This document shows, piece by piece, positions 1 to 64,000 of a stretch of DNA of 64,000 bases. Each line of letters opens with the position of its first letter. The first letter of the stretch is position 1. The translations under genes and the position numbers were made by a program. The stretch is from Bdellovibrionales bacterium (GTDB lineage: Bacteria > Bdellovibrionota > Bdellovibrionia > Bdellovibrionales > JAUICD01). The notes under the pieces are model-generated. The model saw only the letters and a list, made by a program, of their open reading frames with translations. It was not told the DNA's origin and did no database searches. The stretch covers positions 224,001 through 288,000 of the forward strand of contig OZ241865.1 of the NCBI GenBank assembly GCA_965203275.1, in the 5' to 3' direction.

Positions 1-980
1 AAAAAGAAATCTTGTTTCCTTAATATCGTGTAAAGAGACGAGAGGATCCTCCCCTACTCAAAATGAGCGGATTTTTTAGATGTTGCCTATTTTGTCAAAG
101 GCGAAAGCCTTTGCGGTCATTGCCCAAGGTGTAAGAAGGAACTTTTTCCTTAACATGTAGTTAAAAAACGAAGGGATCCTCCCTACTAAAAGTGGTCAGG
201 CTTTTGAGGCAATGACCATTTTGTCAAAGGCGAAAGCCTTTGCGGTCATTGCCCAAAAGTAGCCAGAGGCTAGACCACTTTGAGTGAAACAACTCCTTAA
301 CATCGTGTTTATCTGGGATCCGGGATCGGGCAACCCGGCATCAGAAGGAAATCTTTTTCCTTAACATTGTGTCAAAAGACGAGGAGATCCTCCCTACTAA
401 AAGTAAGCGGACTTTTGAGGTAGCCAGCCTTTGATTGACGGCGGTAGCCGTCGGGCTGGCTACCCAAAAGTGACCAGAGGTCAGTTTACTTTTAGTGAAA
501 AAGAGAGGTGTGGTTCATTTTGAGTGAAACAACTCCCTAACCCCACCCCCCGCCCTTCGATTCTGCTTTTCCATCTTGTTTTTACTTGAGAATAGGGCAG
601 TGTGAGCCTTCCGAAGTCCTCAATTGAGCTTGCTTTTAAAGAGCAAGCTCAATTTGCGGAAGATCTCCAGGCTCCCACTGCCCCATCCTCTCTTTAATTA
701 CTTTTTTTTGAAAGTTATGCAGAATCTAAAAAGAATAAAAAAACAAAAAGAAACTCTTTTTTCCTTAACATGGTATAAAGAAATAAAAAGATCCTTTTTC
801 TGGGATCCGGGAACCGGCAACAAAAGGAACTTTTTCCTTAACATCGTGTTAAAAAACGAGGAGATCCTCCCTACTAAAAGTGGTCAGGCTTTCTAGGTTG
901 CCAGCATTTGAGAAGGCGATAGCCTTCGGCTGGCAACCAGAAAGTAGCCAGAGGCTAGGCCACTTTTAGTGAACCAAACG
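1..980. repeat. Cluster of the ~140-bp structured intergenic repeat (family A; fuller copies ~147-290, 359-500, 837-973), one family-B element (~535-770) and GGATCCG-type heptamers
   Basis: Recurring ccttaac...gatcctccctact..aaa..hairpin..ccagagg..gtgaa units seen directly. Confidence 0.85.
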
Positions 981-981
981 C

Positions 982-1737
982 TTACTTGAGTGAAAAATTA
1001 CGATGTACGTCATAGAGTGCAACTGCTAAGCTAGTAGAAGCATTTAAGCTATGGGTTTTTTCGACCTGAGGAATAGTAAGGATTTGATCGCAAACCCCTT
1101 TGATTCCTTTACGTAAGCCTTTACTCTCCGCTCCTACAATCAATATAATTTTTTTAGGGAAAGTTTCTTGCCATAAAGGTTTTGAATTTTTCTCTCTATA
1201 TGTTTCTAAACCATATATCCAAAAACCTAAATCTTTGAGTTTTTGAAGTTCATTTAACAAATTAGATACAATTTGTATGGGGACATGTTCTACTCCACCA
1301 CTGGCTACTTTATGCACAGCAGGTGTCAGATGAACACAGTGATGCTTGCCAAGTATAATACCGTAAACTCCAAAGAGCCATGAGGATCGCAAGATATTTC
1401 CAAGGTTTTGTGGGTCTTCTAAAGAATCAATGGCAACTAAAACAATTTGCTTGCTTTTCTTCACAATACTCCAGTCCCAAGTGGGTCGACTATGGCAATC
1501 TAAAGCAAGTCCTTGCCAATTTTTTAAAAAATTTTCTCTCTTATATGTAATAGGAATTTTATGGTTCAGTAAGAGAGCATGCAACTCTTTAAGTGCTACC
1601 GACTTTTTCCATTGATGGGATAGGTAAGCTATGGAGATACTCCAAGGCCTAATTTTAAGAGTTTCTTTACAGGCATGTAGCCCGATAATTCTTCTATTAG
1701 GTTTTTGAGTAAATGCTCTTTTAATATTTATTTTCAT
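982..1737 (-). CDS. SpoU/TrmH-family RNA 2'-O-methyltransferase (RlmB-like)
   Basis: DSLEDPQNLGNILRS, VGAESKGL, IPQ..SLNAS SPOUT motifs. Confidence 0.85.
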   Translation of the reverse strand: MKINIKRAFTQKPNRRIIGLHACKETLKIRPWSISIAYLSHQWKKSVALKELHALLLNHKIPITYKRENFLKNWQGLALDCHSRPTWDWSIVKKSKQIVLVAIDSLEDPQNLGNILRSSWLFGVYGIILGKHHCVHLTPAVHKVASGGVEHVPIQIVSNLLNELQKLKDLGFWIYGLETYREKNSKPLWQETFPKKIILIVGAESKGLRKGIKGVCDQILTIPQVEKTHSLNASTSLAVALYDVHRNFSLK

Positions 1738-1834
1738 ATTTATAATAAAAAAATATTGACCTGTTATTTGTTCTTTTTTAAAAAGGTGTTTTGTGTTACT
1801 TTATATAAACAGTGCAGAAAAATAATAAATATAA

Positions 1835-1911
1835 GGGCCGCTAGCTCAGTTGGTTAGAGCATCTGCCTTTTAAGCAGAGGGTCTCTGGTTCGAGTCCAGA
1901 GCGGCTCACCA
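1835..1911 (+). tRNA. tRNA-Lys(UUU)
   Basis: Cloverleaf; anticodon arm TCTGC-CTTTTAA-GCAGA; GGTTCGAGTCC T-arm; encoded CCA. Confidence 0.95.
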
Positions 1912-1932
1912 TTTATTATTATAACACTGTAT

Positions 1933-2008
1933 GACCCCTTCGTCTAGTGGTCTAGGATATCACCCTTTCACGGTGAGGACACGGGTTCGAGTCCCGTAGG
2001 GGTCGCCA
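1933..2008 (+). tRNA. tRNA-Glu(UUC)
   Basis: Cloverleaf; anticodon arm TCACC-CTTTCAC-GGTGA; GGTTCGAGTCC; encoded CCA. Confidence 0.95.
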
Positions 2009-2265
2009 TTTTTACAAATAAGATCAACATGACTCAAAACAATACACTCTCATTGGATTTGTGAAGGTTTTTTAGAGATTTTAAAAGCATTCTTTAAGAA
2101 AAAAGCAAAGTCCTTGTTAAAGATAATTGTAGTGATTATGAAGTAAGCTATTGAAATTATTGAATTAATTAAATTCCCTTTTTATTAAAAAGTTTCTAAG
2201 AAATTCTTAAAGCCATGATAATAAGCTGACTTTAAATATAGGTGGTAAAAAATAAGTGAGGTTTT

Positions 2266-3960
2266 TTGACAATGACTCAACAAAAGCCAGATCACTTTAT
2301 TCAAAAGATTATCAAACAAGATATAGCCTCTGGCAGAATAACTTCTGATGGACTGGTCACACGCTTTCCTCCAGAGCCCAATGGTTATCTTCACATTGGA
2401 CATGCTAAGGCTATTTGCCTTAATTTTGGACTTGCTCAACAATTTGGAGGACGATGCCATCTTAGGTTTGATGACACCAATCCTGAAACAGCTGAAATGC
2501 ACTACATTAAAGCTATCAAAGAAAATATTCAATGGCTTGGCTTTGATTGGGGGAAACATCTTTATTATGCCTCTGATTATTTTCTACAACTTTATCAATG
2601 GGCTGTTTTTTTAATAAAAAAAAACTTAGCTTTTGTAGATGATAGCACCCCTCAAAATATTCAAAAAATGCGAGGTTCTTTTACCGTCCTTGGTCAAAAC
2701 AGTCCCTTTCGTAATCGCAGTATAGAAGAAAATTTAGAACTGTTTGAGAAGATGAAAGATGGTCATTTTGAAGATGGTAGCAAAGTTTTGCGTGCTAAAA
2801 TAAACATGGCTTCTGGTAATATGAACATGCGTGATCCTATTATGTACCGCATACTTAAAAAAAAACCTCATCCACGAACAGGTCATACATGGAGTATTTA
2901 TCCTACGTATGATTTTGCCCACGGACAATCTGATGCGATTGAGAAAATCACTCATTCTCTTTGCACATTAGAATTCGAAGATCATCGCCCTTTGTATAAT
3001 TGGTTTTTAGAAAAGTTAGAAATTACAAATCCTCCAAGGCAGTTTGAATTTGATCGCCTTAACTTAGATCACACTATTTTAAGTAAAAGACATCTCTTAG
3101 AGATGGTCGAGAAAAAATATGTACAAGGATGGGATGACCCGCGTATGCCTACTATAGAAGGGATGAAACAGCGTGGCTATCCGGCTTCTGTTATTGTAGA
3201 ACTTTGTGACTTGATAGGGGTGACAAAAGATCAATCGACAATACAAACATCTTTGCTTGAAAATCTTTTCAGAAGGGAGCTTGGACGTACTTCCTGTCGT
3301 TTGATGGCTGTGATAGATCCTATAAAAGTTATTTTAGCAGGCAAGGTTTCTGAAACCCTCATAGCCAAAAAACATCCTCAAAAACCAGAATTAGGTAAAC
3401 GAAATATCCCTTTCAATCAAGATATTTTAATTGAGAAAAGTGATTTTGTAAATAAACTCCACAAAGTGGGATTGCATGTACGTTTAAGATACGCTTATGT
3501 TATTCGATGTGATGAAATTGTTAAAGATCAAAACGGCCAAGTACAATATTTAAAGTGTTCTTATTATAAAGAAACCAAAGGAGGTCAAATTCCTTCTGAA
3601 GATCGAAACATTCAACTAAAAAAAGGCGAAAAAATACCTATTATTCACTGGGTATCTGCTAACTTATCTTTGCCCATTAAGGTATATCATTATGATCATT
3701 TGTTTCGTTTTAAAAAGGGGGGATGTCTTGCTAGCGGTGAGGATTATAAAACATATTTGAATCCCAGCTCTTTGGTCATAGAAACAAATGGTAGAATAGA
3801 GCAAAGTGCAAGTTTATTGTTTGCAGATGATCCTGACCCTCAAGATCTTCAAGCTCAGCAACATCCTGTTCAATTTGAAAGATTAGGTTATTATATGCCG
3901 AAGTCTTACGAAGAAAAATCAAAAGATATTATATTTTATAGGGTTGTCGCTTTGAAATGA
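2266..3960 (+). CDS. glnS: Glutamine--tRNA ligase (start may be ATG 2272)
   Basis: TRFPPEPNGYLHIGH, RFDDTNP, YPTYDFAH, CTLEF, LSKR, WDDPRMPT, QFERLGY. Confidence 0.95.
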   Translation: MTMTQQKPDHFIQKIIKQDIASGRITSDGLVTRFPPEPNGYLHIGHAKAICLNFGLAQQFGGRCHLRFDDTNPETAEMHYIKAIKENIQWLGFDWGKHLYYASDYFLQLYQWAVFLIKKNLAFVDDSTPQNIQKMRGSFTVLGQNSPFRNRSIEENLELFEKMKDGHFEDGSKVLRAKINMASGNMNMRDPIMYRILKKKPHPRTGHTWSIYPTYDFAHGQSDAIEKITHSLCTLEFEDHRPLYNWFLEKLEITNPPRQFEFDRLNLDHTILSKRHLLEMVEKKYVQGWDDPRMPTIEGMKQRGYPASVIVELCDLIGVTKDQSTIQTSLLENLFRRELGRTSCRLMAVIDPIKVILAGKVSETLIAKKHPQKPELGKRNIPFNQDILIEKSDFVNKLHKVGLHVRLRYAYVIRCDEIVKDQNGQVQYLKCSYYKETKGGQIPSEDRNIQLKKGEKIPIIHWVSANLSLPIKVYHYDHLFRFKKGGCLASGEDYKTYLNPSSLVIETNGRIEQSASLLFADDPDPQDLQAQQHPVQFERLGYYMPKSYEEKSKDIIFYRVVALK

Positions 3961-4058
3961 AAAAAACATGTACTTTTATTATCCATAATCTCTATATCAT
4001 CATAAATCCATAGACATAGACATAAACTGATAAGGAAACTGATAGGGCAAATAATGAA

Positions 4059-4079
4059 AAGCCCTCATAATGAGGGCTT
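4059..4079 (-). terminator. Intrinsic terminator hairpin between convergent glnS and the small ORF
   Basis: AAGCCCTCA-TAA-TGAGGGCTT; T-run follows on the minus strand. Confidence 0.6.
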
Positions 4080-4117
4080 CTATGGGTCAAATGCATTTGA
4101 CTGGTGAAAAGAAATAT

Positions 4118-4288
4118 CTAATCATTATCACTACCTGGATCGCTATCTTTGTCACCGCTACAGTCAACTGTTGTAACTGTATCAATAGCCTTCCATTGTG
4201 TTCCTGCATCATAAACAGAAGCACCTGCTTGATGACTTATAAATCCTGATAAAGCAAATACACATAATAATAAATATAAATAACGCAT
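4118..4288 (-). CDS. 56-aa putative secreted peptide, not in the ORF track (MRYLYLLLCVFALSGFISHQAGA-SVYDAGTQWKAIDTVTTVDCSGDKDSDPGSDND)
   Basis: AAGGAGG RBS 5 nt before ATG, Sec-type signal peptide with AGA site, downstream terminator. Confidence 0.75.
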   Translation of the reverse strand: MRYLYLLLCVFALSGFISHQAGASVYDAGTQWKAIDTVTTVDCSGDKDSDPGSDND

Positions 4289-4490
4289 TACGTCCTCCTT
4301 TGTAAAATGATTGATATAATATTAATTAATACTACTGATATTATTGTAACCTAATTTAAAAGGCTATGGCAATCTTTTTTTTTATTTATCTGTATTTATG
4401 TCTTAAGTTTGAGACAAATTTGAGACAAAAATCAAAAATTGTCTCAATATGAAACAGTTTTGCTTTACTCAAAGAGATCTCATTTGGGTC

Positions 4491-4531
4491 AGATGGATCA
4501 AGATGGATCAAGATGGATCAAGATGGATCAA
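4491..4531. repeat. 10-bp tandem repeat (AGATGGATCA)x4 at the rnc stop
   Basis: Seen directly. Confidence 0.9.
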
Positions 4532-5208
4532 GTAAAAGTAGTCAGAGCGTTATAGGCTGCCACTTGCTGTGCTTCTCTTTTGCTTTTTCCAGAGCCTTTT
4601 GCAATAATCTTTTCATTAACTAATACATCTGTATAAAAAATTTTATTATGATCAGGCCCTTCTGTTTGTGTGAGAACATATTGAGGGATACATTGATACC
4701 TTTGCCATGTCATCTCTTGTAGCTGTGTTTTATAATCTTTCAAGTGAGTATGATGCAGTGTATGGGATATATTTTTTAATTCTTCATTAAATACTCTTTC
4801 TATAAAGGTTCTGCTATTTATTAAGCCAGAGTCTATATAGATAGCTCCAATAATGGCTTCTAAGGCACTGGATAATAAGCGTGGTTTGTTATGTCCTCCG
4901 GTGAGGACTTCTCCTTTGCTTAAACAGAGAAAATCTGGTATTTGTAATTCCTTTGCTATAAGGGCTAAGCAAGGCTCACCTACAAGGTAAGCTCTTTTTT
5001 TAGAAAGGTGGCCTTCATGATCCTGAGGAAATTTCTTCATAAGAATATCAGTGATTGCTAGTTGTAAAACAGCATCACCTAAAAACTCTAAACGTTCATT
5101 GTCTTTTGTCTGACCTTGTTCTTTAGCAAAGCTTTTATGGGTTAAAGCTTCTTTTAACAGTTGAGAATTTTTAAATTGATATTTGAGTATATCTTCTATA
5201 GGTTTCAT
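4528..5208 (-). CDS. rnc: Ribonuclease III
   Basis: NERLEFLGDAVL signature; dsRBD KDYKTQLQE...GKSKREAQQ. Confidence 0.97.
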   Translation of the reverse strand: MKPIEDILKYQFKNSQLLKEALTHKSFAKEQGQTKDNERLEFLGDAVLQLAITDILMKKFPQDHEGHLSKKRAYLVGEPCLALIAKELQIPDFLCLSKGEVLTGGHNKPRLLSSALEAIIGAIYIDSGLINSRTFIERVFNEELKNISHTLHHTHLKDYKTQLQEMTWQRYQCIPQYVLTQTEGPDHNKIFYTDVLVNEKIIAKGSGKSKREAQQVAAYNALTTFT

Positions 5209-5597
5209 TGAACGCTCATGGCAAATTTGCGTACCCCAGCTGTTTTTACAATATCAATAATAGCAATGACCTGTCCGTGAGAAACATCTTGGTCAGCAGA
5301 AATAATAGCTTGAGTATTTGGATGAGTTTGAGTGATAGCAAATACTTGGTTTTGGAGCTGTTCTGAGGTGACTGTTTGCCCGTTAAGATCTATTTGACCA
5401 TAGCGATCTAAAGTAACATGAATAGGGGATGGAGGAGACTCTATACCAGAAGAAGCTTGAGGAAGCTGAACATCAAGAGAAGAACGCACCAACATAGGAG
5501 TTGTAACCATAAATATAATCAAGACCACCAAAATAATATCTACAAAGGGGGTCACATTAATATTTGCAATAGGTTCATTATCATCATTCATCATCAT
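5205..5597 (-). CDS. ExbD/TolR family biopolymer transport protein (start at one of the ATGs 5591-5597)
   Basis: INVTPFVDIILVVLIIFMV, ISADQDVSHG. Confidence 0.9.
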   Translation of the reverse strand: MMMNDDNEPIANINVTPFVDIILVVLIIFMVTTPMLVRSSLDVQLPQASSGIESPPSPIHVTLDRYGQIDLNGQTVTSEQLQNQVFAITQTHPNTQAIISADQDVSHGQVIAIIDIVKTAGVRKFAMSVQ

Positions 5598-6261
5598 TTT
5601 TAGGTTGGTTTCTTTCCATGTTTTGCATTTCTTGCTTACAATAAGCAATTCCAATTTGTCTAACAGCATCCATATTTGTTAAGATCATTTTGACCATTTT
5701 AGTAAATGTATTAAAAGCAATCACAGCTGGAATAGCCACAAAAAGCCCTACAGCTGTAGCCACAAGAGCTTCTGCAATCCCATTCATTACAAGAGCCATT
5801 TGACCAGAAGTTGCTGTGGCTACTCCTAAGTCTTTAAAGGCTTTCATAATTCCTAAAACAGTACCTAATAAACCTATAAAAGGAGCATTTGAACCAACAG
5901 TAGCTAAAAAGTTAAGTCCTCTTTCAAGCTTTGGCTTTTCTCTTATAGCATAAAATTTAAAAATCTCATCAAACCCATGATCTTGGCCATCTTTGAAATA
6001 CTGAAGGGCTTGTTCTAAGGCTTGCCCTTCAAAGCTATTGAGAAAGAGGTGATCTAGTTTGCTTAGTTTATTATATTTCAGAGAATTCTCTAATTGATCT
6101 CGAAAATCCTGACTGGATTTAAGTGCAGATCTTAAAATAATTGTACGCTCTAGTATAATAGCTATGCTGAGGATAGATAACAAGATCAATAGCCATAGGA
6201 TGGGTGTGATGCCACCTTGAGCTACTGAAAAAAGGCTTTCTATTAAAAACTGATCATTCAT
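5584..6261 (-). CDS. MotA/TolQ/ExbB family proton channel
   Basis: FLATVGSNAPFIGLLGTVLGIM, GIAEALVATAVGLFVAIPAV. Confidence 0.92.
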   Translation of the reverse strand: MNDQFLIESLFSVAQGGITPILWLLILLSILSIAIILERTIILRSALKSSQDFRDQLENSLKYNKLSKLDHLFLNSFEGQALEQALQYFKDGQDHGFDEIFKFYAIREKPKLERGLNFLATVGSNAPFIGLLGTVLGIMKAFKDLGVATATSGQMALVMNGIAEALVATAVGLFVAIPAVIAFNTFTKMVKMILTNMDAVRQIGIAYCKQEMQNMERNQPKNDDE

Positions 6262-6329
6262 TATGAGGTCCGTTTATCTTAATCATGTTGATCAAGGTAT
6301 TTTAGTACTAAATATTTTTTAAACGTTTT

Positions 6330-6806
6330 TTATAGTCTTGTGCGTGCAATGTTAGTTTCAGATGTTGGTTTTTTGATTTCTGTGGCTGTAGGTACAGAAG
6401 TGGTAGATTCAATAAAGGGTTCATCTATTATAGTATCAAGAGTTCCTTTCATAGCACCTTCTGTCGTTTTATGAGTCTTAGGGGTAAAAGGAGAAATTAA
6501 TGTTTCTTTCATTTGAGCTAAAACCACGCCAGACAGATCCGCTTGCATTGCATTTATTTTATCCACAAGCACTTGATTTTGTTTAATAAGTATTTGGTTT
6601 TGTTTTTTAATTTGCTTTGTTTGTAAGAACCATGTCAACACTTCTCTAGCGATCCAGGCAAACAAAGTCAACCCTACCAACACAATCAAAAAAAGTGTCA
6701 AAAAAGCCATTTGATGAGCAAATATCAAATCCCATATATCACTAAAAAATGGCCTTACAGAAGGCAATAAAAAATCTAAAATATTCACCTCATTTGCTGT
6801 TTTCAC
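6330..6806 (-). CDS. Hypothetical single-TM membrane protein
   Basis: Hydrophobic segment followed by coiled coil. Confidence 0.55.
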   Translation of the reverse strand: MKTANEVNILDFLLPSVRPFFSDIWDLIFAHQMAFLTLFLIVLVGLTLFAWIAREVLTWFLQTKQIKKQNQILIKQNQVLVDKINAMQADLSGVVLAQMKETLISPFTPKTHKTTEGAMKGTLDTIIDEPFIESTTSVPTATEIKKPTSETNIARTRL

Positions 6807-6909
6807 TTTACTTTACACCGTATCTGATGAAGTTAAAATTAAGTTTCAAAAGACATACAAATTATCTTTATTGACTATAAATTATATACGACTTAATAGC
6901 AAGTTTTTT

Positions 6910-7620
6910 TTTCACTCAAAATGAGCCACACATTTCTTTCCCTAAAATTGAACTAGCCTCTGGCTACTTTTGAGCTGGATCTTCAATTTATTTCTTAAAT
7001 TTCAAAATCATTGCCCTGAGACCAGACTCTTTCCCATTTATATCATTAGTTTTTATCACTTTTTACTCATTTGGCTTTGAAATTCTGTGCTTACAAATAA
7101 AAAATCTGGATGCGAATGGTAATGGGCAGTTAGCCCGACGACTGTCGTCGTCGATCAAAGGCTAACTGCCTCAAAAGCTTGTTCAATTTTAGGAAGGAGG
7201 ATGTCCTCATTTCTTAACACAATGTTAAGGAAAAAGATTTCCTTCTGATGTTTGCTCTGACAGCAATTTTAGGAAGGAGGATGTCCTCATTTCTTAACAC
7301 AATGTTAGATTTCCTTCTGATGTTTGCTCTGACAGCTTACGCTGTCCAAAAAGAGCAATGTCCAAAAGTAGCCAGAGGCTAGTTTACTTTTAGTGCAAAT
7401 CAAATGAGGCAATGACCATTTTGTCAAAGGCGAAAGCCTTTGTAGGCAACACCCAAGATGTAAGAAGGAACTTTTTCCTTAACATGGTGTCAGAAGCAAG
7501 GAGATCCGCTCTACTCAAAATGAACAAGCTTTTGAGGTAGCCAGTCTTTTACGACGGCGATAAGCCGTCGGGCTGGCTACCCAAAAGTGGTCAGAGACCA
7601 GTTCATTTTGAGTGAAATAA
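6910..7620. repeat. Family-A repeat cluster (mosaic copies in both orientations; full copy ~7477-7617)
   Basis: Same motifs as 1-980, with a local tandem duplication at ~7185-7335. Confidence 0.85.
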
Positions 7621-7627
7621 ACCCGAC

Positions 7628-7656
7628 TTGACATTGAAACATGAATATTATAAAAT
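7628..7656 (+). promoter_or_regulatory. sigma70-type promoter for ORF 7759
   Basis: TTGACA-17nt-TAAAAT. Confidence 0.6.
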
Positions 7657-7758
7657 TCCAGTAAATTTAAAGTTATGAGTTAGCAAACACGGCAATTAAA
7701 GCCAAATTTTATAAAATGCCAACAAATCTAAAGTTATAAGGAAGGAAGGATATAAATT

Positions 7759-8745
7759 ATGTTGAAAAAAATATGTATTTATTTAGTTATTATCTTGCAA
7801 TCAAATATGGTTTTTAGCTTTGATCTGACTGATGAAGGAATAGACAAAGCTATTCGAAATTATCTTTCATTTCAGATGGACACCATAGATGAGAGCGTTG
7901 TTGATGAATTCACTCAACTCGTAGAGAATAACCTTGATGTGTTTGGTTATATAGCAGAAGCTCAAACAGATCCAACTGTTTTACCTTATCTTGAAAAGTA
8001 CAATGCTCTCAAGATGAAGTATACAGGTCAACCCATTAATGCAAATATTAAAGTTATTTTAAGTAATCACCTTATGAAAAATACTCAGCATGATAGAAGT
8101 ATGATATTTGCTGGATATTGTGATTCTCTGACCCGTACTGTTTTCTTAGATCGCGGTTTTTGGAATTTTCACAAAGACAATGAAAAAATGAGAGAAGCTC
8201 TTTTATATCATGAATTAGGACACTGTGATTTAAACAGAAAGCACAGTGATGGTGGTGGATATGAACAAAGACAGCCTTATTTTTCTTTTATGAATCTTCA
8301 CCTACTTGAACCATTATTGATTCCATATATTTTTGAGCAGGAGCAAGAACGAGAAGAGCGATGTTCTAGAGAAATAGACGCATGGAGAGGAGGTGGACCT
8401 CCTCTTACTTTTGTTTGTAATGGCTATTCAGATAAATGTTCTAGAGAAGTTGTAGAGGAATATATGAGAAGAGGTGGATATCCTGGTTGCAATATAGACC
8501 TTGAATCCTATCACTATGAATACGTTTTAAATAATGATTTAGATAGGGCTTTTGAAGCACTCAATGAAGAGCTTTTTTCAATACAAAATACTACTACTGG
8601 TGTGGAATATATTAATGATGGTGGTCGTATTAAATCTACTTATACCTACCGACAATTTGAACCATTATATCTCCCTATAATTAAACATATAACTATTGGT
8701 CCTGCTATTGCACCTACAGCACAAGATTTTTATGAAGGTTTTTAG
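7759..8745 (+). CDS. Exported putative zinc metallopeptidase
   Basis: Signal peptide; LLYHELGHCDL (HExxH); RBS GGAAGGA. Confidence 0.7.
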   Translation: MLKKICIYLVIILQSNMVFSFDLTDEGIDKAIRNYLSFQMDTIDESVVDEFTQLVENNLDVFGYIAEAQTDPTVLPYLEKYNALKMKYTGQPINANIKVILSNHLMKNTQHDRSMIFAGYCDSLTRTVFLDRGFWNFHKDNEKMREALLYHELGHCDLNRKHSDGGGYEQRQPYFSFMNLHLLEPLLIPYIFEQEQEREERCSREIDAWRGGGPPLTFVCNGYSDKCSREVVEEYMRRGGYPGCNIDLESYHYEYVLNNDLDRAFEALNEELFSIQNTTTGVEYINDGGRIKSTYTYRQFEPLYLPIIKHITIGPAIAPTAQDFYEGF

Positions 8746-8923
8746 AAAAACTTAGAGAAGGAAAAAGCTAAAGTCATTAAATAATATTAATTTGATGACT
8801 ATCAGTCTTATCAGGTAATAATGTCTCTAAAAACATTAATAAAAGCACAATGCCAACATAATTTGGATTTTAAAAAATGCTTCATTGTACTTTAGTTAAA
8901 GGATAATGGGATAGATAATGATT

Positions 8924-9526
8924 TTATGCTGTTTCCAAAAGAAACTTCATTAAGAGTCCTAATGCACTCACTGCAAGAGTTGTCGCAGTGATTATAATCA
9001 CAAGTATTCTATTGGTTAATGAAGATTTAAGCATTTCTATCTTTAATTGAACCTGTTCTATATCTTTCTTGGTATCAGCCCTTAGTTGCTCTATTTTTTC
9101 TGAAAGGTTATTGATATCTTTTTTAGTATCTGCCCTTAGCCGTTCTATATCTTTTTTAGTATCTGCACCTAGCAGTTCTATATCTTTCTTGGTATCAGCT
9201 CTTAAGTGTTCTATATCTTTCTTGGTATCTGCCCTTAGCTGTTCTATATCTTTCTTGGTATCTGCCCTTAGCTGTTCTATATCTTTTTTAGTATCTGCCC
9301 TTAGCTGTTCTATATCTTTCTTGGTATCAGCTCTTAAGTGTTCTATATCTTTCCTGAGGTGTTCTATATCTTTCTGAATAAGCAAGATATCTCTTTTATC
9401 AGCTACGCTTTGTAATTGGTTTTCTCTCCCCTTTTGCAAATCGATTAAAATATCGGCTTGCTGTTTTGTAAAACCACTATTTTGCAGACGTTGAAGTAAT
9501 TGTAAATCTATTGCTGGTTGTTTCAT
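8924..9526 (-). CDS. Bdr/DUF1640-like coiled-coil protein with 11-aa repeats and C-terminal TM
   Basis: LQNSGFTKQQAD N-terminus; 33-bp repeats encoding KKDIEQLRADT; hydrophobic C-terminus. Confidence 0.8.
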   Translation of the reverse strand: MKQPAIDLQLLQRLQNSGFTKQQADILIDLQKGRENQLQSVADKRDILLIQKDIEHLRKDIEHLRADTKKDIEQLRADTKKDIEQLRADTKKDIEQLRADTKKDIEHLRADTKKDIELLGADTKKDIERLRADTKKDINNLSEKIEQLRADTKKDIEQVQLKIEMLKSSLTNRILVIIITATTLAVSALGLLMKFLLETA

Positions 9527-9606
9527 GTTTTTGCTCCATTTCTATTATATAGCTTACTATGGTTAAGTTAATAGCAAAAATTTTACTTTTTATCACTATT
9601 ATTTCT

Positions 9607-9635
9607 AGCTTACATAAGTTTGATGTATTTGTCAA
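9607..9635 (-). promoter_or_regulatory. sigma70-type promoter for the Bdr-like gene, overlapped by an imperfect inverted repeat
   Basis: Minus strand TTGACA-17nt-TAAGCT; TTTGATGTAT...GCATATCAAA IR. Confidence 0.5.
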
Positions 9636-10038
9636 TAATGCATATCAAACCATGAAAAATCAGACTTAATGCATTAAAATAGTTGTTTTTAATCTGTACA
9701 CTTTAATTTTATTCAATCTATATCATCTTAAATCAAAAATAAATTTCTTTGAAAATCTCAATATTATTATCTCAAATGGATTTTATACGTTGATTATACG
9801 TGATATTGCGATAGTGGGAAAGCTGGCTGTTAGCGACTATTTTTGTCATATATTGACAAAAATGGTCCTTGTCAACCCTTTGCTCCATACTTATATTTTA
9901 TTATAATAATCCTTAGATGTTTTCAAAGCAGGAATTTAGGCTTGTAAATATAGGATTTTTATCTATAGTTTAGGATAATTTTAGCAAATTTTATATACTA
10001 AAAGAAAGTTGAGATGAATCTATAAAGGAGTAAACTTT

Positions 10039-10054
10039 TGGCAAAAATATTGCA
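10039..10054 (+). promoter_or_regulatory. sigma54 (-24/-12) promoter
   Basis: TGGCAAAAATATTGCA, GG-N10-GC spacing. Confidence 0.55.
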
Positions 10055-10129
10055 AAAGTAATTTTAAAGTTTTAAAATATTGTAAATGTGAAGATGTTTT
10101 GAGTTTAAAATAAAGTTTAGAAGGTTGTA

Positions 10130-11047
10130 ATGAAAAGTATAATGAAAAAAATTATTTTATCAGCTATTTTATTTATGGCTATCGTTTTGAATCTTTACAG
10201 TCAAGTTATGGCTACAGACCTTTCTGACAAAGGGTACCTAGGTCATCAAAGGGATTTTTCTGAAAATACAACAAATGATGAGTTAGACAACAGCAATCGT
10301 TTAACACCGGAAGAAATTCATAATTTTTTAGATACAATAAATACTTCTTTAGAAGCAGTAGCTAGCCGTTCTGGTTATCAATTAGATAAGTCTTACACAT
10401 ATTTAGATTTTGCAAAGAGTTTTTATCTTTTAGGTATTGGGATTGGGATAGTAGGAGGCTCTGCTGCTGTAGGAGGCAGTACTTATAACGCTGTATCTTC
10501 TGGTGCTGATTTTAATTTTACAACAGCAACAGCTACGGGCAGTGTTGTTTTAGGTCATATTATTGGTAATGTTATAACTGTGTTATTTCCTTTAGCTTCT
10601 GCTCCTGCTAAGATAAAGAAGGCTGCTACAATCACTACTGTAACAGGAGCTCTTATTACTAGTGCTACTGTGGGAGCAGGTGCAGCGTCGGCGGCTTCTT
10701 ATGTAACTGAGACTACTGATATTCAACGGAATACCCCTATTCCTGGCATTTCTGATGCTACTTATGTCAATGATCATTATAGAATGAAACTGCACTATAG
10801 AGTGACACATGCTTCAGGATCTCACACTATAGAAAATGCTTGTTTATTATTTTTTTCTATTGATCCTTTTGGTGGACTTAATGATTATGTTATGAATTTC
10901 GAATTAGATGCTTGTGATGATAGTGATATATTTCCACAAGAGCAAAAAGGATGGATTAGAATAGGTGATTTTGTTGACCCTTCTGATATACTTATGGGAC
11001 AGAGCAAGGTTGTTGCTTCAGGTCAATTTAAGTTATTAGGTCGGTAA
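10130..11047 (+). CDS. Exported hypothetical protein with Gly/Ala/Thr-rich hydrophobic segments
   Basis: Signal peptide; glycine-zipper-like GIGIGIVGGSAAVGG. Confidence 0.7.
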   Translation: MKSIMKKIILSAILFMAIVLNLYSQVMATDLSDKGYLGHQRDFSENTTNDELDNSNRLTPEEIHNFLDTINTSLEAVASRSGYQLDKSYTYLDFAKSFYLLGIGIGIVGGSAAVGGSTYNAVSSGADFNFTTATATGSVVLGHIIGNVITVLFPLASAPAKIKKAATITTVTGALITSATVGAGAASAASYVTETTDIQRNTPIPGISDATYVNDHYRMKLHYRVTHASGSHTIENACLLFFSIDPFGGLNDYVMNFELDACDDSDIFPQEQKGWIRIGDFVDPSDILMGQSKVVASGQFKLLGR

Positions 11048-11348
11048 TGAAACTGTCCAGTTCAATGATCATATCAGAGAGTTTATCAGCTTTTAAGAAG
11101 CTGTTAGTTTTTTGATTGTTAGGCTTTGAGTGTTTGGATTTTGAGTGTTAGGTTTTGGATGTTAAATTTGTTTGAGCTTTGAGTGTTAGGTTTTGTTTGA
11201 GTGTTAAAGTTTTTTAGTTTGGTTGGTTGAATCTTTTCTCTTATCTTTAATTATATATTTTATATTGTAAGCCACTTTAAGCTTCCTTTTTTGATTTCTT
11301 ATCATGATTATTTTAGTTTTAGATGGATTGTTTTATTTTTTTGTTGGT

Positions 11349-14343
11349 TTATTTGATTTGTTGAGATTTTATAAATTCAAACCAAGCTTTTTTGCTTAAA
11401 TCTGGTTTAAAATTATTTTCACTATTTTTTGAAAGTTGCTGGAGCATCAATAAGCCTTTAAGGGCAATATGATAAGCTCCATTAGCATCTGCATTTTGAG
11501 GCATAGAATGATCTTTTAATTTGCTTGAATGAAAAAAGTGACCTCGATGATCTTTGACTGGTGATATCATCCAATCTTCATCTGTGTTAACTCTGCTATT
11601 ACGCATTTGCAAAGTCAATTTAAATAATCTCATAAGCTCCTTAAAAAACTCTCTTTTATCTTGTTTTGTGATAGCCTCAATTAAACATTCTTCATCTTTA
11701 AACTCAATAGAATACTTTTTAAACAGCTCTATTATTTCTTGAGTTATATCCACTTTACGAGTATCCCATTGATTGTTCTTTTTGCTATCTCTAAAACTTT
11801 CTAGTCGGATGCCGTGACTGCATATCATCCATTTTTGTTGTAAGCCCTCTACTTTTTTGTTAAAGCTTTCATAATTTATATGAAATTCAAAATAATTTTC
11901 AGAAGGATGGAGACAAATCTGATCAAATTGACTGAAAAACTCTTTTGCTTTTCTTATAGTTTCATATCTTGGATAGAGTAAATTGATAAATCCTGTGGCA
12001 GGGCAAACTTTAGAGGTGTAATAAGAAGGAACATAAAAAATGAACCCTGTTTGTTTGCCCATTTTTTGAAAACTCTCAAACTTTTCAGTTAATTGTAAAG
12101 GTTTGAATAAACCTCCTAAGTCATGTGGCTCTTTATCCTTATCCTTAAAAATTAAGTAATGAAGTTTATCTATTAACATTTTTTCTAGCTTTTGATAAAC
12201 TTGTTTTTCTACTTTAAAGCGACCTCTTTTAAATCCAAAATTCAAATCTTCAAAGACTACAATGGCATTATGTTTAACCATTAGTTTTGTAATTTTATGT
12301 ACTACTTGAGAGAGATAACCTGTTTTAAGGTCTTTGATCTTTTCAATAGTATCCCAAGATTTTCTTGCCTGATCTCTTTCTTTTTCTCTGTTGTCTAAAA
12401 GTTTTTGGTAGTCTCTACCTTGATTCAAAGGCTCATTTAAACTATCTTGTTTCAAGATATTGCCTTTCTGGTCTATGACTGTGTAATAGGCTAGATGCCT
12501 TTCGCCTCTATCAATACCAATAATTTTCACATTATTTATATGTTTCTTAAGAGCTTGGTTGACTTTGTCATTAAATTTATTGACTTTTGACGCTTTAAAA
12601 TTACATTCAATAGGTACGTGAAAGAAATATTGATTTTTTGTAAATCTTTTATCTTTGATAATATCATAATCAAATATATTTTTTTTGCTCTTATTTTTTT
12701 TGCTTTGAATAAATTGGCCTTTAAGGTGAGTAATTTTTTTTGCATTTGAAATAGAAGCTTTTCTATAGAACAGCTCTGCCTTGCCACTGAGTTTATAGAT
12801 CACATCTTTAAGATTATCTTCATCAAACAAAGCTTTCCAATACATAGTATGAAGGTTCGGCTTACCTTTGTTGGATTTTTTCTTTTGAGAAAAATCCTTA
12901 TTATAAATTTGGAATAAATAAAGCTTACCTTCTCGAACACACTGATCAATATAGCTTTTGGATATATCTTGAAAAGTGATTTTATACCCTTGATGTTCTA
13001 CTTCACGATAAAAGTCATTTATTTCTTTATAATGTGTTGTTGGATTAAACTTAAAATCAAATTGCTTCCAGTCAGGGTGTTTTGCAATGGAATTTTTATA
13101 AAAATCAATCATCTTATACATATCTTGAAGATCAAAATCTTTCTTCTCAAAACCATTTTGAGTCTCTCCATTTTTGGTATGACTTGCATGATTTCTTATA
13201 GCTAAAATTTCTTCAGAAGGTGAGTAATTATTAATATTTTTCTGACTAAAAAAAACTTTTGGCAACATTTTACTGGCACCGGGTAATAACTTATAAATCA
13301 TTTTTTCATAATGTTCACCATTATTTGGCACATCACTATTTTCAAATAATTTCTTATGTTTTTTATCCATTATTCCAAGAAAATACTGGCTGTCTTTTTT
13401 AAATAATACACAGAAATTATCTTTTTCTTTATTTTGATCCCAACCATCTGCCAATATAGGATTTTCAAAATTTAGTTTATATTTTTCTATACTGTAAGGT
13501 TTTTTGGTGAGATAATTGCGAGTTTGATTAAAAAGTGGAACAACAGCATTTATAGACTTAAATAAAACATCAAAGTCACTGTAAAATAAGCCATCCTTTT
13601 CAAAAATATCTTTTTGATCTTTATCATTCCCTCTAATCTGAATAGATAAGGGTTTTAAAAAATGGTATAAGTCCATTAAGGACTCAAGATATTGTTTGAT
13701 AATATTTTTAGCTTTCTGATCATTTTTTAGTTTTTCATCCTTAGCATTTTTATATTTTTCTAATACTTTAATAGCTTTGGATTTTGCATCTTGTATATTT
13801 TCAAGTAGCCCAACTTTTTCAAATAAATTGCTTTCTTCATTTTTCTTTTTAATAGTGAGGGATTCAAAATATTTACAAAGAGGCTTATTAATAGCAATTT
13901 CTTTTTGTTCTTTTGTTGTTTTCCCTTGATCATCTTGATCTTCTTCTTTTAGTACTTCTTGATTTAATTCTTTATCTTTATACTGTTCAAAATATAACTC
14001 CAAAGCTTTATGAATATCATCAAAACTTAAATAAGATTGCTTTAGCCATTTTTCTCTATCTTTTAAAAGTTTTTGAGTTTCTTTTTTACCTTTTAGTAAA
14101 GGGTATACTTTTTCTGCAACATAATATTCAAGGCAACGTTGAATTACATTCCACTCACCAAAAAGATATTGTGATATATCTGTGATAGCCCGGTCATTTT
14201 TGATATAGAGTTTTTTAGGATCAGCTTCTTTTAATACCTTTAAAGATTCTATTAAATTTAGACTTTCTGTGATATTGTTTTCATTCTGATTGATCATTGT
14301 ATTGATTTGTAAATTCTTTGAATATTGAATCTGGGTTTTTCAT
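11349..14343 (-). pseudogene. cas12a: cas12a (cpf1) split by an internal deletion/frameshift: mini-ORF 14343-14281 (MKNPDSIFKEFTNQY...) plus 982-aa ORF 14297-11349
   Basis: NQTRNYLTKKPYS, KLNFENP.LADGWD.NKE, YKLLPGASKMLPKVFF, GKLYLFQIYNKDFS, IIGIDRGERHL, VFEDLN.GFKRGR, NADANGAYHIALKG; ORF starts inside REC2. Confidence 0.9.
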
Positions 14344-14505
14344 AATAGATAATCCTTTCATTTATTGTGTATTATGAGCTGTATTTAATTATGCATTGCA
14401 TAATTAAATGCAGTGCAATTGACCAAAGGCAAAACCAAGATGCTGACAATACTATCGTATCAAATGAAGATATAATACTTGCCTTCTGTTTATTGATACT
14501 TTTTT

Positions 14506-14533
14506 TTATCGGTATAAATGCTATTTAACTTAA
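14506..14533 (-). promoter_or_regulatory. sigma28/FliA-like promoter facing cas12a
   Basis: Minus strand TTAAG-N15-ACCGATAA. Confidence 0.5.
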
Positions 14534-14665
14534 GCATCTAAAGTATTTTATGAACCAAAAAATATAAAAACAGTTAAATCGTCTCAATTTGAATCAATCA
14601 TTTGATAAAAGTGTTTCAAAATGTATCAGTTATTTAATAATTAATAATATTTTTTATTTTTATGC

Positions 14666-14692
14666 TTTAGCTAAAATTTAATCTACCGATAA
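14666..14692 (+). promoter_or_regulatory. sigma28/FliA-like promoter facing the Cas12a2/a3-like gene
   Basis: TTTAG-N14-ACCGATAA. Confidence 0.5.
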
Positions 14693-14801
14693 GTTTATAT
14701 GTTCTTACAAAATCAATTTTTTCATCAAAGCATACATATTTTTAAAACTATATTTTAATAAATTTTTAAATTTAATTCATTATTTCAAAAAAGGAGAAAT
14801 T

Positions 14802-17800
14802 ATGTCCCACTCTACCAATAATAATAAAACAAACTTTGACAATCCATATCAATACACAAGAGCTATTCGCTTTAAATTAGAACCTCAAAAACAAAGTAAA
14901 TGCTTTTTGAAAAAAATAAAGCAGAACAATCAAGAAGAAATTAATCTTAAAGATTTATCAAATCTTTTGCTAGAAATATATGAAAGTTTACATCAATTGA
15001 TCTATGTAGATAGTAAAAAAGAAGAAAAGAACGATCAAGATTCCAAAGATAAGAGTAAAAAATATAGCAAAAAAATATCTATCAATAAAACATGGCTTAA
15101 AACTTGGCACAAAGAACAATTCTACTATTTAATCAAAGAAAGCAACAACAGGCAAGGTAAATATGCTCTTAAAGATTTAAAACCTATACACTATTTAAAT
15201 CAATGGTTTCAAAACTGGGGAGAATTAAGCAAGCAGTTTAAAAATCTGTCTCAAAAGCCATTAGAAGATCAGGCTCGAAAAAGTGAAATAGCTCATATCA
15301 TTAGGAGTTTACTGAATATAAAGAATTTACCTTATATTATGGATTTTCTTAAAGAACTTCATACTAAAAATACACAGCTAGATGAAAAAGTTAAAAAGCT
15401 TAAAGAAAATTTAGAGAAGGCACAGAAAGACCTCAGAAATGCAGAAAAAGAATATTTATCTAGCAGTGCAGAAGGTATTGAAATAGCCAAAGCTAGCTTT
15501 AACTATTACACTGTTAATAAAAAATCAAAAGAAGACTATAGTAGAGAATTGGAAGAATTGAAAAAAAAGAAAAAAGAAAATCATTTTTCAAATATTGAAG
15601 AAGGTAAAAATAACACTTTTTTAATAAAGTTAGATGCAAACCATTTTTTAAATAAAAAGCTTAAGGATATAGAATCAGATCAAAAAATAAAAAAACAAGC
15701 AGAAATATTCACATTTAAAAGTGAACAAGAAAAAGAATGGCTTAAAAGATATTGTGCTGAGTATAAGCTTGGAGATATAACTAAAGACACCTGTCATCTT
15801 TCCTTAGATAGAACGTATGATTTGATGAAATCTTTTAAAGCAGAACAAAAATCTATTTTTTATGAAGTGATGGCTCATATTGCAAGTGATGAAAAGAAAG
15901 GGAGTAGTTACACAGTCAAAAATAAAAATCTTAAAGATTATGAATTGAGTTATAAACATCTTAATCAAGAAAGTATCAATAAAACATTTTCTTTATTCCA
16001 ATTTAATGACAACCATAAAAATTTACATTATAGAAATAGATCAGTAGAAAAATATAATGAGTTTGTGAAGCTAACTAAAGACATTCAAAAAGAAGGCAAA
16101 GCAAAAGAAAGAGGAAAATGGCTTTTTTGTTCAAATAAAAATCATCGTTTTTATTTTACAGAATATGGTGAATTTTGTGATTACTACAAAAAAATAGCAC
16201 AGGACAGAGGTAAACTCATTGCTCAAATCAAAGGCATTGAAAAAGAAAGAGATGAAGCTGTGCAGACAGAGTATTGGAGTTTAATTTATATAAAAGCTCA
16301 TCAAAAGCAACTTTGGTTGATACCTAAAAGCAAGATGCAAGATGCTAAAAAAAATATTAATCGTCTTCAAGATAGGCAAAGTAATTCACTTCAAAAAGAT
16401 AACTTTTGTATTTTTGAATCTTTAACTATGAGAGCCTTACATAAACTGTGTTTTGCTGAAGAAAGCACTTTTGTAAGAGATATGCCAGAAGATTTACAGA
16501 ATCTTCAAAAACAAGCTAAAGAAATCAAAACTGATGGAGATAAACAAAAGGTCAAAGAAAAAGATCAGAAAAAACTTGAATATCTCAAAGAAGTATTAAA
16601 GTCAGATTACGCTAAAGACAAACTACAATTGGAAAACTTCAATCTAAAAGAAGTTAATAAAGCGGAAACCTTGCAAGAATTTGAAAAAGCTTTAGAAAAA
16701 AACTGCTACTATGTTGTTCAAAAAACATTTGCTAATAAAGAAGATAAAGAGGATTTCATTAAAAAGTTTGATGTCATTGTGTTAAATTTAACTTCTTATG
16801 ACTTAGAAAAACGAAACAAAAATACTCATCAAAACCCTCACATTGAAACTGAAAATAAATATCATACTGATTTATGGCAAGCCTTTTGGAGTAATTTTTG
16901 GAATAAAGAGATAAATGTAAAAAAAATTAATGTGGGTGAAGTACGTTTAAACCCTGAAGTTAAAATCAGGTATCGGAGTATCGATAAAGATTTAGAAAAA
17001 TACCTTAAAGAAAGAGGTTTTTCTGATCAATTTAAGCATCGTAGGAAGCAGGAGCAAATCACAGTTAATTTCACTTTAGCACTTAATGCAGGTAAGAGAT
17101 ATGAAGAACTTGCTTTTACAAAACCTGAAGAAATAAGAGAGAAAATCGATAACTTCAATCAAAACTTTAATAATGAGCATGATTTTAAAACAGCTTGGAA
17201 ATATGGCATTGATCGAGGACAAATTGAACTGGCTACTTTATGCCTTGTCAAATTTGATCCTGATAAAGACATGTACCAAGTCAATGGTAAAAGCATAGCT
17301 CAGCCTACTTTTCAACAAAAAATTAAGTGTTATACCTTAAAAGACTACAATCATTCAAAGCCTTATGATGATGGTAAGGAAAGAAAAGAAACTGATCGTA
17401 AGGCTATTAAGAATCTCTCTTATTTTCTTGATAAAAATAAAGAACCCAATAAAGATATTTTTGAGTCTCATTCTGTCTCTTGCTTAGATTTGACCACAGC
17501 TAAGGTGATCAAAGGTAAAATTTTCACCAATGGTGATGTGATGACTTACTTGAAACTCAAGAAAGCATCAGCTAAACGCCAGCTTTATGAAATTTATGCT
17601 CAAAGCAAAATAAATGCAAGTGTAACATTGGAATGGAGTGAATACAAAGATGGTAAAGAAAAAGAACATCATCCTGAAGGTGTTTTGAATATAAAGTATG
17701 GTGAAAAAGAAATAAAAACTATTTATGAATATTCCACAAAATATAAAGATGTTCTATCTAAGGAACAAATTAAAACAGATCTCAATCGCTATCTTGAGGA

Positions 17801-18779
17801 ACTATTTAAAAATAAGACAAGTCATACACCTGAAATTTTACAAATCAATCATTTAAGAGATGCCATCACTGCCAATATGGTAGGTGTGATCTGTCACTTA
17901 CAGAAAACATATCCTGGCTTTGTGATTTTAGAAGATCTCGATCCAGGAAAAGTCAATCGTGTATCAGATGGTTTTCAAGATGATGAAAATATTGCCCGCA
18001 GATTAGAGAATGCTCTTTATAATAAGTTTCAAGCTTTGGGTTCAGTTCCGCCTCATGTTAAAGACATTATTCAACTGAGAGAAGATGTCAGAGATGAACA
18101 ACAGAAATGTGCAGTAAATATAAATACAATTGAAGACAATATAAAGAAAGTTAAAGAAGAACTCAATAAGTTAAATGAAAAAACGCCTCAAAATATTATT
18201 GATAAATACAAAAGAGAATTAAAAGTTTTAGAAGACCAGAAAAGTCAATATAATAAAAATTTTGTCAAGTCTTCACAAATAGGAGTGATTGTTTTTGTGG
18301 ACGAAAAAAATACAAGTCAAAACTGCCCTTACTGTGAAAAAGGACAGCCAGCATCAGAAAAAAACAAAAAAAAGAAATTCCAAGAAAAACAGTTTGTTTG
18401 CCAATTATGTGGTTTTAATACTCAAAATCTTAATAAAGAACATATTTTAAAAGACATCAATGACCCTGATAAAGTAGCGGCTTATAACATTGCTAAAAAG
18501 CTAAAAACCTCTAATGAGATTGGTAAAATGGAGCCACTTCAGTCTCAAAACACTGAAGGTAAAAATGTACACAGTTATCAAAATAAAAATCATCGGACTA
18601 AACAAAAGCATGATAACTCAAAAAAAGGTGAAGCCTTCAACAAACAAAAGCACAATCTACAAAAAATCCATCCACTACAGAGCAATCAAAGGCAGGCAAA
18701 TTCAAAGCAACTAAAACATCAACCCTTTAAAGATTTAAAAAAGATGATCAGTGAAGAAAATGAAAGGCCCCATCCTTAA
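14802..18779 (+). CDS. Type V effector of the Cas12a2/Cms1 group (Smithella-Cms1/Cas12a3-like), 1325 aa
   Basis: RBS AAGGAG; TRAIRFKLEP; AKASFNYYTVNKK; RGKLIAQIKGIE; RLNPE; RuvC YGIDRG (D804), ILEDL (E1044), NDPDKVAAYNIA (D1223); Zn ribbon CPYC..CQLC; linked V-A-type array. Confidence 0.88.
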   Translation: MSHSTNNNKTNFDNPYQYTRAIRFKLEPQKQSKCFLKKIKQNNQEEINLKDLSNLLLEIYESLHQLIYVDSKKEEKNDQDSKDKSKKYSKKISINKTWLKTWHKEQFYYLIKESNNRQGKYALKDLKPIHYLNQWFQNWGELSKQFKNLSQKPLEDQARKSEIAHIIRSLLNIKNLPYIMDFLKELHTKNTQLDEKVKKLKENLEKAQKDLRNAEKEYLSSSAEGIEIAKASFNYYTVNKKSKEDYSRELEELKKKKKENHFSNIEEGKNNTFLIKLDANHFLNKKLKDIESDQKIKKQAEIFTFKSEQEKEWLKRYCAEYKLGDITKDTCHLSLDRTYDLMKSFKAEQKSIFYEVMAHIASDEKKGSSYTVKNKNLKDYELSYKHLNQESINKTFSLFQFNDNHKNLHYRNRSVEKYNEFVKLTKDIQKEGKAKERGKWLFCSNKNHRFYFTEYGEFCDYYKKIAQDRGKLIAQIKGIEKERDEAVQTEYWSLIYIKAHQKQLWLIPKSKMQDAKKNINRLQDRQSNSLQKDNFCIFESLTMRALHKLCFAEESTFVRDMPEDLQNLQKQAKEIKTDGDKQKVKEKDQKKLEYLKEVLKSDYAKDKLQLENFNLKEVNKAETLQEFEKALEKNCYYVVQKTFANKEDKEDFIKKFDVIVLNLTSYDLEKRNKNTHQNPHIETENKYHTDLWQAFWSNFWNKEINVKKINVGEVRLNPEVKIRYRSIDKDLEKYLKERGFSDQFKHRRKQEQITVNFTLALNAGKRYEELAFTKPEEIREKIDNFNQNFNNEHDFKTAWKYGIDRGQIELATLCLVKFDPDKDMYQVNGKSIAQPTFQQKIKCYTLKDYNHSKPYDDGKERKETDRKAIKNLSYFLDKNKEPNKDIFESHSVSCLDLTTAKVIKGKIFTNGDVMTYLKLKKASAKRQLYEIYAQSKINASVTLEWSEYKDGKEKEHHPEGVLNIKYGEKEIKTIYEYSTKYKDVLSKEQIKTDLNRYLEELFKNKTSHTPEILQINHLRDAITANMVGVICHLQKTYPGFVILEDLDPGKVNRVSDGFQDDENIARRLENALYNKFQALGSVPPHVKDIIQLREDVRDEQQKCAVNINTIEDNIKKVKEELNKLNEKTPQNIIDKYKRELKVLEDQKSQYNKNFVKSSQIGVIVFVDEKNTSQNCPYCEKGQPASEKNKKKKFQEKQFVCQLCGFNTQNLNKEHILKDINDPDKVAAYNIAKKLKTSNEIGKMEPLQSQNTEGKNVHSYQNKNHRTKQKHDNSKKGEAFNKQKHNLQKIHPLQSNQRQANSKQLKHQPFKDLKKMISEENERPHP

Positions 18780-18863
18780 AAAACAAGCTACAATTATAAA
18801 CAAATGTCAAATTTAGGATTTATCTTTTAAAAATATTTTTTAAAATATATGGTAATCTATGTT

Positions 18864-19038
18864 GTGGTCATTGCCCAAGGTGTAAGAAAGAAATTTTTCC
18901 TTAACATTGTGTTAAAAAACGAGAGGATCCTTCCTACTCAAAGTGAACAGGCTTTCTAGGTTGCCAGCTTTTGAGAAGGCGAAAGCCTTCAGCTGGCAAC
19001 CAGAAAGTGACCAGAGGTCAGTTCACTTTGAGTGAACC
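18864..19038 (+). repeat. Family-A repeat, full copy ~18899-19037
   Basis: Complete nested stem set seen directly. Confidence 0.85.
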
Positions 19039-19041
19039 AAA

Positions 19042-19200
19042 TTATATGTTGTTGTCAAAAGAAGCTTCATTAAGAGTCCTATATTCCTAGTGTACATAAG
19101 TTTGATGTATTTATCAATAATGCATATCAAATATGAAAAATCAGACTTGACGCATTAAAATAGCTGTTTTCAACCTGTGCATTTTGTTCAACCTATATCT
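19042..19200 (-). pseudogene. Remnant paralog of the Bdr-like gene: last codons joined directly to its upstream promoter region
   Basis: 19055-19080 matches 8935-8960; 19083-19200 resembles 9600-9725. Confidence 0.7.
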
Positions 19201-19367
19201 TACAGTCAGGGATGACCCATCCTTCTTGATCATTTTTATCTTAAAATGAATTAGGATAAAAAAATAATAATAACTCAGAAAATCACAATATTGATTGAAC
19301 TTAATTAGCAGATTCTCAAAATGAAAATAAATTTTCTCTAAATCATAAAAATTTTTGTTTTAAGAAC

Positions 19368-19395
19368 TAAAGGATTAAGCATTTTTTACCGATAA
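19368..19395 (+). promoter_or_regulatory. sigma28/FliA-like promoter before cas4
   Basis: TAAAG-N15-ACCGATAA, 7 nt before ATG 19403. Confidence 0.55.
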
Positions 19396-19402
19396 ATCTA
19401 AT

Positions 19403-19642
19403 ATGGAATCTTATGTCTCTATATCTTTTTTGAATGATTTTATTTTTTGTCCTCGCTCTATTTACTTTCATCAAATTTATGGTAGGCAAGAGCAAATCTC
19501 TTACCAAGATATTCCACAAATTGCAGGCAAAGTAGCCCATCAAACTATTGATTCCAAATCTTATAGCACTCGCAAAAACATCCTGCAAGGCATTCCTGTT
19601 TATTCTTCAAAATACCAAATATATTGCCACACATATTATTAA
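19403..19642 (+). pseudogene. cas4: cas4 N-terminal half (V-A PREFRAN type), truncated
   Basis: ISFLNDFIFCPRSIYFH..AGKVAH; lacks the nuclease motif and C-terminal cysteines. Confidence 0.85.
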
Positions 19643-20285
19643 AAATAAAATAGAAAATCAAAACCACTTACTAAGAAAAGTTCGCAACAAAGATCATTCG
19701 ATTAGGCAAAGTATTGAAAGGCTTGATATTTTCAAAGAAAATCTTAATTCACGTCAATTAACACTGAAAGAAATTTTAGGATTTGAAGGTATTGCTTCTA
19801 AAGAATATTTTAAAATTTTGTTTAGAGATTGCAACTGGATTGTGCGAAGACCAAGAGTGAAACATGATCCTATCAACTCTTTGCAAGATACGGGTTATAC
19901 AATGCTTTTTAATTTTATTGAAGGTTTATTGGGGCTTTATGGTTTTGATGTTTATAAAGGAGTGTATCATCAGTGTTTTTATCAGAGGAAGTCCCTCGTG
20001 TGTGATTTAATAGAACCTTTTAGACCTATTGTGGATGCTCGCATTAAGAAAGCGTATGGACTTGGACAAATCAAAAAAGAAGACTTTATAGAGGTCAATA
20101 AACAATATCGTCTTTTTGGAAAGAAAAGCCAACCTTATATTGCGTGGCTTTTAAAAGCTATTTTGAAACATAAAAATCCTATGTTCTTTTATGTGCAACA
20201 ATATTATAGATGCTTTATGCAAGAGAAGCTTATAAAAGATTATCCAATTTTTCTTTTGTCACAGCAAGAGGAGGATAAATGTTGA
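19548..20285 (+). pseudogene. cas1: cas1 lacking its N-terminal part; Cas1 similarity starts at ~19620
   Basis: IATHIIKNKIENQ, GFEGIASKEYF, RRPRVKHDPIN, GYTMLF, GVYH, SLVCDLIEPFRP. Confidence 0.85.
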
Positions 20286-20554
20286 TTGTGGCTTATGATA
20301 TTAGCGAGGATAAATTAAGAGGAAAGCTAGCTAAGTTTTTGTGCAAATTTGGCTATCGTTTACAATATTCTGTTTTTCAAATCAGGAACAGTGAAAGAAT
20401 GTTAAATAATTTAATATCAGAGATAGAAGGTTCTTTTGTTAAACATTTTACACAATCTGATAGTGTGATTATTTTTTCTTTGAGTCGAACTTGTAAGGTG
20501 ATTAAGTTTGGTTATGCTCAAAATGATGATGAGGATTTAATCTTTGTAGCTTAA
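20279..20554 (+). CDS. cas2: CRISPR-associated Cas2
   Basis: MLIVAYDISEDKLR...FGYRLQYSVF; RBS GAGGAGG. Confidence 0.95.
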   Translation: MLIVAYDISEDKLRGKLAKFLCKFGYRLQYSVFQIRNSERMLNNLISEIEGSFVKHFTQSDSVIIFSLSRTCKVIKFGYAQNDDEDLIFVA

Positions 20555-21286
20555 AGTTAGCAAAGTTAGGCAGGTAAAGCTAAAAAAGAATTTTAGCTTT
20601 ATTTTTTTTAGAGATTTGAGTATCTCTTGATTTGAAATTTTATTTCATGGGTTTTCAGATTTATTATTGCATTGAAAATAATTTTTGATAGATTTTTTTA
20701 GATGCCTTTCTATAGAGTTTTGTGTTTTTTTATTAAGTTGAGGTATTATGATGTTGTTAGTGCTTCTATAACCTGGTGCAAATGATCGTCTTAAGCAATT
20801 ATGTTTTTTGACGAATTTTATAATTTTTATTTTTTCAAGCAATGAGATGTGACGCAAAAGATTTCTTAAAAAAGTGTTGAGTTGAACATCAGAATAATAA
20901 TAGGTGTTTTTTTTCAATTTCAAAACCTGGACCCGTTCTCATAAAATTAAGATCGATCAAGGTATTATTTTTATTCATAAGTACATTTCCATGAAATCCA
21001 TGAAATATAGTTATAGAATATCATCATAAGAATAGAAAGTCCATTCAGAAAGATTCAAATTTTCGCATTTTTTAAGTTTTATTTTAGGTTTTAGGGTTGA
21101 CTTTGGTTGATTATGAGGTTAATATATTACGTATAGGTCTTTTTTGTTGTGGTTTAGAGGTTATGCAAACCTTGGTCTTAATGTAACTTAATGTAAGGAA
21201 TAAACTTAAGATGGCAAAATTATTGGTTTTAAAAAGAAAATTTAGTATATTATTTCTGCGAAACCTAGATATTTTGCACCTCAAGG

Positions 21287-21693
21287 ATTGAAAGGGACTT
21301 ATAAATTTCTACTGTTGTAGATCTTAAAGGATATATTGATGGTCGCTTCTATTGAAAGGGACTTATAAATTTCTACTGTTGTAGATTGAAGATTTTGATT
21401 TAAAAGCTATAAATTGAAAGGGACTTATAAATTTCTACTGTTGTAGATACAAGCCCTGCAAATCTTACTTTATTATTGAAAGGGACTTATAAATTTCTAC
21501 TGTTGTAGATGTTAATGTTGGCTTTGCTCCACAGTTTATTGAAAGGGACTTATAAATTTCTACTGTTGTAGATCCGGTGTTATTGCCTCAAGGGCTGTAT
21601 ATTGAAAGGGACTTATAAATTTCTACTGTTGTAGATAGATATTCTTTTGCATCAATTCTATCATTGAAAGGGACTTATAAATTTCTACTGTTG
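21287..21693 (+). CRISPR. Type V-A array: 6 identical 36-nt repeats ATTGAAAGGGACTTATAAATTTCTACTGTTGTAGAT, a 31-nt truncated terminal repeat, and 6 spacers of 26-28 nt
   Basis: Repeats start at 21287, 21351, 21413, 21475, 21538, 21601, 21663; 3' 19 nt is the canonical Cas12a handle AATTTCTACTGTTGTAGAT. Confidence 0.98.
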
Positions 21694-21698
21694 ATTCA

Positions 21699-21975
21699 TT
21701 TTCACTAAAAATAAACCAGCCTCTGGCTGTTTTTGGGCAATCAGCCCGACGGCTCTCGCCGTCGATCAAAGGCTGATTGCCTCAAAAATCCGTTTATTTT
21801 TAGTAGGAAGAATCCTCTTGTCTCTTTACAAGATGTTATGGAAACAAGATGTTTATTTCACTTTGATATTTTGCCATTGACAAAATGGTCATTGCCTCAA
21901 AAAATTATGCATTTTGAGTAGAGGAGGATCTCTTCGTCTCTTGAATACATGTTAAGGAAAAAAGGTTTCCTTAAC
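21699..21975 (-). repeat. Family-A repeat cluster abutting the terminal CRISPR repeat
   Basis: ttcactaaaaataaaccagcctctgg...cgacggctctcgccgtcg... Confidence 0.85.
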
Positions 21976-22033
21976 AGGTCCGCCTGCTCTTAAGGATCTA
22001 AAAACAATCGGATCGTAATGCATTTGTTAGGTG

Positions 22034-22064
22034 ATTGAAAGGGACTTATAAATTTCTACTGTTG
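22034..22064 (+). CRISPR. Orphan copy of the truncated terminal repeat
   Basis: 22034-22077 is identical to 21663-21706 (44 nt). Confidence 0.9.
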
Positions 22065-22107
22065 ATTCATTTTCACTCAAGTTGATGATGATGGTCGGAC
22101 GGCTTTA

Positions 22108-24165
22108 ATGTATGCAAGCCAGAATGGTCATATAGATATTGTAAGGCTTTTAATAGAACAAGATGCTGACGTAAATTATCAAGATAATAATGGAAATACT
22201 CCGGTATCACTGGCCAGGGAAAATGGACATAATGACATTGTAAGAGTTTTGAATGATGCCGGTCCAACTCCGACACCATCTCCAAGTCCAACCCCGGCCC
22301 CGAGTCCAGTTCCAACACCAACTCCAAGTCCAACCCCGGCCCCGAGTCCACTTCCAACACCGAGTCCATCTCCAAGCCCAACACCGAGTCCAACTCCAAG
22401 CCCAACTCCGACACCAGTTCCAACTCCGAGTCCAACTCCTACTCCAAGCCCGACACCAACTCCAAGCCCAACACCGACACCAAATCCTAGTCCAACACCA
22501 GGTCGAACCCCGGCATCATCGATACGCATACCGGATATGGTCGGTCGTATCATAGACAACTGTTGGACAAATCTAAATTTCAATGCCTGTATTTATAGTG
22601 TATCAGGTTCTTTTAACTATGCTGTTAATATAAGAGATAATATAGGCAGTTATCTTGAAAATAGTCATTATAAAATAAAGCCCGCTTATACGTTTTCAGA
22701 TGGAACAACAATGGAACGGGCTACATTAAGAAATGGAAAATGGAGAACTGCCATTCCTTCTTTGTCAACGTTAAGAAATGATTATATAACTGTTAATAAT
22801 GTAAGGGCATATCAACCTATGGTTTATTATTGGTTAATGTATCAAAGAGAATGGATGAAACTAAATGCCGGTGGATGGCATGCAGATAATAAAGGTATAA
22901 TTGTAGAAAGTCCAGGGAACAAAGAAGGTCCCTGTCGTAACTGGGGAGGATGCTGGTCACCGTCAGACAAAACAATAGTCTTAAATGAATCTTACTCTTT
23001 AGAAGTGGATATTATAGCTCACGAAGCAGGTCATGCAAATCTTACTTACGCTAGAGGACAAAGGGCAGGATTCATTCGATCTAAAGACAGTCGTTTTTTT
23101 ATGCGTTGTGGAAGTTTTTTAGGTTGCTTTGCTGCTATTAATGAAGGGCAGGCTGATTTTCATGTATACATGGCTTTTACAGGCGTTTTATCAAATGGAG
23201 ATTTTATATCATGTGACGATGAAATAGCTGTGTCCAGGAGTCCAAAGAACAATAACACCACTGCATCTACCATGTTCCAGGAGAGCAAAGGACAAATACA
23301 CTGCATGGGCGTTGTCTACAATTCTATATGGTATGAAGTTTATACACACCCACAAACAGATCAAGTAAGGATTGCTCAACTATTTCATAATCACTTACCT
23401 TTATTGACTTATTCTGATGATTTTGCTGATGCTGGTTTTAAGATATTAAATCTTTCAAGACAAATGGAATTTTCAAATCAAGTATATCAAATCATTGGTG
23501 ATGCTTTTGTTAAGAGGGGCTTAATGAGAAAGTCTGGCAATATATATATCAAAAATAGCAATACAGCTTTAATTGGTGCAAGTCGGGATGGGCATATTGA
23601 GATGGTAAAAATTTTGATAGCGGAAGGGGTGGACGTCAATCTTCAAGACAAATTTGGCTACACAGCTTTAATGTCGGCTAGTTATAGCGGCCATATAGAG
23701 ATTGTAAAGCTTTTTCTAGTGGCCGGAGCTAACGTCAATGATCAAGAAAAATATGGCTTTACGGCTTTAATGTGGGCAAGCGAATACGGCCATATAGAAG
23801 TTATAAGATTATTGCTAGAGGCCGGAGCTAACGTCAATTTTCGAGTAGAGGCCGGAGACAACACCCGTCTTCAAACAATAAATGGCTATACGGCTTTAAT
23901 GTTGGCAATCGCTAACAGCTATACTGATATTGTAAAGCTATTGCTAGCGGCCGGGGCCAACGTTAATATTCAAGATCAATCCGATTACACGGCTTTAATG
24001 ATGGCAGTTGCTTATAATCAAATTGAGACTGTAAAGTTATTGATAGTGGCCGGAGCGGACGTCAATCTTCAAGGCAATGATGGCTATACGGCTTTAATGA
24101 TTGCTAGAAACCAGGGCCAAAAAGAAATTGTAAGACTATTAAAAGAGGCCGGAGCTACAAAATAA
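22108..24165 (+). CDS. Ankyrin repeats, Pro/Thr/Ser linker, M4/M36-like Zn metalloprotease, ankyrin repeats; probably 5'-truncated
   Basis: G.TALM.A repeats; AHEAGH...NEGQADF; ankyrin motif DGRTAL continues upstream of the ATG to an in-frame stop at 22063. Confidence 0.8.
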
Positions 24166-24545
24166 TACCAATTCTATTTATCCTTAAGTAAGTCTAAAGC
24201 CCTGTCGATAGTTTATAAAAGAGCAAAAATTAATAAAAAAATAACTTTTTAACGCATCACATTCGAGTTTTATTTCACTACAAATTCTAACGAAATTCAA
24301 AAAATTAAAGCTTGTAAATTCCTCTAACACCTATAAATAAAGCATTCTTAAAAAAGAAAATGCCCAAATTTGCAAATCAACTGTCAAACTCAGGTCAACT
24401 GTCAAATTCAGGATTTAACTTTCACTTAAAATAAAAACTATCAAAGACTTTTAAAAAAATATTTGTTCAGTCAGCTAAGGTTTGTCTTGAAATAAAAAAA
24501 TCACATCAAGAAACTAACTGATTCTTTCTCGTCTTCATGGTTATA

Positions 24546-26267
24546 TTATTGCTCATCTTGAGAATTAGAGAGAAGTTCTTCGATTGTAGTGACTCCAGTG
24601 AGGACTTTTCTGATACCATCTAAGTGAATAGTTCTCATACCACTTTGAATAGCTGCTTTTTTGATAGTGCCTCCATCTTTTCTTTGCAAAATTAATTTGC
24701 GAATCTCATCTGTGACGACCAGACATTCAGAGATCACAGTTCGACCGACATAACCTTTTTGATTGCAGTGATTACAACCAATCGCTTTAAAAGTTTTACT
24801 ACGATTGACAATATCCTGCGTGATTCCTAATGTTGCAATATCTTCTTGTGAAAGTTTGTATTTAACCCTACATTGAGGACAAAGCATACGCACTAACCTC
24901 TGTGCTACAATGCACAGCAAGGAGCTAGAAATTAAAAAAGGTTCACATCCCATATCCATCAATCGAGGGACAGCACCCGCAGAGTCATTTGTGTGAATAG
25001 TCGATAACACAAGGTGTCCTGTGAGCGATGCATTGATAGCAATTTCTGCTGTTTCAAAATCACGAATTTCACCAATCATAATAACATCAGGGTCTTGACG
25101 TAAAATAGCCCTTAAACCGCTAGCAAAAGTCAAACCAATTTTAGAATTAACTTGGATTTGTCCTATCCCATGAATACGATTTTCAACAGGGTCTTCTACA
25201 GTGATGATGTTTCTTTCAACGGAATTAATTTTCATCAAACCTGCGTAAAGGGTTGTGGATTTTCCGCTACCTGTAGGCCCTGTCACTAAAACAATACCAT
25301 GTGTTTTTGATAGCTGTGTTGCTAAAGTTTCGAGAGTATCTTTTGGAAAGCCTAGTTGCTCTAACTCTAATATCACATTAGAGCGATCTTGCAAACGCAT
25401 GACTAATCTTTCACCATGTGCTGTAGGGACTGTATTGAGTCGCACATCAATATCCTTACCTGCAAATTTAAGAGGAATACGTCCATCTTGAGGAAGTCTT
25501 TTTTCTGCAATGTTTAAGTGTCCCATCACTTTGATACGTGAAGTGATAGCATTTTGAAATTTTTTAGGTGGTTTAAAAATATCATACAACACACCATCTA
25601 TGCGAAAGCGAACCACCATGTCTTTTTCATAAGGTTCTATATGAATATCTGATGCCTTTTCTTTGACAGCACGAAAAAGCAAGTTATTGACAAGCCGAAT
25701 AACAGGGGCATCATCATCTCCTGATTCAAGAAGGTCAATGATCGGTTCATCTAAGTCGTATTCTTCTTCATCTATATCATCGAGTCCTTCAAAAGTTGCT
25801 GTACTTTTTTCATAGACTTTATTGACAGCATCTTGGATTTTGGTAGCAGTAGAAACTAAGGGAATGATTTGTTTTCCAAAAAAAGCACGTAGATCATTGA
25901 TAATTTCTAAATTAAATGGATTAGATATCAAAATAGTGACAGTTTGAGTATCTGATTTAAAGGGCAAAACAGCATTGTCTGTTGCATACTTCAGTGGTAA
26001 GTCTCTGACAAGATCTATGGGAATATCATTGATAGGGATATCTTTAATGTAGCTAAGATTTAAATAGCCACAGAGCGTTTCTAAAATAAAGTCAATTAGG
26101 TCTTCTTTTTTGTCTTTTTTCTCTGCCTTGTGTTTTTCTTTCTGTTCTTCAAGGACTTCTCCTAAGTTTTTCCCACTGAGTGTGTTGTAAGATAGTAACC
26201 CTTGAATCTCTGGCCGAGATATTTTAATATGTCTAAATAATAAGCTTTCCATATTTTCACTTGGCAT
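24546..26267 (-). CDS. gspE: Type II secretion ATPase
   Basis: ASDIHIEP, RLPQDGR, TGPTGSGKSTT, LRQDPDVIMIGEIRD, tetra-Cys motif. Confidence 0.93.
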   Translation of the reverse strand: MPSENMESLLFRHIKISRPEIQGLLSYNTLSGKNLGEVLEEQKEKHKAEKKDKKEDLIDFILETLCGYLNLSYIKDIPINDIPIDLVRDLPLKYATDNAVLPFKSDTQTVTILISNPFNLEIINDLRAFFGKQIIPLVSTATKIQDAVNKVYEKSTATFEGLDDIDEEEYDLDEPIIDLLESGDDDAPVIRLVNNLLFRAVKEKASDIHIEPYEKDMVVRFRIDGVLYDIFKPPKKFQNAITSRIKVMGHLNIAEKRLPQDGRIPLKFAGKDIDVRLNTVPTAHGERLVMRLQDRSNVILELEQLGFPKDTLETLATQLSKTHGIVLVTGPTGSGKSTTLYAGLMKINSVERNIITVEDPVENRIHGIGQIQVNSKIGLTFASGLRAILRQDPDVIMIGEIRDFETAEIAINASLTGHLVLSTIHTNDSAGAVPRLMDMGCEPFLISSSLLCIVAQRLVRMLCPQCRVKYKLSQEDIATLGITQDIVNRSKTFKAIGCNHCNQKGYVGRTVISECLVVTDEIRKLILQRKDGGTIKKAAIQSGMRTIHLDGIRKVLTGVTTIEELLSNSQDEQ

Positions 26268-26339
26268 AAAATTTAATTCCCTCTCTACTCAACAAAGTTA
26301 AAAATGGTTTCAATAATTGAAATGCAATGATTGTACTTA

Positions 26340-29123
26340 TTAAAATTCAAATTTAAATTCACTTTCACCTTCATTATTTTCTTCTTCTTCTGACTTAGTA
26401 TCATCTTCCTCTTGCAGTGTTGCGAAGTCCTCTGTTTCTTCTGGTTCTTCTTGTAACTCTAGAACTTCATTTGTATTTTGATCAATGTTTTCTTCTACTA
26501 GATTGGTATTATTTTCTTCTTCACCTAATGTGATATCGTCTATTTCTGAAAACTGCAAGGCTCCTTCTGTATCTTCATCAGGTATGTTATCTTCTGTAAG
26601 GGTTTCTTCTGTAGATGGAAGTTCGTCTATTTCTGAAGATTGCAAATCTTCTGTTGTATCTTCATCAGGTACAGTATCTTCTATAAGGTCTTCTTCTATA
26701 GATGGAAGTTCTTCTATTTCTGAAGATTGCAGAGCTTCTTCTATATCTTCATCAAGTAGATCATCTTCTATAAGATCTTCTTCTGTAGTTTCTTCTACTG
26801 TAGATGGCAACTCTTCTATTTCTGGAGATTGTAGATCTTCTATGCTATTTTCTAAAAGGTCTTCTGTTGCTACATGACCCCTGGCATTGGATATGCGGAT
26901 TTCCTCTATCTTACGGCCATGGGCATCTCGGCCTCCTACATCCTTGATAAACTGCAATCTCTCTTTAAGTTTAAAGTCTGATAATCTTCGAACATCGGCT
27001 CTTGTTTTAATAATTCGAGGTGTTAAAAAAACTAATAAATTAATTTTGTTAATTGAAACCCGTTTAGATTTAAATAGCCAACCTAAGATCGGAATATCTC
27101 CTAAGATAGGGATCTTACTTGTTGTTGGAGACTCAATATCTCTCATAAGTCCTCCAATGACAATGGTGTCTCCGTTCCGAACAATGACATCTGATTTAAG
27201 GGCTCTTGTGGTAAAAGAAGGGCTAGAAGGACTTTTTGCATTCGGTACAACATCTTTTATAGATTGATCAATTTCAAGACGGACTGTCTCTTGATCAGAA
27301 CTAATCTGTGGAATGATTTTAAGTTTAATATTGGCATCTTCATAGTCGGGTCTAGCTTGTGTAATACCTGCTGTATTGGTTTCAATGCTATTACCAACTG
27401 GTACCCTTTCACCTACTTCAATTTCTGCTTCGGCATTATCAAGAGCTAAAATTTGAGGGGTAGAAAGCACATTGACTTCAGTGACTGTTTTTAAAAAATT
27501 GACAAATCCATTAACCGATCGCACTTCAAAATTACTTGCACTATTGCCTGCAAGTGGATTAGGATTGATCATAACAGGGGAACCTGTTGCAAATCCTAAG
27601 ACCAACCCAGTTGTACCTAATACATTAACAAATTGTTGTAGACCTCCCGGACTGACAAATCCCGCTCGCCCTAGTCCGTTCGTATTAGGTAAAACGCCTA
27701 AAATATTAAATCCATAATTTAATTGATCATTAACAGCCATTTCAAGGATAATAGCTTCTACGAAGACCTGGTCACGGGGAATATCAATTTTAGATAACAA
27801 ATTAAGGATCACTTCATAATCTTGTCGGCCTGCTGCAATGATCAAGCTATTGGTTTGTTCACTGTGTGTGACCTTGATCTCTCCACCTAAAAGTCCAGCT
27901 CCACCTGATGAGCTAGAAGTTTTTGGAGGTGTAAGTCCTGGGCGAAAAGGAGGTCTGCCAGGAATATTAGCTCCCTTATTAGAAGCACCTCCTTTTTTAT
28001 CTTCGGCAATGCCATTAATAGTATTGGCAATATCTTCTGCTTTGCCATGTTTTACGTAGTAGACATAAAGTCCTCCTTCATCTTCAATAGCAAAATCAAG
28101 TTGCTTAACCAACCTGCGAATTTCAACAATGCCCTGTCTATTAGCTAATACAATAATGGAGTTGGTTCTTTCATCAGGTAAAACAAGAGAAAAAGCCGAA
28201 GTAGATTGTTGTCCTTGTTGTCCTTGTCTTCGAAAGCGAGGGATATTGGGGCGACCGCCTCCTTTACTAGGTGTTTCCCCTTTGTTGAGAATTTTTTCTA
28301 TAAGCTCTGCAATATTTTTAGCTCGAGCAAAACGAATGGGTATAACAACCATTTGTTCATTCACACTAGAAGCATCGATTTTTTCTATAACCCTCATAAT
28401 TTTATTAATATTAGAACCAAAATCTGTAATGACAATAGTATCTGTGGGTTCATGGTGTTGCAAAATGGCCTGTGTGGATATCAAACTTCTAAGCAATGTA
28501 TTAGCATCAGAAGCTTTTGTATGTTTCAGTTGAATAAGCCGTGTGATCATTTGATCTGTGTTGGGCGTGTATGAACCAGTGAAAATTTCACTGTTTTTTT
28601 GTGCTATACGTAACTGCACTATTTTTAAAAACTTTCCATCAGATGTAGGTATCACTGTGAGATTATTAATAGCTAGTGCTGATAAAAAAGCCTTGTATGC
28701 TTCTGCAACTGTGATACGAGAGGGGGCAATAATAGTGATTTTGCCTCTTAGGTTTTGGACATCTATGATAAAATTTTTGCCTGTTAGTTTGGAAATACTT
28801 TTAACAACGTCAGAAATATCTGCATTTTGAAAGTCAAAGCTTTCCACAAGGTCTGGAAAGTTTTCATTTGTAATATCTTCTGTATAAGCATCAGCAAAGC
28901 TTTTTTTATTAGGATTTATTTTGTTGATTTGAGAGGTTTTCCCAGATTTGAAAGGTTGTGTAGGTGAGGATGGTGGGAATTTAGGTGGTGGTGGCGGTGG
29001 TGGTGGCATTCCCCCTTCATCGAGAGTTTGAGCATAGAGTGATGTTGTCCTTAGATGATTTAGATAGATCATATTGAAGGGATTAAACAATAAGAGCAAG
29101 ATGAGATATTGAAAATATTTCAT
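26340..29123 (-). CDS. gspD: Type II secretion secretin with long acidic C-terminal tail
   Basis: FQNADISDVV..GKNFII, QVFVEAIILE, STPQI, KIPILGDIPILGWLFK, LLVFLTPRII. Confidence 0.92.
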   Translation of the reverse strand: MKYFQYLILLLLFNPFNMIYLNHLRTTSLYAQTLDEGGMPPPPPPPPKFPPSSPTQPFKSGKTSQINKINPNKKSFADAYTEDITNENFPDLVESFDFQNADISDVVKSISKLTGKNFIIDVQNLRGKITIIAPSRITVAEAYKAFLSALAINNLTVIPTSDGKFLKIVQLRIAQKNSEIFTGSYTPNTDQMITRLIQLKHTKASDANTLLRSLISTQAILQHHEPTDTIVITDFGSNINKIMRVIEKIDASSVNEQMVVIPIRFARAKNIAELIEKILNKGETPSKGGGRPNIPRFRRQGQQGQQSTSAFSLVLPDERTNSIIVLANRQGIVEIRRLVKQLDFAIEDEGGLYVYYVKHGKAEDIANTINGIAEDKKGGASNKGANIPGRPPFRPGLTPPKTSSSSGGAGLLGGEIKVTHSEQTNSLIIAAGRQDYEVILNLLSKIDIPRDQVFVEAIILEMAVNDQLNYGFNILGVLPNTNGLGRAGFVSPGGLQQFVNVLGTTGLVLGFATGSPVMINPNPLAGNSASNFEVRSVNGFVNFLKTVTEVNVLSTPQILALDNAEAEIEVGERVPVGNSIETNTAGITQARPDYEDANIKLKIIPQISSDQETVRLEIDQSIKDVVPNAKSPSSPSFTTRALKSDVIVRNGDTIVIGGLMRDIESPTTSKIPILGDIPILGWLFKSKRVSINKINLLVFLTPRIIKTRADVRRLSDFKLKERLQFIKDVGGRDAHGRKIEEIRISNARGHVATEDLLENSIEDLQSPEIEELPSTVEETTEEDLIEDDLLDEDIEEALQSSEIEELPSIEEDLIEDTVPDEDTTEDLQSSEIDELPSTEETLTEDNIPDEDTEGALQFSEIDDITLGEEENNTNLVEENIDQNTNEVLELQEEPEETEDFATLQEEDDTKSEEEENNEGESEFKFEF

Positions 29124-29189
29124 AAGATTATGATATATTCAAATAGCTCTTCTTACTTTATTATTTTAGTCTAACTAGACTTTTAGTCT

Positions 29190-30270
29190 ATTTCACTCAA
29201 AGTGAACTGACCTCTGGTCACTTTCTGGTTGCCAGCCGAAGGCTATCGCCTTCTCAAATGCTGGCAACCTAGAAAGCCTGTTCACTTTGAGTAAGGAGGA
29301 TCCCTTCATTTTTTTACTTCATGTTAAGGAAACAAGATGTTTGTCTCACTTTAAATGCATCATGCCTCTGGCATGTTTTTGGGCAATGACCGCAAAGGCT
29401 TACGCCTTTGGCAAAATGGTCATTGCCTCAAAAATCTATGCATTTTGAGTAGGGAGGATCTCTTCGTTTTTTAACACCATGTTAAGGAGTTGGTTCACTA
29501 AAAGTAAACCAACCTCTGGTTGCTTTTGGGCGATGACCACGACGACTGTCGTCGTCGATAAAATGGTCATCACCTCAAAAGTCCGTTTACTTTTAGTAGG
29601 AAAGATCTCTTCGTCTCTTAACATGGTGTCAGAAGCAAGGAGATCCGCTCTACTCAAAATGAGCAGATTTTTGAGGCATTGCTCTTTTTAGACAGCGATA
29701 GCTGTCAGAGCAATGTCCAAAAACACACCAGAGGTGTGGCTCATTTTGAGTGAAATGTTAAGGAAAAAGGTCCTTTATTGCATTGAGCTTGCTTTCCAAA
29801 AACATTTTAGAGGCATATCTTGTTTCCTTAACATGGTGTCAGAAGCAAGGAGATCCGCTCTACTCAAAATGAGCAGATTTTTGAGGCATTGCTCTTTTTA
29901 GACAGCGATAGCTGTCAGAGCAATGTCCAAAAACACACCAGAGGTGTGGCTCATTTTGAGTGAAATGTTAAGGAAACAAAGCATTTGTTTTTTTGTTTTT
30001 TTATTCTTTTTAGATTCTGCGTAACCTCAAACAAGAAGTAATTAGATGGAGGATGGGGCAGTGGGAGCCTGAAGATCTTCCGCAAATTGAGCTTGCTTCC
30101 CCAAAGCAAGCTCAATTGAGGACTTCGGAAGGCTCACACTGCCCTATCCTCAAATAAAAATAAAATGGAAAAGCAGAATCAAGGGTGGAGGGTGGGGTTA
30201 GGGATAATCCTTTTGTTGCCGGGTTGCCGGATCCTGGATCCCATATCCCGGATCCCAGAAAAAGCATCCT
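29190..30270. repeat. Repeat cluster: family A (direct duplicate ~29617-29765 / ~29827-29975), family B (~29985-30204, inverted relative to 535-770), heptamers
   Basis: Seen directly. Confidence 0.85.
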
Positions 30271-30397
30271 TATAGTATTCGAGTTTTCACTTTTCTCAAA
30301 CTTTTACTATTCATATCATGTGGTCAAAAGGCTTTATAGGTATAGTCAAATGATCACCTTACTTTTCAAATCAAGATTTCTCAAATCAAGAGCAATA

Positions 30398-31501
30398 TCA
30401 AGAGTGTCTGATCAACATAACATCGCCATCTTGAACTTGATAGTCTTTTCCTTCAGATCGATAAAGACCTTTTTCCTTAATATCTGTTTCTGATTGCAAC
30501 CTAAAAAGATCTTCACATTTGTACACTTCTGCTCTGATAAAACCCTTTTCAAAATCAGAATGAATTGTACCTGCAGCTTGAGGAGCTAATGTTCCCTTTT
30601 TAATGGTCCATGCCCTAGTTTCCTTAGGGCCTGCCGTAAAGTAAGTCATTAAATGCAACAGTTTATAAGCTTCTAATACCAAACGATGCAGACCTGGCTT
30701 GTCTAATCCTGCTGACTGCAAAAACTCTACTTGTTCATCTAGAGGTAATTGTGATATTTCTGCTTCTAATTTTGAACAGAGCATAATGACTTGATTGTTT
30801 TGGCTTTTTGCTTTTTCTATCACTACTTTTATATCTCTATTGGTGCAATTCGTTAAATCTTGTGTGAGGTCATCTTCAGAGACATTGCATACATAGAGAA
30901 CAGGCTTAGCTGTTAAAAGGTGTAATCCTCGCAAATAATTCTGAACTTCTATAGAAGCTTGTGATGCAGGTTGACCTTCTTGTAAAATCTTGTAGACGCT
31001 CTCTGTGTATTCCATTTCTTTTTCTTGTAGAGGTGTGATCCCTGCCTTGTTTTGTTTTTTGAGTTTAGAGAGACGTTTTTCTATTGTTTCTAAGTCGGCA
31101 AGTAGCAGTTCTGTTTCAATAATAGATATATCATGTTCAGGATTGATCTGTCCATGTACATGGACAACATTGCTTTCTTTAAAGCATCTGACAGTATGAA
31201 TAATGGCTTGTGTTTCTCGAATATGGCTTAAAAATTTATTACCTAGTCCCTGTCCTTTGCTAGCTCCTTTAACCAAACCTGCAATATCGACAAATTCCAT
31301 GGTTGCGGGGATCACCTTCTGACTACCAATAATTTTTGCAATTTTATCTAAGCGAGGATCAGGTACAACCACTATCCCTGAATGAGGTTCAATAGTACAA
31401 AAAGGATAATTTGAGCTAGCAACATCTGCACTTGTTAAAGCATTAAAGAGAGTGCTTTTGCCTACATTAGGTAAACCCACAATTCCACATTTAAGTCCCA
31501 T
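30398..31501 (-). CDS. ychF: Ribosome-binding ATPase YchF
   Basis: GIVGLPNVGKSTLFN, NYPFCTIEP, DIAGLVKGASKG.GLGN, IHSDFEKGFIRAE. Confidence 0.96.
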   Translation of the reverse strand: MGLKCGIVGLPNVGKSTLFNALTSADVASSNYPFCTIEPHSGIVVVPDPRLDKIAKIIGSQKVIPATMEFVDIAGLVKGASKGQGLGNKFLSHIRETQAIIHTVRCFKESNVVHVHGQINPEHDISIIETELLLADLETIEKRLSKLKKQNKAGITPLQEKEMEYTESVYKILQEGQPASQASIEVQNYLRGLHLLTAKPVLYVCNVSEDDLTQDLTNCTNRDIKVVIEKAKSQNNQVIMLCSKLEAEISQLPLDEQVEFLQSAGLDKPGLHRLVLEAYKLLHLMTYFTAGPKETRAWTIKKGTLAPQAAGTIHSDFEKGFIRAEVYKCEDLFRLQSETDIKEKGLYRSEGKDYQVQDGDVMLIRHS

Positions 31502-31515
31502 GTTTGTTGATCCTT

Positions 31516-31953
31516 TTAAGTTTGAAGGGGTTTAATAAGTTTATTTTTATTAGAAGGCTTGTGCATCTGAGCAAGCTTCCAAGTTGCATCAATGATCTGT
31601 TTAAGAGATGTACCCGGCCCAAAAACAGCAGTTACACCCATTTTAAGAAGATGATCTATATCGCTATCTGGAATAATGCCACCTACAAAAATAGGCTTTT
31701 TAATTTGAAGTGATTGCATTTCTTTTTGTAGAGATTCAACAAGTGTGAGATGACTACCTGAATGTATGGATAGACCAACGACATCTACATCTTCTTGCAT
31801 AGCTGCTGTAGCAATCATTTGTGTTGTTTGATGAAGTCCTGTGTAGATCACCTCAAAACCTTCATCTCGCAAAGCTTTAGCTACAACTTTAGCTCCTCGA
31901 TCATGCCCATCTAAACCAGGCTTAGCAATTAAAACACGGATAGGTCTGTCCAT
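31516..31953 (-). CDS. Cobalamin-binding subunit of methylmalonyl-CoA mutase-type enzyme
   Basis: AKPGLDGHDRGAKV, VGLS, VGGIIP, FGPG. Confidence 0.92.
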   Translation of the reverse strand: MDRPIRVLIAKPGLDGHDRGAKVVAKALRDEGFEVIYTGLHQTTQMIATAAMQEDVDVVGLSIHSGSHLTLVESLQKEMQSLQIKKPIFVGGIIPDSDIDHLLKMGVTAVFGPGTSLKQIIDATWKLAQMHKPSNKNKLIKPLQT

Positions 31954-32006
31954 TAGATATAAATATAACTTTTTATTAGATATTTGTAAAGAAACCTACC
32001 TTCCTT

Positions 32007-32390
32007 TTATTCACCAAAAAGGTTTGAAAATGCAACCCTACTAAATAAAAAAGAGTTTAAAGATAAGCCCCCTAAAAGGGCTATAAATTCAAACCTGTCA
32101 AAAATAGATATATCACAAAGTAACTTAAATAAACCCTGACAAAAAACTATGGCCAAAACAAAATAAAACCAAACTTGAATAAGAACAAAAACTTTTTGAG
32201 CATATTCTTTTTTATGTTCTCTTTCAGACTGAGAGACTGCGATCTGCTCTTGTACCACCTTATTTAATATTACCTCTTTACTTGATTCGTTTTGCTGGTT
32301 TAGTAGTGTTTGTTTAGACTGTTTCTCACTTGGCTGACTGTCTGTTTGATATTCTTTAGATAGTTTTGGAAGCTTGTCTATAGATGTCAT
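32007..32390 (-). CDS. Two-TM membrane protein coupled to the Panacea gene (candidate toxin)
   Basis: ATGA overlap; C-terminal hydrophobic helices. Confidence 0.6.
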   Translation of the reverse strand: MTSIDKLPKLSKEYQTDSQPSEKQSKQTLLNQQNESSKEVILNKVVQEQIAVSQSEREHKKEYAQKVFVLIQVWFYFVLAIVFCQGLFKLLCDISIFDRFEFIALLGGLSLNSFLFSRVAFSNLFGE

Positions 32391-32968
32391 TGATCTGTCT
32401 TATCCTCTAAAAATTGCAAATAATATTCCTTTATGATCTCATTATCAATAGACTTACCTTGAATACCATTGCTTTCTTTTATTGTTAGAAACCATGGACT
32501 CCCCTCTATGTGAGTCCGTCCTGATAAATCCCATGCAGGTAGCTTGCCATAATCTCTTAAAACAACATCCATTATCTTTTTTTCGTCTTCACTAAAATAA
32601 GCTCGACGTTCTCTTAATCCCTTATTTGTGTCGTCGAGTTCTTTGGCTTTGTTTTCTTTTTTAATAACTGGAAAAATTTTAAAAGCATGGTAAATAGATT
32701 GAAAGACCGGTCCATATCTCCAAGCAAGAGCATATTCATTAACTAATGGCTTACCTATCAAAGCTAATTTAAAGCCATGAGCGATATAAACAAGCTTGAT
32801 CAATTTTAAGCATGTAAGCTCTTCCCTACCATTATTTTTGAAGTTGTCTATAAAATAATTGGCTACGGCTAAAGGGTCATGGCCTTCTGTGTTTTCAGTC
32901 ATATTGATCATTCCTCCTGATATTTTGAATATATCTTTTAATATATCTTTTAAAATCAAATGCGACAA
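32387..32968 (-). CDS. Panacea/SocA-like (DUF4065) antitoxin; likely start ATG 32902 after AGGAGG
   Basis: AVANYF, LKLIKLVYIAHG, AWRYGPV, LS..TH...SPW, IDNEII.EYY. Confidence 0.85.
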   Translation of the reverse strand: MSHLILKDILKDIFKISGGMINMTENTEGHDPLAVANYFIDNFKNNGREELTCLKLIKLVYIAHGFKLALIGKPLVNEYALAWRYGPVFQSIYHAFKIFPVIKKENKAKELDDTNKGLRERRAYFSEDEKKIMDVVLRDYGKLPAWDLSGRTHIEGSPWFLTIKESNGIQGKSIDNEIIKEYYLQFLEDKTDQ

Positions 32969-33571
32969 ATTGTCAATACCTTAGTGTGGTGTGTCAATTT
33001 GAGATTTTAAAGCCGTTTTATCTTTCTAACTTATTTAACCTGTTCTTTAAAAGATACTCAATTTCAATGATGGCCTTTATGGCCTATCTGTTGTTAGGTT
33101 TTAGGATATAAAACTACAAAACTAAAGATGTATGATCAAAAGTATACTTTATAGATTCTAATAGGCTTATAAAATGTTGCTTGTTTATATCTTGACTGCT
33201 TTACTCTTTTATTTTCTCATAAGTTTCATCATTTTAAAAATTTAATTAAATGGCTTCTTTTCCATCCTTCAGTATGGTATCGGCACTATTTTAAAAGACT
33301 TAAGGATTTTTGCTTATTTTTGCAAAAAAAAATCAGGCATCTGTTTTAATGTGATACACAATTTTGAGTGATCATTTTCAAGTGAATTAAATTGTCATTA
33401 CAAAATAGCAGTCTACTCGATTTTGTGACAGTGCATCACAATCTATCACTGCCTGTTGACAAAATCCCTTAATATAGTACAATGATCATTAGGTGGTATT
33501 AAAATCATCAGAGGTTTAAATAATGAATTTAAATAATGATAAGTCAAATGATTAAGTTGGAGGTATAAAGT

Positions 33572-34006
33572 ATGGAAGCATATAGCACTTTAGAAATAAT
33601 ATTTGGCTTTGGAATTGGATTATTAAGTATTTTAGCTAGCTTAATTATAATTATGAGATTTTTAAGTAGTCCTCTTAAAAAACAAATAGATGACATAGAA
33701 AAATATTTAAACAACCATCTATCTTCACAAATTAAAAGATTAGAAGACAATCAAATAGAAATGCGGTCTGACATAAAGGCACTTGACAAGAAGATTGATG
33801 ACAAGAAGATTGATGACAATACAAAGGCACTTGACAAGAAGATTGATGACAATACAAAGGCACTTGACAAGAAGATTGATGACAATGCAAAGGCACTTCA
33901 TCAGAAGATTGATGACAATACAAAACAAACCAATCAAAAATTTGATCATATCAATCAACGTCTTGATAAGATATTTGAGTTATTAACTCATCTTTCCAAT
34001 AAATAA
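33572..34006 (+). CDS. Small N-terminal-TM coiled-coil protein with 33-bp repeats (Bdr-like)
   Basis: RBS GGAGG; KALDKKIDDNT repeats; TTGACA promoter at ~33456. Confidence 0.75.
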   Translation: MEAYSTLEIIFGFGIGLLSILASLIIIMRFLSSPLKKQIDDIEKYLNNHLSSQIKRLEDNQIEMRSDIKALDKKIDDKKIDDNTKALDKKIDDNTKALDKKIDDNAKALHQKIDDNTKQTNQKFDHINQRLDKIFELLTHLSNK

Positions 34007-34295
34007 TCTCTTTTAAATCTATAAGCCTTTTAACAAAATGCGATAAAGTATTACGCTCTCAGCTTTATTAAACTTCATAATAATTTAATCCTTTTCACAA
34101 CTTTAATTTGGTTTAGGGTGGGAGTTTTTCAGAAAAGAAGTTGCTCCTTTTAAAGAAAGGGTAGCCTTAACTCCGTTAGATGAATAGGCTTTAAAGTGCA
34201 GAAAAATGCTCCTTTTAAGTTCCTAATATAAAATGTTACTTGTAAAATATCAATTGAGGAAAAGTTATCAGTTGAAAAAAAGTCCAAGCTATTTT

Positions 34296-34823
34296 TTAAT
34301 TTATCTTCTTGGCCTCTACAATGTGATCATCCTTAATGACGATTTCGAATCCAGCTTCTTTAGCTCTTTGTTTATAATTTTGAATAACTTCCTGTCTATA
34401 TCTTTGTTCTTCTTGTTCTTCAAGTATTTGTCTTTGTCTTTCTCTCTCTTTCTGAAGAATATAAGCATCTACTTGGTTTGTAAGACTTAGATCATTATTT
34501 TGTAGTTTTTTAGGTTGACTATGATGTGTTGGCTTTTTGTGATCTAAAGAAAGTTTAGGATGAGAATTCTTCAAATATTCAACTTCTTTCACCAATGATG
34601 TTGCTTGCAATTTTTGAAATTGCATTTTACGAGATAAGAGACTTAAGTGATAATTCACTCTTGAATCTACAGAACTTTCATATTTATGAAAATCATCTGA
34701 TTGACTTTTAGTTTGAGATGGAAGTAATTGCTCAGTTGCTTTTTGTGGAGCTATATAAGTATATAAAATGCCAATTATAAGCAAACAAATAATATAATTA
34801 TATTTTTTTATTCTTTCCTTCAT
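34296..34823 (-). CDS. Hypothetical membrane-anchored protein
   Basis: N-terminal TM, coiled C-terminus. Confidence 0.6.
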   Translation of the reverse strand: MKERIKKYNYIICLLIIGILYTYIAPQKATEQLLPSQTKSQSDDFHKYESSVDSRVNYHLSLLSRKMQFQKLQATSLVKEVEYLKNSHPKLSLDHKKPTHHSQPKKLQNNDLSLTNQVDAYILQKERERQRQILEEQEEQRYRQEVIQNYKQRAKEAGFEIVIKDDHIVEAKKIN

Positions 34824-34928
34824 CCTCTTTAACCTTCATCCTCTCTAAGACTATTTCTCTTTACTTTGATACAAGCCTTCTTAATTCTCGTCATATCTCA
34901 CATTTGTTAAATGGCTATGACTTAATAA

Positions 34929-36086
34929 CTACTCAATAACCTTTTGAATTATGTAGCTATATTGAATGTTTATTGTTGTGCCTGAAGCAGGAGCTTGATC
35001 AAAGACATATTTATTGTGTTCTTCATCAAAGCTTCCAGAGACAGCATTCTCAGCAGGTGTGAAGTCTAATGTAATACTTTCTTCTACTACATTTTCATAT
35101 CTAAGGTTTACTTCAGTGAGGTTAAGTATAGCTTCCAATCGATTACTGATGTCTACAAGAGTTTCACTGTAATCATCATCACAAATACTATATGTGCTTC
35201 CTCGTCCTGCTGCTAGATTAGCAATAAAGGTACTAAATATAGGTTCACCTTCTGTATCAATCAACTTATATCTTTCGAGTTCTTTTTTCATACAACTTTG
35301 ATCATCCGGTTGAACAATGATTCCATAAACAGAGAGATTCTTATTTTCACCAAAAGCACCTCTTACAGTCTGGATCACTTCTGAAGGTTGTGTTGGGCTG
35401 GTTGTTACTTCCCCTTGTGCATTGGTAATTTCTAAACCATTGGAAAGTTCATCTTCATTAGAGAGTATTATAACAGCTAGGGCTGCATTGTCTCTAAAGA
35501 ATCCTTCATTTTCTTCATTACGTTTATCAATAGCATTTTTAATGTTTCTCAAAGGAACTTCTACACCAGAGTCTTCACGGACTCCAGTTTGAGCATTAAC
35601 GGCTCGTGAACTTTTGCCATTTCTATTAATTGTATTTAGAAACAATTCTTGTGGATTTTGTAATTGATTGGTTAAAATTTTCACAAGGTTTCCTTTAGCA
35701 TCGCGTATTTCTCCCTGAGCGTCCTCTAAATGGTAAAATGCACCATGATACCCATCTTCATTAACAATAGGAGTAGAATCATCTGCATTAATAAAAGCCA
35801 TTTGCCAATCAACTTGAGATAAGCTTGAGATCAATTCACCAAACTTTGCACCTAATTTTTGTTGATGATGATTCATCGAACTAGAAGTATCTATAACAAC
35901 TAATATATCAACTTTTTGTATAGTAGCAGATTGCTCCACTTCGATCGTATCACGACGAATACTTTCAATGATCTGAGGAGGTGGCTTGACATTTATGTTT
36001 GCACTTTTACAGCCAATCCCTGTAATCATCATAGTAAATATTAATGTAAAGCAAGAAAATAAATTATGAATTGATTTTTTATTCAT
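34929..36086 (-). CDS. Lipoprotein with VWA-like domain
   Basis: Lipobox-like GIGC; VDILVVIDTSSSM (DxSxS MIDAS); FFRDNAALAVIILSNEDE. Confidence 0.75.
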   Translation of the reverse strand: MNKKSIHNLFSCFTLIFTMMITGIGCKSANINVKPPPQIIESIRRDTIEVEQSATIQKVDILVVIDTSSSMNHHQQKLGAKFGELISSLSQVDWQMAFINADDSTPIVNEDGYHGAFYHLEDAQGEIRDAKGNLVKILTNQLQNPQELFLNTINRNGKSSRAVNAQTGVREDSGVEVPLRNIKNAIDKRNEENEGFFRDNAALAVIILSNEDELSNGLEITNAQGEVTTSPTQPSEVIQTVRGAFGENKNLSVYGIIVQPDDQSCMKKELERYKLIDTEGEPIFSTFIANLAAGRGSTYSICDDDYSETLVDISNRLEAILNLTEVNLRYENVVEESITLDFTPAENAVSGSFDEEHNKYVFDQAPASGTTINIQYSYIIQKVIE

Positions 36087-36148
36087 TTTAACCTCTTAAC
36101 CCTTTAAAGATAAAAAAATTATTTTTAGAAACCCTTACTTATAGAACA

Positions 36149-36164
36149 AGCAAATAATAGGCCA
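36149..36164 (-). promoter_or_regulatory. sigma54 (-24/-12) promoter
   Basis: Minus strand TGGCCTATTATTTGCT. Confidence 0.55.
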
Positions 36165-36315
36165 AAAGTGCTATTCACACGTTTCAATAAGTTAATATGT
36201 TGTGAAAGTAAGTTTTTTTGAAGATGAGGAGAAGAATCATTAAAAGTAGTTTTTAAATAGGTGTGTAAAATGTGATCAGGTGTCTATAGTATTGATATTG
36301 CTCTAACTTAAAAAA

Positions 36316-37686
36316 TTAAATTTTGCTAGCTAATAGAAAGACATCTCCTGCTAAAAACCGATGTCCTATAATTTGTACTTTAAATTCTCTATCTCCATGT
36401 ATATCTTTGAGCATAGTATCTTCTGCTAAAATACACTTCCAATAATCCCTAGAGAGCAACTTTTGAATGCTTTTTTGTTTTTTAAGAGCTAAGACTTTCT
36501 TTTGAGAACCTATCTGTTTTAATGCTTTTTTAAAATAACGCATTTGACTTAATTTCCTGAGTTTTTGGGATCTTTGCTTTTTTTCTGATAGAGGCACATC
36601 ATCTCTCCATTTAGAAGCTCTTGTTCCAGGTCGCACACTATAAGGGAAGACATGAATAAAATCCCAAGGTAAGTTTTCAAGCCTTGTGTAAGTTTGGTGA
36701 AAATCTTCTTGAGATTCTCCAGTAAATCCTACAATAACATCCATGCCCACAAAAGCATGTGGAAGCTTTTGTTCAATCATCAAAAGAGCATTTTGTACAT
36801 CTTCACTTGTATATTGCCTTCGCATTTTTTGCAAAGTTGGAGTTGAAGCACTTTGAATGCTTAAATGAAAGTGTGGACATACACGAGGATTTTGATAGAG
36901 TTCCATAAGGTCATTTGTCAATTCTAAAGGCTCTAAACTTGTTAAACGGATACGAGGGATGGATGTTTTCTCCAATACACTTTGTAGCAGGTCACTCAAA
37001 GCAAAAGATTGCCCTTGCATATCTTGGTAATGGTAATCTCCAATATGTACCCCTGTAAGAACCACCTCACAAATGCCTTCATCTATCAGTTGATTGATTT
37101 TATCACAGAGGAGGTTGACATTTAAGCTTCGGCTTTTCCCTCTTGCAAAGGGGATAACACAATAAGTACAAAAACTATTACAACCGTCCTGAATTTTAAG
37201 AAAGGCTCTTGTTCTGCCACTTTTAAGACCTCCACCGAATTCCATGTCTTGTTTTTTAAAAATATTGGATTTAAAAATACGTTGAGATAATTGTCCTCTC
37301 ATTAATAAAGGAATATACTCTTTGATTTGACTTTTATGACTGTTAGCTACCACAAGATCGACTCCCTTTAAGCTAGTGAACTGATCTGTGTCTACTTGAA
37401 CTCCACAACCTGTTACAATAATTTTGGCCTTAGGGTTTCGTAGTTTCAATCTACGGATTTGTTTTTGAGCTTTTTTAATGGCTTCATGTGTGACTGCACA
37501 AGTATTAAAAATATGGATATCTGCATGAGCAGAAGGCAAAAGAGATATTGTTTTAAATTGTTGCTCTAAAAGACTTGTGTCGTATGTATTGACCTTACAA
37601 CCGAAGGTGTGCATTTGATAAGTCCATCCTAGGTGTTGATTTGGACTTTGATTCAATAACATAATAACAGCTCCCTTCATAATCAT
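36316..37686 (-). CDS. mtaB: tRNA methylthiotransferase, MtaB-like radical SAM
   Basis: TFGCKVN, NTCAVT, LKIQDGCNSFCTYCVIP, HFHLSIQS, HVFPYS.RPGT. Confidence 0.85.
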   Translation of the reverse strand: MIMKGAVIMLLNQSPNQHLGWTYQMHTFGCKVNTYDTSLLEQQFKTISLLPSAHADIHIFNTCAVTHEAIKKAQKQIRRLKLRNPKAKIIVTGCGVQVDTDQFTSLKGVDLVVANSHKSQIKEYIPLLMRGQLSQRIFKSNIFKKQDMEFGGGLKSGRTRAFLKIQDGCNSFCTYCVIPFARGKSRSLNVNLLCDKINQLIDEGICEVVLTGVHIGDYHYQDMQGQSFALSDLLQSVLEKTSIPRIRLTSLEPLELTNDLMELYQNPRVCPHFHLSIQSASTPTLQKMRRQYTSEDVQNALLMIEQKLPHAFVGMDVIVGFTGESQEDFHQTYTRLENLPWDFIHVFPYSVRPGTRASKWRDDVPLSEKKQRSQKLRKLSQMRYFKKALKQIGSQKKVLALKKQKSIQKLLSRDYWKCILAEDTMLKDIHGDREFKVQIIGHRFLAGDVFLLASKI

Positions 37687-37827
37687 TTTATAATAAAACC
37701 AATTTCAAAGCACTAAAGTATGCCAAAAGTGTATCATTATGATACATAAATTTTTATTGTCGGTCAATTTTACCTGTCTTTTAAAATAAAATGATAATAA
37801 TCATAAATAATCTGCCGATAAAATATT

Positions 37828-39126
37828 ATGCCTACAAAAAACACAAACACAGCTATAGAAATAGACGATTTGTTCCTTGATCTAGAGGTTCAAAAAGAAC
37901 CTTCTAATAATGATAATAAAAGTCAAACTCCAATTTCGCAAAATGATGCCCTCTTATCATCACTGGAAAACACACAAATGGTTGAAAAGTCTCATTTAAG
38001 TATTGTCAAGTCTGCTGATTCATTAGATGAAAATTCAAAATCAGAGCCTGTTTTATTAGGAAATACCAAAACTGTTTTAACAGATGAGGCTTCAAAAAGT
38101 AAGAATACCAATGAAGATCATATACAAGAAGCCCTTCAAGAGCATTCATCAGATAAAGGTCAGGTCCATCATACAGATCAAGTTAATCATGTTAAAGAAG
38201 AGGAAGTACAGACCAATGTCAAAACGGAAGCACTGGATATAGAATCATCAAATCAAAATGAGATCATAGAGTCTGCGGAAGACGGTTATATTGATGATAT
38301 AACTATTTTCCGTAAGAACAAGGATGAAGATGTTTCATTTGAGTCTTCTTTTAATTCTACTAATTCTGCGGAAGATTCTGATTTGTCCCTTGTACAAAGC
38401 TTAAATAAACAAGAAGAAAATAAAAAAACTCCTATAGAAGGTACATCTCATACTTCTTCATCTTCATTGACAGCTACAGATATTATACATCATGTAGACC
38501 ATGTGGACCATGTAGAAGAGCAAATGCCTCTTATGCATCCTGCATCTTCTGCACAGCAAGTCTTAAAGCGTGCAGATCAGCTTAAAATGGCTCAAGATAG
38601 AATAAAAGAATTAGAATCTATGTTATTTTCTACACGCCAAGAAAATGAAAGTTTGTCTTTAGAGGTTGAAAGCTTAACAAAGCGAGTAGAGGAGTTAGCT
38701 GCCCAATTAGATTCAAGCGAAAGAAGAAGCCGAACAAAAATAGAAGGTCTTTCAGATGAAAGAAATCTAATAGAAGAGTCTCTTTTTCAAAAAGACAAGG
38801 AATTAAACAATATGAAGTTAAAAGTTGAACAACTTACAAAGAGATTAGCTAAAGACCTTAAAAGTGTACGCATTAGGGAAATTGAATTAGAAAATCGACT
38901 AGAGCTAGTCAAACAAGAGAAAATGGCTCTTTTAAAAAACAAAGATGAAATTATTTTAAATTTAAAAAGAAAAGCCGATCATTTAACAATGGATATTGAT
39001 GGATATCGCAAGAAAAATCAATCAACTCAGGCACAAATATCAGAAAATGAAGAAAGAGTTCAAAGAAGTGTCCGTGCCTTAAGATTGGCACTTAGTATGT
39101 TAGAAGGGAGTGACTCTTCTAAATAG
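37828..39126 (+). CDS. Hypothetical protein, acidic disordered N-terminus and coiled-coil C-terminus
   Basis: Composition; GCCGATAA at 37814 just before ATG. Confidence 0.7.
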   Translation: MPTKNTNTAIEIDDLFLDLEVQKEPSNNDNKSQTPISQNDALLSSLENTQMVEKSHLSIVKSADSLDENSKSEPVLLGNTKTVLTDEASKSKNTNEDHIQEALQEHSSDKGQVHHTDQVNHVKEEEVQTNVKTEALDIESSNQNEIIESAEDGYIDDITIFRKNKDEDVSFESSFNSTNSAEDSDLSLVQSLNKQEENKKTPIEGTSHTSSSSLTATDIIHHVDHVDHVEEQMPLMHPASSAQQVLKRADQLKMAQDRIKELESMLFSTRQENESLSLEVESLTKRVEELAAQLDSSERRSRTKIEGLSDERNLIEESLFQKDKELNNMKLKVEQLTKRLAKDLKSVRIREIELENRLELVKQEKMALLKNKDEIILNLKRKADHLTMDIDGYRKKNQSTQAQISENEERVQRSVRALRLALSMLEGSDSSK

Positions 39127-39144
39127 AAGAGGATGGGTGGATTT

Positions 39145-39906
39145 TTAAAATTGAGATCGCAAATCTCTAATAATAGTGAATTTTTCTAAAGGAGATAAAT
39201 GGTGGTCTATTTCTTTAAAATCATCTTGATCGACTCTTAAAAAGGGATTGAGTTTTTTTTCTTGCTCTATAGTGGTAGGTAATGTGGGTTGATTTTGAGA
39301 TCTCATAAATTTAATTTTTTGATAGTAATTGAGAAGCTCAGATTTTTGAGGTTGCAAAGTCAATGCAAATTGCATATTTTTTTCTGTATATTCGTGGGCA
39401 GCGTAAACCTTTGTTTGATCTGGCAATTTTCTTAATTTTTTTAGGCTTTCCCACATCATTTGAGGTGTCCCTTCAAAGAGCCGTCCGCAACCTAGTGAAA
39501 ACAGACAATCTCCTGTAAAAAGCAAGTTTTCAGAAGGGATATAATAATTAATCATGCCCAGTGTATGGCCTGGAACAAAGAAAACTTGTACAGAGGTTTT
39601 TCCAAATTCAAAGGTATCGTTTGCTTTTAAAGCTATATCTAAGCCGGGAATACGGCCCTGATCAGAATCATATTGAGAGCCTAAAATTTGGCAACAATAT
39701 TTTTTCTTAAGGGTTAAATTTCCTCCTATGTGATCTGCATGATGATGAGTGTTGAAAATATAGTCTAAGTGCCAATTTTTTTTTAAGAGAAAGTCTATAA
39801 TAACTTGAGTATCAGGGGTGTCAATGGCTGCTGTTTTTTTAAGCAGGGGATCATGCAAAATCAATGCATAATTATCTTGCAGGGCAGGTATTTGATAAAC
39901 TTCCAT
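39145..39906 (-). CDS. gloB: Hydroxyacylglutathione hydrolase (glyoxalase II)
   Basis: THHHADHIGG, PGHT, FTGDCLF..GCGRLFEG, HEYT, NPFLR. Confidence 0.93.
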   Translation of the reverse strand: MEVYQIPALQDNYALILHDPLLKKTAAIDTPDTQVIIDFLLKKNWHLDYIFNTHHHADHIGGNLTLKKKYCCQILGSQYDSDQGRIPGLDIALKANDTFEFGKTSVQVFFVPGHTLGMINYYIPSENLLFTGDCLFSLGCGRLFEGTPQMMWESLKKLRKLPDQTKVYAAHEYTEKNMQFALTLQPQKSELLNYYQKIKFMRSQNQPTLPTTIEQEKKLNPFLRVDQDDFKEIDHHLSPLEKFTIIRDLRSQF

Positions 39907-39954
39907 TGTGTTTCATAGTATCCATTTGGCAATATTTTTGTCAAATATATTTAG

Positions 39955-40170
39955 TTTCACTAAAAGTAAACTAGCCTCTGGCTACTTTTGGACATTGCTC
40001 TGACAGCTATCGCTGTCCAAAAAGAGCAATGTCTCAAAAGTCCGTTTACTTTTAGTAGGGAGGATATCCTCGTCTCTTAACTACATGTTAAGGAAAAAGT
40101 TCCTTCTGTTTCACTAAAAGTAAACGGACTTTTGAGGTTGGCCAGCAGTGATGAAGGAACTTTTTCTTTA
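39955..40170 (-). repeat. Family-A repeat cluster
   Basis: Seen directly. Confidence 0.85.
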
Positions 40171-40584
40171 TTTTTTAACTAGTATTTTTATAATCTTATC
40201 TAGTCTATTTTCTACCCTATTAATATCACTTTTTAACTCTTCTTTTACTTTATTAATCTTGGTAGGAATATGGTTATTTACTTGTTCCTTAATAGGGTTT
40301 ATTTCTTTTTTAATAGGTCCTATCTCTTTTTTTATCGGGTCTACTGAAGAATGTATTATAACCCTTAAAACAATAATTGATAAAATGGCATTTATTATCT
40401 CTTTTGATGAATACAAATCTTGCAATCCAAAATAATTTACCACTATTAACAAAATAAACAAAACAAGGATAAAAAAACCTGTATATCCTTTTAGCAATGA
40501 TGAAAATATATCCAGTGGTGATGATTGATTATTTTCTGGCCCGTTGCCATTACCTGAATGATCATTCATAAAATCCTCTTTCAA
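40168..40584 (-). CDS. Small membrane coiled-coil protein, paralog-like to 33572-34006
   Basis: PIKKEI repeats; NNHIPTKI and RLDKI resemble NNHLSSQI and RLDKI. Confidence 0.65.
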   Translation of the reverse strand: MKEDFMNDHSGNGNGPENNQSSPLDIFSSLLKGYTGFFILVLFILLIVVNYFGLQDLYSSKEIINAILSIIVLRVIIHSSVDPIKKEIGPIKKEINPIKEQVNNHIPTKINKVKEELKSDINRVENRLDKIIKILVKK

Positions 40585-40884
40585 AAGCTATATTCACAAA
40601 AAAAAGAGGCTATCAAGCCACTTTAAGCTTATGAATTTATCTACAATCTACGACCATAGAAATTAATATTAGAATATCAATCCTAAAGGATTTTGTCAAT
40701 ATGACGATAAGAGTCATATCAATTCTTCTTATCTCTAAAGATTGAATAGTTTAATTTTGTACTCAATTTATTATGTTATTCAGACCACTTATGAGGATAA
40801 GTGGTCTTTTTTAGCAACTTTACTAAACGTTGTCGAAATTTTGATGTTTTGAAGCTTAAAAATAGCCTTGAAACATTGAATATT

Positions 40885-41720
40885 TCCTTAACATTTCACT
40901 CAAAATGAGCTGGCCTCTGGCCACTTTTAGGTTGCCAGCAGTGATGAAGGAACTTTTTCCTTAACATGTAGTAAAAAATGAAGGCTTCCTCCTTACTAAA
41001 AATAAACGGATTTTTGAGGCATTCAGCCTTTTATCGACGGCGAGAGCCGAGAGGTGTAAGAATGAACTTTTTCCTTAACATTATGTTAAAAAATGAGGAG
41101 ATCCTCCCTACTCAAAATGAGCAGTTTTTTGTGGCATTGCTCTTTTTAGACAGCGTAAGCTGTCAGAGCAATGCCCAAAAACACACCAGAGGTGTGGCTC
41201 ATTTTGAGTGAAACAAACGGCTGGTTTATTTTTAGTGAAACAAACGCGGTCATTGTCCAAAAGTGGCCAGAGGCCAGTTCACTTTGAGTGAGCCAACTTC
41301 TCCAGGCTCCCACTGCCCTCATCCTCCCCCTAATTATTTTTTGTTTGAGTTTACGCAGAATCTAAAAGAGAATAAAAAAAAACAAAAAAAGGAAATCTTT
41401 TTCCTTAACTTTTCACTCAAAATGAACTGGCCTCTGGCCACTTTTGGGTAGCCAGCCCGACGGCTCACGCCGTCGTAAAAGGCTGGCTACCTCAAAAGCT
41501 TGTTCATTTTGAGTAGAGGAGGATCCTTTTATTCCTTTACACCATGTTAAGGAAAACAGTTTGCGAATAAAACTCTTTTTCCTTAACATGGAGTAAAAAA
41601 ATGAGGAGATCCTCCCTACTAAAAGTAAACGGACTTTTGAGGCATTGCTCTTTTTAGACAGCGTATAGCTGTCAGAGCAATGTCCAAAAGTGACCAGAGG
41701 TCAGTTTACTTTTAGTGCAA
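40885..41720. repeat. Family-A cluster with partial family-B element (~41298-41390)
   Basis: Seen directly. Confidence 0.85.
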
Positions 41721-41873
41721 AAAATCTGAAAGATTCTTGATTTGGTAAATGTACGAAATTAGATGATAATAGATTCAAGGAGGGGAAATTTTGAGGGAAA
41801 CAGTACACGTATCTCTGAAAAAGGTACGTACGGGTAGCCGAAAACACACGAAATTAGATAATGGAAGGCCCAA

Positions 41874-43097
41874 ATGGTAATGTTTGAGTATAAAGGACTT
41901 ACTAAGCAAGGCAGGAACACTCATGGTACAGTGGAAGCTGACAGTATTCGGATGGCTCAGACCAAGCTGAAGCGAGATGGTATTTTTGTTGTAGATATCA
42001 AAAGTAAAAGAAAGGCTGCAGGTAAAAAATCTTCTAAAGTTCAAAGCCGGAAGGCTTCTACAGAAGATATGTCCTTAATGACTAGACAGTTAGCTACTCT
42101 TTTAAAAGCTGACATCCCTCTTGTTGAAACCTTAGGAGCTGTGAGTGAGCAAGTAGAAAATTCTGCACTTAGAGAAGCTCTTTCAGAGATAAGAAATCAA
42201 GTGACAGAGGGTCAAGCTTTGCATAAATCTCTAAAAAAATATCCTCACTTTTTTAATAAAATTTATGTTTCTATGTGTGAAGCTGGCGAAATGTCAGGTA
42301 CATTGGATATCATTTTATTACGTTTAGCAGAATTTGCCGAAGCAGAGGATCAGCTAAATAAAAAAATCAAATCGGCCATGCTTTATCCTATTATTATGTT
42401 GGTTTTTTCACTTATTGTCTTAGTTGTGCTTTTCATTTATGTGATTCCTAAGATCACAACAATTTTTGAACAATCACCAGACCTGACACTCCCTTGGTAT
42501 TCTGAAATGGTTATCAATTTTAGTGAGTTTTTAGTCAATTATTGGCTCATTGTATTTATAGGAGCTTTTGGAGCATATTCATTATTTCATCTTTGGAAAA
42601 AAACACCTACAGGTTCTGTCACTTGGGATAAAATCTTTCTTAAAATCCCTCTTGTAGGGCATTTAGCCCGCATGATTGCTGTCAGCCGTTTCACACGGAC
42701 TCTTTCAACTCTTTTAACTGGAGGTGTTCCTATGTTGCAGTCTTTAGATATCGTTAAAAATGTAGTGAATAACTCTGTTCTAGCAGAAGCCATTGAAAAT
42801 TCTAGGGATAATATCAGTGAAGGAGAATCCATTGCAGCTCCTTTAAAAAAATCAGAACAGTTTCCTCCTATTGTGATTCACATGATCAATATTGGTGAAA
42901 AAACAGGCGATCTTGAAAATATGCTCACACAGGTTTCAGATGCCTTTGATTTTCAAGTCAAAACTAAAGTGGAGGGATTGACAAGTTTACTTGAGCCAAT
43001 TTTTATTATATTCATAGGGCTTGTCATTGCAGTGATTGTGATGTCTATTATGGTCCCTATTTTTGAGTTATCCAATGTTGGTACTGGAACACCGTAA
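41874..43097 (+). CDS. gspF: Type II secretion inner-membrane platform protein (GspF/PilC family)
   Basis: TRQLATLL, AGEMSGTL..IL.RLA, SAMLYP, IGEKTGDLE.ML, LLEP. Confidence 0.9.
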   Translation: MVMFEYKGLTKQGRNTHGTVEADSIRMAQTKLKRDGIFVVDIKSKRKAAGKKSSKVQSRKASTEDMSLMTRQLATLLKADIPLVETLGAVSEQVENSALREALSEIRNQVTEGQALHKSLKKYPHFFNKIYVSMCEAGEMSGTLDIILLRLAEFAEAEDQLNKKIKSAMLYPIIMLVFSLIVLVVLFIYVIPKITTIFEQSPDLTLPWYSEMVINFSEFLVNYWLIVFIGAFGAYSLFHLWKKTPTGSVTWDKIFLKIPLVGHLARMIAVSRFTRTLSTLLTGGVPMLQSLDIVKNVVNNSVLAEAIENSRDNISEGESIAAPLKKSEQFPPIVIHMINIGEKTGDLENMLTQVSDAFDFQVKTKVEGLTSLLEPIFIIFIGLVIAVIVMSIMVPIFELSNVGTGTP

Positions 43098-43152
43098 ATC
43101 ATAGACCATAAACCATAGGCCATAGACCATTTTAAAAACACCTGCCAGGCGA

Positions 43153-44580
43153 TTAAGGATCTCTGCAAGGTCTATTGCTATTGTAACTGCTATAAAAGAG
43201 ATAATCATTCATTTGAATATGGTGTTCTTGATGATTGTTAGCTAAAATAATATCTCCTGATGATTTAATATATCCATGTGAAGAAAACCTATCTAAAATA
43301 ATCACAATGTCAGGATCACTATTGAGTACATCAAATGAAGTACTACCTAAATGCCTTCCACACAGAACCCAAGCTTTTTTACCGATAAATCTTTTTTTGT
43401 TGGCTTCTCTGTTGGCTCCGTTTAAAGACAAAATAAAAGGATTGCTTGCAGTGATTGTTTCTAGTTTGTCTTTGTCTATACTTTTAAAGCCATGCTCTGG
43501 TACATAAGTACCAGCCATACCAGGGGATATGATTCGGTAAGGTCGATTGTGTATAAATTGCCGACAGATCTCGCCTTCTTCATGTCGATAATAGCTATAA
43601 AAAACTTGTCCGTCGAATTGATTTTCTCTACTGGCCCAGCGGTTGCCAGCGATAATGACATCTCCTGCAGTTTTGACATAACCATGAGAAGAAAAATTAG
43701 ACAAAATCATTACAAGACGAGGGTCTGTATTGATAACATCGAATGAGTCATTGGCAAAGTGTTGCCCACACAAAATCCAAGCGGGTCTGCCAATAAGTTT
43801 CTCTCTATCTTCTTCTCTGAGAGATTGTACAAAAGGACTCCTTTCGGTTAAGACCATTGTTTGATATGGTCTCATACTATTTAATATAGTATAAAAATCA
43901 TTAAATACATAAATACCTCTCTCTGAGGTAATAACACTACCCTCCTGTCCTGTTGAAAGTGTACCTGTCATCCCTATAATTTCGTTTTGCAAATGAGTTT
44001 CTAAAATATCTGGATCTAAACCAGTAACACCTGTGAGATCAGTGTTGTAGAAATAGACTGAATAATCTACCTGAACAGGAGCTTTATTGATTCGACTGAT
44101 TCGACGGTTATTGATTCTATGGATTCGATCATCATAAAATTGAGCAATTTTAGATTCTATTTCATTTTGCTTATGAAAAATAGCTCCTGTAAAATTAGTA
44201 TTATTGAGCTTGGTTTCACCAAATCCATAAAAAGAACTCCAATTGGTTCCTGGGAGATAGCTATTTTGAAATTGAGCTTCTTCCAGGTCACAGCCTTGAA
44301 AATCACTCTGAGTCAAGATAACATTTTGAAGGTTAATACCCTTTAATCGTCTGTCCTGGCATTGCACTCTTTGTAAATTAATCACAATATCTGGATATTG
44401 TGATCTCAATGCATTAAATCTAGCAACATCTCCTCTTAAAAAAAGCGTCCTTAACTCTCGAGAAATATTTCGAAAAAAATGCGGTGATACTTCTTTAAAT
44501 AATTTTTCTGTTGCATCCCAATTCATATCCCCATAAACAGGCAAACTGATGACACATAAGATACAAAATAGCTTTTTCAT
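43153..44580 (-). CDS. Exported protein with pentapeptide repeats and a tandemly duplicated C-terminal domain (likely start MKKLF)
   Basis: LKGINLQNVILTQSDFQGCDLEEAQF; two AW.LCG.H...FSSHGY.K..GD blocks. Confidence 0.7.
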   Translation of the reverse strand: MKKLFCILCVISLPVYGDMNWDATEKLFKEVSPHFFRNISRELRTLFLRGDVARFNALRSQYPDIVINLQRVQCQDRRLKGINLQNVILTQSDFQGCDLEEAQFQNSYLPGTNWSSFYGFGETKLNNTNFTGAIFHKQNEIESKIAQFYDDRIHRINNRRISRINKAPVQVDYSVYFYNTDLTGVTGLDPDILETHLQNEIIGMTGTLSTGQEGSVITSERGIYVFNDFYTILNSMRPYQTMVLTERSPFVQSLREEDREKLIGRPAWILCGQHFANDSFDVINTDPRLVMILSNFSSHGYVKTAGDVIIAGNRWASRENQFDGQVFYSYYRHEEGEICRQFIHNRPYRIISPGMAGTYVPEHGFKSIDKDKLETITASNPFILSLNGANREANKKRFIGKKAWVLCGRHLGSTSFDVLNSDPDIVIILDRFSSHGYIKSSGDIILANNHQEHHIQMNDYLFYSSYNSNRPCRDP

Positions 44581-44815
44581 AAGAACTCCCATAAAAACTC
44601 CTGTACACTCCTTTACATAAACATAAAATACATAAAAAGTCTTTATAACAAGCCTTATAAATTCTGTCAAGTACCTTTTGTGTTATTTTTTCTTTTGATT
44701 TAAAGGGGAATATTAAAATACACAAGTGATTCTTATGGTTTATGGCTTTATTCTTTTTAAAATTCTTTTTAAAAATACTCCTCTGCCCACATCATGCCAA
44801 CTTTATTTTGCTAAG

Positions 44816-46171
44816 CTAAGTGGTTAGAGTCAGGCCTAATTCAAAAATATCACCTGCCCCTAAGGTCAACAAAATATCTCCTTCTGAGAGGGCATTTTTA
44901 ATTTCATGGGTTAGTTTTGGATTTTGTTTATTCCATAATCCCATATATTTTCTTTTACAAGTCAAAAGCATCTCTTCACAGAGCCTTAACGATGTAATAT
45001 TTTCAATAGGTTTTTCTCCTGCGGAATAAATATCAAAAATCATCAGCTCATCGACTCCTTCAAAGCAAGTTTTAAATTGTTCCCAGCATATTTGGGTTCT
45101 AGTAAATCTATGTGGCTGGAAGGCGACCACTAGACGTTTTTGGGGCCATTTTTCTTTGAATGTTTGAATTAAATATTTAATTTCTGTAGGGTGATGCCCA
45201 TAATCATCATAAATAGGAATATCTTGATAGTGTCCTTTAAATTGAAATCTTCTTTCTATGCCTACAAATTCATTGATAGCTTTGATCACATCCTTATTAT
45301 GAAGGCCACACTCAATACCTACAGCAATAGCACCGCAAGCATTTAAGGCGTTATGGTGACCAGGCAAACTTAAATGAAAGTTCCCTAGATTCTTCCCTTG
45401 AAAATAAACATCATAGCCATCAGAAACTTGTTTCATTTGGTAATCATTATGATCTTCAAAACCATACCTTCGTATTTTTTTAGGAAAATCTGCAAAAACT
45501 TTGCAGATCAAGGGATCATCTCCACACACCACAGCAAAACCATAGAAAGGTATTTTAAGAGCAAATTCTAAAAAAGTTTGTTGTAAGTGTTCAAAGTCTT
45601 GGTATTGATCTAGGTGATCATTATCTATATTGCTCACTAGAGCAATTTCAGGGGATAGTTTTAAAAAACTTCTATCACTTTCATCAGCTTCTGCAATCAA
45701 CCAATCCCCTTGACCTAACTTAGAGGTACTTTTGATTAAATTCAACCGTCCTCCGACGACAATGGTAGGGTCCTTGTGGGCTTGCAAAAAAATAGAAGCC
45801 AATAAACTTGTTGTAGTGGTTTTGCCATGACTTCCTCCCACAGCGATACCTCTTTTAAACCGCATGAGTTCAGCTAACATTTCTGCTCTTGGGATCAGTG
45901 GTATATTTTGCTTTCTAGCCCATTGCATTTCTGGATTATGGTTTGAGACACAACTAGAAAACACAACCACATCAGCTTGACCTACATGTTCTTTAGCATG
46001 TCCATAGAAAATAGGAATGCCTAATGTAGAAAGATCTTGGGTGTATGTACTCGACACAAGATCACTTCCAGTGACAGTAGCTCCCATATTGTGGAGTAGC
46101 TCAGCAAGACCGCTCATACCCACTCCGCCAATCCCTATAAAATGAAAACTTAAAGAATGAAATTCCATCAC
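44816..46171 (-). CDS. murC: UDP-N-acetylmuramate--L-alanine ligase
   Basis: HFIGIGGVGMSGLA, GSHGKTTTT, EADESD, DDYGHHPTE, FQPHR, LGAG. Confidence 0.95.
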   Translation of the reverse strand: MMEFHSLSFHFIGIGGVGMSGLAELLHNMGATVTGSDLVSSTYTQDLSTLGIPIFYGHAKEHVGQADVVVFSSCVSNHNPEMQWARKQNIPLIPRAEMLAELMRFKRGIAVGGSHGKTTTTSLLASIFLQAHKDPTIVVGGRLNLIKSTSKLGQGDWLIAEADESDRSFLKLSPEIALVSNIDNDHLDQYQDFEHLQQTFLEFALKIPFYGFAVVCGDDPLICKVFADFPKKIRRYGFEDHNDYQMKQVSDGYDVYFQGKNLGNFHLSLPGHHNALNACGAIAVGIECGLHNKDVIKAINEFVGIERRFQFKGHYQDIPIYDDYGHHPTEIKYLIQTFKEKWPQKRLVVAFQPHRFTRTQICWEQFKTCFEGVDELMIFDIYSAGEKPIENITSLRLCEEMLLTCKRKYMGLWNKQNPKLTHEIKNALSEGDILLTLGAGDIFELGLTLTT

Positions 46172-46225
46172 ATAGTACTCTGCCTTAAAAATACATTTAT
46201 TTCAAGAGGATATTCTAAATGTGAT

Positions 46226-46801
46226 TTAACGTTGATAGCATTGACGTTGGATGAAATGTTTTTGCCAATTTGAATGTAGCATCACACAACCAAAAAGTTT
46301 TGCCTCCATTCCTTTAGGGAAAGCAAATAAAACTTTTTGCGAGAAAGAAGCAGGTTTTCTAGCAGATGTAGCTTTGACTTGAATGCGGGCTATATAATCA
46401 GTAGAAAATTTTGTCTCTTGTAGTTTTTTCAAGCTCAAGAGTTTCCATCCACTGGCAAAAACCGGCACAGGTTTTTTTGCTATATCTGTAGGAGGGCCGG
46501 GCAAAACCACTTTGTATTGGGTTTTTCTTTGTAGGCATCTGGTTTTGGCAATACTTGATCTTGTTTGCCCCCACATCTCAGCTTGCATCCAATATGTAAT
46601 AAGTCTTTTAGCTATGGTTTTATTGATTCTTTTTGGACAAGCTTTATAGGCAGGTGTTTGATTAACAGGTTGATTGAGTGCTTGTGGAGTTCTGTAAATT
46701 TTATTTTTTCCCACAAACATCATCTCTTTAGCAAATGCCAATAAATCTGTAGCAGAAAACAAAATAAATAAAAATAAGGTTGTTTTTAATATTCGGTACA
46801 T
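46226..46801 (-). CDS. Exported basic hypothetical protein
   Basis: RBS AAGGAG before MYRILK; signal peptide; overlaps upstream stop. Confidence 0.6.
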   Translation of the reverse strand: MYRILKTTLFLFILFSATDLLAFAKEMMFVGKNKIYRTPQALNQPVNQTPAYKACPKRINKTIAKRLITYWMQAEMWGQTRSSIAKTRCLQRKTQYKVVLPGPPTDIAKKPVPVFASGWKLLSLKKLQETKFSTDYIARIQVKATSARKPASFSQKVLFAFPKGMEAKLFGCVMLHSNWQKHFIQRQCYQR

Positions 46802-48471
46802 AAATTCTCCTTCTCTGTTTGACATCCACCTAAACAATCTTCATTAGCTAAGCTAGGACGCTTATCCTCTTGAGTTAGGCAATTGTTTTTTTTATCTGAA
46901 CTCGCTTCTGTGTCATTTGCAGCATGCCGAATAACGTTGAAGGGTGGAGGTTTTCCCATTGCACTTATAATTTCACTTGCTGTGCGGGCTTCGGATGTAG
47001 TTGGAAAAAATCGACGAAGGCAGACAGCACTTAAATACTTTCTCATGCGTAGCCAATCAGGGTTAGGTCTCCCAGCCCACAATGCACCTGGTGTACAATC
47101 ACCTCCTGTTTGTTCACATGTCTTCCATTTGTCACTTTCTGCCTCAATACTAGGGTCTAATCTTTCGGCCAAGTGAAGATAACTCTCAAAATTCGTTTGG
47201 TCCTGATCATCCCAACAATCATCGCAGTTTTCTCCTTCAGCACAAGGAGTGTGATTAAAACCGCTATTAGCAGGATTATTCATACAAGTTTTATTATTAT
47301 GTTGATATTGAGAGACAGCACGGGTTAAGCTTTGTGCATATTGAATGTATTGATGTTCATTAAACTTCATACTGCCTGGTCCGCCACCTGTTCCAGAGGA
47401 ATGATTTGTCCTTATCTGTAATTGAGCAAAGCTAATATTTTCTTCTTTACAACCATCTACATTATTAGGGTTGGGGTTACGAAAAAATGGATCACCGGTT
47501 GCTTCCACAATCATAACATGACCAGGAGCATTACTGTTACCACTATTTAAAGTTATAATATCTCCTGACTCGATCTTGTTATTTTCTTGAGTTATGTCGA
47601 CTGTCCTTAAACAGCTACAACTTGCATGATTATCAGCTAAGTTATTATAAAATGAGCTAGGATAAGATTGTTTCAGTTCATCCTCTGTTGTCCCTTGCCC
47701 TAGGTCTTCTGATAATACGTCTCCACATTTTGCATTGTCATCGCTTCTTTGTATCATGCGGTGTCCAGCTAAAGCCATAGCTGTCGTCACATATTCAGAG
47801 CAGTTCCAACCTAAAAACATCTGATTATTATGCCCTCCTGTTTTATACTTAAAAATATCAATTTTGCCATCTGTTTGATCGTGGTAAGCATAACCTTCGC
47901 TAGCTAAAGCAAATAATGTAGGGCATCTTTTTTGCTCACCTCCAAAATTACATTGCGTGTGTTGTTGACAGACAGACTCTTGTGGTAATTTGTTATAAGG
48001 ATGACTACTCATCACGTCATTATAATTATCAACAAAAGTGCAAGCTTTGCCATCATTAGTTTGATATTCACATGGTGGTCTCGAAGGTGCTGTACGATAA
48101 CCTTTTAAAAAGATGCCATTATTAGAGTCACTACTGTATATTACATTAAACCAGTCAACTTCATCAAAAGCTTTACAGCTACCATAAGATAAAGCCATTA
48201 ATTTTCGAATATGTTGCACATTATCTGGACACTGTACTGGAGTACTGGGAGCTGTTGCTGCACCCTGCACCACCTCATTTGTTCTGCTTATAAAGTCTGT
48301 AAAAGTATCACGACACCCTTCACACATTAGATGTGTAGCTGTAGGAGAGGGCGTATAACTTTGCCCTACTTGAGGATTAAGCAATAAAATACTTACAATC
48401 CATAAACCACAAGACTGTCGAAATATGAGGCGACTTAATGAGCAGATTTTTAAATTGTTTAAAGCTTGCAT
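46786..48471 (-). CDS. Secreted Cys-rich protein with NlpC/P60-like (papain-fold) motifs
   Basis: GWNCSEYV, GDII...GHVMIV; signal-like N-terminus. Confidence 0.6.
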   Translation of the reverse strand: MQALNNLKICSLSRLIFRQSCGLWIVSILLLNPQVGQSYTPSPTATHLMCEGCRDTFTDFISRTNEVVQGAATAPSTPVQCPDNVQHIRKLMALSYGSCKAFDEVDWFNVIYSSDSNNGIFLKGYRTAPSRPPCEYQTNDGKACTFVDNYNDVMSSHPYNKLPQESVCQQHTQCNFGGEQKRCPTLFALASEGYAYHDQTDGKIDIFKYKTGGHNNQMFLGWNCSEYVTTAMALAGHRMIQRSDDNAKCGDVLSEDLGQGTTEDELKQSYPSSFYNNLADNHASCSCLRTVDITQENNKIESGDIITLNSGNSNAPGHVMIVEATGDPFFRNPNPNNVDGCKEENISFAQLQIRTNHSSGTGGGPGSMKFNEHQYIQYAQSLTRAVSQYQHNNKTCMNNPANSGFNHTPCAEGENCDDCWDDQDQTNFESYLHLAERLDPSIEAESDKWKTCEQTGGDCTPGALWAGRPNPDWLRMRKYLSAVCLRRFFPTTSEARTASEIISAMGKPPPFNVIRHAANDTEASSDKKNNCLTQEDKRPSLANEDCLGGCQTEKENLCTEY

Positions 48472-48845
48472 TTTTATACCTTTAAAAATCTTAATAATAT
48501 TTTCAATTTAAAAAGACTCTTATTTAAAAAGCTTTTTAAAAGTGCTATCTTATAAATTCTTTGTCGGCAAAAACATCAAATAAATTTACAAAATAACTCT
48601 TTTTCTTTTATCTTTTCACACAAAAGTCTAGCTATCCTATAATATGCTAACTTTGTTTCAAAATGAGACATTTATTTTTTGAAAGGCAATAACCTCTATA
48701 ACATCTCAATATTTTATAGATTTGACTGCCTCAAACTTCTTAATCTTGAAAAAAGAAAATCTATTAATTCACCCTTTTTATTACATTGCTAAAATGAGAG
48801 TTTTTTAAGACAATTCATAAAGAACTATTTTAAAAAGGTTATGCC

Positions 48846-50321
48846 ATGCCACGTATCACAAGTTTTGAAAATATAAGAGCAAATTCCCATATTCACCTAA
48901 TGGGCATCTGTGGTACAGCTATGGCTAGCTTAGCAGGCTTACTCCAACAAAAAGGTTTTCAGGTCACTGGAAGCGATCAAAATATTTATCCGCCTATGTC
49001 GACACAACTTCAAAAATTAAATATTCCTATCGTCGAACAATTACAAAACCTAAAATCACTACCAGATATCGTTATTGTGGGCAATGTTATGACACGAAAA
49101 CATGCAGAAGTGGAATTTTTACTTAACTCGCGAATTCCATACACTAGCCTACCAGAAATGATAGGTCAGTTGCTTATCGATCAGAAAAAAAGCATTGTAC
49201 CTTGTGGCACTCACGGCAAGACAACTTGTACAGCTCTTTTAAGCTGGATTCTTAAAGCTTGCGATAAAGATCCAGGCTTTTTGATTGGAGGGATTCCTCA
49301 AAACTTTGAATTTTCTTTTCATTCATCTTCTGAAGATATTTTTGTGATTGAAGGCGACGAATATGATACAGCGTTTTTTGATAAAGTCCCTAAGTTCACT
49401 CATTATAAACCTCAATATGTGATCCTGACATCCATTGAAATGGACCACATAGATATTTACCCTGATTTCAATGCAGTTAAGGTAGCCTTTCAACAACTGC
49501 TCAGAATAATCCCAACAAAAGGTCTTCTTGTAGCTAACGGGGAAGATCCTGTTGTGTGTGACATGCTTAAAATGGCACAATGCCCTTATTTTCTTTATGC
49601 TCTCTGTCGTGAAAAATCTTATAAGCCACCACATTATTGGGTAGAAAATATCCAAAAGCAAAAAGAAGGCATTAGCTTTGAGGTGCTATCTTCTGATAGC
49701 AGTAAAAATATAACCCTTGAGCTTTCTCTTTTTGGTCATCACAATATAGCAAATGCCCTCGCTGTGTATGCCCTTATTGCAGAAATGCCTTTTGCCCTTT
49801 CAAAAAAGGCTATTCAAAAAGCCTTTAAAACTTTTTTAGGTGTTAAAAGAAGGCAAGAAATTATTGGAAGAGCTGGAGGTATTGTGGTGATAGATGATTT
49901 TGCCCACCACCCCACGGCTGTTAAACAAACCATACAGTCTGTTCAAGAACATTTTAAAGGGGAGAAGGTGATTTCTATTTTTGAACCTCGATCAGCAACA
50001 TCTCGTAGGGCTATTTTCCAACAAGAGTATGTCGATGCTTTTGTAGATGCTCAGTTTGTGATCCTATCTGATGTCTATAAAAAAGACATGCTAGCTTTAG
50101 ATGAAAGACTAAATATTGAAAAACTTGTTTTAGATATTCGAAATAAACAAACAAATAGGCAGAAGGTATTTGCAACAAAAAGTATAGAAGATATTATTCG
50201 TTTAACTCGTCAAAATGTATGTAAAGGAGATGTTGTTTTAATTATGAGCAATGGAGGGTTTCAAGGGTTTCATTCAAAGCTATTATCTGCTTTAAAAAAC
50301 AAGTATTATAAACAAAATTAA
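48846..50321 (+). CDS. mpl: Murein peptide ligase
   Basis: HLMGICGTAMASLA, GSDQNIYPPMS, EGDEYDTAFFDK, DDFAHHPTA, FEPRS, MSNGGF. Confidence 0.92.
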   Translation: MPRITSFENIRANSHIHLMGICGTAMASLAGLLQQKGFQVTGSDQNIYPPMSTQLQKLNIPIVEQLQNLKSLPDIVIVGNVMTRKHAEVEFLLNSRIPYTSLPEMIGQLLIDQKKSIVPCGTHGKTTCTALLSWILKACDKDPGFLIGGIPQNFEFSFHSSSEDIFVIEGDEYDTAFFDKVPKFTHYKPQYVILTSIEMDHIDIYPDFNAVKVAFQQLLRIIPTKGLLVANGEDPVVCDMLKMAQCPYFLYALCREKSYKPPHYWVENIQKQKEGISFEVLSSDSSKNITLELSLFGHHNIANALAVYALIAEMPFALSKKAIQKAFKTFLGVKRRQEIIGRAGGIVVIDDFAHHPTAVKQTIQSVQEHFKGEKVISIFEPRSATSRRAIFQQEYVDAFVDAQFVILSDVYKKDMLALDERLNIEKLVLDIRNKQTNRQKVFATKSIEDIIRLTRQNVCKGDVVLIMSNGGFQGFHSKLLSALKNKYYKQN

Positions 50322-51000
50322 TTATTTTTTGTTTGAGATTTATGCAGAATCTAAAAAGAATAAAAAAAACAAAAAAATACAAACATTTTGTTTATCCGGG
50401 ATCTGGGAACTGAGAGATGGGAACCGGCAACCCGGGATCTGGTTTTAAAGCATTGATTGTAATGAATTTTTGCATCTAAAAAATTTCCTCCTGAGCCCTT
50501 GGCGGGTTTAAAAAGGACTTTTTCCTTAACATGGAGTAAAAAAATGAGGAGATCCTTTCTACTCAAAGTGAACAGGCTTTTGAGGCGATGACCATTTTGT
50601 CAACGGCGAAAGCCGTTGCGGTCATCGTCCAAAAGTGACCAGAGGTCAGTTCACTTTGAGTGAAACAAAGGCATGATGCATTTTGAGTGAAAATGACGGC
50701 TAGACCACTTTTAGTGAAACAAAACAAGCTGATAAATTAGGAGCTTTTTTATATAAACTGTGTAAAAATACTTAAAGTTAAAATTGATCTTTTCCGGAAT
50801 CCGGGATCCGGGATCTGGGATCCGGCAAGCGGGCAACCCGGCAACAAAAGGAACTTTTTCCTTAACATCGTGTTAAGAAACGAAGAGATCCTCTCTACTC
50901 AAAATGAGCAGTTTTTTGCGGCATTGCTCTTTTTAGACAGCGTAAGCTGTCAGAGCAATGCCCAAAAACACACCAGAGGTGTGGCTCATTTTGAGTGGAA
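50320..51000. repeat. Repeat cluster: family A copies, partial family B, heptamers
   Basis: Seen directly. Confidence 0.85.
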
Positions 51001-51792
51001 TCAAATGCTGGAACCAAAAGTGACTTGTCTTTGAGGGCAATAAGCATTCGGGTCATCTATTCTTTGAACAACAACATCCATATATACATAAAGCGAACCA
51101 TTAGGAGTGTTATGTCCTCCAGTAAAACTTGCACCTATCTGAGGATTTACAGGAGAAATACTCACTATTTCACCATAAGAGCCATAAGCTAAGAGTTCAT
51201 AATTTCCAAAATTTGCTCCTTGCAAAGTGGCCTGTCCAAATTGATTATCTGATTGAACTTGATAAGGTATATTAGGCTCTATGTAACAAGGGTCATAACC
51301 ATATCCATATCCATGTCCATAACCGCCTCTGTCATAAGCACCACCATGTCCATAGCCACCTCTGTCATAACCACGACCATAACCACTTCTGCTGTAGTAG
51401 CCAGTAGGATTGATCAAGTCACTAAAAACCACTTCACCTCTTATATCTACAGGTCCGTTTCTTCCATTTTGTCCATATCCATATCCGCTTCCATATCCAT
51501 TTCCATAGCTGTTGCCATAATTGCCATGAAGAGGCAAAAACTCTAAGCGAATTTCATGTCCATTGTTATTGTATCCGATATAAACATCACTACCAAAATA
51601 ATGACCACCAGAGTAATGACCACCACCAGCTCTATAACCAAGATGGCTAAATCGGCCTTGTTTGTTTTTCCCACAGCCAATAGGGGAAGCTACTATAATT
51701 ATTGCAAAGAGAGCTAATATCCCCCTGCGACACAAGGTACTGTTTTTAACAGATGCAATATTTTTAATGACAGATTGACTTAAGCTTTTCAT
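51001..51792 (-). CDS. Gly/Tyr-rich lipoprotein
   Basis: PIGC lipobox-like; YDRGGYGHG repeats; RBS AAGGAG. Confidence 0.7.
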   Translation of the reverse strand: MKSLSQSVIKNIASVKNSTLCRRGILALFAIIIVASPIGCGKNKQGRFSHLGYRAGGGHYSGGHYFGSDVYIGYNNNGHEIRLEFLPLHGNYGNSYGNGYGSGYGYGQNGRNGPVDIRGEVVFSDLINPTGYYSRSGYGRGYDRGGYGHGGAYDRGGYGHGYGYGYDPCYIEPNIPYQVQSDNQFGQATLQGANFGNYELLAYGSYGEIVSISPVNPQIGASFTGGHNTPNGSLYVYMDVVVQRIDDPNAYCPQRQVTFGSSI

Positions 51793-51879
51793 AACTTTTA
51801 CTCCTTAATAATATTTTTACTTAATATTCTCTTTTTATTTATTTATTGCCTTATTTATTTTTTAATCCATCTAATCCGT

Positions 51880-52905
51880 TTAATCCGTGCTAAAAGGTAA
51901 AGTAATTCCTGCATCTGATGGCACTAAGTTTTCAAAATGACCTATAGAGATATAGCGTCCCTGTGTTGTCGCACCCGGATGAATGATAGAGCTTGTATCA
52001 ACCCTTGCATGTCTCCCACCATCTCTGGTTAAGTCCACAACAAAGGCACGACAGTCATGCACATTAAAGCCAGCACCATGTTCAAAATCATGGAGTCCAG
52101 CAGGTAAAACCCAGCAATGACTTCCACCTGTAAAGTAAGGGGCAGCACCACAGCCAAACCATGGCCATGTATTAGTCACTGAACACCTTCTTCTATCAAA
52201 TTCTTTGAAGAATACTTCACCTGTCAGAGCATAGTTGTCACCACGAGGGTAAGCCACCACAATCAATGCTCCACCTTCAATTTCAAAAAAGAGTTTAATA
52301 TAATGCTCACCATTATCTACATCAATTCTACGATTATTGTTTTTATCATGTGTAACCCAATGATTATAAGGGATTTGACTAGCATTTGTAGACGCTTCAC
52401 CTTCTGCTTCATTGATTTCATCATCATATTCATTATAAAAGCCAAGACGGATATCTCCTCCATAAAGAGACTTTGTATTTCCACCGACTTTGGACAATGC
52501 CAAGTTAATCTGAATATTTGCAATGTGATCTGTATTAAGAGACATAACATCTGCAAAATCTTCAAAATTTGATGTCTGAGTCAATCGTGCAGTTGCTCCA
52601 TCGGACCAAAGTGTACAATCAGGGATAGATAAATCAGGATTGTTATGATCACATTCGTCACTACTAGTATCACGATCACGATGATCATCATCATCGTCCT
52701 CATTACGACGTTCATCTTCTTCACAGTTTCGTTGAGATCCATCGCATCTGGTACGATTCACAGGACGACGATCCGTATTACTATAACGATCGGTATGACT
52801 ATAATAAGGATTGTCAAAATAAGGTGCTGCCTGTTGAGAACAAGCAATTCCAACAACAGATAAACCGAATAACATACATAAAACTAGTAAAACCCTAATG
52901 ACCAT
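51880..52905 (-). CDS. Hypothetical lipoprotein
   Basis: GIAC lipobox; RBS AGAGG. Confidence 0.7.
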   Translation of the reverse strand: MVIRVLLVLCMLFGLSVVGIACSQQAAPYFDNPYYSHTDRYSNTDRRPVNRTRCDGSQRNCEEDERRNEDDDDDHRDRDTSSDECDHNNPDLSIPDCTLWSDGATARLTQTSNFEDFADVMSLNTDHIANIQINLALSKVGGNTKSLYGGDIRLGFYNEYDDEINEAEGEASTNASQIPYNHWVTHDKNNNRRIDVDNGEHYIKLFFEIEGGALIVVAYPRGDNYALTGEVFFKEFDRRRCSVTNTWPWFGCGAAPYFTGGSHCWVLPAGLHDFEHGAGFNVHDCRAFVVDLTRDGGRHARVDTSSIIHPGATTQGRYISIGHFENLVPSDAGITLPFSTD

Positions 52906-52958
52906 TTTTATACCTCTTAATCTATTATTAATATTTTTTTATACCTTATTTTTAATCA

Positions 52959-52974
52959 AGCAAAAGAGATGCCA
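52959..52974 (-). promoter_or_regulatory. sigma54 (-24/-12) promoter
   Basis: Minus strand TGGCATCTCTTTTGCT. Confidence 0.6.
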
Positions 52975-53443
52975 AAAAAGAAACCATATTCACAAGTTAC
53001 TGAAATAACAAATAAACTTTTTATTCTCTCACCTCTTTAAAAAGTTATTTACAGAAAACTTAAAGCTATTTTGATTTAAAAATTTTATCAAAAAAAGTTT
53101 GATAGTTGACAAGAAAAAGCTTTTATAAGTAACAAAAATTTTCTGAAGTGCCTTTAAATAAAGGAAGATAAGCTATATGGTTGATATTTTTTATAGAAGT
53201 TTATTGATGAGATAATAGCAAATAAGCTAAAAAAACCAATGGATCATCAGAGATGTTTTATGTCACTTTTTATGCTATTATTGAGAGTAAACTTTAAATT
53301 AATAAGTAAAATTAAATGTTTACATGCACTGTCTATTTGTTGAAAGGGTGTCTAAAGATTCATCAAATGCATTATTATGATTTTTAAATTGGACATACAT
53401 GACTGCAAACAATTTTGACCTCTTTTCTATTGAAAGATCAGAA

Positions 53444-54406
53444 TCAAAGAGGTGTATCAGGTGAGGCTGTGATATAGAATCCAAAATGACGTGCTTGAGT
53501 TAAAAGGGAGTTTCGAATAACAGGAGTGATATCTTGCTCAGACCAGTAACCATTTACCCGCAATCGAATACGAGAATTATAAACATGACCAAGAGTTAAT
53601 GGCACTTTATGGGTTATAGCTTGCGGTGCATTTTCATTATGATTATTCTGCTGACTATGTTTACGAAAAGCTTTTATGAGATCTCCAGTTTGCACTCTTT
53701 GTGTTGAGCGACCAGATTGAATAAGCTGAAGAGTTGATTGTTGATCATTGACATCAATAACTTTAGCTGTAGCTACAAAATCAGATTCTGTATCTTTTAA
53801 ATGATAACAAAGAGATTTTCTTTGAATATTTGCTTTAGAATAAATAGGGAAAAGGCTCCCTTTTTCAATAAAATCAGATGAACCAAAAGGAATAATGATT
53901 TTACCTTCCTCAGAAATACTATCTACAGCAATATGCCATGACTCATAATTATCTATAGCTTTTCTTAATTCACTCAGTCCATTCCTGATAGCTTTTTGGA
54001 TCAATGTTGAAAAAGTCCCTGTATTGCTACCATGATTACGTTGATAGCCAAGCTGAACAACAGGAATATTTGAACCAACCCCCCATGAGAGATTTCTGAC
54101 TGTGCCTTGACCTAATGCGAGTCTTTCGACTCCTGTAGAGCCATTTCTAATTGTCATCTGCAATCTTAAACGAGTGACATAAGAACTACCAATTTCAAAA
54201 GACATAAAAATAATATTAAAGGCAAACTTTCGCCCTTTGCTCTGTTCAAAAAACAAAACTCTTGTATCAATAACATCACTTGTACAGTAATGACGGGATT
54301 GATCTACAAGATGACCAAACTTGCAACCACTTAAAACCAAAACCGATATGCTACTCATCACGATTTTTATAAAAAATATTTGTTGCTTTGATTTTTTGTA
54401 AACCAT
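53444..54406 (-). CDS. Hypothetical lipoprotein
   Basis: LSGC lipobox. Confidence 0.6.
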   Translation of the reverse strand: MVYKKSKQQIFFIKIVMSSISVLVLSGCKFGHLVDQSRHYCTSDVIDTRVLFFEQSKGRKFAFNIIFMSFEIGSSYVTRLRLQMTIRNGSTGVERLALGQGTVRNLSWGVGSNIPVVQLGYQRNHGSNTGTFSTLIQKAIRNGLSELRKAIDNYESWHIAVDSISEEGKIIIPFGSSDFIEKGSLFPIYSKANIQRKSLCYHLKDTESDFVATAKVIDVNDQQSTLQLIQSGRSTQRVQTGDLIKAFRKHSQQNNHNENAPQAITHKVPLTLGHVYNSRIRLRVNGYWSEQDITPVIRNSLLTQARHFGFYITASPDTPL

Positions 54407-54574
54407 ATTAAAATCCTGTTCTGATGCATTCCAGTGCAGTAGTTTAAATGCTTTCTAAGAAGTTTCGGATGATTAAGGTTGAGTTTTAACTAGAAGAAAG
54501 TCATAAATTCTTGAAGCAATTCAAAACAAGACAGGATTTGATATAAGTAAAATCAATGAACAGAAAGGGAATTT

Positions 54575-55192
54575 TTAAGATATATTCTTTTTTTGTTCTT
54601 CTGCAAGTTTTTTGATTTGAGAGCGAATGTGACTGGCTTTAAGAAAGCTTAAGCGATCAATAAAAAGCTTCCCATCAAGATGATCAATTTCATGTTGAAA
54701 ACAAATAGATAAAATACCATCGGTTTTAACTTCAAAAGGTTGACCATTTCGATCAAAGCCTTGGACTTCTATATATGCTGATCGCTCAACTGTTTCAAAA
54801 ATACCAGGTACACTTAGGCAACCTTCTTGATATTTTGTTTTATTTTTACGTTTTAAAATAACGGGGTTAAACATAATTAAAGGATAGGTGACTTGTTTTT
54901 CAAGTGCTGTGAGGTGTTCTTGATTAACACTATGTGGGCTTGAAGGCATGTCAGCACGATCAGGCATACGAATATCAATCACAAGAAGTCTGATCAACGT
55001 ACCTACCTGAACAGCAGAAAGGCCTATACCAGGAGCCTTATACATAGTTTCTAACATATCCGATGCAAGCTTTTTATGCTCTGCTGTCATTTGAATAAAG
55101 TTCTTTCCGTCTGCTGATTTATTGACAGCAAGAGGTTGAGAAACCTTCTTAAGAAAGGGATTAGGATAAGTGATAATATCTAAAATAGCCAT
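54575..55192 (-). CDS. def: Peptide deformylase
   Basis: GIGLSAVQVG, EGCLS, QHEIDHLDG. Confidence 0.95.
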   Translation of the reverse strand: MAILDIITYPNPFLKKVSQPLAVNKSADGKNFIQMTAEHKKLASDMLETMYKAPGIGLSAVQVGTLIRLLVIDIRMPDRADMPSSPHSVNQEHLTALEKQVTYPLIMFNPVILKRKNKTKYQEGCLSVPGIFETVERSAYIEVQGFDRNGQPFEVKTDGILSICFQHEIDHLDGKLFIDRLSFLKASHIRSQIKKLAEEQKKNIS

Positions 55193-55204
55193 GCCTTCCT
55201 TTTG

Positions 55205-55400
55205 GTTCACTCGTTTTTTAACACCATGTTAAGGAAACAAGATATTCACTCCCGGGATCCGGGATCTGGCAATCTGGCATCCCGGGTTCCGGGACCTGAT
55301 GCCGGGTTGCCAGATCCCGGATCCCAGATCCCGGATCCCGGATCCTGGAAAAAGGACCCTTTCATCTTTTTACTACATGTTAAGGAAAAAGTTCCTTTTA
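55205..55400. repeat. GC-rich inverted heptamer array flanked by family-A ends
   Basis: (GGATCCG/GGATCTG)n followed by complementary (GATCCCG/GATCCCA)n. Confidence 0.8.
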
Positions 55401-55410
55401 TTCCTTTTAC

Positions 55411-55869
55411 TTATGATGACTTTTTAAACTCTACCACAGTAACAATGTCAAGTGTAGATTGTTTTGGCCAATCTATGATGGCTTGATTGTATTCCTGACC
55501 ATCTGGCAAAAATATTCTTAATGACTGGCTCTGTATATTCTTCCATATTTCATAAACCTTACAAAGCCAAGGTTTCATCCCCTTCTCTTGAGAAAAAGGT
55601 AAAATCACAGTTCTAGTGTTAGGTAAAAGCTTTGCCGATGCGATCATACGTGCAGGATATTCTTTTTGAGGTTTAAAGTAAGGTAGCTCCCATTCAGAAG
55701 TAAGTCTTTCTATTTGTTTTTTAGATAAGGTTGTGTGAGGATATGGCTTTGAAATTTGCAAGTTTAAATACCAGTCTATCTTTGGAATCCAAGAAGACCA
55801 CTTCCTATCAGGGAGTACCCATAAATCAGATCCAGAAGTTAAAGCTGTATGATAAGATAGCTTTTTCAT
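55411..55869 (-). CDS. Hypothetical protein coupled to the phosphatase gene
   Basis: ATGA overlap with 55866-56621. Confidence 0.6.
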   Translation of the reverse strand: MKKLSYHTALTSGSDLWVLPDRKWSSWIPKIDWYLNLQISKPYPHTTLSKKQIERLTSEWELPYFKPQKEYPARMIASAKLLPNTRTVILPFSQEKGMKPWLCKVYEIWKNIQSQSLRIFLPDGQEYNQAIIDWPKQSTLDIVTVVEFKKSS

Positions 55870-56621
55870 ATATCTTCCGTCTCTTTTGCGTTTAAAAGGA
55901 CAATAGTGATATTATCTAAACCACCAGCATCTTTAGCCATTTTAATGAGTTTAGGAACCAATTGCTCTTGAGGTTGCTGAAGATAGGTTTGATAAATATC
56001 CTCATCACTGACCATATTTGTTAAACCATCAGAACAAATTAAAATATTATCATTTTTTTTAATTTTTTTTACAACCACATCGCAGTTGACTTGATCTTGA
56101 AATCCAATACTACGAGTCAGTACATTTTTATGAATATGCAAATTCTTGTCTTTAGGTGTAATTAAACCTGCTTGAATTTGTTGGTTGATCAAAGAGTGGT
56201 CTTCTGTCATTTGCCACATACCAGTTTTCCCACAAGTTGTTTTTGAGATTAAATAAGCTCTTGAGTCACCAACATGTCCTATATAAAGCTTTTCATCACG
56301 ATAAAGGGCTACCACAAGAGTTGTTCCCATTCGGCTTAATTCTTTTTTTTCTTTACTTTTCTCATAAACTTTTCGAGAAGCTGCATTGAAAATATCTGTC
56401 ATTAATATCTTATAATCAACACCTTTTGCCTCATTGTAATATTTAATTGTGACTTCTCTAACTGTATTAACAGCAATTTCAGCGGCAACATCTCCCCCAT
56501 GATGACCACCCATGCCATCGGCTAATATATAAAGGAGATGCTTTTGATCAATCAAGAATCTATCTTGATTGCTCTTACGATGGCATCCTATATCAGTTTG
56601 ACCCCAAGCATTTAATTCCAT
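55866..56621 (-). CDS. PP2C-family Ser/Thr phosphatase
   Basis: R..NQD, ADGMGG, MGTT, HVGDSRAY, CSDGL, GGLDNIT. Confidence 0.93.
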   Translation of the reverse strand: MELNAWGQTDIGCHRKSNQDRFLIDQKHLLYILADGMGGHHGGDVAAEIAVNTVREVTIKYYNEAKGVDYKILMTDIFNAASRKVYEKSKEKKELSRMGTTLVVALYRDEKLYIGHVGDSRAYLISKTTCGKTGMWQMTEDHSLINQQIQAGLITPKDKNLHIHKNVLTRSIGFQDQVNCDVVVKKIKKNDNILICSDGLTNMVSDEDIYQTYLQQPQEQLVPKLIKMAKDAGGLDNITIVLLNAKETEDI

Positions 56622-56640
56622 AAAACCTTCGTACGTTTTT

Positions 56641-57490
56641 TTCCCTAAAATTGAACTAGCCTCTGGCTACTTTTGGGCAGTTAGCCCGACGGCTCACGCC
56701 GTCGATCAAAGGCTAACTGCCTCAAAAGCTTGTTCAATTTTAGGAAGGAGGATCTCTCCGTCTCTTAACACCATGTTAAGGGTTTGTTTCACTAAAAGTA
56801 AACTAGCCTCTGGCTACTTTTGGATAGCCAGCCCGACGGCTTTCGCCGTCGATCAAAGGCTGGCTACCTCAAAAGTCCGTTTACTTTTAGTAGGGAGGAT
56901 CTCTTCGTCTCTTAACACCATGTTAAGGGTTTGTTTCACTAAAAGTAAACTAGCCTCTGGCTACTTTTGGATAGCCAGCCCGACGGCTCACGCCGTCGAT
57001 CAAAGGCTGGCTACCTCAAAAGTCCGTTTACTTTTAGTAAGGAGGATCTCTTCGTTCCTTAACACCATGTTAAGGGTTTGTTTCACTAAAAGTAAACTAG
57101 CCTCTGGCTACTTTTGGATAGCCAGCCCGACGGCTTTCGCCGTCGATCAAAGGCTGGCTACCTCAAAAGTCCGTTTACTTTTAGTAGGGAGGATCTCTTC
57201 GTCTCTTAACACCATGTTAAGGGTTTGTTTCACTAAAAGTAAACTAGCCTCTGGCTACTTTTGGATAGCCAGCCCGACGGCTTTCGCCGTCGATCAAAGG
57301 CTGGCTACCTCAAAAGTCCGTTTACTTTTAGTAGGGAGGATCTCTTCGTCTCTTAACACCATGTTAAGGAAAAAGTTCCTTTCTTACATCTGTTGCCTGC
57401 AAAGGCTTACGCCTTTGCGGTCATTGCCCAAAAGTAGCCAGAGGCTAGACCACTTTTAGTGAAACAGAGGCTGGTTTATTTTTAGTGCAA
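56641..57490 (-). repeat. Tandem array of family A: four near-identical 147-bp units (~56773-57360) plus divergent flanking copies
   Basis: Period 147 bp measured (ttcact at 56788 and 56935). Confidence 0.95.
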
Positions 57491-57614
57491 ATCAACAAAA
57501 GTCTAAAGTATAATAAAAGTCAAAAGAAAAATAAATCGTAGTATCTCTCACAAAAATATATACAATAAATATACAGATAAAGAAATATTTAGACAATAAA
57601 ATAATAGGTTTCTA

Positions 57615-59411
57615 ATGAAAGCTCAGAATATTCGTAACTTTTCTATCATTGCTCATATTGACCATGGCAAGTCTACCTTAGCTGATGCCCTTCTCACATT
57701 TACCAAAACTCTTTCTGAAAGAGAAAAAAAGAACCAATTTTTAGATAATATGGATTTAGAAAGAGAGCGAGGTATTACTATCAAAGCTCAAACTGTTTGC
57801 ATCCATTACAAATTTCCTAAGAATGGTCAAGAGTATCAATTTAATCTCATAGATACACCAGGTCATGTAGATTTTTCTTATGAAGTGTCCCGCTCTCTTG
57901 CTGCTTGCGAAGGAGCTTTGTTGGTTGTAGATGCCGCTCAGGGCGTAGAAGCTCAAACTTTAGCTACTGTTTATCAAGCTATTGATCATAACTTAGAACT
58001 CATCCCTGTCTTAAACAAAATTGACCTACCTGCTGCCAATCCTGATGAAGTGATCTCACAAATTGAAAATGCTGTGGGTATAGATGCAACCTCTACTATC
58101 TTTGCCAGTGCTAAAAACAATATAGGTATTGAAGAAATTTTAGAAGCCATTGTAGAACAAATCCCTCCTCCATCTGCCAATACAAATAAACCTTTAAGAG
58201 CTTTGGTATTTGATTCCTGGTTTGATACATATCAAGGGGTGATTGTTCTATGTCGTATTTTTGATGGAAACTTGAAGGTAGGTGATCAAGTACGCTTTAT
58301 GGCCTCCTCTGTTGATTATGAAGTGCTAAAATTAGGTGTCAATGCACCTTTTCCTATAGAAAAACAAGAACTATCAGCAGGTCAAGTTGGCTTTGTGGTC
58401 TGCGGTATCAAAAATATCAGAGATGTTCAAGTAGGTGAAACAATCACTCTAACTCATAAGCCTGCTCAAAAAGCCCTCCCTGGTTTTAAAAATATAAAAC
58501 CAATGATCTTTTCTGGTATTTTCCCTATTGATTCTACCTACTACCATAAATTAAGAGACAGTTTAGAAAAGCTCTGTTTAAATGATGCTAGTTTGAGTTT
58601 TGAACCAGAGAATTCAGCAGCCTTAGGCTTAGGCTTTCGCTGTGGATTCTTAGGACTTCTGCACTTAGAAATTGTGCAGGAGCGTCTGGAAAGAGAGTTT
58701 AATTTATCTTTGATCACCACAGCACCTAGTGTGGTCTATCATGTGTATAAAACAAATGGTCAAATGACGCATTTAGAAAAGCCATCAGATCTTCCTAGTC
58801 AAATAGACAGAATAGAAGAACCTTTTTTAAAAATCACTATCCACACACCGTCAGAATATTTAGGAAGTATTTTAAATCTTTGTGAAGAAAGAAGAGGTAT
58901 GCAAGATAAATTAGACTTTATTACAAAAAAGAAAGTCATTATAGAGTATCAACTACCAATGAATGAAATGGTTTTAGATTTTTACGATAAATTAAAGTCT
59001 ATTTCAAAAGGCTATGCTTCTATGGATTATGAAGTGATAGGATTTAAACCTTCAAAACTTGTTAGATTAGATATTTTATTAAATGGAGAGCCTGTAGATG
59101 CTTTATCTTTGATTATCCATAAGGACCATGCTTATCACAGAGGGCGGTCTCTCACCAAGAAGATGAAAGATCTTATTCCACGTCAGCAATTTCAAGTAGC
59201 TATTCAAGCAGCTATTGGCTCGAAGATCATTGCAAGAGAAACAATCAGTGCTATGAGAAAAGACGTGACAGCAAAGTGTTATGGAGGAGATATAACTAGA
59301 AAAAGAAAACTTTTAGAAAAACAAAAAGCAGGCAAAAAACGCATGAAACAAATTGGTAGTGTGGATGTCCCACAGTCTGCCTTTTTAGCCATTCTCAAAG
59401 TTGACTCTTGA
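57615..59411 (+). CDS. lepA: Elongation factor 4
   Basis: [47 protein letters not shown]. Confidence 0.98.
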
Positions 59412-59677
59412 TCATTTTAATCCTCAAGCTTAGGGTCCATTTTTGATATATAAAGATATATGACAAAAAAGCACTTAATATGTTGTATTGTTTGCTGTGA
59501 GATTCATTTTTGAGGGTTCTAAAGTCAAAAGTACTAGTGCATCTTACCTCTTTGTCAAAAACAATTGTTATTGATGATCAATAATTATATTTTAATGAAA
59601 TAAAAGCTAGACAGTCTCAATCAAAAAGTTTAAAGTAAAAATATACTTGTTGAAGTCATTTTAAAAAAGGAAAAGTC

Positions 59678-61018
59678 ATGCTAAGTAAATTAATTCAAAA
59701 ATCTTATGAAAATCGTTCGAAGGCAAAGGATGTGGTCATTGTAGGAGGTCTACGTACGCCTTTTGTAAAAGCAGGGTTGCAATTCAAAACAATGCATGCA
59801 GCCCATTTAGGTACTATTGTTCTTAAAGAGCTTTTATATAAGACAGAAATAAAAGCAAATGAAATCCAAGAAGTGATCATAGGTAATATTGGTAACCCTA
59901 TTGACACAGTCAATATTGCTCGTGTGATTGCTCTACGTGCAGGATTGCCTCAATCGATTTCAGCACACACAGTTCATCGCAATTGTGCATCTTCTTTAGA
60001 GAGCATTGCCACTGCTTTTGATAAGATCAAGGCGGGTATGGCTGATGTCGTTGTCGCGGGTGGAACGGAAAGTATGTCTCAGATTCCCTTAGTTTTTCAA
60101 CAAAGTTTAACGGATATTTTTACAGAATTTACTTACGCTAAAACTTTTAGAAAGCAATTTTCTGCTTTGTGGAAATTAAAACTCAAATACCTTAAACCTC
60201 GGGTTGCTTTAATGGAAGGTCTAACAGATCCTTTCTGTGGTTTAAATATGGGACAAACCGCAGAGGTTTTAGCAAAAGAGTTTCATATTGGACGATGGTA
60301 TCAAGATGATTTTGCATTAGAAAGCCACAACAGAGCTGTGAAAGCTCAAAAATCAGGCAGATTGGCTTCTGAAATCACGCCTGTTTTTATGCCCCCAGAC
60401 TATAAAACAGTTGTTAAAGAAGATGTAGGCCCAAGGGAAAATCAAACCTTAAGAGCTTTAGGTAAATTAAAACCTATTTTTGATAAAAGGCATGGCACAG
60501 TCACTGCTGGAAATGCTTGTCCCATTACAGATGGAGCAGTTATGCTCCTATTAATGACAAGAGAAAAAGCTGACGCACTGGGCTTAAAACCTTTAGTCAG
60601 TATCAAGACGTATGCCTTCTATGGATTAGAACCAAAGCGTATGGGCTTGGGTCCTGTCTATGCCACAGCTGTAGCTCTTAAAAAAGCTGGTCTTGAATTA
60701 AAAGATATAGAACTTATAGAACTCAACGAAGCTTTTGCAGCTCAAGTATTAGCCTGCAAAAAAGCATTCGAAGATGATCAATTCGCATATTCTGAATTAG
60801 ACATTCTAAAAGCTATTGGAAAACTTGACCTCGATAAAGTAAATGTCAATGGAGGGGCTATTGCATTAGGACATCCTGTAGGAGCAACTGGCTCTCGGCT
60901 TGTCCTTACCCTAATGACAGAAATGCAATTGCGTTCAGATGTGCGGTTTGGACTAGCAACTCTTTGTATAGGTGGAGGACAAGGAGGGGCTATGATTTTA
61001 GAGAGGATTTCATCATGA
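59678..61018 (+). CDS. fadI: 3-ketoacyl-CoA thiolase (FadI/FadA type)
   Basis: [32 protein letters not shown]. Confidence 0.85.
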
Positions 61019-63174
61019 CAAACACAAAAGTAGCAGATGGGCTAAAACTGTTATCTCAAGATCAAATAGCTATAATTGAATGGAACTTGACAGATGAAAA
61101 GGTCAATAAACTCTCTCTGTCTGTGATTGAAAAATTCCAAGAAATTTTAAGTGAAATCAAAAATAATTTATCTCAATATAAAGCAGTTGTAATGATATCT
61201 AAAAAGCCCAATGTCTTTATTGCAGGTGCGGATATTGCTGAAATACAAAAACTTAAAAATGCAGAAGAAGCCCAGAAAATTTGTAGCATAGGACATATGC
61301 TTTTCAATCAAATAGAAGATATACCTATTCCATTCATTGCTGCTATTCACGGAGCTTGCTTAGGAGGTGGATGTGAGATGGCTTTAGCTTGTGATTACAG
61401 GATAGCTGCAGATGATGAATCGACTCAGATTGGACTACCAGAAACTCGATTGGGGCTTATTCCAGGCTTTGGAGGTTGCTGGAGATTGCCTCGAGCTATT
61501 GGTCTGATAGAAGGGCTAGGTATGATTTTAGGAGGTAGAGGTATCGATGGACAAAAAGCTCTTAGGCTAGGATTAATTGATCAATTAGTTGATCCAGACC
61601 TTTTAGAACGTAAAGCTTTGCAGTTTGCAAAGCAAAAAATCTCTGAAGGTAGTAAAAAACGTATTCAAATCTGTAGACCCAAAACATGGTCTCTTAAATT
61701 TTTATATAGTTATTTTGGACGATGGATCGTGTTTCATCAAATTAGAAAGACTATAATAAAAAAATCAGAAGGAGAGCATTACCCTGCCTTACTTAAAGCT
61801 ATTGAAGTGGTCAGGTCCACTTATGGACTTCCTGCCTCTCAAAGACAAAAGGTCATGAAAATAGAATCTCATGGTTTTGCTCAAGTAGCTACTACTGATG
61901 TGAGTCGTAATTTAATCCGTCTTTTTTATATAATGGAAGCTAAGAAAAAACAAACCGGTCTTTCAAAAGGTATAAGCAGAGAAGATATTCCAATTATTCG
62001 ACATATTGGAGTTTTAGGAGCAGGAACTATGGGGGGAGGGATTGCCCACCTAGCTACTGACCATGGCTTTAAAGTAAGGATGAAAGACATCACAACAGAG
62101 GCATTGTCATTAGGACTTCAAGAAGCTCATCGCCTTTGGAATAAAAGCTTAAAAAGAAAGTTTATGACTAAATCAGAATACGAACAGAGACAAAATCTTT
62201 TGACTGTCACAACAAATTATGATGGTTTCAAAATGATGAATGTTGTTATTGAAGCTGTAGTAGAAGATATGCAGGTTAAGAAAACTGTCATTTCAGAGTT
62301 ATCTCAAAGATGTAAATCAGAATGTATTATTGCTACAAACACATCTTCTTTAAGTGTCTCAGAGATGGCAGATGCACACCATCAGCCAGAAAATGTTGTA
62401 GGCATGCATTTTTTCAACCCTGTTCACAAAATGCCTTTAATAGAGGTGATACGTGGAGAAGAGTCTTCTGATTTAGCTATTGCAACAGTTTTTCGGCTTG
62501 CTAGATACATGGGCAAGATGCCTATTGTGGTCAACGATTCTCCTGGTTTTTTAGTCAACCGATTGCTTTTGCCTTATTTGAATGAAGCTGTTTATTTATT
62601 GGAAGAAGGCTATCCTATTAGTTGGATTGATCAAGCCTTTCTTGATTTTGGAATGCCCATGGGACCTTTGAGATTAATTGATGAAGTGGGCATTGATGTT
62701 GCGGTGAAGGTCGCTCATATTCTTCATCAAGGCTTTGGAGAGAGGGCTAAGCCTGCAAAATTAATGCAAAAGCTATCAAAATCTTCTCGTTTAGGTATAA
62801 AGAACAAAAAAGGTTTTTATCTTTATGATAAAAAGGCAAAGGAGACAGGTGAAGATAAAAGTTTTTATGATGAATTTAAGATCATTATCGATCAAAATAA
62901 AGTGTCAGAAGAAGCTATAGAAAATGAGATCATTGCAAGGCCTTTGTATGCTATGATCAATGAAGCTGCTAGAGCTTTAGAAGAAAATGTCGTTGAAAAA
63001 CCAGAAGATGTGGATTTTGCCATGATTATGGGGATAGGCTTTCCGCCTTTCCGTGGAGGGCTTTTACAATATGCCCAACAAGTAGGTATAGATCACATTG
63101 TTCAAAGATTAGACGAGCTAGAGGAGAAACATGGCGAGCGATTTTCTCCTTCTGATCTTGCAGATATTTTTTAA
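61015..63174 (+). CDS. fadJ: Fatty acid oxidation complex alpha subunit (enoyl-CoA hydratase / 3-hydroxyacyl-CoA dehydrogenase)
   Basis: [49 protein letters not shown] overlap with thiolase. Confidence 0.88.
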
Positions 63175-63488
63175 TTTTAATCTCTCAACACAAGCATTCC
63201 TTTTACTCGCAAATCAATGTCAGACTTAGGGCTGTTTAGAAATAATATTTCATTGTCTCTAAAAAAAGATAAAGTGAAAAAACTTTAAACACATTTTACG
63301 CGAACCTAAACAAAAGTCATAAAAACAAACCGAGCATGACTTCTTTATGTCAAATTATTTAAAATAAAAGGTAAAGGATTTAATAAATAGAGCCGAACTA
63401 TTAGTTAAGTTAGAACTTAAAAAATTTTTTAAGTTGTTAAATGAGTAAAATATTCAATTTTTCAAATTTTAAAAAAGAGAGGTGTACC

Positions 63489-64000
63489 ATGACTAATTTT
63501 ATTAAATTTTTATCAATCACCCCCCCCCCCCGACACGTCGCGTCATAGCTATTTTTTAGCACGTAAATCTTTAAGACAGTTTATTTTATCATTTTATAAT
63601 CTCAAGCTGATCAAAGTATTATTTTATTTACCTTACAAAATCATAAGGTTACAAAAACAAATCATATATTTGTTTTGTGTTCCAAACAAAAAAATAATCT
63701 GCCAAGGATGTCTAATCATCTTTATATTAATTGGCTTTGTACCTAATGAAGCATTTGCACAAAGCGGTCTTATCGATCTTATCGCTACTGACAGAAACCC
63801 TGCTAGAAGGAGAGTTACAGCTACCGTTACTACTCAGACAGGCCATGAATCCGCAAGGAATGCTATTAATGGAGAGATAGCACGCCAAAGAGGACAGATA
63901 ACTGCCACGGAAAGAAGTATAGAGGCTTTAGAAAGGGAACTGATCCCTATTGCACGAGCAGTCCAAGATGAATGTCCAGGGGTTGTATATAGCTACAGAA
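63489..64000 (+). CDS. 5' part of a putative exported protein, frameshifted at a C12 tract (runs off the window)
   Basis: RBS GAGAGG plus ATG 63489; the +1 frame is open from the tract to the window end and contains IFILIGFVPNEAFA-Q. Confidence 0.55.

Follow-up and report, generated by a model that had tools for sequence, protein, structure and literature searches.

Introduction

Cas pseudogenes are a mark of decaying CRISPR-Cas loci in host-associated bacteria with shrinking genomes. The locus described here resembles such loci in its multiple independent cas deletions and frameshifts, its short array and its repeat-element insertions. It differs in that the decay is partial, with one effector intact in each of two systems (Cas12a3 and Cas9). 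Cas12a/Cpf1 of type V-A, as in FnCas12a and ReChb (8qwd), shares with one gene of the window (the whole 64,000-nt stretch of DNA that was analyzed) the domains PI, RuvC and Nuc, the catalytic residues, the processing H and K and the handle of the associated repeat. Unlike Cas12a, the window gene is without profile positions 1 to ~326, and what remains cannot be read in the frame of the native start codon; it is the remnant of a gene, not an architectural variant.

In tandem loci of type V with two nucleases, cas12a and cas12a2 lie beside one shared array (Dmytrenko et al. 2023, PMC9811890). The likeness to these lies in two Cas12a-family effectors with one array, one of them DNA-targeting and the other RNA-triggered, and an intact version with cas12a3 is found in a sister species, G001. 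The differences are that the partner here is Cas12a3 instead of Cas12a2, that the two genes are divergent, and that the cas12a lineage is not that of the G001 partner. Cas12a3 is reported to be an RNA-triggered tRNA 3'-tail nuclease that processes its own crRNA (Nature 2026, PMC12851939; bioRxiv 2026.01.16.699850), and no mention of cas12a-cas12a3 tandems was found in the searched passages of either. None of the literature matches listed was a paper on cas12a remnants in nature.

Results and discussion

The start of cas12a and its two open frames

The following features were assigned to the cas12a remnant.

14352..14357, minus strand: Shine-Dalgarno-like AAAGGA, 8 nt 5' of the native cas12a start (direct sequence reading)
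14281..14343, minus strand: surviving native cas12a 5' end; codons 1-15 are MKNPDSIFKEFTNQY, then come 5 codons out of frame and the TGA stop
14294..14299, minus strand: deletion junction, placed to within ~5 nt by alignment limits and frame translations; ~328 codons lost, +1 frame shift
11349..14297, minus strand: cas12a remainder, a 982-aa open frame with REC2 (from profile position 18), WED-II/III, PI, RuvC I-III and Nuc

A first-pass annotation, made from the letters of the window, had placed an AAAGGA ribosome-binding site, an ATG at 14343 and a stop at 14281 on the minus strand, and direct reading bore this out. In the ORF list and its translation, the native N-terminus MKNPDSIFKEFTNQY lies on a mini-ORF at 14281-14361. 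From ATG 14343 the mini-ORF reads MKNPDSIFKEFTNQY and then NDQSE before the TGA at 14283-14281, giving 20 aa; an in-frame ATG upstream, at 14361, gives a 26-aa version. A continuous frame from the native start through the WED-I strand (...KTLRFEL...) was not found, as the stop comes after 20 aa and the KTLRF motif is absent.

The same annotation had an out-of-frame ATG at 14297 open a 982-aa ORF that begins in REC2, and the ORF list and Pfam agree with it. This ORF lies in the +1 frame relative to the mini-ORF, ends at 11349 and includes LYIKNDRAITDISQYLFGEWNV. ATG 14297 overlaps the 20-aa leader ORF, and the leader stop is 16 nt downstream of it, a geometry that can permit weak termination-reinitiation and that counts against a pseudogene. 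No Shine-Dalgarno-like motif was read 5' of ATG 14297. A promoter and terminator scan of 11000-15000 was uninformative, with 26 promoter-like sites against 22.7 expected.

In established Cas12a structures, the WED-I strand contributes to the WED fold that binds the repeat. One alternative to a dead gene is that a REC1-less 982-aa Cas12a is re-initiated after the 20-aa leader and has a REC1-independent job, for which the candidates are repeat-RNA binding or processing, or titration of crRNAs and of solitary repeat RNAs away from or towards Cas12a3. The overlap of ATG 14297 with the leader favors this idea, whereas the lack of a Shine-Dalgarno-like motif and the loss of the WED-I strand argue against it. 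Taken with the evidence given below, we regard it as unlikely; the first-pass annotation had also ranked it as the less likely option, and this ranking holds, with no positive support for the protein itself.

Domains and residues kept in the 982-aa frame

The 982-aa ORF matched the Pfam domains REC2, PI (PF22222, E 1.5e-30, residues 339-438), RuvC and NUC, and it had no Pfam match to REC1 (PF18501), the domain in which the duplex of guide and target is held. Its TIGR04330 score was 1031 bits, and it matched PDB 8qwd_A at E 1.7e-301 over REC2 to the C-terminus. In FnCas12a numbering, the positions compared were H843, K852, K869, D917, E1006, R1218, D1255, K613 and K671, and the letters fit except at K852. 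RuvC residues D596, E683 and D937 and Nuc R899 align with Fn D917, E1006, D1255 and R1218, respectively, and PI lysines K290 and K347 with Fn K613 and K671. In the processing region, H524 and K548 are kept in the alignment (Fn H843 and K869), while the Fn K852 column has a Q, within a gapped, K-rich stretch that aligns poorly. Of the parts said earlier to be kept, the PI domain, all three RuvC acids, the open frame and the H and K of the processing region stood. All alignable catalytic, PAM-contacting and processing residues are intact, which counts against a pseudogene, and the intact processing H and K, RuvC triad, Nuc arginine and PI lysines are a second point in favor of a re-initiated protein.

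The missing segment and the deletion junction

The lost segment comprises ~328 codons, which take in most of WED-I, the whole REC1 domain and the beginning of REC2. In P0003, a full-length relative of 1352 aa, the mini-ORF corresponds to residues 1-13, and the long ORF aligns from P0003 residue 342; therefore, 328 codons are missing on the P0003 scale. Pfam places REC1 at residues 50-279 of P0003. On the FnCas12a scale the gap spans 13-364 by protein alignment. On the TIGR04330 scale it takes the first 326 of 1288 positions, the ORF covering positions 327-1287, and on the 8qwd_A scale it is ~330 residues, the ORF matching residues 331-1259. The four scales agree with one another and with the earlier estimate of roughly 300-380 missing codons.

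N-terminal homology stops by 14299 and REC2 homology begins by 14294; the frame is broken by the 4 intervening bases. The microrepeats said to lie at the junction are present: ATCAAT is found on both sides, at 14306-14301 and 14294-14289, in DNA of 28% G+C. This microhomology may have mediated the deletion. The junction could not be placed by DNA alignment of the cas12a 5' end with a relic of the same lineage in G001, as divergence was too great.

Microrepeats beside a junction could also point to an assembly artefact, in which the assembly collapsed or left out ~1 kb, at 14294-14299, of a cas12a that is really full-length. Against this, the genome is one closed 2.57-Mb contig and the junction is unique sequence with no long repeat. 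The identical 982-aa protein is found on two contigs, the second of 2,582,838 bp, and two further ENA contigs (22,734 and 25,705 bp) encode proteins beginning MIQNENN or MINQNENN (981 and 724 aa) with the same start point. Of the 31-mers sampled from 11349-15000, a share of 0.87-1.00 is found in the Logan contigs of six runs, which come from three studies. REC1-like sequence occurs nowhere in the assembly: PF18501 had 0 matches in the closed genome, which contains only one cas12a match, and this also rules out that the REC1 segment was relocated. An artefact is, therefore, extremely improbable. The exact 46-nt junction pattern was not found in metagenome contigs.

Full length as the family norm

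Another reading to be weighed was that the short form is the normal architecture of this family. REC1 (PF18501) was found in all but five of the 120 best homologs. One of these five is P0001, which represents the cluster of the window protein itself and begins where the window ORF begins; the other four begin at differing places. The ORF of P0002, which is 75% identical, begins in the middle of REC1 and may be a third independent lesion. Within the same order, cas12a was found in 10 of 384 genomes (E<=1e-50), and the nine besides the window genome have uninterrupted frames of 1064-1647 aa. The 115 REC1-bearing homologs and the full frames across the order rule out the short form as the family norm. 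The lack of a conserved short architecture among the 120 best homologs also argues against a re-initiated protein.

Closer relatives were sought without success. A scan of genome contigs gave only distant Cas12a (identity <=48%), a protein scan of metagenome contigs for closer alleles or strain DNA found nothing, and family-wide and order-wide genome searches gave no relative above 58% local identity.

An intact tandem in the sister species

In G001, cas12a is intact (1407 aa) with each of the five Pfam domains, and it is accompanied by cas12a3, cas4, cas1, cas2 and 59 repeats. The window cas12a is 47% identical to this tandem partner over the C-terminal two-thirds, compared with 64% to P0003. 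G001 also has a more eroded relic of the window's cas12a lineage (121 + 57 aa). A comparison with sister genomes for an intact allele had been proposed, and its outcome was divided: G001 keeps an intact cas12a, but of another lineage, and the window lineage is there a relic. That only this relic is kept is a further point against a working re-initiated protein.

Loss of cas12a by itself is ordinary gene decay, and its value is in the context. Here a Cas12a/Cas12a3 locus has naturally lost its DNA-cutting partner and kept the RNA-triggered one, with G001 as the intact comparison. The pair of genomes could show the contribution of either nuclease and the reason why the host can do without one of them.

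Related strains

The cas12a frame is open both in the window strain, whose identical protein is on the two contigs, and in a second strain (981 aa); this counts against a pseudogene. Between the two strains, the remnant has 10/980 amino-acid differences versus 12/965 in cas12a3. Divergence in the remnant is, thus, no higher than in cas12a3, and this too counts against a pseudogene. The strains differ by three single-codon indels, all in frame (random odds ~1 in 27), which sit in A-rich repetitive stretches; that indels are in frame only is another observation of this kind. The frame that is open in two strains and the in-frame indels would favor a re-initiated Cas12a. Under neutrality, however, 0.78 nonsense changes are expected over 10 missense differences and the probability of no stop is 0.46, and, therefore, the open 982-codon frame is no evidence of selection.

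Decay is also seen among the strains, whose contigs are near-identical to that of the window. The 724-aa version of cas12a on a third strain contig ends in a frame change, which argues against a maintained short protein, and two strain contigs have cas12a3 in two pieces, of 967+247 aa in one case and 1163+71 aa in the other. Since these contigs are known from proteins alone, their frameshifts could be homopolymer errors.

The neighboring cas12a3

14802..18779, plus strand: Cas12a3 homolog, intact, 1325 aa; divergent (head-to-head) to cas12a (PDB matches and G001 ortholog)

The neighbor matched PDB 21we_A 'Cas12a3' with E 1.2e-71 and 9hlx_A (Ba1Cas12a3) with E 2e-58, and no Cas12a2 or Cas12a chain was among its PDB matches at E<=1. 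It is 50% identical to the G001 ortholog over the full length. In translation it carries the motifs GIDRGQ, ILEDL (VILEDLD), DPDKVAAYN, CPYC...CQLC and DPDKVAAYNIAKK, which are conserved in the G001 ortholog; its TNB is a weak Pfam match. By sequence, the neighbor is a Cas12a3 homolog, which probably belongs to Cas12a3 itself but may belong to the related Cas12a4 clade. It is like Cas12a3 in its match to two solved structures, its RuvC motifs and its CxxC...CxxC zinc ribbon, and unlike it in a long K/Q-rich C-terminal tail; its activity is predicted. It is presumably the working effector of the locus. The first-pass annotation had spoken of a knockout of the DNA-targeting arm, and this wording is apt because the divergent neighbor is an intact RNA-triggered Cas12a3 homolog. 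As Cas12a3 is reported to process its own crRNA (PMC12851939; bioRxiv 2026.01.16.699850), no helper would be needed, which argues against a re-initiated Cas12a in that role.

Adaptation genes and the CRISPR array

19403..19642, plus strand: cas4 remnant, which matches residues 3-75 of the 187 in Cas4 and then meets a stop (tblastn versus G001 Cas4, 62% identity)
19548..20285, plus strand: cas1 fragment, homology from 19599, Cas1 residues 95-322 (tblastn versus G001 Cas1)
20279..20554, plus strand: cas2, 91 aa, apparently intact (PF09827, E 3.7e-14; 70% identity to G001 Cas2)
21287..21693, plus strand: CRISPR array of 6 full 36-nt repeats ATTGAAAGGGACTTATAAATTTCTACTGTTGTAGAT, 6 spacers of 26-28 nt and a degenerate 7th repeat

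The cas4 remnant had no Pfam match, and the cas1 fragment matched only positions 98-270 of the Pfam Cas1 profile. One ~0.6-kb deletion removed Cas4 residues 76-187 together with Cas1 residues 1-94. The array is 7 kb from cas12a, on the opposite strand and downstream of cas12a3, and its associated cas4 and cas1 are partly deleted. Its repeat ends in AATTTCTACTGTTGTAGAT, the canonical Cas12a-type 3' handle, and a copy of the terminal degenerate repeat is at 22034, past an inserted repeat element. An intact type II-B Cas9 is encoded elsewhere in the genome, and the adaptation genes are broken in both CRISPR systems.

Spacer 1 has a 26/28 match elsewhere in the chromosome, and it could be argued from this that the loss of cas12a was selected and not neutral, the nuclease being harmful, for example through a self-targeting spacer. 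The match is inside the type II-B array, and the spacer is, therefore, from the same invader and has no chromosomal target; the other array spacers have no match >16 nt in the genome. Self-targeting as the cause is ruled out, given that this is the sole long spacer match. Moreover, the adaptation genes, and cas12a3 in other strains, are also broken, and general erosion fits better than a targeted knockout. A selected loss is, thus, very improbable.

A probable recent pseudogene in an eroding locus

The reading that we prefer, at a probability of about 0.85, is that the cas12a remnant is a recent pseudogene. A recent knockout of the DNA-targeting effector had been proposed at the outset, and it is supported by the out-of-frame loss of WED-I and REC1, the full-length norm, the recurring allele and the wider decay of the locus, the strains and the sister species. 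In this scenario, cas12a would have been the nuclease that cuts DNA in a type V locus with two effectors, sharing one Cas12a-type array with the RNA-triggered, tRNA-tail-cleaving Cas12a3. A single ~1 kb deletion would have taken codons 14 to ~341 and shifted the frame by +1, and because of this shift ribosomes starting at the native ATG would yield a 20-aa peptide only. The 982 codons would still be open because the deletion is too young for stops to have built up. The remnant probably gives no functional product, and the 982-aa ORF should be flagged in annotation as a pseudogene fragment and not as a compact Cas12a for engineering. The whole locus would be eroding in this lineage, with spacer acquisition dead through the cas4-cas1 deletion, 6 spacers left and further breaks in sister strains, and Cas12a3 and the intact type II-B Cas9 would remain as possible working effectors.

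Solitary repeat units

Eight solitary exact 19-nt handles were found outside the array, each forming a Cas12a-type repeat unit with a putative promoter within 250 bp. By eye, three of the units have a -35 TTGAGT, 17 nt, a -10 TATACT and 6 nt before the handle, and the others have variant boxes (-35 TTGAAA, TTGACA, TTAACA or none clear; -10 TATACG or TATAAA). Terminators follow at least 6 of the 8 units. Genome-wide, the units showed no anchored target match >13 nt, seeds flanked by a PAM did not exceed chance, and within ~1 kb no local complementarity >=11 nt was found. Therefore, a CreTA-like reading of the units is not supported.

A published precedent for RNA anti-CRISPRs is the inhibition of MbCas12a by RacrVA1-3 (PMC10651486). 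The solitary units resemble these and are candidate RNA anti-CRISPRs (Racr) by analogy. Selection on cas12a may have been relaxed through redundancy with Cas9, through chronic inhibition by the eight solitary repeat RNAs, or both. The broken adaptation genes in both systems and the eight solitary repeats suggest that repeat mimics resident in the genome and the erosion of the mimicked system are linked, which can be tested. The 8 extra promoter-driven Cas12a-type repeat units, which some protein might bind, are also a point in favor of a re-initiated Cas12a. In one such picture, a 982-aa 'half Cas12a' made by termination-reinitiation would bind and process repeat RNA and serve as a crRNA sponge or chaperone, buffering or regulating the 6 array crRNAs and the 8 solitary repeat RNAs for Cas12a3; we consider this highly unlikely.

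No clear prophage could be delimited around the units. A phage-type HNH gene is 650 bp downstream of two of them, resolvase fragments are near one, and a helicase-HNH gene is near another.

A missing segment breaks the 5′ end of cas12a

The minus-strand cas12a remnant consists of two reading frames, and the coordinates and peptides reported for it in the first-pass annotation were all present in the sequence:

14357-14352, minus strand: AAAGGA motif, 5′ of ATG 14343
14343 to 14281, minus strand: mini-ORF of 20 aa, MKNPDSIFKEFTNQY-NDQSE, closed by TGA 14283-14281
14297 to 11349, minus strand: 982-aa ORF, opened by ATG 14297, 1 base out of register with the mini-ORF

When aligned with full-length relatives, the mini-ORF matched residues 1-13 of P0003, a database Cas12a of 1352 aa, and the 982-aa ORF began at P0003 residue 342 (365 in FnCas12a). 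ORF residues 4-979 corresponded to positions 327-1287 of 1288 in NCBIfam TIGR04330, and residues 331-1259 of PDB chain 8qwd_A aligned with the ORF. The Pfam matches of the ORF were REC2, with the first 17 profile positions absent (match from position 18), PI, RuvC, and NUC, and none was to REC1; P0003 has REC1 at residues 50-279. The alignment and profile limits therefore indicate that ~328 codons were lost: most of WED-I, all of REC1, and the start of REC2. The N-terminal homology is over by base 14299 and the REC2 homology runs from 14294 or before, and because 4 bases lie between these limits, the two parts are in different frames. ATCAAT occurs on either side of the junction, which may be no more than chance. 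The G+C content of the remnant (11349-14297) is 28%, versus 34% in the window.

An assembly artefact could be proposed for the missing segment, but the indirect evidence is against it. The window's genome is one 2.57-Mb contig, and an identical 982-aa protein is found on two contigs, the longer of 2,582,838 bp. Two further contigs encode proteins with the same starting point, of 981 aa (MIQNENN...) and 724 aa. Also, Logan contigs from six runs in three studies contained 0.87-1.00 of the words sampled from 11349-15000.

The short form compared with the family

The short form was not seen to be the norm among homologs, as REC1 was present in 115 of the 120 best database homologs. The remaining five were the cluster representative of the window's own protein and four ORFs with differing starts, which look like fragments because they begin at different points. 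Within the window's order, cas12a was detected at E≤1e-50 in 10 of 384 genomes, and the other nine have unbroken frames of 1064-1647 aa. The window's genome contains one cas12a match and no match to PF18501 (REC1) at E≤1. These comparisons indicate that the REC1-less short form is not the normal architecture. The closest relatives of the type V locus are outside the host's order, which fits the possibility that the locus may be foreign in origin.

In an alignment with FnCas12a, the remnant keeps three RuvC residues (D596, E683, and D937) and, in Nuc, the arginine R899. K290 and K347, the lysines that contact the PAM, are also kept. Of the three residues for processing, H524 and K548 are present, and the other position is within a gapped stretch. 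These residues align with functional positions of FnCas12a, and the letters there fit. A functional REC1-less protein produced by re-initiation is a less likely possibility that found no positive support. The two strains with open remnants differ by 10 substitutions and three single-codon indels, and the divergence of their cas12a3 genes is similar (12/965). With this codon content, 10 missense changes would be accompanied under neutrality by an expected 0.78 nonsense changes, and thus the probability of an open frame is ~0.46 without selection.

Strains and the sister species

Among strain contigs, which carry near-identical versions of the locus, the one with the 981-aa remnant has cas12a3 in two parts, of 967 and 247 aa. 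In the second, the remnant is cut to 724 aa and cas12a3 is split into 1163 and 71 aa, while the third has an intact cas12a3 of 1328 aa. These variants were taken from 90% clusters as protein sequences, and some of the breaks may be sequencing errors.

In G001, a sister species within the genus, the arrangement is intact and includes both nuclease genes:

G001:C1:2584000-2603900 (L018): cas12a, TfoX_N ORF, EcsC-like fragment, cas12a3, EcsC-like 212-aa gene, cas4, cas1, cas2

Its cas12a is intact (1407 aa, with REC1, REC2, PI, RuvC, and NUC), and its cas12a3 of 1334 aa is 50% identical to the window's. The array of 59 repeats is upstream, on the opposite strand to the cas genes. In published Cas12a3 loci, the position held by the EcsC-like gene is that of the auxiliary gene Adt1. 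Over the C-terminal two-thirds, the intact G001 cas12a shares only 47% identity with the remnant. P0003 matches the remnant at 64% identity, and P0002, a database ORF that starts in mid-REC1, at 75%. G001 also contains, elsewhere, a relic of a P0003-like cas12a, of which 121 codons at the start and 57 at the end are left (L006 1495-2038; G001:C1:2694805-2695348). The remnant, this relic, and the mid-REC1 start of P0002 together point to separate lesions of the P0003-like lineage in up to three genomes. A YhgA/Transposase_31-like gene fragment adjoins the relic.

The remaining CRISPR components

The rest of the type V locus and a second CRISPR system contain the following:

14802-18779, plus strand: intact Cas12a3 homolog of 1325 aa whose C-terminal tail is long and K/Q-rich; gene divergent from the cas12a remnant
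within 19403-20285, plus strand: cas4 remnant (Cas4 residues 3-75)
within 19403-20285, plus strand: cas1 fragment (Cas1 residues 95-322)
G000:C1:2266380-2278500 (L020 and beyond): type II-B CRISPR-Cas, ~23 repeats (GTTTCAGTAGGAAGGGTTTTGACTTATGCTTATGAAAG)

Two solved structures of Cas12a3 were matched by the 1325-aa protein (E 1.2e-71 and 2e-58), which had no other relevant match. Its gene is upstream of cas4, cas1, an apparently intact cas2, and an array of six full Cas12a-type repeats, six spacers, and a degenerate terminal repeat, with a repeat element between the terminal repeat and its duplicate copy. The 3′ part of cas4 and the 5′ part of cas1 are absent, and the two pieces therefore indicate a second internal deletion, of ~0.6 kb, that would kill spacer acquisition. 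According to one paper, Cas12a3 nucleases recognise RNA targets, cleave tRNA 3′ tails, and retain crRNA-processing residues (PMC12851939); a second reports self-processed crRNAs.

The type II-B locus has an intact, FnCas9-like Cas9 (1459 aa, E 9e-60), cas4, cas2, a cas1 in two pieces (120 and 145 aa), and a partial second copy of a cas9 3′ end. Self-targeting was considered and rejected: the sole long match of a type V array spacer is inside the type II-B array, where spacer 1 overlaps a type II-B spacer (26/28 nt), so both arrays sampled the same invader.

The simplest account is a recent out-of-frame deletion in a locus and lineage with eroding CRISPR components. A single event of ~1 kb would have killed cas12a, leaving Cas12a3 and Cas9. 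Redundancy with Cas9 could have relaxed selection, as could chronic inhibition by repeat mimics. Two Cas12a-family nucleases on one shared array have a precedent in the cas12a-cas12a2 tandem, as described in PMC9811890. No mention of cas12a-cas12a3 tandems was found in the searched passages of the Cas12a3 papers, whose supplements may list them.

Solitary repeat units and flanking elements

Eight solitary 19-nt Cas12a-type handles were found outside the window (loci L021-L027), all on the plus strand:

G000:C1:363994, 960068, 1168380, 1599446, 1600241, 1744663, 1884192, 2428091

In most, a consensus-like -35/-10 promoter is placed so that transcription would begin at the handle or close to it, and in several a tail of 18-20 nt leads to a terminator. 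A small transmembrane/coiled-coil ORF lies upstream of seven units, 13-47 nt from six of them and 121 nt from the seventh; no such ORF of at least 60 aa precedes the eighth. No targets were found for the eight units, and G001 has no solitary handles outside its array except one copy ~750 bp past the array end. The units resemble fixed guides or published RNA anti-CRISPRs, solitary repeat units of this kind of which three inhibit a Cas12a, according to PMC10651486. They may be decoys, fixed guides for Cas12a3, or neither.

A short, hairpin-rich, MITE-like repeat family (...CTACTCAAAGTGAAC...GTTCACTTTGAGT...) occurs at 18920-19040, 21700-22030, and 56635-57369 of the window, the last being five tandem copies of 147 nt, and at 4230-4380 of L020. 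These elements are beside both CRISPR arrays and interrupt the type V array's terminal repeat. The CRISPR locus is flanked at 8924-9526 (minus strand) by a gene for a 200-aa protein with 11-residue coiled-coil repeats and a C-terminal membrane anchor, and at 22108-24165 (plus strand) by one for a 685-aa protein that has ankyrin repeats and a P/T-rich repeat region. Several solitary repeat units are also flanked by ankyrin genes.

Follow-up and report, generated by a model that had tools for sequence, protein, structure and literature searches.

An intact Cas12a3-family effector gene in a decaying type V-A CRISPR locus of a Bdellovibrionales bacterium

The locus examined here raises the question of which nuclease family its one unbroken effector gene belongs to, and of what the encoded enzyme may do while the genes around it are being lost. 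A preliminary description of the window (the whole analysed stretch of 64,000 nucleotides) had proposed an intact Cas12a2/Cas12a3-like nuclease of 1325 amino acids preceded by a ribosome-binding site. The open reading frame list and the translation agreed with the latter part: the gene (protein P0001) is one unbroken, stop-free frame of 1325 codons starting with ATG.

14792..14796, plus strand: ribosome-binding site AGGAG, 5 bases upstream of the ATG, read directly
14802..18779, plus strand: cas12a3-type effector gene (1325 aa, 157 kDa, pI 9.3)

A chance frame was ruled out, since an open frame of 1325 codons has a probability of about 9e-44 at the base composition of the window. The gene is present in one copy in the genome, and a near-identical protein (P0002) sits on a different contig.

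Phylogenetic analysis identified the gene as an intact member of the Cas12a3 family, on a BdCas12a3-like branch. In a FastTree tree of 136 rows, the query and BdCas12a3 were found inside a 61-row clade (support 100), itself nested in a 127-row clade (99) with Sm3Cas12a3 and the SmCms1 locus, and the three named Cas12a2 formed a separate clade (100). The same picture was obtained with IQ-TREE on 51 rows (18-row clade 100, 45-row clade 99). A further FastTree tree of 60 rows including ca20Cas12a3 again placed the query on the Cas12a3 side, opposite the three named Cas12a2. What the three trees, with named Cas12a3 and Cas12a2 as references, show is separation from Cas12a2 (support 99-100). The position of the query between two named Cas12a3 members argues only indirectly for separation from the sister clade Cas12a4, of whose listed contigs none turned up in the genome and metagenome scans. 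Among solved structures, the best phmmer relatives in the PDB were BaCas12a3 (21we, E 1.2e-71) and Ba1Cas12a3 (9hlx, E 2e-58), with zero Cas12a2 chains at E ≤ 1. The resemblance to Smithella-type Cms1 noted at the outset was also borne out: the Smithella sp. SCADC locus (L024, 33% identity), given as the source of SmCms1 in the Cms1 preprint (Begemann et al. 2017), and Sm3Cas12a3 lie in the same large clade as the query. Cms1 is an older name covering present Cas12a2 and Cas12a3.

Both lobes of the protein are predicted to fold like solved Cas12a3. With the AlphaFold model of the NUC lobe (pLDDT 89.5), Foldseek gave E-values of 6e-20 to 1e-16 for Cas12a3, 4e-10 to 5e-5 for Cas12a2 and at least 1e-2 for Cas12a; VIA gave Z 27.5 over 377 aligned residues for solved Cas12a3, with Cas12a2 close behind (Z 25.0, 327 aligned, 22% identity). 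Discrimination was sharper with the N-terminal model (pLDDT 84.5), which scored Z 22.6 against BaCas12a3 (583 aligned, 26% identity) and 21.7 against Ba1Cas12a3, versus at most 13.0 for Cas12a2 (12% identity in the REC lobe) and about 11 for Cas12a. Two of the checks that had been suggested, phylogeny and structure prediction, point the same way, and the initial family call was right in kind and is narrowed by trees, folds and PDB matches to Cas12a3. Assignment to Cas12a2 was rejected on the separate clade, the lack of PDB matches mentioned above and identities of 21-24% to Cas12a2 loci; assignment to Cas12a/Cpf1 was rejected on zero matches to TIGR04330 or to the Pfam Cpf1 REC2, PI, NUC and RuvC_1 models. 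Two PADLOC models named 'Cas12a' (PDLC01230 and PDLC01232) do match the query (E 1e-171 to 1e-163); this says no more than that both models cover the protein.

The family itself is already known, having been described in 2026 with three orthologues studied (Dmytrenko et al. 2026, PMC12851939), and the present gene is an additional member. The closest named relative is BdCas12a3 from an uncultured Bdellovibrionales (Ga0325881_105 / JACOND010000005.1; P0033), with 45% identity over 93% of the query. Because this protein is already an entry in Supplementary Table 1 of that article (it appears in the supplementary table only, with 0 main-text mentions), the high novelty implied by the preliminary description is unsupported. 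The branch of the query comprises at least 60 proteins, with identities of 39-55%, many of them from Bdellovibrionales-like genomes.

The catalytic and zinc-ribbon residues are intact. The positions announced beforehand for the RuvC triad and the zinc ribbon were found as claimed, and the protein also proved to contain the cited sequence blocks AKASFNYYT, RGKL...QIKGIE, KAIKNLSYFL and DLTTAKVI, which HMMER lines up with solved Cas12a3 chains.

17202..17219, plus strand: RuvC-I motif YGIDRG (residues 801-806, catalytic D804), invariant column in a 50-sequence alignment (A1)
17628..17729, plus strand: three-strand beta meander (residues 943-976) at the position of the Ba1Cas12a3 tRNA-loading domain, from phmmer gaps, model secondary structure and colinearity with Sm3Cas12a3
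17925..17939, plus strand: RuvC-II motif ILEDL (residues 1042-1046, catalytic E1044), invariant in A1
18090..18275, plus strand: helical-hairpin insertion (residues 1097-1158, 62 residues) between RuvC-II and the zinc ribbon, from alignment and model
18324..18410, plus strand: zinc ribbon, from CPYC (1175-1178) to CQLC (1200-1203), conserved columns, weak match to Pfam PF07282 over residues 1162-1206
18459..18485, plus strand: RuvC-III motif NDPDKVAAY (residues 1220-1228, catalytic D1223), invariant in A1
18504..18776, plus strand: basic K/N/Q-rich C-terminal tail (residues 1235-1325, 91 residues, pI 10.05), from sequence, outside both AlphaFold models

Every invariant column of A1 is retained in the query, which is also among the 114 of 120 aligned relatives keeping all seven catalytic and zinc columns. 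In Pfam, the sole match of the protein was a sub-threshold Cas12f TNB zinc ribbon, with zero matches to Cas12a PI, NUC, REC2 or RuvC_1, in line with the expected lack of canonical Cas12a PI and Nuc regions.

This last feature bears on the oldest proposal for such proteins, namely that they are DNA-targeting, DNA-cutting editors of the Cas12a type. The 2017 Cms1 preprint reports SmCms1 indels at TTTN-flanked sites in rice, suggesting DNA damage, and DNA-cutting Cas12a enzymes use the very same crRNA handle as the present array. Such an activity is nevertheless highly improbable for the query: the PI and Nuc domains of Cas12a are missing, the trees place it apart from Cas12a, and of the folds compared it matches that of Cas12a least well. 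Moreover, the Cms1 authors detected no nuclease activity in vitro, and the three studied enzymes (Ba1, Sm3 and ca23 Cas12a3) are described in PMC12851939 as cutting RNA, leaving DNA uncut and inducing zero SOS response. Cas12a2 is likewise an RNA-targeting relative in which a zinc ribbon replaces Nuc (SuCas12a2 and others), but shreds DNA via an aromatic clamp that Cas12a3 is stated, in the same article, not to possess.

The preferred reading, to which we give a probability of roughly 0.6, is that of a type V effector of the Cas12a3 clade, on its BdCas12a3-like branch, with a mechanism like that of the studied Cas12a3, which are reported to be RNA-activated and to trim tRNA 3' tails (PMC12851939). 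The enzyme would bind a crRNA with the 19-nt handle AAUUUCUACUGUUGUAGAU from the adjacent array, and the guide would pair with a complementary transcript bearing a purine-rich 3' flank. Target pairing would provoke a shape change opening the single RuvC site (D804/E1044/D1223), which may then act on RNA in trans, with the 3' CCA tails of tRNAs as the most probable substrate. Deprived of these tails, an infected cell would cease to translate and to grow, its DNA remaining uncut. RNA triggering, trans cleavage of RNA and tRNA preference are here attributed to the query by homology, and we infer solely from its relatives the abortive RNA-triggered activity that the preliminary description had put forward. 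Sm3Cas12a3 is the nearest relative with demonstrated RNA-triggered tRNA-tail cleavage.

The preference for tRNA carries a caveat. In Ba1Cas12a3, the tRNA-loading domain is described (PMC12851939) as spanning about 106 residues (855-960), with R902, Y922 and N924. In phmmer alignments, residues 848-958 of this protein are opposite 44 query residues and residues 894-972 of BaCas12a3 opposite 14; since so few residues face the segment, R902, Y922 and N924 have no counterparts in the query in these alignments. At this position the model of the query displays three strands and zero helices, so that the domain is reduced to a three-strand remnant, the Ba1-type loading domain being incomplete to judge from the sequence. 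This short form is not peculiar to the query. It is found in Sm3Cas12a3, with which the query is colinear through the insertion domain (136 residues from the DLTTAKVI block to RuvC-II versus 147), and in 113 of 117 aligned relatives spanning the segment; the loading domain is thus not clade-wide.

An RNA-activated nuclease of the same clade with another or broader trans substrate, either ssRNA at large, the substrate reported for Cas12a4, or another structured RNA, is consequently a possible alternative, though clearly less probable than tRNA-tail trimming. It is suggested by the missing CCA-binding subdomain of Ba1 type together with extra modules near the active site: the 62-residue helical hairpin before the zinc ribbon and the 91-residue basic tail after RuvC-III. 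E1044 and D1223 are separated by 179 residues, versus 105 in Ba1Cas12a3 (E1032-D1137) and 104 in BaCas12a3 (E1052-D1156). The BaCas12a3 preprint attributes the extra NL domain to only 'several' Cas12a3 members, and specificity does vary inside the clade, as Ba1 and Sm3 are reported to differ in cleavage sites and substrate rules (PMC12851939). Against a changed substrate stands the trimming of tRNA tails by the short-form Sm3Cas12a3. So does the organization of a related locus (L010), where the gene after a sister-branch Cas12a3 (P0062), on the same strand, encodes a 692-aa TPR protein whose N-terminus weakly matches DUF3800 (E 0.0022). This protein has the architecture of Adt1, a sensor of cleaved aminoacyl-tRNA tails.

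Trimming of tRNA tails remains our preferred reading, and comparison with known systems shows where the query departs from them. Ba1Cas12a3 (9hlx/9hm4/9hm6) and BaCas12a3 (21we/21wj), the best PDB sequence and fold matches for both halves, agree with it in catalytic residues and in the order of the domains; they are smaller by 140-165 residues (1160-1184 aa) and carry the NL domain of which the query keeps the remnant. Sm3Cas12a3 (Smithella sp. M82) and SmCms1 (Smithella sp. SCADC) have the RuvC triad, zinc ribbon and V-A handle in common with the query, but form a 29-row clade distinct from its 97-row clade and have neither helical hairpin nor basic tail. In the NUC lobe, Sm3Cas12a3 is 32% identical to the query, and its short form nonetheless cuts tRNA. 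BdCas12a3 resembles the query in its short insertion domain and in its locus type (cas12a, cas12a3, cas4, cas1, cas2). It is shorter (1214-1218 aa versus 1325) and lacks both the hairpin, with 81 residues versus 132 over the interval E1044-C1175, and the long tail, with 17 residues versus 103 after D1223. The hairpin is carried by part of the family and is missing in P0002. The claim that the protein is larger than its relatives holds against the solved enzymes and fails within its own subclade (60 proteins, median 1286 aa, range 1118-1736).

The query's large branch retains the catalytic core and not the domain that holds the tRNA tail in the solved enzyme. The activity of one of its members would tell whether tRNA-tail cutting is family-wide or confined to some branches, which bears on this form of immunity and on orthogonal RNA-detection reagents.

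Directly downstream of the gene lie a V-A array, an apparently whole cas2 and what is left of cas4 and cas1, and upstream, head to head with it, a cas12a remnant.

11349..14339, minus strand: cas12a remnant (982-aa open frame at 11349-14297; homology fades at 14339)
19403..19642, plus strand: cas4 remnant (79 codons, the first 73 of which match the N-terminal part of cas4 in related loci, where it is 187-199 aa long)
19548..20285, plus strand: cas1 remnant, with about 100 residues missing at the N-terminus (positions 103-316 of a 317-position type V Cas1 model)
20279..20554, plus strand: cas2 (91 aa, apparently whole)
21287..21698, plus strand: V-A CRISPR array with six identical 36-nt repeats ending AATTTCTACTGTTGTAGAT, six 26-28-nt spacers and one 3'-truncated terminal repeat
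22034..22069, plus strand: the truncated terminal repeat a second time, with inserted structured repeats between it and the array

The neighbouring Cas12a shares the crRNA handle, array and RuvC fold with the query; of the two, only this neighbour is matched by the family models for Cas12a (TIGR04330 and Pfam PI, NUC and RuvC_1). Its 982-aa frame matches all four Pfam Cas12a domains and covers positions 327-1287 of TIGR04330 (1030 bits), about 330 N-terminal residues being absent. Three full-length Cas12a from related loci match the genome only from residue 326-351 onward, and nowhere else. The remnant is inverted, whereas the two genes, which co-occur in most related loci, are in tandem in relatives, as they are in the BdCas12a3 locus, which also has a cas1 match. 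The locus is in decay, and the query is the sole unbroken CRISPR enzyme left in it; the preliminary description had rightly called it the one full-length effector there. In this natural case, the partner predicted to sense RNA has outlived the DNA-cutting Cas12a and the genes for spacer acquisition.

It is unlikely that the gene is itself a relic, still open in a vanishing locus and unexpressed or no longer useful in defence. Apart from the inverted and truncated cas12a, this would fit the joining of cas4 and cas1 through a deletion, the structured repeats inserted on both flanks of the adaptation genes, the loss of the gene's usual upstream partner after the inversion, and an array of only six spacers versus 9-59 repeats in five related genomes. 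A promoter scan over 14200-14900 gave 7 sites versus 6.3 in shuffled sequences, i.e. no excess, and the open frame by itself says little about function, because the truncated cas12a is also open for 982 codons. On the other hand, the gene, with 29% G+C, is open throughout its 1325 codons, no invariant alignment column has been lost, the ribosome-binding site is strong and the near-identical P0002 exists on another contig. Further, the genome holds 13 other handle-bearing RNA units that only the query enzyme could bind.

Given the shared locus and the canonical handle with its 5-bp stem, the effector plausibly uses the adjacent array. The 13 units just mentioned are lone crRNA handles fused to promoters elsewhere in the genome. 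A more speculative and rather doubtful proposal is that the BdCas12a3-like branch, short of the Ba1 CCA-binding subdomain and with a hairpin and basic tail of its own, cuts something else than tRNA tails in trans and that, in this genome, where the adaptation genes and Cas12a are broken, the enzyme is a fixed-guide sensor or regulator fed by the 13 or more promoter-driven single-guide genes, and not by the shrinking array or in adaptive immunity. The same genome in any case holds many lone guide-like RNA genes beside a surviving Cas12a3 predicted to sense RNA.

The Cas12a3-type gene (P0001, window 14802-18779, forward strand) was an uninterrupted frame of 1325 codons with an ATG start and an AGGAG motif five bases 5' of it; at the base composition of the window, an open frame of this length has a chance probability of about 9e-44. 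The start codon is right, since the N-terminus NPYQYTRAIRF agrees with the consensus start of 49 relatives. The preliminary description of this frame was real: the RuvC residues it had named were found where it had placed them (D804 in YGIDRG, E1044 in ILEDL and D1223 in NDPDKVAAY), as were the zinc-ribbon pairs CPYC (1175-1178) and CQLC (1200-1203). A promoter scan of positions 14200-14900 returned 7 sites versus 6.3 in shuffled sequences.

Family models yielded only a sub-threshold match of the protein to the Cas12f TNB zinc ribbon of Pfam and no match in NCBIfam, while the neighbouring minus-strand frame matched TIGR04330 and each of the four Pfam domains of Cas12a. P0001 was matched end to end by two PADLOC models that bear the label Cas12a (E 1e-171 and 1e-163), which shows only that these two models cover it. 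Among all PDB chains, the only real matches were BaCas12a3 (21we, E 1.2e-71) and Ba1Cas12a3 (9hlx, E 2e-58), and no Cas12a2 chain was found at E ≤ 1. Of the 8000 candidates scored in a large protein search, 137 were relatives at E ≤ 0.001, and 120 of these were listed. The matches listed comprised one near-identical protein (P0002), about 60 relatives at 39-55% identity (1118-1736 aa), a further group at 34-40% identity (about 1150-1200 aa) and a last group at about 27-33%. Three of the proteins recovered (P0101, P0072 and that of locus L027) were considered as the solved Ba1Cas12a3 or BaCas12a3 and rejected, their matches (E 2.5e-53 to 5e-74) not being identical. Scans of genome contigs (one genome per species) and of metagenomes yielded 37 loci each. 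The following loci are named references; the first five are entries of Supplementary Table 1 of the founding Cas12a3 paper (PMC12851939), and the last was added by the metagenome scan:

L003: BdCas12a3
L025: Sm3Cas12a3
L030: ca6Cas12a2
L031: Ba3Cas12a2
L036: MDD4848569.1, a Cas12a2
L091: ca20Cas12a3

The organism of a further locus (L024), Smithella sp. SCADC, is the source of SmCms1 according to the 2017 Cms1 preprint. None of the Cas12a4 contigs of the same Supplementary Table 1 appeared among the 37 loci of either scan.

Three trees were built, all with the Cas12a fragment of the window as outgroup. As P0101, P0072 and the L027 protein are not identical to the solved Ba1Cas12a3 or BaCas12a3, these two sequences are absent from the trees. 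The largest, a FastTree phylogeny of 136 rows, held the outgroup, the 113 listed proteins of at least 1000 aa and another 22 ORFs from the loci, to the exclusion of seven shorter proteins and of locus ORFs under 1000 aa. In it, P0001 and BdCas12a3 shared a clade of 61 rows (support 100) whose sister was a clade of 36 rows, and the two together were sister to a 29-row clade with Sm3Cas12a3 and the SmCms1 locus. The resulting 127-row group (support 99) stood apart from an 8-row clade (support 100) containing the three named Cas12a2. A quick IQ-TREE run (LG+G4, 51 rows) supported the 18-row clade of P0001 at 100, a 45-row clade at 99 and the Cas12a2 clade at 100, and a FastTree phylogeny including the metagenome loci (60 rows) gave the same placement. 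The root, which lies between two long branches, is uncertain, but the position of P0001 on the Cas12a3 side is independent of it. The three trees thus bore out the proposed family reading, with P0001 on the same side as the SmCms1 locus and apart from Cas12a2. Membership of Cas12a4 is a distinct matter: P0001 would be set apart from that family solely by its position between two named Cas12a3 members.

Structure prediction, which had been proposed as a check, pointed in the same direction. Two AlphaFold2 models were computed with alignments of 82-83 relatives, and both matched Cas12a3 best. The model of residues 700-1240 (pLDDT 89.5) gave Foldseek E-values of 6e-20 to 1e-16 for Cas12a3, 4e-10 to 5e-5 for Cas12a2 and at least 1e-2 for Cas12a, and VIA Z-scores of 27.5 for Ba1Cas12a3 (377 residues aligned, 29% identity), 25.0 for Cas12a2 (327 aligned, 22%) and about 17 for Cas12a. 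The model of residues 1-715 (pLDDT 84.5) separated Cas12a3 from Cas12a2 more sharply, with VIA Z-scores of 22.6 for BaCas12a3 (583 aligned) and 21.7 for Ba1Cas12a3 versus 13.0 or less for Cas12a2 and about 11 for Cas12a. The predicted build of the protein is that of Cas12a3 throughout its whole length.

The domain that loads the tRNA tail is where P0001 departs from the solved enzymes. In Ba1Cas12a3, this domain is reported to span residues 855-960, with the terminal A stacked between R902 and N924 and both C held beside Y922, and activity drops strongly upon deletion of the domain or mutation of R902 or N924 (PMC12851939). When query residues 860-1060 were submitted alone, HMMER aligned Ba1Cas12a3 residues 799-847 and 959-1039, so that residues 848-958 face 44 query residues; residues 894-972 of BaCas12a3 face 14. 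The query model displayed a helix (913-933) and strands at 943-948, 956-966 and 970-976, with no more helices before the RuvC-II region, whereas the BaCas12a3 domain is described in its preprint as three strands and four helices. The strand core is thus kept, and the part contacting CCA has no counterpart. This short form of the insertion domain is the rule among relatives: the RuvC-II glutamate lies 147 residues from the DLTTAKVI block in P0001 and 136 in Sm3Cas12a3, and of the 117 aligned relatives covering this segment among the matches listed, all but 4 have a distance of 132-179 residues. P0020, P0062, P0034 and P0060 were considered as long forms of the Ba1Cas12a3 kind and rejected because their four inserts are unrelated; P0020 carries an internal tandem duplication of the module of one helix and three strands that takes the place of the tRNA-loading domain, and in P0062 the long insertion domain is an acidic insert. 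Sm3Cas12a3 is colinear with the query across this domain, and it does trim tRNA tails, though it cuts at slightly different positions and is stricter in its need for CCA (PMC12851939). As a short-form enzyme is active in this way and the Ba1Cas12a3 part contacting CCA is missing here, tRNA-tail cutting by P0001 is plausible, though it is not deducible from the solved structure.

Two other features of P0001 are additions relative to the solved enzymes. Between RuvC-II and the zinc ribbon lies a helical hairpin of 62 residues (1097-1158), modelled with high confidence by AlphaFold2, and a basic tail of 91 residues (pI 10.05), common to the closest relatives, follows RuvC-III. Judged by segment length, the hairpin was present in about 40 of the 120 listed relatives; unlike the query, Sm3Cas12a3 and P0002 are devoid of it. 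P0001 and P0002 are almost identical from about residue 150 to 1099 but differ over residues 1097-1215, in the helical hairpin (some 50-62 residues) and in the zinc-ribbon segment, where CQLC in P0001 corresponds to a C-x4-C pair and 19 extra residues in P0002. Such a localized difference between otherwise near-identical proteins suggests a cassette exchange between alleles by recombination.

All functional statements on P0001 are made by homology. Cas12a3 has been reported to cleave tRNA tails upon RNA triggering, to cause growth arrest without an SOS response and to defend against T4 (PMC12851939), and the BaCas12a3 preprint agrees on this function. The family is thus known and the branch of P0001 is already listed in the founding paper; the interest lies in a branch that is devoid of the solved tRNA-holding subdomain and whose function is predicted by homology alone. 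Directly downstream of the Cas12a3 P0062, on a sister branch, locus L010 (13943-16018, forward strand) encodes a protein of 692 aa that has TPR repeats at its C-terminus and matches DUF3800 weakly at its N-terminus (E 0.0022, below the Pfam cut-off). It shares the architecture of Adt1, which is described as activated by cleaved aminoacyl-tRNA tails, making it a candidate Adt1-type auxiliary gene, and its presence would lend weak support to the production of cleaved aminoacyl-tRNA tails in the part of the tree with P0062. No solved relative of this TPR protein was found at E ≤ 0.01, and a Pfam scan of 35 frames of the window, namely cas2, the cas4 remnant and otherwise frames of at least 150 aa, revealed no Adt1.

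The locus itself is decaying. The usual order, seen in 14 of the 37 related loci, is a cas12a frame that stops just 5' of the cas12a3-type gene and shares its strand, and then cas4, cas1 and cas2 further downstream. The window showed:

11349-14339, minus strand: cas12a remnant (open frame 11349-14297), head-to-head with cas12a3 and inverted relative to the tandem order of relatives
18930-19050 and 21700-21990: a structured repeat of roughly 145 nt that is abundant in this genome, with copies separating cas12a3 from the cas4 remnant and following the array
19403-20285, plus strand: abutting cas4 and cas1 remnants

The window cas12a matches the 1288-position family model only from position 327 onward, having lost about 1 kb at the 5' end, yet the remaining 982 codons are open; three full-length Cas12a of relatives matched this genome only from their residues 326-351 onward and nowhere else. 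The cas4 remnant has 79 codons, the first 73 of which match the N-terminus of the gene at the cas4 position in 27 loci, and cas1 continues straight from it with about 100 residues missing. About 110 C-terminal codons of cas4 and the first 100 or so of cas1 appear to have been lost in one deletion; cas2 is whole. With cas12a, cas4 and cas1 truncated and the N-terminal part of Cas12a nowhere in the genome, the preliminary description was correct in calling cas12a3 the only full-length effector of the locus; adaptation is dead there. The survival of this gene alone in a decaying dual-nuclease locus is of interest. The V-A array consists of six spacers and six identical 36-nt repeats and closes with a truncated end repeat; the 36-nt repeat folds with a canonical 5-bp handle stem. 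A second copy of the end repeat lies past two inserted structured repeats, the truncated form and about 15 nt occurring on either side of the insert (21664-21709 and 22036-22080). Arrays of five related genomes had 9 to 59 repeats. Directly after the array remnant lies a gene for an ankyrin-repeat protein of 685 aa that also has a region of Pro/Thr-rich tandem repeats (22108-24165, plus strand) and, 10 kb beyond it, one for a SocA/Panacea antitoxin-domain protein (32387-32968, minus strand).

The genome is assembled into one contig (2.57 Mb, 35% G+C), in which cas12a3 occurs once. The 19-nt crRNA handle (≤ 2 mismatches) occurred 19 times, 6 in the array and 13 scattered outside the window (contig positions 363994, 437890, 960068, 1168380, 1412157, 1546813, 1599446, 1600241, 1744663, 1884192, 1915358, 1920928 and 2428091), versus 0 for a reversed control pattern; in the five related genomes, nearly all handles were within arrays. 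The scattered handles are without the 5' part of the repeat, and most adjoin a promoter-like box, TTGAGT-17 nt-TATACT, that would set the transcription start at the first base of the handle. In variant copies the stem is maintained by G-U pairs, or the changes are confined to the loop or the 5' tail. A unique segment of 20-26 nt follows about half of the scattered handles, and a common terminator module the others; several units have a terminator hairpin, and they often lie just behind a small membrane-anchored coiled-coil gene. An apparent lone handle in a same-genus genome was rejected as a promoter-driven unit, being an array repeat split by an inserted repeat element. The lone units can be likened to the RNA anti-CRISPRs described in PMC10651486, and Cas12a3 is the only intact enzyme of the genome that could bind them; the presence of such lone guide-like genes in this genome is of interest. 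As regards the 22 nt after each lone handle, unique guides had only chance-level sites elsewhere (3-4 mismatches), and non-unique segments matched copies of the common terminator module.

Outside the window, the contig also carries a type II-B system (2266380-2278445) with a 24-repeat array (38-nt repeat), cas4, a 1476-aa Cas9/Csx12 and a cas1 split in two frames. The third spacer of this array and V-A spacer 1 agree at 26 of 28 positions, so both systems remember one common invader. The 20-nt core of V-A spacer 1 had no exact match in viral contigs, and spacers 2-6 had no other site in their own genome at ≤ 3 mismatches. When the whole V-A array was compared with 50,697 phage records, only handle matches and chance-level matches were obtained. 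Leptospira phages of the LE1 group (KF114879.1, KF114880.1 and KX656785.1) displayed a single 24-nt match to the V-A handle in unannotated DNA, possibly a viral solitary repeat unit.
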